Source: a virus
Lineage: Duplodnaviria > Heunggongvirae > Uroviricota > Caudoviricetes
IMG/VR virus record: IMGVR_UViG_3300024272_000021
DNA length: 28,858 nucleotides
Direction: 5' to 3' (one strand)
Position numbers and translations under genes: made by a program. Numbering within the stretch: position 1 is the first letter of the stretch; each line of letters begins with the position of its first letter. The notes under the pieces are model-generated. The model searched no databases, had not been told where the DNA came from, and saw nothing but the letters and a program-made list of their open reading frames with translations. Below are positions 1 to 28,858 of this stretch, piece by piece.

Positions 1-1104
1 TTTATCATTTACACTACCAAGACCTCCAATCTTTTTCTTATTAGTTGCGCAAGCTCTAATAGCATCCATCACAAACTGATTCAGAACATCAATATCTCTT
101 TCTACATTGATGATAGGAAGTACTGATGTTGCCCATGAATACTTTCCGTCACCTCTGTAAAGATAAGACTGAACCTGATTTAGTGCTCGCTTCATAGAAA
201 TATTACGCTGTTTAATGGTCCTCGCTTCAATCTCTTTCTGGAAACTCTTGACGCGAGACTTTGCAAGCGTAATTTGGCTTCCTTTGATATTAAAACCAAG
301 AAACTTAAACCATCTATCTTTCGTAAGAATCTCTACCTTCTTAGGATTAAGTTCAAGCTCCATCTCATTAAGCATCTTCTTGATGAGCACATGTGCCCGT
401 TCCCATTCATTACCCAGCGCCAACAAGTCATCAGAATATCTTACATAGTAAACATTCATTTCACTTATTGTCTTGTCAATAGGATAAAGCACTGCGTCTG
501 CCAAGAAACTTGCTACGGCGCAACCCTGCTTTAGTGACTGATAATGTTCTATGAGCTCTCCGTTGATATCAAAACACAAATCTGCATGATAGTATTTTCT
601 TACAACATCGATTATCTTAGACTTGCCAACCTTAGATTCCATTCGGTCAAAGATTTCATCAATATACCTAATAGGAACTCTATCAAAGTATTTCGTCAAA
701 TCTGCTTTAAGACCAACTTCACGAGTCTTTGTGTTTATCACCTGCCTTGATACTTCCTGCACTATCTTGCCGCAACCAATACCGCTCTGGTATGATTTGC
801 AACTCTTATGGATAAACTCAGGAAACATCTCAAAGAACAAGTTGTTCGCAATGGATAAGAAGATACGGTCAACATTCTCATTAACATAAACTATTCTCAT
901 ATCTCCATTGTCTTTGGGAATCTGTGCTTGATGTGGTGGTGCTATCTCATAGTTATCAGTCACAATTGCGTTATACAGCGCAAGTCTAATTTCGGGAGAT
1001 GTAAGCTTCCTCAATTCTCCCTTGTCTATGTGTTTGTCTACACCAATTTCAAGTGCTTGTTCCCAACGTTCTGTCTCAAAAAACTTCTGCAACAGAATAT
1101 CCAC
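1..1104 (-). CDS. Reverse transcriptase, stand-alone/unclassified type; partial, runs off left edge
   Basis: Manual translation from GTG at 1104 (GGAGGT RBS at 1111-1116) gives 368 open codons: IPKDNGDMRIVYV..DR, ADLTKYFD, LKQGCAVASFL, YVRYSDD (YSDD at 427-438), FKFLGF. Not in the ORF track because there is no stop within the window. Confidence 0.95.
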   Translation of the reverse strand, partial: MDILLQKFFETERWEQALEIGVDKHIDKGELRKLTSPEIRLALYNAIVTDNYEIAPPHQAQIPKDNGDMRIVYVNENVDRIFLSIANNLFFEMFPEFIHKSCKSYQSGIGCGKIVQEVSRQVINTKTREVGLKADLTKYFDRVPIRYIDEIFDRMESKVGKSKIIDVVRKYYHADLCFDINGELIEHYQSLKQGCAVASFLADAVLYPIDKTISEMNVYYVRYSDDLLALGNEWERAHVLIKKMLNEMELELNPKKVEILTKDRWFKFLGFNIKGSQITLAKSRVKSFQKEIEARTIKQRNISMKRALNQVQSYLYRGDGKYSWATSVLPIINVERDIDVLNQFVMDAIRACATNKKKIGGLGSVNDK

Positions 1105-1106
1105 GT

Positions 1107-1400
1107 TTACACCTCCCATTCATCTTCTAGAGGGCACAAGAAATTCTGTATTTCTGACAATTCACAGCCCTCGTACTCTGAATTATAAAACCCACATCTA
1201 AGACAAGGATTCAGTTCTCTATAGCATGCATGAATCATATCTGGTGTTTCAAGATTCTGATTTTCTTCAAATACTTCCTCATGATTCATCTGAATATGAC
1301 TCCAGAGTTCCTCCTCTCCTACTTCAGAAAAAACTCTTTTACTATATGGTCCAAATATTGCACCACAAAACCTACACTTAAACATTCCCTTTCCCTCCAC
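1107..1400 (-). CDS. Hypothetical Cys-rich protein (CxxC motifs)
   Basis: ORF track; co-oriented with the arm; ends 2 nt before the RT start. Confidence 0.7.
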   Translation of the reverse strand: MEGKGMFKCRFCGAIFGPYSKRVFSEVGEEELWSHIQMNHEEVFEENQNLETPDMIHACYRELNPCLRCGFYNSEYEGCELSEIQNFLCPLEDEWEV

Positions 1401-1417
1401 CCATTAATCTTGTACTG

Positions 1418-2008
1418 TTATGCAGGCTTACTTACTACATAACCACGACGTTCAAGTTCTTCAATCATGTCTGTCGTTGAAAGCTGATCCATGGACATAA
1501 CCTTAATTCCGTATTGCATTTCGACGACGTTGTCTTCTACATGAATAGTACCGAAGTCATCACTATCTTCGCCTTCCCATGTAATTTCTCCATTAAGAAC
1601 ATATCCAAGAGGTTCGAAGAAGTGATTGATAAGATATTCGAGCCATGCTTCATAATCATAGAATTTTTCTGCTCCATCCCACGTAAGATTTCCCTCTTCA
1701 TTAATCATCCAATCACACCAAAGTCCTGGCTGAGTTCTTGCAGGAGAATTGCCATTGAGTACGGAAGTATCTACACGTTTTCCATCATAGGAATAACTGT
1801 GATTTTCACCTCCAATAAAATATTCGCCCTCTTCACCGAGCTCTCCCTTGAAGCACTGGTCTTCCCAATTAGGATACTGCTCCTTAATTAACTCTGGTGA
1901 CCTCTTCATGTGACGAATTCTGTTGAACTCGTTGATATATTCAACGAGCCAACTTTCAACAGGTTTATTAAAGTATAAACTTCCATTAAAATATGTACTA
2001 TATCCCAT
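1418..2008 (-). CDS. Phage hypothetical protein (MGYSTYF...)
   Basis: 196-aa ORF with AAGGAG RBS. Confidence 0.8.
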   Translation of the reverse strand: MGYSTYFNGSLYFNKPVESWLVEYINEFNRIRHMKRSPELIKEQYPNWEDQCFKGELGEEGEYFIGGENHSYSYDGKRVDTSVLNGNSPARTQPGLWCDWMINEEGNLTWDGAEKFYDYEAWLEYLINHFFEPLGYVLNGEITWEGEDSDDFGTIHVEDNVVEMQYGIKVMSMDQLSTTDMIEELERRGYVVSKPA

Positions 2009-2029
2009 AATTACATCTCCTTTATTATA

Positions 2030-2596
2030 TTAATACCATTCGTGATAGAACAATGCCTCATCATCAGTAGGATCTTCTGCGGAAACATTCTCATCAAACA
2101 GCTCATTCATTTCGGCAATTACATTTGCGTCAAGTATGTAGTATCCACAATTCTCCACATCTTCAAGAACATCATAAAACCAATCCTGCAGGTCATAATG
2201 TTTGCGCCAATATGCTTCCTCTTCTTCAAACCAAATGTAATGAGGAACGATTTTAGTAATAGTATATTTCTCTTCAATCTCTTTTCTACTAATGAATTGA
2301 CCTACATATTCATCATTATCATTGCAGCCAGAGATTCGTATTCCATCATAAGAATACATTCCGATAGATGATTTTGGCGGAAGATTATAATCTGCAATCA
2401 TCTTCTCTTTGTCATAATAATTTGTGCGTACATTCCTTGTTACAGTGTATGGAAGGAGCTGCTCAAGCAGCGCATCACTTTCTGCCTCTTCAATATCCAC
2501 AAAACTGTAGCCCATGCTAGAAAGTTCTTCGGTGGTATATACTTTATCTTCAAGCTTCGGTTTTCTTACACGTCTAATCCACATATCAAGTCCCAT
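2030..2596 (-). CDS. Phage protein of MGLD...YWRK type, paralog of 5079-5756
   Basis: MGLDMW N-terminus, EEAYWRKHYDLQDWF, and C-terminal Y..W shared with 5079-5756. Confidence 0.8.
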   Translation of the reverse strand: MGLDMWIRRVRKPKLEDKVYTTEELSSMGYSFVDIEEAESDALLEQLLPYTVTRNVRTNYYDKEKMIADYNLPPKSSIGMYSYDGIRISGCNDNDEYVGQFISRKEIEEKYTITKIVPHYIWFEEEEAYWRKHYDLQDWFYDVLEDVENCGYYILDANVIAEMNELFDENVSAEDPTDDEALFYHEWY

Positions 2597-2598
2597 AA

Positions 2599-3114
2599 TT
2601 ACATCTCCTTTCTTTTTACTGGATAAAATCCCTGGTCAGGATCTCCATAACTCTTGCCATCACATTCTTCATAAGTTCCATTATAACTAGCGGATACAAG
2701 TTTTAACGGATACTTAAGCGAATCAATTTCATTGTCGTAACAACCAATATCAATTCCAACTATTCTGTTGTGAAATGTGTGCTCGTCAATCTCTTTCATT
2801 AATGGAAATTCTCCATTCCACTTCAAACGGTTTTTTATAATGCCTTCCTTAAGCATGCATTCTACTGGACCCCGATTGCTACGATTTTGATATACGCGCT
2901 CCTGCATTTCCGCATTCCAAAAAGCAAGAAGCTCATACATGTCGTATTTAGGTCTTCCATCCTCTTTCATTCCGAGATACCCATAATCTTGATAATAGTC
3001 TTTAATGAAACCACCACCAAATTCCTTTGGTATCAAACACTTAAAAGGCGCACCATATGCTATATTTACTATCTTAGTGAGATTATCCGCTTTGAGCCAG
3101 CTAAAACTTCCCAT
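2599..3114 (-). CDS. Phage hypothetical protein (MGSFSW...)
   Basis: 171-aa ORF with upstream purine-rich RBS. Confidence 0.8.
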   Translation of the reverse strand: MGSFSWLKADNLTKIVNIAYGAPFKCLIPKEFGGGFIKDYYQDYGYLGMKEDGRPKYDMYELLAFWNAEMQERVYQNRSNRGPVECMLKEGIIKNRLKWNGEFPLMKEIDEHTFHNRIVGIDIGCYDNEIDSLKYPLKLVSASYNGTYEECDGKSYGDPDQGFYPVKRKEM

Positions 3115-3131
3115 GTTATATATCCTTTCTT

Positions 3132-4097
3132 TTATACAGCAATCTTCTTATTTACCAAAGTTGTAAACTGATCAAACATTATATGCCCATCCATTATCTT
3201 GCCCCAACGATTTTCTTCATAGGTTGCAGTTTTACGTCCAGGAGTCGAATGAGTAACAACATCGCTCATTGCATTAATTGCCTTCCATGCGCTTCCCTCA
3301 AACTTCTGAATGTCGGGCATATTGTATGCATTCCAGTATCTAGTCTTAAACTGGAAAATGTTATTTCTCTTCACATCGCTGGCATTTTCATCGACAGGGA
3401 ACATCTCATTGAGAATTTCTTCGATCTGTTCTTCATAAAGCTTTGCATTTGCAAGACGGTCAGCTTCAATATCAAGATTAACCATGTACTTATCTGCCAT
3501 CTGCAAACACATTTTCGCTTCTTCAAGCTTGGACTGCATATCACCTACATGCTTAGTACTCCAAGATCTCTTTGCCTGTGCAAGTGCCATATTAAGAGTA
3601 TTGTTGCACACAATTCGAATCGGAGTCAGACCAACTTTGATTGCGCCAGTTCCATCATGACTGTTGCTGAAGAACATATAAGGTTCAACATCGTCATCAA
3701 GCACCTTCTGCGTAGGCATCTTAGCAAGCAGCCAAATCTTTCGACCACCGCAAAGGGAACCTGCAGTTTCGTACCTTACAACTCCGTTTTCCGTTTCACC
3801 TACAATTGCATCAGTAAACTCAAATGCTTCTGTATTCTGAACAATCTTATAGCGGTCACTTACAATACCGAGGATGGAACCATCAGAGCTACGTCTGTTT
3901 GCCTTATAGCCAGGAATCAGAAGTCCTGCGTCGGTATATACGGGAGTCTGGTCTACAGTCCAGTCAAGTCCTGCAAGACGAAGTGCATCTTCACTAGTCG
4001 GTGCTTCCCATATCAGTCGAGTATGTTCTTTAGTTTCTTCATAGTGCCAAGGCTTTACACGACCTGCGCTGAACATGTATTCTACGTTGTGTGCCAT
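3132..4097 (-). CDS. DUF932/DUF945 (TIGR03299-type phage/plasmid) protein
   Basis: PWH..., ALRLAGLDWTV, GIVSDRYKIVQNTEAF, YETAGSL, NSHDGTG, TPIRIVCNNTL motifs. Confidence 0.88.
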   Translation of the reverse strand: MAHNVEYMFSAGRVKPWHYEETKEHTRLIWEAPTSEDALRLAGLDWTVDQTPVYTDAGLLIPGYKANRRSSDGSILGIVSDRYKIVQNTEAFEFTDAIVGETENGVVRYETAGSLCGGRKIWLLAKMPTQKVLDDDVEPYMFFSNSHDGTGAIKVGLTPIRIVCNNTLNMALAQAKRSWSTKHVGDMQSKLEEAKMCLQMADKYMVNLDIEADRLANAKLYEEQIEEILNEMFPVDENASDVKRNNIFQFKTRYWNAYNMPDIQKFEGSAWKAINAMSDVVTHSTPGRKTATYEENRWGKIMDGHIMFDQFTTLVNKKIAV

Positions 4098-4128
4098 TAT
4101 TATATACCTCCATTAATCTTGTGTTGTA

Positions 4129-4545
4129 TTAACCGTAATAAGTTCCAACAATGCGACGAATATACTTTCTGTAGTCAAAATTATCCGGTAGATATTCGCT
4201 CAGCTTTTCTTTGAATTCATCGACAAGTTCGTCCATGTTGTTATAAGGTGCCTTAAACAACGTAGCATAATGTTTTACCGGCACGTAATATATAGAATCA
4301 TTGTTGTATACCTCTCCAGTATTCCATATGTTGATTCCCTTATCATCGATTTCCATTGCTTCGCCTGTAAATTCACTGATATACTCTACAATTCCATTTT
4401 CATATATTGCAATCCAGTAATCGGTGTAATTTTCATCATAGTCTTCTTCGGTATACCAGTCAATTGTCTTAGCTGCAATAAGTTTGAGTGATTTATCTGT
4501 CATCAGTAGACCATAATCGTCAACTGCATAATCTCTCATACTCAT
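4129..4545 (-). CDS. Hypothetical protein
   Basis: ORF track; co-oriented acidic phage-type ORF. Confidence 0.75.
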   Translation of the reverse strand: MSMRDYAVDDYGLLMTDKSLKLIAAKTIDWYTEEDYDENYTDYWIAIYENGIVEYISEFTGEAMEIDDKGINIWNTGEVYNNDSIYYVPVKHYATLFKAPYNNMDELVDEFKEKLSEYLPDNFDYRKYIRRIVGTYYG

Positions 4546-4559
4546 AGTTAATTCCTCCT

Positions 4560-4853
4560 TTAATCCTCAATAATCCATTCTTCTACACATACCTGATGAC
4601 TTTCATAAAACTCATCTTCGCCAAACGAAACACAATAGTAACCTATCTGATCATCTTCTTCAATCCACGTTGCACCAGATTCGGCATTTTTATATTCTTT
4701 AATTTCTTTTACAAATCTCTTTTTTATCTCCTTAAATTCCTCCTTTGCCTTTTGAATGGCTTTGTTTCTGTCGTAAAAACAGCCTAACTTACGTTGTTCA
4801 AATGAGAAATCATAATCTAATCTATCTGTACTTTCTACGGTATATACTTTCAT
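4560..4853 (-). CDS. Hypothetical protein
   Basis: ORF track; ATGA overlap with upstream gene. Confidence 0.75.
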   Translation of the reverse strand: MKVYTVESTDRLDYDFSFEQRKLGCFYDRNKAIQKAKEEFKEIKKRFVKEIKEYKNAESGATWIEEDDQIGYYCVSFGEDEFYESHQVCVEEWIIED

Positions 4854-5068
4854 TCATCATCCTCCAATATATCATAAAATATTACATCATTCTTTGAGGC
4901 TTCCCTTAGCACCTCGATATCATATTCTTCATAGTCATCATAATCGAGATTAAGTTCTCCATTATTGTAAAGCTCTGTTACTTTTGCTAAAGCTTCATCT
5001 TCATTCTTTGCTTTAACAACCCACTCTCTTGCCAGTGTTTCTGTCACTTTTACTACGTAGTATTCCAT
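4850..5068 (-). CDS. DpnD/PcfM-like small protein
   Basis: YVVKVTETLAREWVVKAKNEDEALAKV..Y....LDYDDY matches the family pattern as I recall it. Confidence 0.65.
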   Translation of the reverse strand: MEYYVVKVTETLAREWVVKAKNEDEALAKVTELYNNGELNLDYDDYEEYDIEVLREASKNDVIFYDILEDDE

Positions 5069-5078
5069 GATGCCCTCC

Positions 5079-5756
5079 TTACCAGCTGCTCACATAGTAA
5101 ATCATCTGAGTATCAAAATCCGTTGTTTCAAGTACTTTGGTAATGATATCAATTGTGTACTTAATATCATCTACATAATACTCATCATAATCCGTACTTC
5201 CAAAGAAGAATCCACAAGTACTCGGAAGCAGTTCTTCTGCGACGCTAGAATCTTTTACATACTGGCCATCTTCCATGATGGGATTACGAGAACCATCTTC
5301 ATTAAAAGTATATCCATTAGCAATCTTTCCGTTGACAAGCTCGCAACTATCGAGTACTCTCTTGCATACATCAAGCAGTTCTTCAAGAGTTTCCTTAGTT
5401 ACTTCGTCATGGTAACAACAATCATCCACACCATCCTGCACATTTTCCACAAACCAATTGTGAATCTGATTTGCTTTTCGCCAGTAACCAACCTCTTCAG
5501 AAATATGAATTCTTTCAAAGCGCCGCTCGACATCCCATTCAGGGCAGTCAAGTCTAGCATGCTTCTTGTAGAATCCCATTACCTTGCCTTTCGGTACATC
5601 TTTATAATTAATACCGCACCATTTTTCTAACGTACAATTACACTCTTTCCTTTCCTTCTTGCGTTTCCAGTCCAGATAAGATTCGATTGCGTTAATCTCA
5701 CGAGGAGTAGTATTACCATAACGAGGCATTCTTTCAAGATACATATCAAGTCCCAT
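5079..5756 (-). CDS. Phage protein of MGLD...YWRKANQIH type
   Basis: MGLDMYL, EEVGYWRKANQIHNWFV, GFFFGSTDYDEYY; start moved to 5756 on RBS spacing. Confidence 0.85.
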   Translation of the reverse strand: MGLDMYLERMPRYGNTTPREINAIESYLDWKRKKERKECNCTLEKWCGINYKDVPKGKVMGFYKKHARLDCPEWDVERRFERIHISEEVGYWRKANQIHNWFVENVQDGVDDCCYHDEVTKETLEELLDVCKRVLDSCELVNGKIANGYTFNEDGSRNPIMEDGQYVKDSSVAEELLPSTCGFFFGSTDYDEYYVDDIKYTIDIITKVLETTDFDTQMIYYVSSW

Positions 5757-5777
5757 ATTCATTCTCCCTTCTAACTA

Positions 5778-6377
5778 TTAAGTAAGTTCAAATATCTCAT
5801 TTCCACATCTGCAAATATCGTCCACATTTCTCAGTTTCTCAACAACATCATCAAGATCTTCAATGGCAATCTCGCTGATATCATAACCAACATCAACTAT
5901 ATCATCCAAAGTCTTTGGCTCAAATTCGTCATCACACTCCTGCATTTCTCTGTTGTACTCCTCCAGAGATTCGTAGTAGTTATAAACTCCATTGCAAACT
6001 GTTTCATCATCAAGGTAAATATCCAAATCACCTTCACTCATAGATTGCATGCTGTTCATTCCGTCTTCGCTCAATGCAATCAGACCATAGTTTCTGCTAA
6101 AACCTCCCTTTATAAAAGTTTCATTTGGATACATTGCTTGGATGAATTCAAACTCAGCGCTGCCCTCACCGCCATCAATACCGCCTCCGTTGACTTCACA
6201 GAATCGAACAAGCCTAAGTTTCAGTTCCTTTTCACTTTCATCTTCATGGTTGTAGATACATTTTACAATAGCTTGCGCTTTTAAGAGTGCATCATAACTG
6301 TAAGCTGACCAGTGATAGTAGATTTTACATAACTCTTCTCCCATATTATGTATTGTTACAACAAGTCTTTGCCCCAT
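5778..6377 (-). CDS. Hypothetical protein (MGQRL...)
   Basis: AGGAGG RBS 7 nt upstream of ATG 6377. Confidence 0.8.
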   Translation of the reverse strand: MGQRLVVTIHNMGEELCKIYYHWSAYSYDALLKAQAIVKCIYNHEDESEKELKLRLVRFCEVNGGGIDGGEGSAEFEFIQAMYPNETFIKGGFSRNYGLIALSEDGMNSMQSMSEGDLDIYLDDETVCNGVYNYYESLEEYNREMQECDDEFEPKTLDDIVDVGYDISEIAIEDLDDVVEKLRNVDDICRCGNEIFELT

Positions 6378-6931
6378 TACCATTCCTCCTTAAAAATATA
6401 TTCTACTTCTTCATATCCATCAGGAGCATTTCGCTCAATGGAAATCACATCGTTTGCCCACGTTCCAACATCAGGACTGTCGCCATGATAATCACCACCG
6501 CCAAGTCCGTTACCAATTACGGTCAGCAAAGGCAGAGGATGAATACACCAACCATCATTAACGCAGTTATTATAATAATCATCGCAGTTGATATAGATTT
6601 TCTTTGTGTGGTTTACAAGGAACAGTTCATCAAGATACAAGGGGTCCCACTTAAGGCCAATACCCTTTCCTTTCCATGCCTTAATGCAAAGTCTTGTAAG
6701 TTCTTCCTTTTCAATTCCATTAGTAGTATTTGCGCTGTCAGCATAATCGCCAACCCATACAACCTTCATAGGATTACGGAGCAGTTTCCTGCAAAGTGTA
6801 GCAACAAATGCATTCTTCCACCAAGAATGCTCCATAAGCTTCGCCATAGTATATTCGCCATCTACATCTCGGTTATAAACTCTTTCAAAACCTTTCGCGC
6901 TAGTAAGAATAGGCCTGTAATACTGTCCCAT
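6377..6931 (-). CDS. Conserved phage hypothetical protein (MGQYY...KLMEHSW...HPLPLLT..GNG.GGGDY)
   Basis: ORF track, start moved to MGQYY at 6931. Confidence 0.8.
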   Translation of the reverse strand: MGQYYRPILTSAKGFERVYNRDVDGEYTMAKLMEHSWWKNAFVATLCRKLLRNPMKVVWVGDYADSANTTNGIEKEELTRLCIKAWKGKGIGLKWDPLYLDELFLVNHTKKIYINCDDYYNNCVNDGWCIHPLPLLTVIGNGLGGGDYHGDSPDVGTWANDVISIERNAPDGYEEVEYIFKEEW

Positions 6932-6948
6932 TTTTATTCTCCTTTCTA

Positions 6949-7458
6949 TTACCATCCATAAGCTTTTGCCACATACGGATGCAGAGACTTTGTGTAGTAA
7001 TTGAGTCGCCAAGAACTTATTAGTTCTCCGTTATAAATTGCATTCAGCAGATTATCAATATTACGATCTTCACGAATGACTCTGTACAGAATGAGATTTG
7101 CTCCGTCATGATATATGCAGTTAGCTCGAATATTATATCCATCGCTGTAATATTCGTTATAGTCCTCAGACATGTTAAAAATTTCATTTACGTTACAACC
7201 CAGAATTTGATATCCTTGCCTACGTCCATACCAAAGACCAAGGTCTGCAATTGCAATAATACGACCTTCTGTTTCGATATTGAGATTCATACGCTCATCG
7301 TCCAGATATTGCGCAAGCGTTTCGTCAATGTATCTCCACAAATTCTCTTCGTTTTCTATGTCTTCGTCCCATCCGTTGATTTCTGCCGTTTCCTTATAAC
7401 CTTCTTTCCAGTCTTCAGGGTTAACAAGCACATTACTCCAAATGGTTCTGTTTTTCAT
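6949..7458 (-). CDS. Phage hypothetical protein
   Basis: 169-aa ORF with GAAGGA RBS. Confidence 0.8.
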   Translation of the reverse strand: MKNRTIWSNVLVNPEDWKEGYKETAEINGWDEDIENEENLWRYIDETLAQYLDDERMNLNIETEGRIIAIADLGLWYGRRQGYQILGCNVNEIFNMSEDYNEYYSDGYNIRANCIYHDGANLILYRVIREDRNIDNLLNAIYNGELISSWRLNYYTKSLHPYVAKAYGW

Positions 7459-7508
7459 GACTCATCTTCCTTCTCGCATTAATTTTGTATTGTTATTGTA
7501 GGACCATA

Positions 7509-7814
7509 TTAGACGGTCCATGCTCCAATGTACAAATATCCACCGGAATCCTTATCATCTGCCTCGCAGTGAAAATAACCTGTATCAGAATCAATGTTGA
7601 GGTTCTTTGTCTTTCCCTTTTTGATACATTCGTTCAGATGTGGCATTGCAACATTATTGAGCCACCAGAAGAAATCATCCATACTCTTAGAAGTTTTATC
7701 TCCCTCAAAATTCTGTCTGCCCATGGGAATATCGATTTCTCTTGTTGTGATGATCGCTCTTGCACCCCACCATAATTCAGGAGTTTTATTTTCAGGGTAA
7801 ATTCCAAATCTCAT
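7509..7814 (-). CDS. Hypothetical protein
   Basis: GGAGGT RBS before ATG 7814. Confidence 0.75.
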   Translation of the reverse strand: MRFGIYPENKTPELWWGARAIITTREIDIPMGRQNFEGDKTSKSMDDFFWWLNNVAMPHLNECIKKGKTKNLNIDSDTGYFHCEADDKDSGGYLYIGAWTV

Positions 7815-7818
7815 ATTG

Positions 7819-8040
7819 TTACCTCCTATCATTCACTAATTTTGTTTCTATTATAACATCATTCTTGTTTATTTGTCCCTCCAATCTCTTAATTTTTTCT
7901 TTTAAGTTTTCATATGCGATAGTCGAACCAATCATGCCAATGATGATTAACAGGAAACTAAGTTTCCGTATCAATTCGAAATTGCCAGCATATGTAGTCA
8001 TGTACACTCCTAGAATACTAAATTGTAATAACACTATCAT
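7819..8040 (-). CDS. Small membrane protein
   Basis: Two hydrophobic stretches followed by a charged tail. Confidence 0.6.
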   Translation of the reverse strand: MIVLLQFSILGVYMTTYAGNFELIRKLSFLLIIIGMIGSTIAYENLKEKIKRLEGQINKNDVIIETKLVNDRR

Positions 8041-8255
8041 TGCATCACTCTCCTTAGTGTTTCATTTGCTTTCTCCTTTATTTGATAATACACAGTTCCT
8101 TTTATAACTTCTTCAATTGCGCATACTGAACCATAACAGCCATCTATACCATACTCACAGCTTTGATATCCAATACATGCTTTACCATGACAAGGGGCTT
8201 CCTGTAAGAGATTGTCGAGTTGTTCATAAAGTATATCGTAGTTTACCTTTGCCAT
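8037..8255 (-). CDS. Hypothetical Cys-rich protein
   Basis: ORF track; co-oriented. Confidence 0.7.
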   Translation of the reverse strand: MAKVNYDILYEQLDNLLQEAPCHGKACIGYQSCEYGIDGCYGSVCAIEEVIKGTVYYQIKEKANETLRRVMQ

Positions 8256-8534
8256 TTACGTTACCTCCGTATCAAATCCTAAGTCCATAAGAAGTTCACG
8301 GACAACTGCAATGCCGCTACAATATTTGGCATGCAAATCTATTTCCTGTCTAAGTGCTAGTTTCCTTGCTTTTAAATATTGATAACGAGCAAATGTAATA
8401 TTCTCACCACGTTCAAAATCTGCTTTTAGTTGTTCTCGTGTTACCTCGTCAAGCTCTTTCTGTAGAATCTTTGAGGTAGATAGTTCGTCTCGGTATAGCT
8501 CAGAAACTTTATCAATGATTTCCTTCATTTGCAT
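8256..8534 (-). CDS. Hypothetical coiled-coil protein
   Basis: ORF track; GGAGGT RBS. Confidence 0.7.
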   Translation of the reverse strand: MQMKEIIDKVSELYRDELSTSKILQKELDEVTREQLKADFERGENITFARYQYLKARKLALRQEIDLHAKYCSGIAVVRELLMDLGFDTEVT

Positions 8535-8551
8535 TTATTCTACCTCCATTA

Positions 8552-8773
8552 TTAGTAGTTAGCATCTCTTAGATTGTCTGCTTGCTTTGGCGTTGTAACA
8601 ACAATTCGATTGTCGTGCTCGTACTCTCCAGAATGAATCAATTCTTTAACTTCATCGTATGTGACAACAGTTCTGTTATAAAGAATACAAACTTCCTTTT
8701 CTGTTCCACTTATGATTTCTCCATCCGAGTTAGAACAGCCAACTGTAAAATCAATTCTCATTATATTCTTCAT
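8552..8773 (-). CDS. Hypothetical protein
   Basis: ORF track; GGAGGT RBS. Confidence 0.7.
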   Translation of the reverse strand: MKNIMRIDFTVGCSNSDGEIISGTEKEVCILYNRTVVTYDEVKELIHSGEYEHDNRIVVTTPKQADNLRDANY

Positions 8774-8774
8774 G

Positions 8775-9080
8775 TCACTTTACCTCCGTCCATCCGTTTC
8801 GCTCAATGATTCGTCTCATGTTAGCTACACCAACGGGGTTCATACTGTGAATTCGGATAGGATAGTTGCGGCCAGTTTCTTCGAGCCAGTCAAGGAGTTT
8901 TATGTAATCACCGCCACCAAATCTTGCGTAGTCTCCTGCATCATGGTCTAGGTCAATAAGTTCTATTGTTTCCCCAAGAACTTCTTCAAAAAGTCGTATA
9001 GTACTCTTGGAATCGGATACGCTACGACACCATATATATTCCTCAGGCGCAGGACGCACATCATCAACCCAAAGTTTCAT
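8775..9080 (-). CDS. Cyclic-phosphate-processing receiver-like (cREC) domain protein
   Basis: KLWVDDVRPAP, IDLDHDAG, IHSMNPVG motifs; start at MKLW (9080). Confidence 0.75.
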   Translation of the reverse strand: MKLWVDDVRPAPEEYIWCRSVSDSKSTIRLFEEVLGETIELIDLDHDAGDYARFGGGDYIKLLDWLEETGRNYPIRIHSMNPVGVANMRRIIERNGWTEVK

Positions 9081-9264
9081 TTGCCTTCTCCCTTCTAGTA
9101 AGCACACACTTGTTGCAAGCATAAACTCTTGCAGGTGAGACGATAGATTCCTTAGGATAGTCGGTATCAAGAGTAACGATATACTTCACAGATACGTTTG
9201 TCTTGCAGAATGCACATCTGTTATTGTATCTGTTACCTACATAGACGAATTTAGTTACACTCAT
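9064..9264 (-). CDS. Small Zn-finger-like protein (CAFC...CNKC)
   Basis: Two CxxC pairs. Confidence 0.65.
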   Translation of the reverse strand: MSVTKFVYVGNRYNNRCAFCKTNVSVKYIVTLDTDYPKESIVSPARVYACNKCVLTRREKANETLG

Positions 9265-9276
9265 AACATCATTCCC

Positions 9277-9645
9277 TTACCATTCGTATGCACTTAAGTT
9301 CCACGCATGTCCCATCTCATAATAGTATCCATGTTTCTTAAAAAGCTTAAGAAACTGGTCTTCGAGCTTAACCCAACCATTTACAGATGCGTTAAGCACT
9401 GCATAGAGTGGGCCTTCAAAGCTCATGGAAAGCGTGTCAGGATTTGCGTATTCAAAGTAGTCCAGAGGATTCTTATCATCGTACTGGTAAAGATCCTCAT
9501 CAATTTTCTTGCCAGGAACACCATGCCAGTCGGGCCATGAAGCGAGTGCAATTCCGTTGAAGTAGATACAGTTGTCACCCCAGAGATGATGTTTCTTACA
9601 CCATTGGTAGATGTCTATTGCTAACATTTCGTTTCTGTTATCCAT
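9277..9645 (-). CDS. Hypothetical protein
   Basis: GGAGGT RBS before ATG 9645. Confidence 0.75.
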   Translation of the reverse strand: MDNRNEMLAIDIYQWCKKHHLWGDNCIYFNGIALASWPDWHGVPGKKIDEDLYQYDDKNPLDYFEYANPDTLSMSFEGPLYAVLNASVNGWVKLEDQFLKLFKKHGYYYEMGHAWNLSAYEW

Positions 9646-9656
9646 GTTACACCTCC

Positions 9657-9830
9657 TCAATTCTTTTCCAAATAATATCCAACCAATATCGCTGCTGTAA
9701 AACCTGCAATTCCAATTGCGTACCAGAGTGTACCAGAACCGAAATCCCTTATCAGCCAACCAATTGAAAGACCCAAACCTATGGGACTAATAACTCTCAT
9801 GATGAAACCAATGAGCTGCTTAGTAGTCAT
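9657..9830 (-). CDS. Small two-TM membrane protein
   Basis: AAGGAG RBS; two hydrophobic helices. Confidence 0.65.
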   Translation of the reverse strand: MTTKQLIGFIMRVISPIGLGLSIGWLIRDFGSGTLWYAIGIAGFTAAILVGYYLEKN

Positions 9831-10236
9831 AGCAATTCTCCTTAAACTCAAACATTCCATTGCAGTCGTAAATAGTACCTTCTGCCTTAATTCCATTCTG
9901 CTCTGCAAGATATTCTTCATCCAGCAGCCTATCTGCCAGTTCTTTTAGCAGTTCCTCATAATCATCGCTGCTAAAACAAAAAATGATTTTATTAAGGATT
10001 CCTCTTGCCTCTTCTGTATGGTTATCGAGCCAGTTTGCATAACTTGACAGGTCATTTGCCCAACCATCGAGACAATAAGTATTATCGAAAACATCGCCGT
10101 CATTATACCACTTGTAAATCAGCTTATTAACAGCGGTGACTATTTGCGTTGCCTTTGTAGTTCCTTCTCCTCTTGTGGGCAAATACTTATCGACGATTCC
10201 GTCAAATTTATCAAAGTAACTCCAGTCAATTGCCAT
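9820..10236 (-). CDS. Phage hypothetical protein
   Basis: 138-aa ORF, co-oriented. Confidence 0.8.
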   Translation of the reverse strand: MAIDWSYFDKFDGIVDKYLPTRGEGTTKATQIVTAVNKLIYKWYNDGDVFDNTYCLDGWANDLSSYANWLDNHTEEARGILNKIIFCFSSDDYEELLKELADRLLDEEYLAEQNGIKAEGTIYDCNGMFEFKENCYDY

Positions 10237-10336
10237 CTTCTATCTCCCTTTCTGCTTCTTCATAGGTATCTGCACTGCAATAGAATTCGCCATCTATATA
10301 GACTTCATAATGTCCGTTAATCGGAATTATCTCCAT
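10226..10336 (-). CDS. Small protein MEIIPINGHYEVYIDGEFYCSADTYEEAEREIEDGN (36 aa)
   Basis: Manual translation; fills a gap; GAGGAGGA upstream. Confidence 0.6.
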   Translation of the reverse strand: MEIIPINGHYEVYIDGEFYCSADTYEEAEREIEDGN

Positions 10337-10445
10337 CTTCATCCTCCTCATCCACACCAAGGCCGCAGTATTCTCGACACTGAGAACTGCTTTCAGCACC
10401 ATAGGGACAATAACCTGTGTTGCAGGGATAATATTTAGGTTCCAT
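10317..10445 (-). CDS. Small Cys-rich acidic protein (42 aa, MEPKYYPCNTGYCPY...)
   Basis: Manual translation; fills a gap between co-oriented genes. Confidence 0.55.
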   Translation of the reverse strand: MEPKYYPCNTGYCPYGAESSSQCREYCGLGVDEEDEDGDNSD

Positions 10446-10447
10446 TG

Positions 10448-10678
10448 TTATTCGTCTCTCTTTCTGTCAAATCTATATGGGTCATCTCTGTCTTGATATC
10501 CATTTACTGCCCAGAAAAGATAGTTTTCCCAGCATGTTTCACAGTCACATTCAGGTTCCTCGCCCATATTGCAATAATACATTCGGTTATCAGGCGGACA
10601 CTCGTCATGGAGAATCATAAGGGCAAGTGAAAACATGTCTTTCTTGTTTTCGCCGCCCCTTATCGCATTAATTGCCAT
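10448..10678 (-). CDS. Hypothetical Cys-rich protein
   Basis: ORF track. Confidence 0.65.
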   Translation of the reverse strand: MAINAIRGGENKKDMFSLALMILHDECPPDNRMYYCNMGEEPECDCETCWENYLFWAVNGYQDRDDPYRFDRKRDE

Positions 10679-10690
10679 CTGTTATTTCCC

Positions 10691-10891
10691 TCACTTAATG
10701 ACTAGTTCACAGTTAACAGGATGAACGAGTGTTGCATATTCAATACGCATTGCGCTACCAGAGCATAAGTTAACTGCACTCTTACCATCGACGGGTTCTA
10801 TTTTTATGAAATATTCACTGAGAAATCGAAATACACTGCCAAAGTCAAGATGTCCAAAGGGTTTCAATTCTCCTAAAGTATTGATTATCAT
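10691..10891 (-). CDS. Small beta-rich protein, possible paralog of 11092-11319
   Basis: Start at MIINT; pattern F..L..G..F....Y.IK....AV.L..G shared with 11092-11319. Confidence 0.6.
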   Translation of the reverse strand: MIINTLGELKPFGHLDFGSVFRFLSEYFIKIEPVDGKSAVNLCSGSAMRIEYATLVHPVNCELVIK

Positions 10892-10904
10892 AGCTTTCCC
10901 TTTC

Positions 10905-11090
10905 TCAAATGAAGTCGAAAATGTAATCGGGTTCCAGTCCAAGTTCTGCCTGCAGTATTTCGTCAAGACTCAGACAGCTTGAACCTTCCAGTGCTTCCAT
11001 GATTTCCGCTCTGCAGTCCTCATATGCTTCTTTCGCTTCCTCGTAGGTGAGACCATCACGTCGCATCAGGATTCTAATTATCTCGTTCAT
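10905..11090 (-). CDS. Phage hypothetical protein (ILMRRDGLTYEEA)
   Basis: GGAGGT RBS. Confidence 0.75.
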   Translation of the reverse strand: MNEIIRILMRRDGLTYEEAKEAYEDCRAEIMEALEGSSCLSLDEILQAELGLEPDYIFDFI

Positions 11091-11091
11091 G

Positions 11092-11319
11092 TTATACCTC
11101 CTTTAAAACAATAAGTTCGCTCATGAATGGATAGACAATTTCGTTGACGCCCACAAAAACATGAGTGCCATCGTTAAGTTTTACGGCATTATACATATTA
11201 TTCTCTCCATCTAGCACCCTATTGGTCTTTATGTAATACTTGTTATCTCGCTTAAATGTGGTACCAGGGTTCAGTTCCTTAAATTCCGTACCTTTGAATA
11301 CGTTATCAGTTATCTTCAT
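11092..11319 (-). CDS. Small beta-rich protein
   Basis: Start at MKITDN; RBS present. Confidence 0.7.
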   Translation of the reverse strand: MKITDNVFKGTEFKELNPGTTFKRDNKYYIKTNRVLDGENNMYNAVKLNDGTHVFVGVNEIVYPFMSELIVLKEV

Positions 11320-11324
11320 TTCCC

Positions 11325-11516
11325 TTACCTCCTCCATGGGAATATCCATGAATCATACTGTTTCATTGTTATCAAACCATCACGGCACAAATAATCTACG
11401 AAAACCTCCCATTCACCTTGTACTTCATGCCAGTCATCCTTAAGTGCCTTATGGAGTCTTTCCGTTGTTCCATAGCAATTTTCTATGAACATATGTGTGG
11501 CCGTTCCCTTATACAT
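11325..11516 (-). CDS. Hypothetical protein
   Basis: ORF track. Confidence 0.7.
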   Translation of the reverse strand: MYKGTATHMFIENCYGTTERLHKALKDDWHEVQGEWEVFVDYLCRDGLITMKQYDSWIFPWRR

Positions 11517-11532
11517 AATATCATCCCTTCCG

Positions 11533-11727
11533 TTACCAACAGGTGTAGCCTTCAGGTATTTTGTAAGGATAATCTTCGATACTTATCAGCTTAACGCCAT
11601 AGCCAGTTCCTTCAAATTCCTTGTCCCATTGTTCAACTTTGCTTTTTGCCATCTTCTTACTTCTTGCATAGTGAGTATTGTAGTAACCTCCACGAGGAGT
11701 GCTGACATAGAATGTAAACTTAACCAT
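11533..11727 (-). CDS. Hypothetical protein
   Basis: Start at MVKFTF; AAAGGA RBS. Confidence 0.65.
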   Translation of the reverse strand: MVKFTFYVSTPRGGYYNTHYARSKKMAKSKVEQWDKEFEGTGYGVKLISIEDYPYKIPEGYTCW

Positions 11728-11743
11728 TGCGTTTTCCTTTCTG

Positions 11744-12211
11744 TTATTCAGATAGTATTTTATACAGGGCATTCATGATTTTAGGGATAACGACCTTGTT
11801 AATGCGAACATATTCCGTCTCATTTTTAATCGTTTCCGTTGCTGGATTCGATGTATAATGAGCACCGCCGCAATACAGCATGTCGGAATACTGACGTGCA
11901 ATATAGAACGACTTCATCAGTTCGCAGATTTTCCAGATTTCCTCATCGGTGAATGGAGTTACTGCAAAGAATTTTTTGAACATATCATGTCCGTTTACGT
12001 TTCCCTTAAAGAACATGCTGTCAAAATGAGAATGGCTGTTTATGTCCCTTGACATAGAAGGATAATTGTTATTCGTATATGTTTCTACATAACCTCCTCC
12101 CCAATACCAGTCACAGTCCCATTTCGCTTCTTCGAGCCAGTAGTTTGTACCTTCTGCATCCTGACCCAAGAAATAAACATCCCTGCCAAATGCATGGGAT
12201 TTACGCTTCAT
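11744..12211 (-). CDS. Phage hypothetical protein
   Basis: 155-aa ORF with RBS. Confidence 0.8.
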   Translation of the reverse strand: MKRKSHAFGRDVYFLGQDAEGTNYWLEEAKWDCDWYWGGGYVETYTNNNYPSMSRDINSHSHFDSMFFKGNVNGHDMFKKFFAVTPFTDEEIWKICELMKSFYIARQYSDMLYCGGAHYTSNPATETIKNETEYVRINKVVIPKIMNALYKILSE

Positions 12212-12228
12212 AAGAATATCTCCTTCCC

Positions 12229-12606
12229 TTATCCGTAAATCATATCGCCAAACAACGCAAGCTGCACAATAGCATCAGCAACTTCTGCGTCAATGTTACA
12301 AGTGTCGATTCTTGCGTTGCACCACCAGTTATACTCGGAACGATAGTTTCCCTCGATAGCCAACTCAATTCCCTTGAGCAGCTTTTCGAGAGTCAGTTCA
12401 TAAACCTTATTCTCTTCTGCATCACGCAAAAGCAAAGTTCCCTTGCGAGAAATCTGTTCACTGGCATATTCTCCGAGGAATTCTCCCTTTACTTTCGCTT
12501 CATTGCACCAGTAGTTAATGCCACCTTCGAGGGCAGAACACATGATATCATCAATATCCTCGCTGGTTACTGCAACATGCAGATTAACGTGGGCTTTATA
12601 TCTCAT
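12229..12606 (-). CDS. Phage hypothetical protein (SALEGGINYWC)
   Basis: GGAGGT RBS before ATG 12606. Confidence 0.8.
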   Translation of the reverse strand: MRYKAHVNLHVAVTSEDIDDIMCSALEGGINYWCNEAKVKGEFLGEYASEQISRKGTLLLRDAEENKVYELTLEKLLKGIELAIEGNYRSEYNWWCNARIDTCNIDAEVADAIVQLALFGDMIYG

Positions 12607-12611
12607 TTGCC

Positions 12612-12983
12612 TTACCTCCATGAAAAATCCTTATGCACGCTAACCCTAATAAGTTTGGTTTCCATTTCAATAGGATCATGAGTTAATCTCCAGACTTGTA
12701 TAGGAGTGAAGTTAAACAATAGAACATCAAGCATTCCTTCATCAAATTCCGTTGTATCCCTTGTGGTCACACCGCATTCACGGAAGAACAGAAGCATATC
12801 ATATGATTTCCCTTCCTTTACTGCGGCTTTAAGATTATCAATATCGTAGATGATATCACTTGCGTAGCATTCAGTTAGCTTTGCAGTAAGACGAATCATC
12901 TTGTCGATAACAGTGCTAATATTATCAGTGTCACTTATAATTCCCTTGTCGTAGCAGGAATGTTTTGTTATTTTGACGCTCAT
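12612..12983 (-). CDS. Hypothetical protein
   Basis: ORF track. Confidence 0.75.
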   Translation of the reverse strand: MSVKITKHSCYDKGIISDTDNISTVIDKMIRLTAKLTECYASDIIYDIDNLKAAVKEGKSYDMLLFFRECGVTTRDTTEFDEGMLDVLLFNFTPIQVWRLTHDPIEMETKLIRVSVHKDFSWR

Positions 12984-13342
12984 TTAATCATCTCCCTTTC
13001 TAATATGTCTGCACCTTCTGTAGTGTATTTTAGCAACTCATCAGGGAAGAATATAAACTCAGGATAGGTACAAAACCCACTTCGTGCTTCTCTTCCAGTT
13101 AACAGACCAAGATTATTATCGAGAAGCCAGTCGATGATTTCATTTCCGTTATTGTTGGTGTCGATAAAGGCACAGTTCTCTTCACATTTGACGCCCAGGT
13201 TTACGGTCAGATTGCTCCACGGCTCAGGATATCCGTTTTCGTGAGTGATAAGACCCACATACAGATTTCCGTTATTGATGAAACGGTTCAGTTTAAATGT
13301 TATAGGATGTTCTTTCCCGCGCTTGTTCAAGATTATTCTCAT
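12980..13342 (-). CDS. DUF4313-like protein
   Basis: NGNLYVGL...EPWSNLTVNL...AFIDTNN...WL..N.LG..TG...SGFCTYP. Confidence 0.7.
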   Translation of the reverse strand: MRIILNKRGKEHPITFKLNRFINNGNLYVGLITHENGYPEPWSNLTVNLGVKCEENCAFIDTNNNGNEIIDWLLDNNLGLLTGREARSGFCTYPEFIFFPDELLKYTTEGADILEREMIK

Positions 13343-13347
13343 TTCCC

Positions 13348-13677
13348 TTACCTCCCTATCAGATACTGTCCTACTGCGACAAGACCAACGAATACAAATA
13401 TGCAACATTCCCTTGCCGCTCTTAAGATTCCCTTCTTGGGTTTCATCTGCTCCTGAAGCTCTGCTAGTTTTCTTCCCAAGATTTTGTGACGCTCTATATC
13501 TACCCTATCTCTCCCTTCTATCGCGTCAGTAAGCTTCCGCATCTTCTCTTCGTAGTTCAACCGCTGGCGTTCTATTTCCCTTGCAATAACATTGTTCACG
13601 AGAACATCACTTCCGTTTCCATTGGTATGGATTATAGTCATAGCTGCAATAGGTTTCATAATTATTCTCCTTTCCAT
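13348..13677 (-). CDS. Coiled-coil protein with C-terminal TM segment
   Basis: Charged helical region followed by a hydrophobic tail. Confidence 0.65.
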   Translation of the reverse strand: MERRIIMKPIAAMTIIHTNGNGSDVLVNNVIAREIERQRLNYEEKMRKLTDAIEGRDRVDIERHKILGRKLAELQEQMKPKKGILRAARECCIFVFVGLVAVGQYLIGR

Positions 13678-13901
13678 TCGTTACGCAGGATATCAATTGC
13701 TTCTTTTGCTTCAGTCAACGAAACACCATTCTTTTCATGGTAACGACGCACGGCTTCCACAAAGTTTCCCTTGAGGAAAAGTTCACTGTCGCTGATTTCG
13801 AAAACCTCAAATCCATTCTGAATCTTAGACAGCACTTCAATTGCGTTGTCTACGTTTCGCTTGGATATGAGTTCTCCATTGGGCAGTCGGCAGTAAAGCA
13901 T
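13662..13901 (-). CDS. Small protein with ribosomal L7/L12 C-terminal-like motif
   Basis: VEAVRRYHEKNGVSLTEAKEAID resembles the AIK..R..TG.GL.EAK..V pattern. Confidence 0.55.
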   Translation of the reverse strand: MLYCRLPNGELISKRNVDNAIEVLSKIQNGFEVFEISDSELFLKGNFVEAVRRYHEKNGVSLTEAKEAIDILRNEWKGE

Positions 13902-13920
13902 GTTATCATCTCCCTTTATA

Positions 13921-14118
13921 TTAATATCCATTGTTATTGAGGTAGTCAACAGCGTCGTCATATGCTTCCTTGAGTGTGTCAAAACAAGGACCATCGCACA
14001 TCAATGAAAACCACATATACTTTCCCTTGTCGTTCTGAAAGAAACCAACGGTAGTCTTGTGCAGTTGTTCATTGGCTTCATCAAGAGTTATTGTTTCGCT
14101 TGCATACGGGTATTTCAT
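13921..14118 (-). CDS. Hypothetical protein
   Basis: AAAGGAG RBS; start at 14118 or 14127. Confidence 0.65.
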   Translation of the reverse strand: MKYPYASETITLDEANEQLHKTTVGFFQNDKGKYMWFSLMCDGPCFDTLKEAYDDAVDYLNNNGY

Positions 14119-14143
14119 AGTTATCATCTCCTTTCCCTTGAGC

Positions 14144-14195
14144 AAAGCCCATATTAAAACGCCCAGACTTTCGCCTAGGCGTTTTGTATAGGTTT
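14144..14195 (-). other. Conserved-base long hairpin, copy 3 (GAAA tetraloop)
   Basis: AAACCTATA-C-AAAACGCCTAGGC-GAAA-GTCTGGGCGTTTT-AA-TATGGGCTTT. Confidence 0.75.
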
Positions 14196-14320
14196 CACTT
14201 CCACATTCTCTGCGTTGCACTACGTCTTTTGTATACCTTACACTGACGGCAATGATCCAGAATCTTTTCGCTTATACCAACAACAGTTGCTCCCAGACTC
14301 ATAATTATTGCAATGCTCAT
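14195..14320 (-). CDS. Small protein (41 aa, MSIAIIMSLGATVVG...)
   Basis: Manual translation; overlaps the upstream stop codon. Confidence 0.5.
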   Translation of the reverse strand: MSIAIIMSLGATVVGISEKILDHCRQCKVYKRRSATQRMWK

Positions 14321-14928
14321 TCTTTTGCATCTCCCTTCAATTCGGCAAGCTTCTTTTCTGCTTCCATAAGCTCGGAAACCGAACGCTGATATTCGGCATC
14401 CTGCTGTTCACAAATCCGTTTACGCTGTTCGACCATTTTTTCTGCTTCTGCAATTGCCTTCTGACGTTCCTCTTCTGCTTTCTGCTCTTCTTCAAGCTCG
14501 GCATACAGTTTGTCCAGTATGCTTGCTTTTTTCAGAGCTTCAGCAAGTTCCTTTTTCAGCTCTTCGTTTTCCCTCTTAAGAGCTTCGTTTTCCTTCTCGC
14601 AGACTTCAGCTTTCTTCTGATAAGCCGCAATTTCCTTTTTGAGAGCTTCAATTTCCTCTGCAGGACCAGCGAAAAGCTCATCAAGATGTTCGAGTATCTG
14701 GGAAAGGAAACAGAATTTCTTAACTCCTTTTTGCGTTAGTGTGCAGTTCTGCTTACCGTTGCATATCAAACTTATTGTACCCGTACTTACACCATAATAT
14801 TCCGCTGCGTCCATTCCACTGACAAAAAACTTCCTATCAGTGATACAAACTACGGGCTTATGAGTTCCTCCATTATGAAGTCCATGTGCGTTAACGGTTG
14901 CCTTGTCGTGGATAGTGATTCTTGCCAT
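14317..14928 (-). CDS. NUMOD1-like HTH domain fused to a long coiled coil
   Basis: KPVVCITDRKFFVSGMDAAEYYGVSTGTISLICNGK followed by an E/K-rich heptad region. Confidence 0.7.
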   Translation of the reverse strand: MARITIHDKATVNAHGLHNGGTHKPVVCITDRKFFVSGMDAAEYYGVSTGTISLICNGKQNCTLTQKGVKKFCFLSQILEHLDELFAGPAEEIEALKKEIAAYQKKAEVCEKENEALKRENEELKKELAEALKKASILDKLYAELEEEQKAEEERQKAIAEAEKMVEQRKRICEQQDAEYQRSVSELMEAEKKLAELKGDAKE

Positions 14929-14967
14929 GATGTCATTCTCCTATTCCTGCACTTAGTGCAATTGATG

Positions 14968-15081
14968 TCAGATATTAAGTAGGTCTTCAATGATGTTCTT
15001 AATTCGTGGTATATTACAGAGGATGTTGGAAATTATGCCGAACCCCAAGATGTACATTGTGCATAGACTTAGAAAGAACAT
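14968..15081 (-). CDS. Small single-TM protein (37 aa, MFFLSLCTMYILGFG...)
   Basis: Manual translation; GGAGGT RBS. Confidence 0.55.
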   Translation of the reverse strand: MFFLSLCTMYILGFGIISNILCNIPRIKNIIEDLLNI

Positions 15082-15254
15082 GATAACACCTCCATAGTTT
15101 TATCATGAGCTGCCGCAATGACACAATGTCTACAGTCAATATGTCTACCAGTATAACAGCAGATATCACAACTGCGGTTAAAGCTGTAGACAGCGTATGA
15201 TTTTGTCCTTGCTCTTTGTTGTCGGTCAACTCCTTCTTGTTCAAATCTTGACAT
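15069..15254 (-). CDS. Small Cys-rich protein (CDIC...CRHC)
   Basis: AGGAGG RBS. Confidence 0.65.
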   Translation of the reverse strand: MSRFEQEGVDRQQRARTKSYAVYSFNRSCDICCYTGRHIDCRHCVIAAAHDKTMEVLSCSF

Positions 15255-15289
15255 AATACATTCCTCCTATTGGGTTTGTAGTATAGTTA

Positions 15290-15343
15290 ATAAACCCATA
15301 ATGGGACATCCCGATGTGGTCGAGGTGTCCTATATAGGTTTAT
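15290..15343 (-). other. Conserved-base long hairpin, copy 2
   Basis: ATAAACCTATA...TATGGGTTTAT base stem with GGACACCTCGA/TCGGGATGTCC upper stem. Confidence 0.75.
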
Positions 15344-15564
15344 ATGGTCATATTGTAGTTGTATACCACAGATGTACTCCAAATGAACTCACCGCACTCC
15401 TTGAATACTGCATCATTCAGCTCGGAGAAGTTGTTACATTCGGGCAGAACTTCAGCATGGAATACCACATCCGTCTGTGGCATAATGACATACCTTTGGA
15501 GCTTATAGTCCCAAAGGCCGATGTAGTTACGGGTCTTAAAGGCTGTGATGTTATCGAAATCCAT
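15340..15564 (-). CDS. Hypothetical protein
   Basis: GGAGGT RBS. Confidence 0.7.
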   Translation of the reverse strand: MDFDNITAFKTRNYIGLWDYKLQRYVIMPQTDVVFHAEVLPECNNFSELNDAVFKECGEFIWSTSVVYNYNMTI

Positions 15565-15592
15565 GGTGTTACCTCCTTGTTTTTAGACTTAA

Positions 15593-15649
15593 ATAAGCCC
15601 ATAATAGAACACTCGAACCATGCAGTCCAAGTGCTCTATATAGGTTTAT
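15593..15649 (-). other. Conserved-base long hairpin, copy 1
   Basis: ATAAACCTATA...TATGGGCTTAT base stem with TAGAGCACTTGGAC/GTTCGAGTGTTCTA upper stem. Confidence 0.75.
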
Positions 15650-15664
15650 TTGATGACATAGGTT

Positions 15665-15814
15665 TTACAGACTTGTGATATGTAAGATGTAACCTTGGTA
15701 CAGCACACTACGTTTGAAAGCATAGTAGAACTCATTAGCTTCTTGCATAGTGTAGCCTGCTATGAATGTAGCTACAACGTGGTCTGATAATGTGCGGACT
15801 TGTAGTTTATACAT
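15665..15814 (-). CDS. Small protein (49 aa, MYKLQVRTLSDHVVATF...)
   Basis: Manual translation; GGAGGT RBS. Confidence 0.6.
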   Translation of the reverse strand: MYKLQVRTLSDHVVATFIAGYTMQEANEFYYAFKRSVLYQGYILHITSL

Positions 15815-16106
15815 ACTGTGCCACCTCCTCAAATCTCATACCAATGTAAGCTTCTACCAGTGCAGGGTCTACCATGGCAAGCTTACAGAATGTTCTCATA
15901 GCCTGAGCAATAGACTCATGCCAACCAAAGAATTTATAGTCATGAATCATGTTGCAGAGATACTCCACGAATGCACCAAAGTCAGGGTTATCCTTGTGGA
16001 CTTCCTGAGCTGCCCAGTATGCTCCACCCATTACGGCTACAGCATTGTCATGGATATCCTCTAATGATATGATGTTGAATCTGATGATATCAGGGTCAAA
16101 TTTCAT
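15807..16106 (-). CDS. Hypothetical protein
   Basis: AAAGGAG RBS before MKFDPD (16106). Confidence 0.75.
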   Translation of the reverse strand: MKFDPDIIRFNIISLEDIHDNAVAVMGGAYWAAQEVHKDNPDFGAFVEYLCNMIHDYKFFGWHESIAQAMRTFCKLAMVDPALVEAYIGMRFEEVAQYV

Positions 16107-16213
16107 AATTAACACACTCCTTTCAAATGGTGTGGCGTAGGGTCTCAGACCATACCATAACGCCACCTATGGCATGGAATGTCTGGAGCTAATCCCAGAC
16201 TAAGCATCTCTAA

Positions 16214-16265
16214 ACCCCACTCTGCATTTACTCGGGCTTGTGACCGACCTCGGCTGCATTAGGGT
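16214..16265 (-). ncRNA. Twister self-cleaving ribozyme, type P1
   Basis: ACCC UAA UGCA GCC GAGG UCGG UCACAAGC CCGA GUAAA UGCA GAGUG GGGU gives P1 ACCC/GGGU, P2 UGCA/UGCA, P4 UCGG/CCGA, a conserved L4 and L1; predicted cleavage U16261/A16260. Confidence 0.92.
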
Positions 16266-16315
16266 AAGGGCAGAGTTATCCCCTGCCCCATTTAGTGGAC
16301 ATTAATTTTGTACTG

Positions 16316-17014
16316 TTACTTGGAGGTCTTCTGAGCCTTCTTAGCTGCAGTCTTCGCCCTGCGTTCCTTCCTCTTGGCTTCCGCTTCAGCTTCCAGTTCT
16401 TCCCAAGTCTTTGCCTTCTGGTCAGAGATAGCCCTAGCAAGCCTGTGTTCTACTTCAAGGCGGAATGCGTTGGCAGTGCTACGGGTTGCAACCCTAATGC
16501 GGTTGTCGGGGCTGTCAATAAGAGCTTTCTTCTCCTCGGTCAGCTTCTCAATTTCATTCCTCAGATTCTGAATAGTTTCGGGATTTACACCTTTGGTGTT
16601 TTCATACTCGGCGAGTTCCTTCTGTCTGTTGCGAATCTTAGACAGGCAAAGCTGAAGCTCAGGAGAATCAGAGTTAGCCCTTTTGCCTGCGTAGCCAATG
16701 ATAAGGGTTACAAGTTCCTCATTGGCACAAAGCTTGTGACCATTCACCACACCTATTGCGGCAAGGATAACACGGACAGCATTGTACACGGCAGACTTGT
16801 CCACAGAGTCGGATTCAACGGTCAGACCGTTGTTTTCACAAAGGGCATACACAGAGTATGCGGCAGAATGCAGGTCGTTCACAAGGGCAGACCACACCTT
16901 GAGATTCTCCGCTCCGAGTTGGTCAGCATTCAAGCGGATGTTTGCATAGCGGTTGTTGTTGGTCAGGCAGTCCTGAAGAGTAGAAGCGGATACGGTCATA
17001 GTATTGTTATTCAT
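16316..17014 (-). CDS. First gene of the left arm; helical protein with a basic Lys/Ala/Arg C-terminal tail
   Basis: 232-aa ORF, GGAGGT RBS, visibly higher GC and biased codon use. Confidence 0.85.
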   Translation of the reverse strand: MNNNTMTVSASTLQDCLTNNNRYANIRLNADQLGAENLKVWSALVNDLHSAAYSVYALCENNGLTVESDSVDKSAVYNAVRVILAAIGVVNGHKLCANEELVTLIIGYAGKRANSDSPELQLCLSKIRNRQKELAEYENTKGVNPETIQNLRNEIEKLTEEKKALIDSPDNRIRVATRSTANAFRLEVEHRLARAISDQKAKTWEELEAEAEAKRKERRAKTAAKKAQKTSK

Positions 17015-17019
17015 GGTTA

Positions 17020-25380: not shown

Positions 25381-27348
25381 TTGGCAAAGCAAAAAAAGTT
25401 GCAACAATATGTCTTTAAGATAAATTCTACTCTATTGCGAAAGAACAATTGGAATCTGGACTTGCCGCTAAACAGAGCTAGAAACACAACAGGACTTGTT
25501 GTTGCGTTGGCGGATTCTCAAATTTTATCTTGGATCAATGAATTAAACGGCACTGCCGATTATGATATACAAGCAAAAGAAATCAAGCGCCAAATTAAAG
25601 AGGTTAAGAAACAACCAGTAAATAAAAATAATAGGGCCAAGATTTCAAACTTGTATAAACAACTATATAGACTTCAGTTCAAAGAAGACTATCTGTGTGT
25701 CATAATGGATAAAAAATCAGATTATGACCGCGCCAATCAAGGGTTTTATGTTAATGGAATCAAATATCTGCGACTCTTATGTACTACCGGAGGTGTTAAA
25801 ACCTCTACCGTAGTGTATGTGAGTGAAAAACTTCATGCCGAACTTAAGAAACGTATTGAGAATGGTAAAAATAATGATGTACCTTTAGTCCCTGCTAAAT
25901 TGGGTGCATACGAAGCTCTAGCTGCCAGTGGATCGTTGGAAGTAAGCTGGCCCAAGGACAAATATGCTCCAATTCCTGGCGGCGTAATAGTTATAAAGGA
26001 TGCATTTACCGAATTTTATGCTGACTTGATCAACATTGATGATAGTGATCGCTCTCAAGAACCTATTGTGCAGTTTGCGCCAAACCAATTAGTTAACAAT
26101 GACTGTTCAGATGGATGCTCCATGATGCTTCCTTCTCTGTCAAGACGTTGGAATGGTGAACTGAATGATGATTACGAGCATACAATGAGCGGCTGCAACC
26201 TACGCTGTGCATGGACCAAGGGTATGACTTTTACGTTCGACTACATAAAATTTGCAGAAGAAGTTGTCGGCGCCTCGGACGATTGTCCCGAAAAGTATTT
26301 TATTACAGATATTTGGGGTCAACAGAGAGACATTAGGGATTCTGAGCTAATTATAACGGAGAGTCAATTAAAACTCTGGAACTGTTATGATTCTTGGGAG
26401 GATTATTATAATAAATGTCTTGAAAATAAGTATACGCTTAGGATTGCAAAGACTGCGCCGCATGAAGTAGATAATGTTAGACAGTTAAACTACCAATTTA
26501 TCCAGTCTTTAAACCTTTCAGATGATGATATTCAGGAGCTTATCGCCCCTACTGTTAACGAGATTAAGGATACTTTAGGTTTAGATCCTAAGAAGAGTCT
26601 CGTGTATATGTGCGGTAAGAATCTTAGGGCTGAGAATATTCAGTATGCAGACGCCGCCGCTAGAGCGCTAATGGCTAATCCAGACACCATAAAAGACCCA
26701 TATATTCGCAATAGGATCAAAAAAATGATTAATAAACGCATTAGAGAGGCAAAAATTGGTGTTCTTGATGTATGCGGCAACTTCCAAATCATATCTGGTG
26801 ATATATACGCGCTATGCGAGAGCATGTTTGGTCTTGAGGTGCGAGGGCTGCTTAAAGCAGGAGAAATTTATAGCAAATACTGGAAAGATAGCGGTGTAAA
26901 ACGTGTAATGTGCGCCAGAGCACCAATGAGTAATGAGCATTCACTGGTTTCTCAGGACATTTGTTACGATGATAGAGCAGAATATTGGTTCGAATACATG
27001 GATACGGTAGCTGTTGTTAACGCTTGGGATACGATGCCAATGGCTCTGAATGGTTTTGATTTTGATGGAGATTTGCTATTTACTACTGATAGTGCGCCTC
27101 TACTCAAGAACCAGAAGAATTTACCAGCCCTAAACTGTATCCAGTATAAAGCCTCCAAGAAGGTTGTGACCGAAGAAGATGTTATTAAGGCCAATAAGAA
27201 TGGCTTTGGTAGTAAGATTGGAAGTATCACTAATAGAATTACGGCAATCACTTCTTTGATGGCAAATTATGAGCCTGGAAGTGTGGAATATGAGACTTTA
27301 AGGTATAGAACGCAGTGTGGACAAGCGCTGCAGCAAGAGGAAATCGAT
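25381..27348 (+). CDS. yonO: YonO-like single-subunit (double-psi beta-barrel) RNA polymerase, exon 1
   Basis: TTG start; RAPM and catalytic NGFDFDGD motif; exon ends ...QQEEID at U27348. Confidence 0.85.
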
Positions 27349-27487
27349 TGAATTACAGTCGCTTTGCATGGTGACATGCATCGAATAATGTGGTGAACCT
27401 ATAAATATAGGGTGTCAATTCAGTGTTTAATAGTATCAGGAAATGGGTATTAATGAATTGGCTAACTGGGAAAAACTAAGTGTGTGT

Positions 27488-27505
27488 TAACAGTACAAAA
27501 TTAAT
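27488..27505 (+). promoter_or_regulatory. Recurrent 18-bp motif TAACAGTACAAAATTAAT (representative copy)
   Basis: Other copies at 1403-1420, 4112-4128, 7478-7495 and 16301-16318 (minus); 18303-18320, 18984-19001, 19132-19149 and 25345-25362 (plus). Confidence 0.7.
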
Positions 27506-27523
27506 GAAGAAAGGAGGAGCAAT

Positions 27524-28195
27524 ATGCTAAAGAGAGATGACAATATTTATTCTAGAATTGGTATTTATGGAATTAGAAATTTGATTAACGGAAAAATTTA
27601 TGTTGGTAAAACTGGCATGAACTTTGGAGATAGATGGGATTCGCATCGTTCATTGTTGAACAACGGCAAGCATGATAATCCACATTTGCAAAGAGCTTGG
27701 GATAAATACGGCCAAGATAACTTTGAGTTTATAGTAATTGAGGATTGTAGCATTGATGAGCTAAGTGATCGAGAAAAGTATTATATTAAGCTATATAAGG
27801 ATATGGGACTTGCCTACAACATTCATGATGGTGGAGATGAAGGATATAATCTTGGCAAGCATCTGTCTGACGAAACAAAGCGTAAAATAGGCGAGAAAAA
27901 TAGAATTAATGGTATCGGAAGAAAAGCATCAGACGAAACCAAAGAAAAAATGTCGAAATCTCACACAGGAATGAAGTACGCTGCGATGAGTGAAGAAGGA
28001 AGAAAGAATATTCAACAAGCTCAGCAAAAGTATTTTGAGAACAATCCTAAAAAGCTTTGCGTAGACGATGTGATTGAAATTAGAAAATTGCACCAAGACG
28101 GGCTTAGCTATTCCGAAATTTCAAGAAAATTCAACGTTACTCATCAATGCATAAGCGATATTTGTAATTATAAAAGATGGAAACAGGTACCATAA
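27524..28195 (+). CDS. Intron-encoded GIY-YIG homing endonuclease with NUMOD3 repeats and C-terminal HTH
   Basis: GIYGIRNLINGKIYVGKT, HLSDETKRKI, SDETKEKMSKSH; AGGAGG RBS. Confidence 0.93.
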   Translation: MLKRDDNIYSRIGIYGIRNLINGKIYVGKTGMNFGDRWDSHRSLLNNGKHDNPHLQRAWDKYGQDNFEFIVIEDCSIDELSDREKYYIKLYKDMGLAYNIHDGGDEGYNLGKHLSDETKRKIGEKNRINGIGRKASDETKEKMSKSHTGMKYAAMSEEGRKNIQQAQQKYFENNPKKLCVDDVIEIRKLHQDGLSYSEISRKFNVTHQCISDICNYKRWKQVP

Positions 28196-28375
28196 ACAAA
28201 CACACATATGTTAATCCAGTGCGAAGCTTGCACAAACAAGAACGTCAAACGACTATCCCGCAAGGGAGTACATTTGAGGTGAAATTCCTCATTTGGAAGT
28301 GCCACACGGCTCATTTTGAGTCGAAGATATAGTCTACTCCCCTATTAAAATATCGGGAAACCGAGGGTATAAAGG

Positions 28376-28858
28376 AAAGCAAAGGGTATTTTGCCCAATC
28401 CAATGCCGAAAAGTTGGTACATTTTTAGTGAAAATATCATAAAAGACGACGATTCTGACGAAATTAAGGCTCAAAAAACACTCAATCAGAGGCTCTGCGC
28501 CGCTAAAAAACCTTACTTTTTCGGCTATAATTACACTACTTTGAAGCAGGAATACGACGCTTATGTGCGCGATACAGATGAACATATTCAGAGTATAACG
28601 GGTAAAAGTATACGTGATTTGCTTAAAAATGATGGAAAATTGGCCGAAAATGAGCAAAAAATCCTTGATTTTTATAAAAAACGCCTTCCTTTGGACGTTT
28701 CTCCATCTACCATGAATCGAATTTGCTGGGCTATTGAAGACGAATTTGACGGCGTTGAGGTTGTTGAGAATGCCGTTTTCGACTATTCTATTTATAAAAG
28801 TGGTATCGAATATTCTTCTGAGGATTACGAGCTTATAAAACTGAAGTGTAAGGCATAT
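28376..28858 (+). CDS. yonO: YonO-like RNA polymerase, exon 2 (partial, runs off right edge)
   Basis: 161 open codons KAKGILPNPMPKSW...KKPYFF...MNRICW; not in the ORF track. Confidence 0.88.

Follow-up and report, generated by a model that had tools for sequence, protein, structure and literature searches.

The leftward operon of a gut-type phage contains, in the spacer after its first gene, a small RNA identified as a minimal twister self-cleaving ribozyme, and the question raised by this locus is whether that RNA would cut its own transcript and, if so, what a cut at this position would do. The source genome is an IMG/VR virus record (IMGVR_UViG_3300024272_000021) of 170,431 bp that has direct terminal repeats and is estimated to be complete; "the window" refers here to the whole 28,858-nt stretch of this genome that was analyzed. 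Genes to the left of position ~17,000 lie on the minus strand and genes to the right of ~18,300 on the plus strand, with sigma-70-like sites diverging between the two blocks (17816-17783 on the minus strand and 18275-18303 on the plus strand). These divergent promoter matches suggest that the leftward operon is an early one. The window also encodes a YonO-like RNA polymerase, YopX and initiator-like HTH genes, and a blastn search of window positions 14000-19000 against deposited phage genomes returned no match.

The first open reading frame of the leftward operon, gene A (16316-17014, minus strand; stop codon read from the sequence at 16318-16316), encodes 232 amino acids with a basic C-terminal tail, has 119 homologues in metagenomes and matches no Pfam or PHROG family. 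The next minus-strand open reading frame, gene B (15807-16106), encodes 99 amino acids, has an AAAGGAG ribosome-binding site and 33 homologues, and likewise matches no family; it is the first open reading frame of the predicted 3' cleavage product. On the minus strand, no intrinsic-terminator match was found from the sigma-70-like sites at 17816-17783 to gene B. The two genes are separated by 209 nt, and within this spacer the order along the gene strand is gene A stop codon, an 18-nt motif, a 9-bp GC-rich hairpin, the twister, a structured RNA here called module Y, and the gene B ribosome-binding site. We favor, with a probability of roughly 0.6, the reading that the RNA at 16214-16265 (minus strand) is a functional minimal type-P1 twister, that it serves as a processing site, independent of ribozyme class, in a transcript reading through the leftward operon, and that it has been selected for cleavage.

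The original prediction, made from the sequence alone, placed a type-P1 twister at 16214-16265 on the gene strand. No match was obtained when the whole window was compared with Rfam at the default gathering scores, because the cut-off for the family (RF03160) is 67.2 bits, a curation threshold rather than a biological feature. When positions 16150-16330 were scanned with the same covariance model by E-value, a full-length match spanning all 68 model positions was obtained with 57.5 bits and an E-value of 7.6e-13, and a scan of the entire 170,431-bp genome yielded this copy as its single match (E-value 1.7e-13). The shortfall of about 10 bits results from the deletion of the optional P3 hairpin in the model alignment; the rest of the element aligns at high posterior probability, and every upper-case consensus position is matched, with the exception of the covarying T1 pair discussed below.

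The element is 52 nt long, running on the minus strand from 16265 to 16214. As read from the sequence, its three stems are each 4 bp in length: P1 (16265-16262 with 16217-16214), P2 (16258-16255 with 16226-16223) and P4 (16247-16244 with 16235-16232). Loops L4 and L1 are joined by three Watson-Crick pairs to give pseudoknot T1 (C16242-G16218, A16241-U16219 and C16240-G16220), and a GC in the internal loop pairs with a GC in L4 to give pseudoknot T2 (G16254-C16236 and C16253-G16237), so that all 17 of the 17 pairs can form. Twister ribozymes as a class are defined by essential P1, P2 and P4 stems with optional P0, P3 and P5, two pseudoknots, at least 10 conserved loop nucleotides and cleavage at a U-A step (PMC5408937). 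Those defining features of a type-P1 twister that can be read from a sequence are all present here, and the coordinates, strand and elements originally described agree with both the sequence and the RF03160 alignment. The predicted scissile step also falls where it had been placed, between U16261 and A16260 in the conserved UAA at the P1/L1 junction of the model alignment. From the cleavage chemistry described in the twister literature (PMC5408937), U16261 would be expected to end in a 2',3'-cyclic phosphate and A16260 to begin with a 5'-OH.

An inactive look-alike, either a chance resemblance to a twister or a decayed copy, would account for a score under the Rfam gathering cut-off and for an energy-only fold that is unexceptional (z -0.5). 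Such folds ignore pseudoknots, and for this reason the weak z value carries no weight. Against a look-alike stand an E-value of ~1e-13, the intactness of all conserved positions and pairs, and an orthologue in a related locus, L051, that differs from the window copy by compensatory changes; together these make it a very improbable account of the element.

The T1 pseudoknot had been singled out in the original prediction as a compensatory change. The Rfam consensus for L4 and L1 is UCCC and GAGGG, and the UCAC and GAGUG of the window copy represent a double compensatory change from it. This pair is truly covarying; what does not stand is the idea that the change is special to this copy. When the viral contigs of IMG/VR were searched for the twister core with the two T1 positions unconstrained, at least 116 stretches were obtained, and 108 distinct copies were compared among the matches listed. 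The middle T1 pair was A-U in 90 of these, U-A in 6, G-C in 5 and C-G in 5, such that it is Watson-Crick in 106 of the 108 listed copies, in all four pair types, and not Watson-Crick in two. Since A-U is the commonest viral form among the listed copies, the window copy is not peculiar.

Among the matches listed, 32 of the 75 copies parsed as type P1 lack P3, with a 6-nt join between GCC and P4. An alignment of these 32 P3-less viral copies, the window copy included, was used to measure covariation. Paired combinations fill 97.2% of the cells, both sides change at 10 of the 17 pairs, none of 500 shuffles reached the observed pairing, and controls in which the alignment was slid gave 15-48% paired. 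Stems P1, P2 and P4 all covary across the 32 copies; the T2 pairs are invariant or nearly so, and T2 therefore adds no covariation. As the search pattern fixed much of the twister core and the parser demanded P2 pairing, the covariation that is unbiased is that of P1, the outermost P4 pair and the middle T1 pair. Scoring of 11 viral loci with Rfam gave 16 other twister-P1 matches with 34.8-63.7 bits, P3 being present in some and absent in others, and every one of the 16 fell below the RF03160 gathering score. The sub-threshold score of the window copy is therefore typical of phage twisters, and since the gathering score missed this copy together with all 16 others that were scored, phage twisters are probably under-annotated.

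The GC-rich hairpin immediately upstream (16267-16289, minus strand) has 9 bp, folds with -16.7 kcal/mol (z -3.2) and ends 1 nt before P1 of the twister. Its counterpart in relatives of this locus is either identical in sequence (L248) or covarying (L051 and L249). A stable hairpin of -8 kcal/mol or better at most 6 nt before P1 was found for 54 of 74 viral twisters among the matches listed, compared with 128 of 740 random 40-mers (17%) drawn from the same loci. Of the listed viral twisters, 37 have flanking open reading frames that predominantly share their orientation and 8 have flanking frames that predominantly run the other way, with a further 24 cases ambiguous; the median spacing is 75 nt after the preceding stop codon and 52 nt before the next open reading frame. 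With these hairpin, strand and spacing statistics, the arrangement in the window is the typical one.

Several other structured RNAs were seen near viral twisters in this survey. In viral contigs unrelated to the window, pistol ribozymes scoring 60-63 bits lie ~420-480 nt from P3-less twisters (L050:2831-2897, L057:1782-1846 and L060:1133-1199), and RAGATH-16 and RAGATH-4 RNAs (L026:356-427 and 603-733) lie ~1.3-1.6 kb upstream of another twister. In seven loci (L046, L047, L056, L069, L070, L092 and L136), two same-strand twisters separated by 1-3 kb bracket a block of small genes. The genes between such paired twisters in these other viral contigs showed no common theme or family and no link to gene A.

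Upstream of the hairpin, the 18-nt motif AACARTACAAAATKARTG occupies 16300-16317 on the minus strand, overlapping the gene A stop codon. Eight further copies occur in the window (1402, 7477, 18304, 18985, 19133, 20881, 25346 and 27489), giving nine where 0.02 are expected, and the genome as a whole holds 40 copies, always co-oriented with genes, compared with none for a control pattern. The same motif is frequent in many other viral contigs of 150-170 kb (at least 109 stretches). Loci gathered through the motif as possible relatives of gene A were rejected, as they proved to be other copies of the motif.

The copy at 16300-16317 is an alternative source of ribozyme RNA and thus a counter-point to a model in which the ribozyme is made by read-through from gene A. 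Some transcripts might start at this copy, between gene A and the ribozyme, and the twister would then trim a 5' leader: transcripts of gene B would begin at or just before the motif, and cleavage would remove their first ~40 nt, including the triphosphate end and the hairpin, and leave an mRNA with a 5'-OH. Consistent with this, a Shine-Dalgarno sequence with its start codon comes immediately after six of the nine copies in the window, as is usual for the motif across the genome, strong sigma-70-like -10 boxes adjoin two of the window copies, and the order motif, hairpin, ribozyme recurs in relatives. On the other hand, no sigma-70-like promoter match lies upstream of the copy at 16300-16317, one relative (L252) has lost the motif and kept both the hairpin and a hammerhead-type element in place of the twister, and the homology between loci runs continuously through gene A, motif and hairpin to break only at the ribozyme. 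Leader trimming, which is compatible with the read-through model, is on this evidence rather unlikely as the main function of the cut, and the processing of a transcript reading through from gene A remains the preferred account.

The comparison with related loci bears most directly on what has been selected. A search for such loci with gene A alone found nothing, and one with an alignment of the window and L051 recovered only the contig of L051; in the metagenome scan with gene B, three short loci were left out of the comparison. One locus (L014) has a gene A identical to that of the window, followed by the same hairpin, the twister and the same downstream sequence. In L051, gene A is 61% identical in amino acid sequence (67.8% in nucleotides over 981 nt), and its spacer contains the motif, a covarying GC hairpin, a twister at L051:3501-3552 (59.5 bits) and module Y. 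The two twisters differ at five positions, four of which make up two compensatory pairs, an A-U to U-A exchange in P1 and a U-A to A-U exchange in the outer pair of P4; the fifth lies in a variable linker.

A different ribozyme class appears to occupy the same site in other relatives. In L248, with a gene A 81% identical in amino acid sequence, the hairpin is identical to that of the window and is followed by a hammerhead-type element (L248:1659-1715) and the next gene. In L249-L252 (gene A 72-74%), a covarying hairpin (GGGGUAGG/CCUACCCC) is followed by a second hammerhead variant and the next gene, and in L005, whose gene A is only 21% identical, the first variant lies between a longer hairpin, termed module X, and the next gene. 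The remaining loci have no ribozyme: in L004, with which L002 and L003 share the spacer, and in L006 (gene A 18-26%), the module X hairpin is followed by a small UUCG hairpin and module Y; in L015, L016, L019 and L020 (31-32%), it is followed by the next gene; and in L018 (21%), the GC hairpin and a second hairpin precede the next gene. The absence of a ribozyme from L004, L006, L015, L016, L018 and L019 means that it is not essential to the operon.

Both hammerhead variants have a complete hammerhead core (CUGANGA...GAAA, the A15.1-U16.1 pair, a NUH triplet and three stems), retaining CUGAUGA, GAAA and the A-U closing pair with GUC and GUU as their triplets, and compensatory differences separate the two in stems I, II and III. 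Each also has an unusual extra U between CUGAUGA and stem II, which is 3 bp in length. With the Rfam model Hammerhead_3 (RF00008), the element in L005 scored 27.6 bits (E-value 3.2e-4 in 186 nt), below the cut-off of 48.5 bits, and no hammerhead match at an E-value of 0.1 or better was obtained for L248, L249 or L252. The assignments were made by manual inspection and covariation rather than by model score, and because of the extra U, the 3-bp stem II and the weak or absent Rfam matches we refer to these elements as hammerhead-type candidates. A literature search found no paper on hammerheads with an additional nucleotide separating A9 from G10.1. The window's genome contains no detectable hammerhead III or II, hatchet or twister-sister, and a single pistol match (17.9 bits, E-value 0.05) was rejected as far under the cut-off. 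No hammerhead was found in three related viral records.

The boundaries of homology coincide with the ribozyme. Window and L248 are ~79% identical across gene A, motif and hairpin, and their alignment ends at window position 16268, the penultimate nucleotide of the hairpin. Between L248 and L005, gene A is unrelated and the alignment starts at the first base of the hammerhead; between L248 and L004, which has no ribozyme, it starts only at the ribosome-binding site of the next gene. The hammerhead is identical in L248 and L005 at 57 of 57 nt, compared with 83.6% overall for the aligned block that begins with it. From these breakpoints it follows that the ribozyme is a separate module, swappable between classes and more conserved than the adjacent coding sequence. 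In both classes the predicted cut falls 6-19 nt past the hairpin and near the 5' end of the ribozyme, so that the body of the ribozyme stays with the downstream RNA.

This exchange could be read in another way, with ribozyme cassettes spreading by recombination and persisting in a recombination-prone spacer as selfish or neutral passengers of no benefit to the phage. The patchy distribution among relatives (twister, hammerhead or nothing) and the recombination breakpoints on both sides of the ribozyme fit such a passenger. Compensatory changes, however, show selection on the folds of both classes, and the conservation of the hammerhead relative to the block it heads, the constant position after the hairpin, the tendency of ribozymes to share the strand of neighboring genes and the lack of any mobility function associated with the cassette all speak against a passenger, which we consider quite unlikely. 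Replacement of one class by another behind the same hairpin and at the same position argues instead that the property under selection is cleavage at this site, not the twister fold itself.

Directly 3' of the twister lies module Y (16112-16213, minus strand), a conserved structured RNA of ~100 nt that extends to the gene B ribosome-binding site. Homologues were found at L051:3575-3665, L004:2122-2222 and L006:2124-2225, with compensatory changes in two hairpins; a further pairing, CCAUA with UAUGG, covaries in L051 and would form a pseudoknot. Module Y stands beside the twister in the window and in L051, and without any ribozyme in L004 and L006. Matches of this RNA to STAXI (12.7 bits, E-value 0.99) and AgvB (E-value 5.6) were at chance level, leaving it with no Rfam family, and a pattern search for it in viral contigs gave nothing beyond the two known relatives. 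The consensus fold also predicts that its 5' flank pairs with the ribosome-binding site of gene B; this pairing was discarded, as it is broken in the window copy.

Module X (L004:2060-2105, L005:2095-2146, and in L015, L016 and L019) is a longer covarying hairpin that replaces the GC hairpin of the window. Pairing is possible between its loop and a GGGC located upstream, and a U-run follows the hairpin, which, lying directly after gene A, thus has the look of an intrinsic terminator or an attenuator. In L248, a U-run follows the hairpin of the window type.

These terminator-like hairpins with their U-tracts suggest selection to limit downstream expression at this site, which raises the possibility that the ribozyme is a down-regulating device, its 5'-OH product triggering 5'-to-3' decay and lowering the expression of gene B and the genes beyond it compared with gene A. 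The position of the ribozyme would be the same as in the processing model. Whether a 5'-OH end shields an RNA or targets it for degradation depends on the RNases of the host, and glmS with RNase J1 provides the precedent for decay. The 5' end of the 3' fragment of a twister is, however, reported to be poorly accessible and buried in the fold (PMC8782182), which argues for protection and not for decay, and down-regulation by this route is in our estimation improbable.

The account we prefer, processing of a read-through transcript, would proceed as follows. During transcription the ribozyme would fold, forming P1, P2, P4, T1 and T2, and would cut between U16261 and A16260. The upstream product would consist of a long leader and the gene A message, and its 3' terminus would be formed by the 9-bp GC hairpin (16267-16289) and a 6-nt tail with a 2',3'-cyclic phosphate. 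The RNA on the other side of the cut would begin with a 5'-OH and contain nearly the whole folded ribozyme, module Y, gene B and later genes, and the 5'-OH end of this message would be buried in the compact fold. By such a cut, the first-gene RNA may become independent of the rest of the operon in stability and dosage as transcription continues. The proposal that self-cleavage separates the leader and first-gene RNA from the downstream genes, which formed part of the original prediction, is supported at the level of sequence by the retention of a ribozyme with compensatory changes at the same site in L051, and by its replacement with a hammerhead-type candidate at that site in other relatives.

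More tentatively, the gene A spacer as a whole may be a dedicated RNA-processing station independent of ribozyme class, in which a conserved GC hairpin and an exchangeable cassette, twister and hammerhead having been swapped more than once, cap the leader and first-gene RNA, with module Y as a further partner. Three long intergenic hairpins lie farther along the same operon on the minus strand (15585-15655, 15282-15350 and 14136-14202); their folds are very strong (z -4.5 to -7), a common base sequence underlies all three, and they look like sites for double-strand-specific RNases. Taken together, the spacers of the operon look like RNA-processing sites.

In phage T7, RNase III cuts the polycistronic early transcript between genes and leaves stable mRNAs that end in hairpins. 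The same logic applies to the model proposed here, and the three long intergenic hairpins of the window operon are a further point of likeness. The window RNA differs in that it would cut itself, and the ends produced would be a 2',3'-cyclic phosphate and a 5'-OH instead of the 3'-OH and 5'-phosphate left by RNase III.

Further precedents come from phage ribozymes. With other type-P1 twisters (RF03160) the window element shares P1, P2, P4, T1, T2, the conserved L1 and L4 nucleotides, the U-A step and the placement of its termini in P1; it differs in lacking the optional P3, in having A-U in T1 where the Rfam consensus has C-G, and in scoring under the Rfam gathering cut-off. Hammerheads flank genes of prophages and have been shown in vitro to cut native polycistronic RNAs (PMC3088659), and a role in processing long phage transcripts has been suggested both for them (PMC3088659) and for twisters (PMC6765202). 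As in those prophages (PMC3088659), the window has a small self-cleaving RNA in a short spacer between co-directional phage genes, the proposed role is to cut long phage transcripts into gene-length RNAs, and in relatives of the window a hammerhead-type candidate is found at the very same site. Unlike the prophage arrangement, the window has a different fold and a single ribozyme after the first gene in place of several bracketing one, and the candidates in its relatives depart from known hammerheads in the extra U after CUGAUGA and in their weak Rfam scores.

It is already known that twisters and hammerheads occur near phage genes and that ribozyme classes share contexts (PMC5408937, PMC8782182, PMC5737381). 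In these surveys of bacterial neighborhoods, twister, hammerhead, pistol, hatchet and twister-sister ribozymes have phage-like contexts in common, as here, with the classes lying no more than a few kilobases from the same genes; at the gene A locus, by comparison, the swap takes place at one orthologous nucleotide position behind an identical upstream hairpin. This class replacement is less ordinary than shared context, and the recurrent hairpin-twister composite also deserves attention. The role of the thousands of bacterial and phage twisters and hammerheads is still called speculative (PMC5408937, PMC6765202).

In the literature searched, no description was found of either the class swap behind an identical hairpin or the recurrent hairpin-twister composite; the original twister report lay outside the scope of that search. 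Twister ribozymes were reportedly first described by Roth et al. in 2014 (reference 8 of PMC5737381), and a review of their structures and mechanism is available (PMC5408937). The gene A locus adds no new ribozyme class. It is a clean natural experiment, in which the same hairpin and site are followed by a twister, a hammerhead-type candidate or nothing, and as such it is a test bed, of moderate interest, for the hypothesis that these ribozymes function in mRNA processing.
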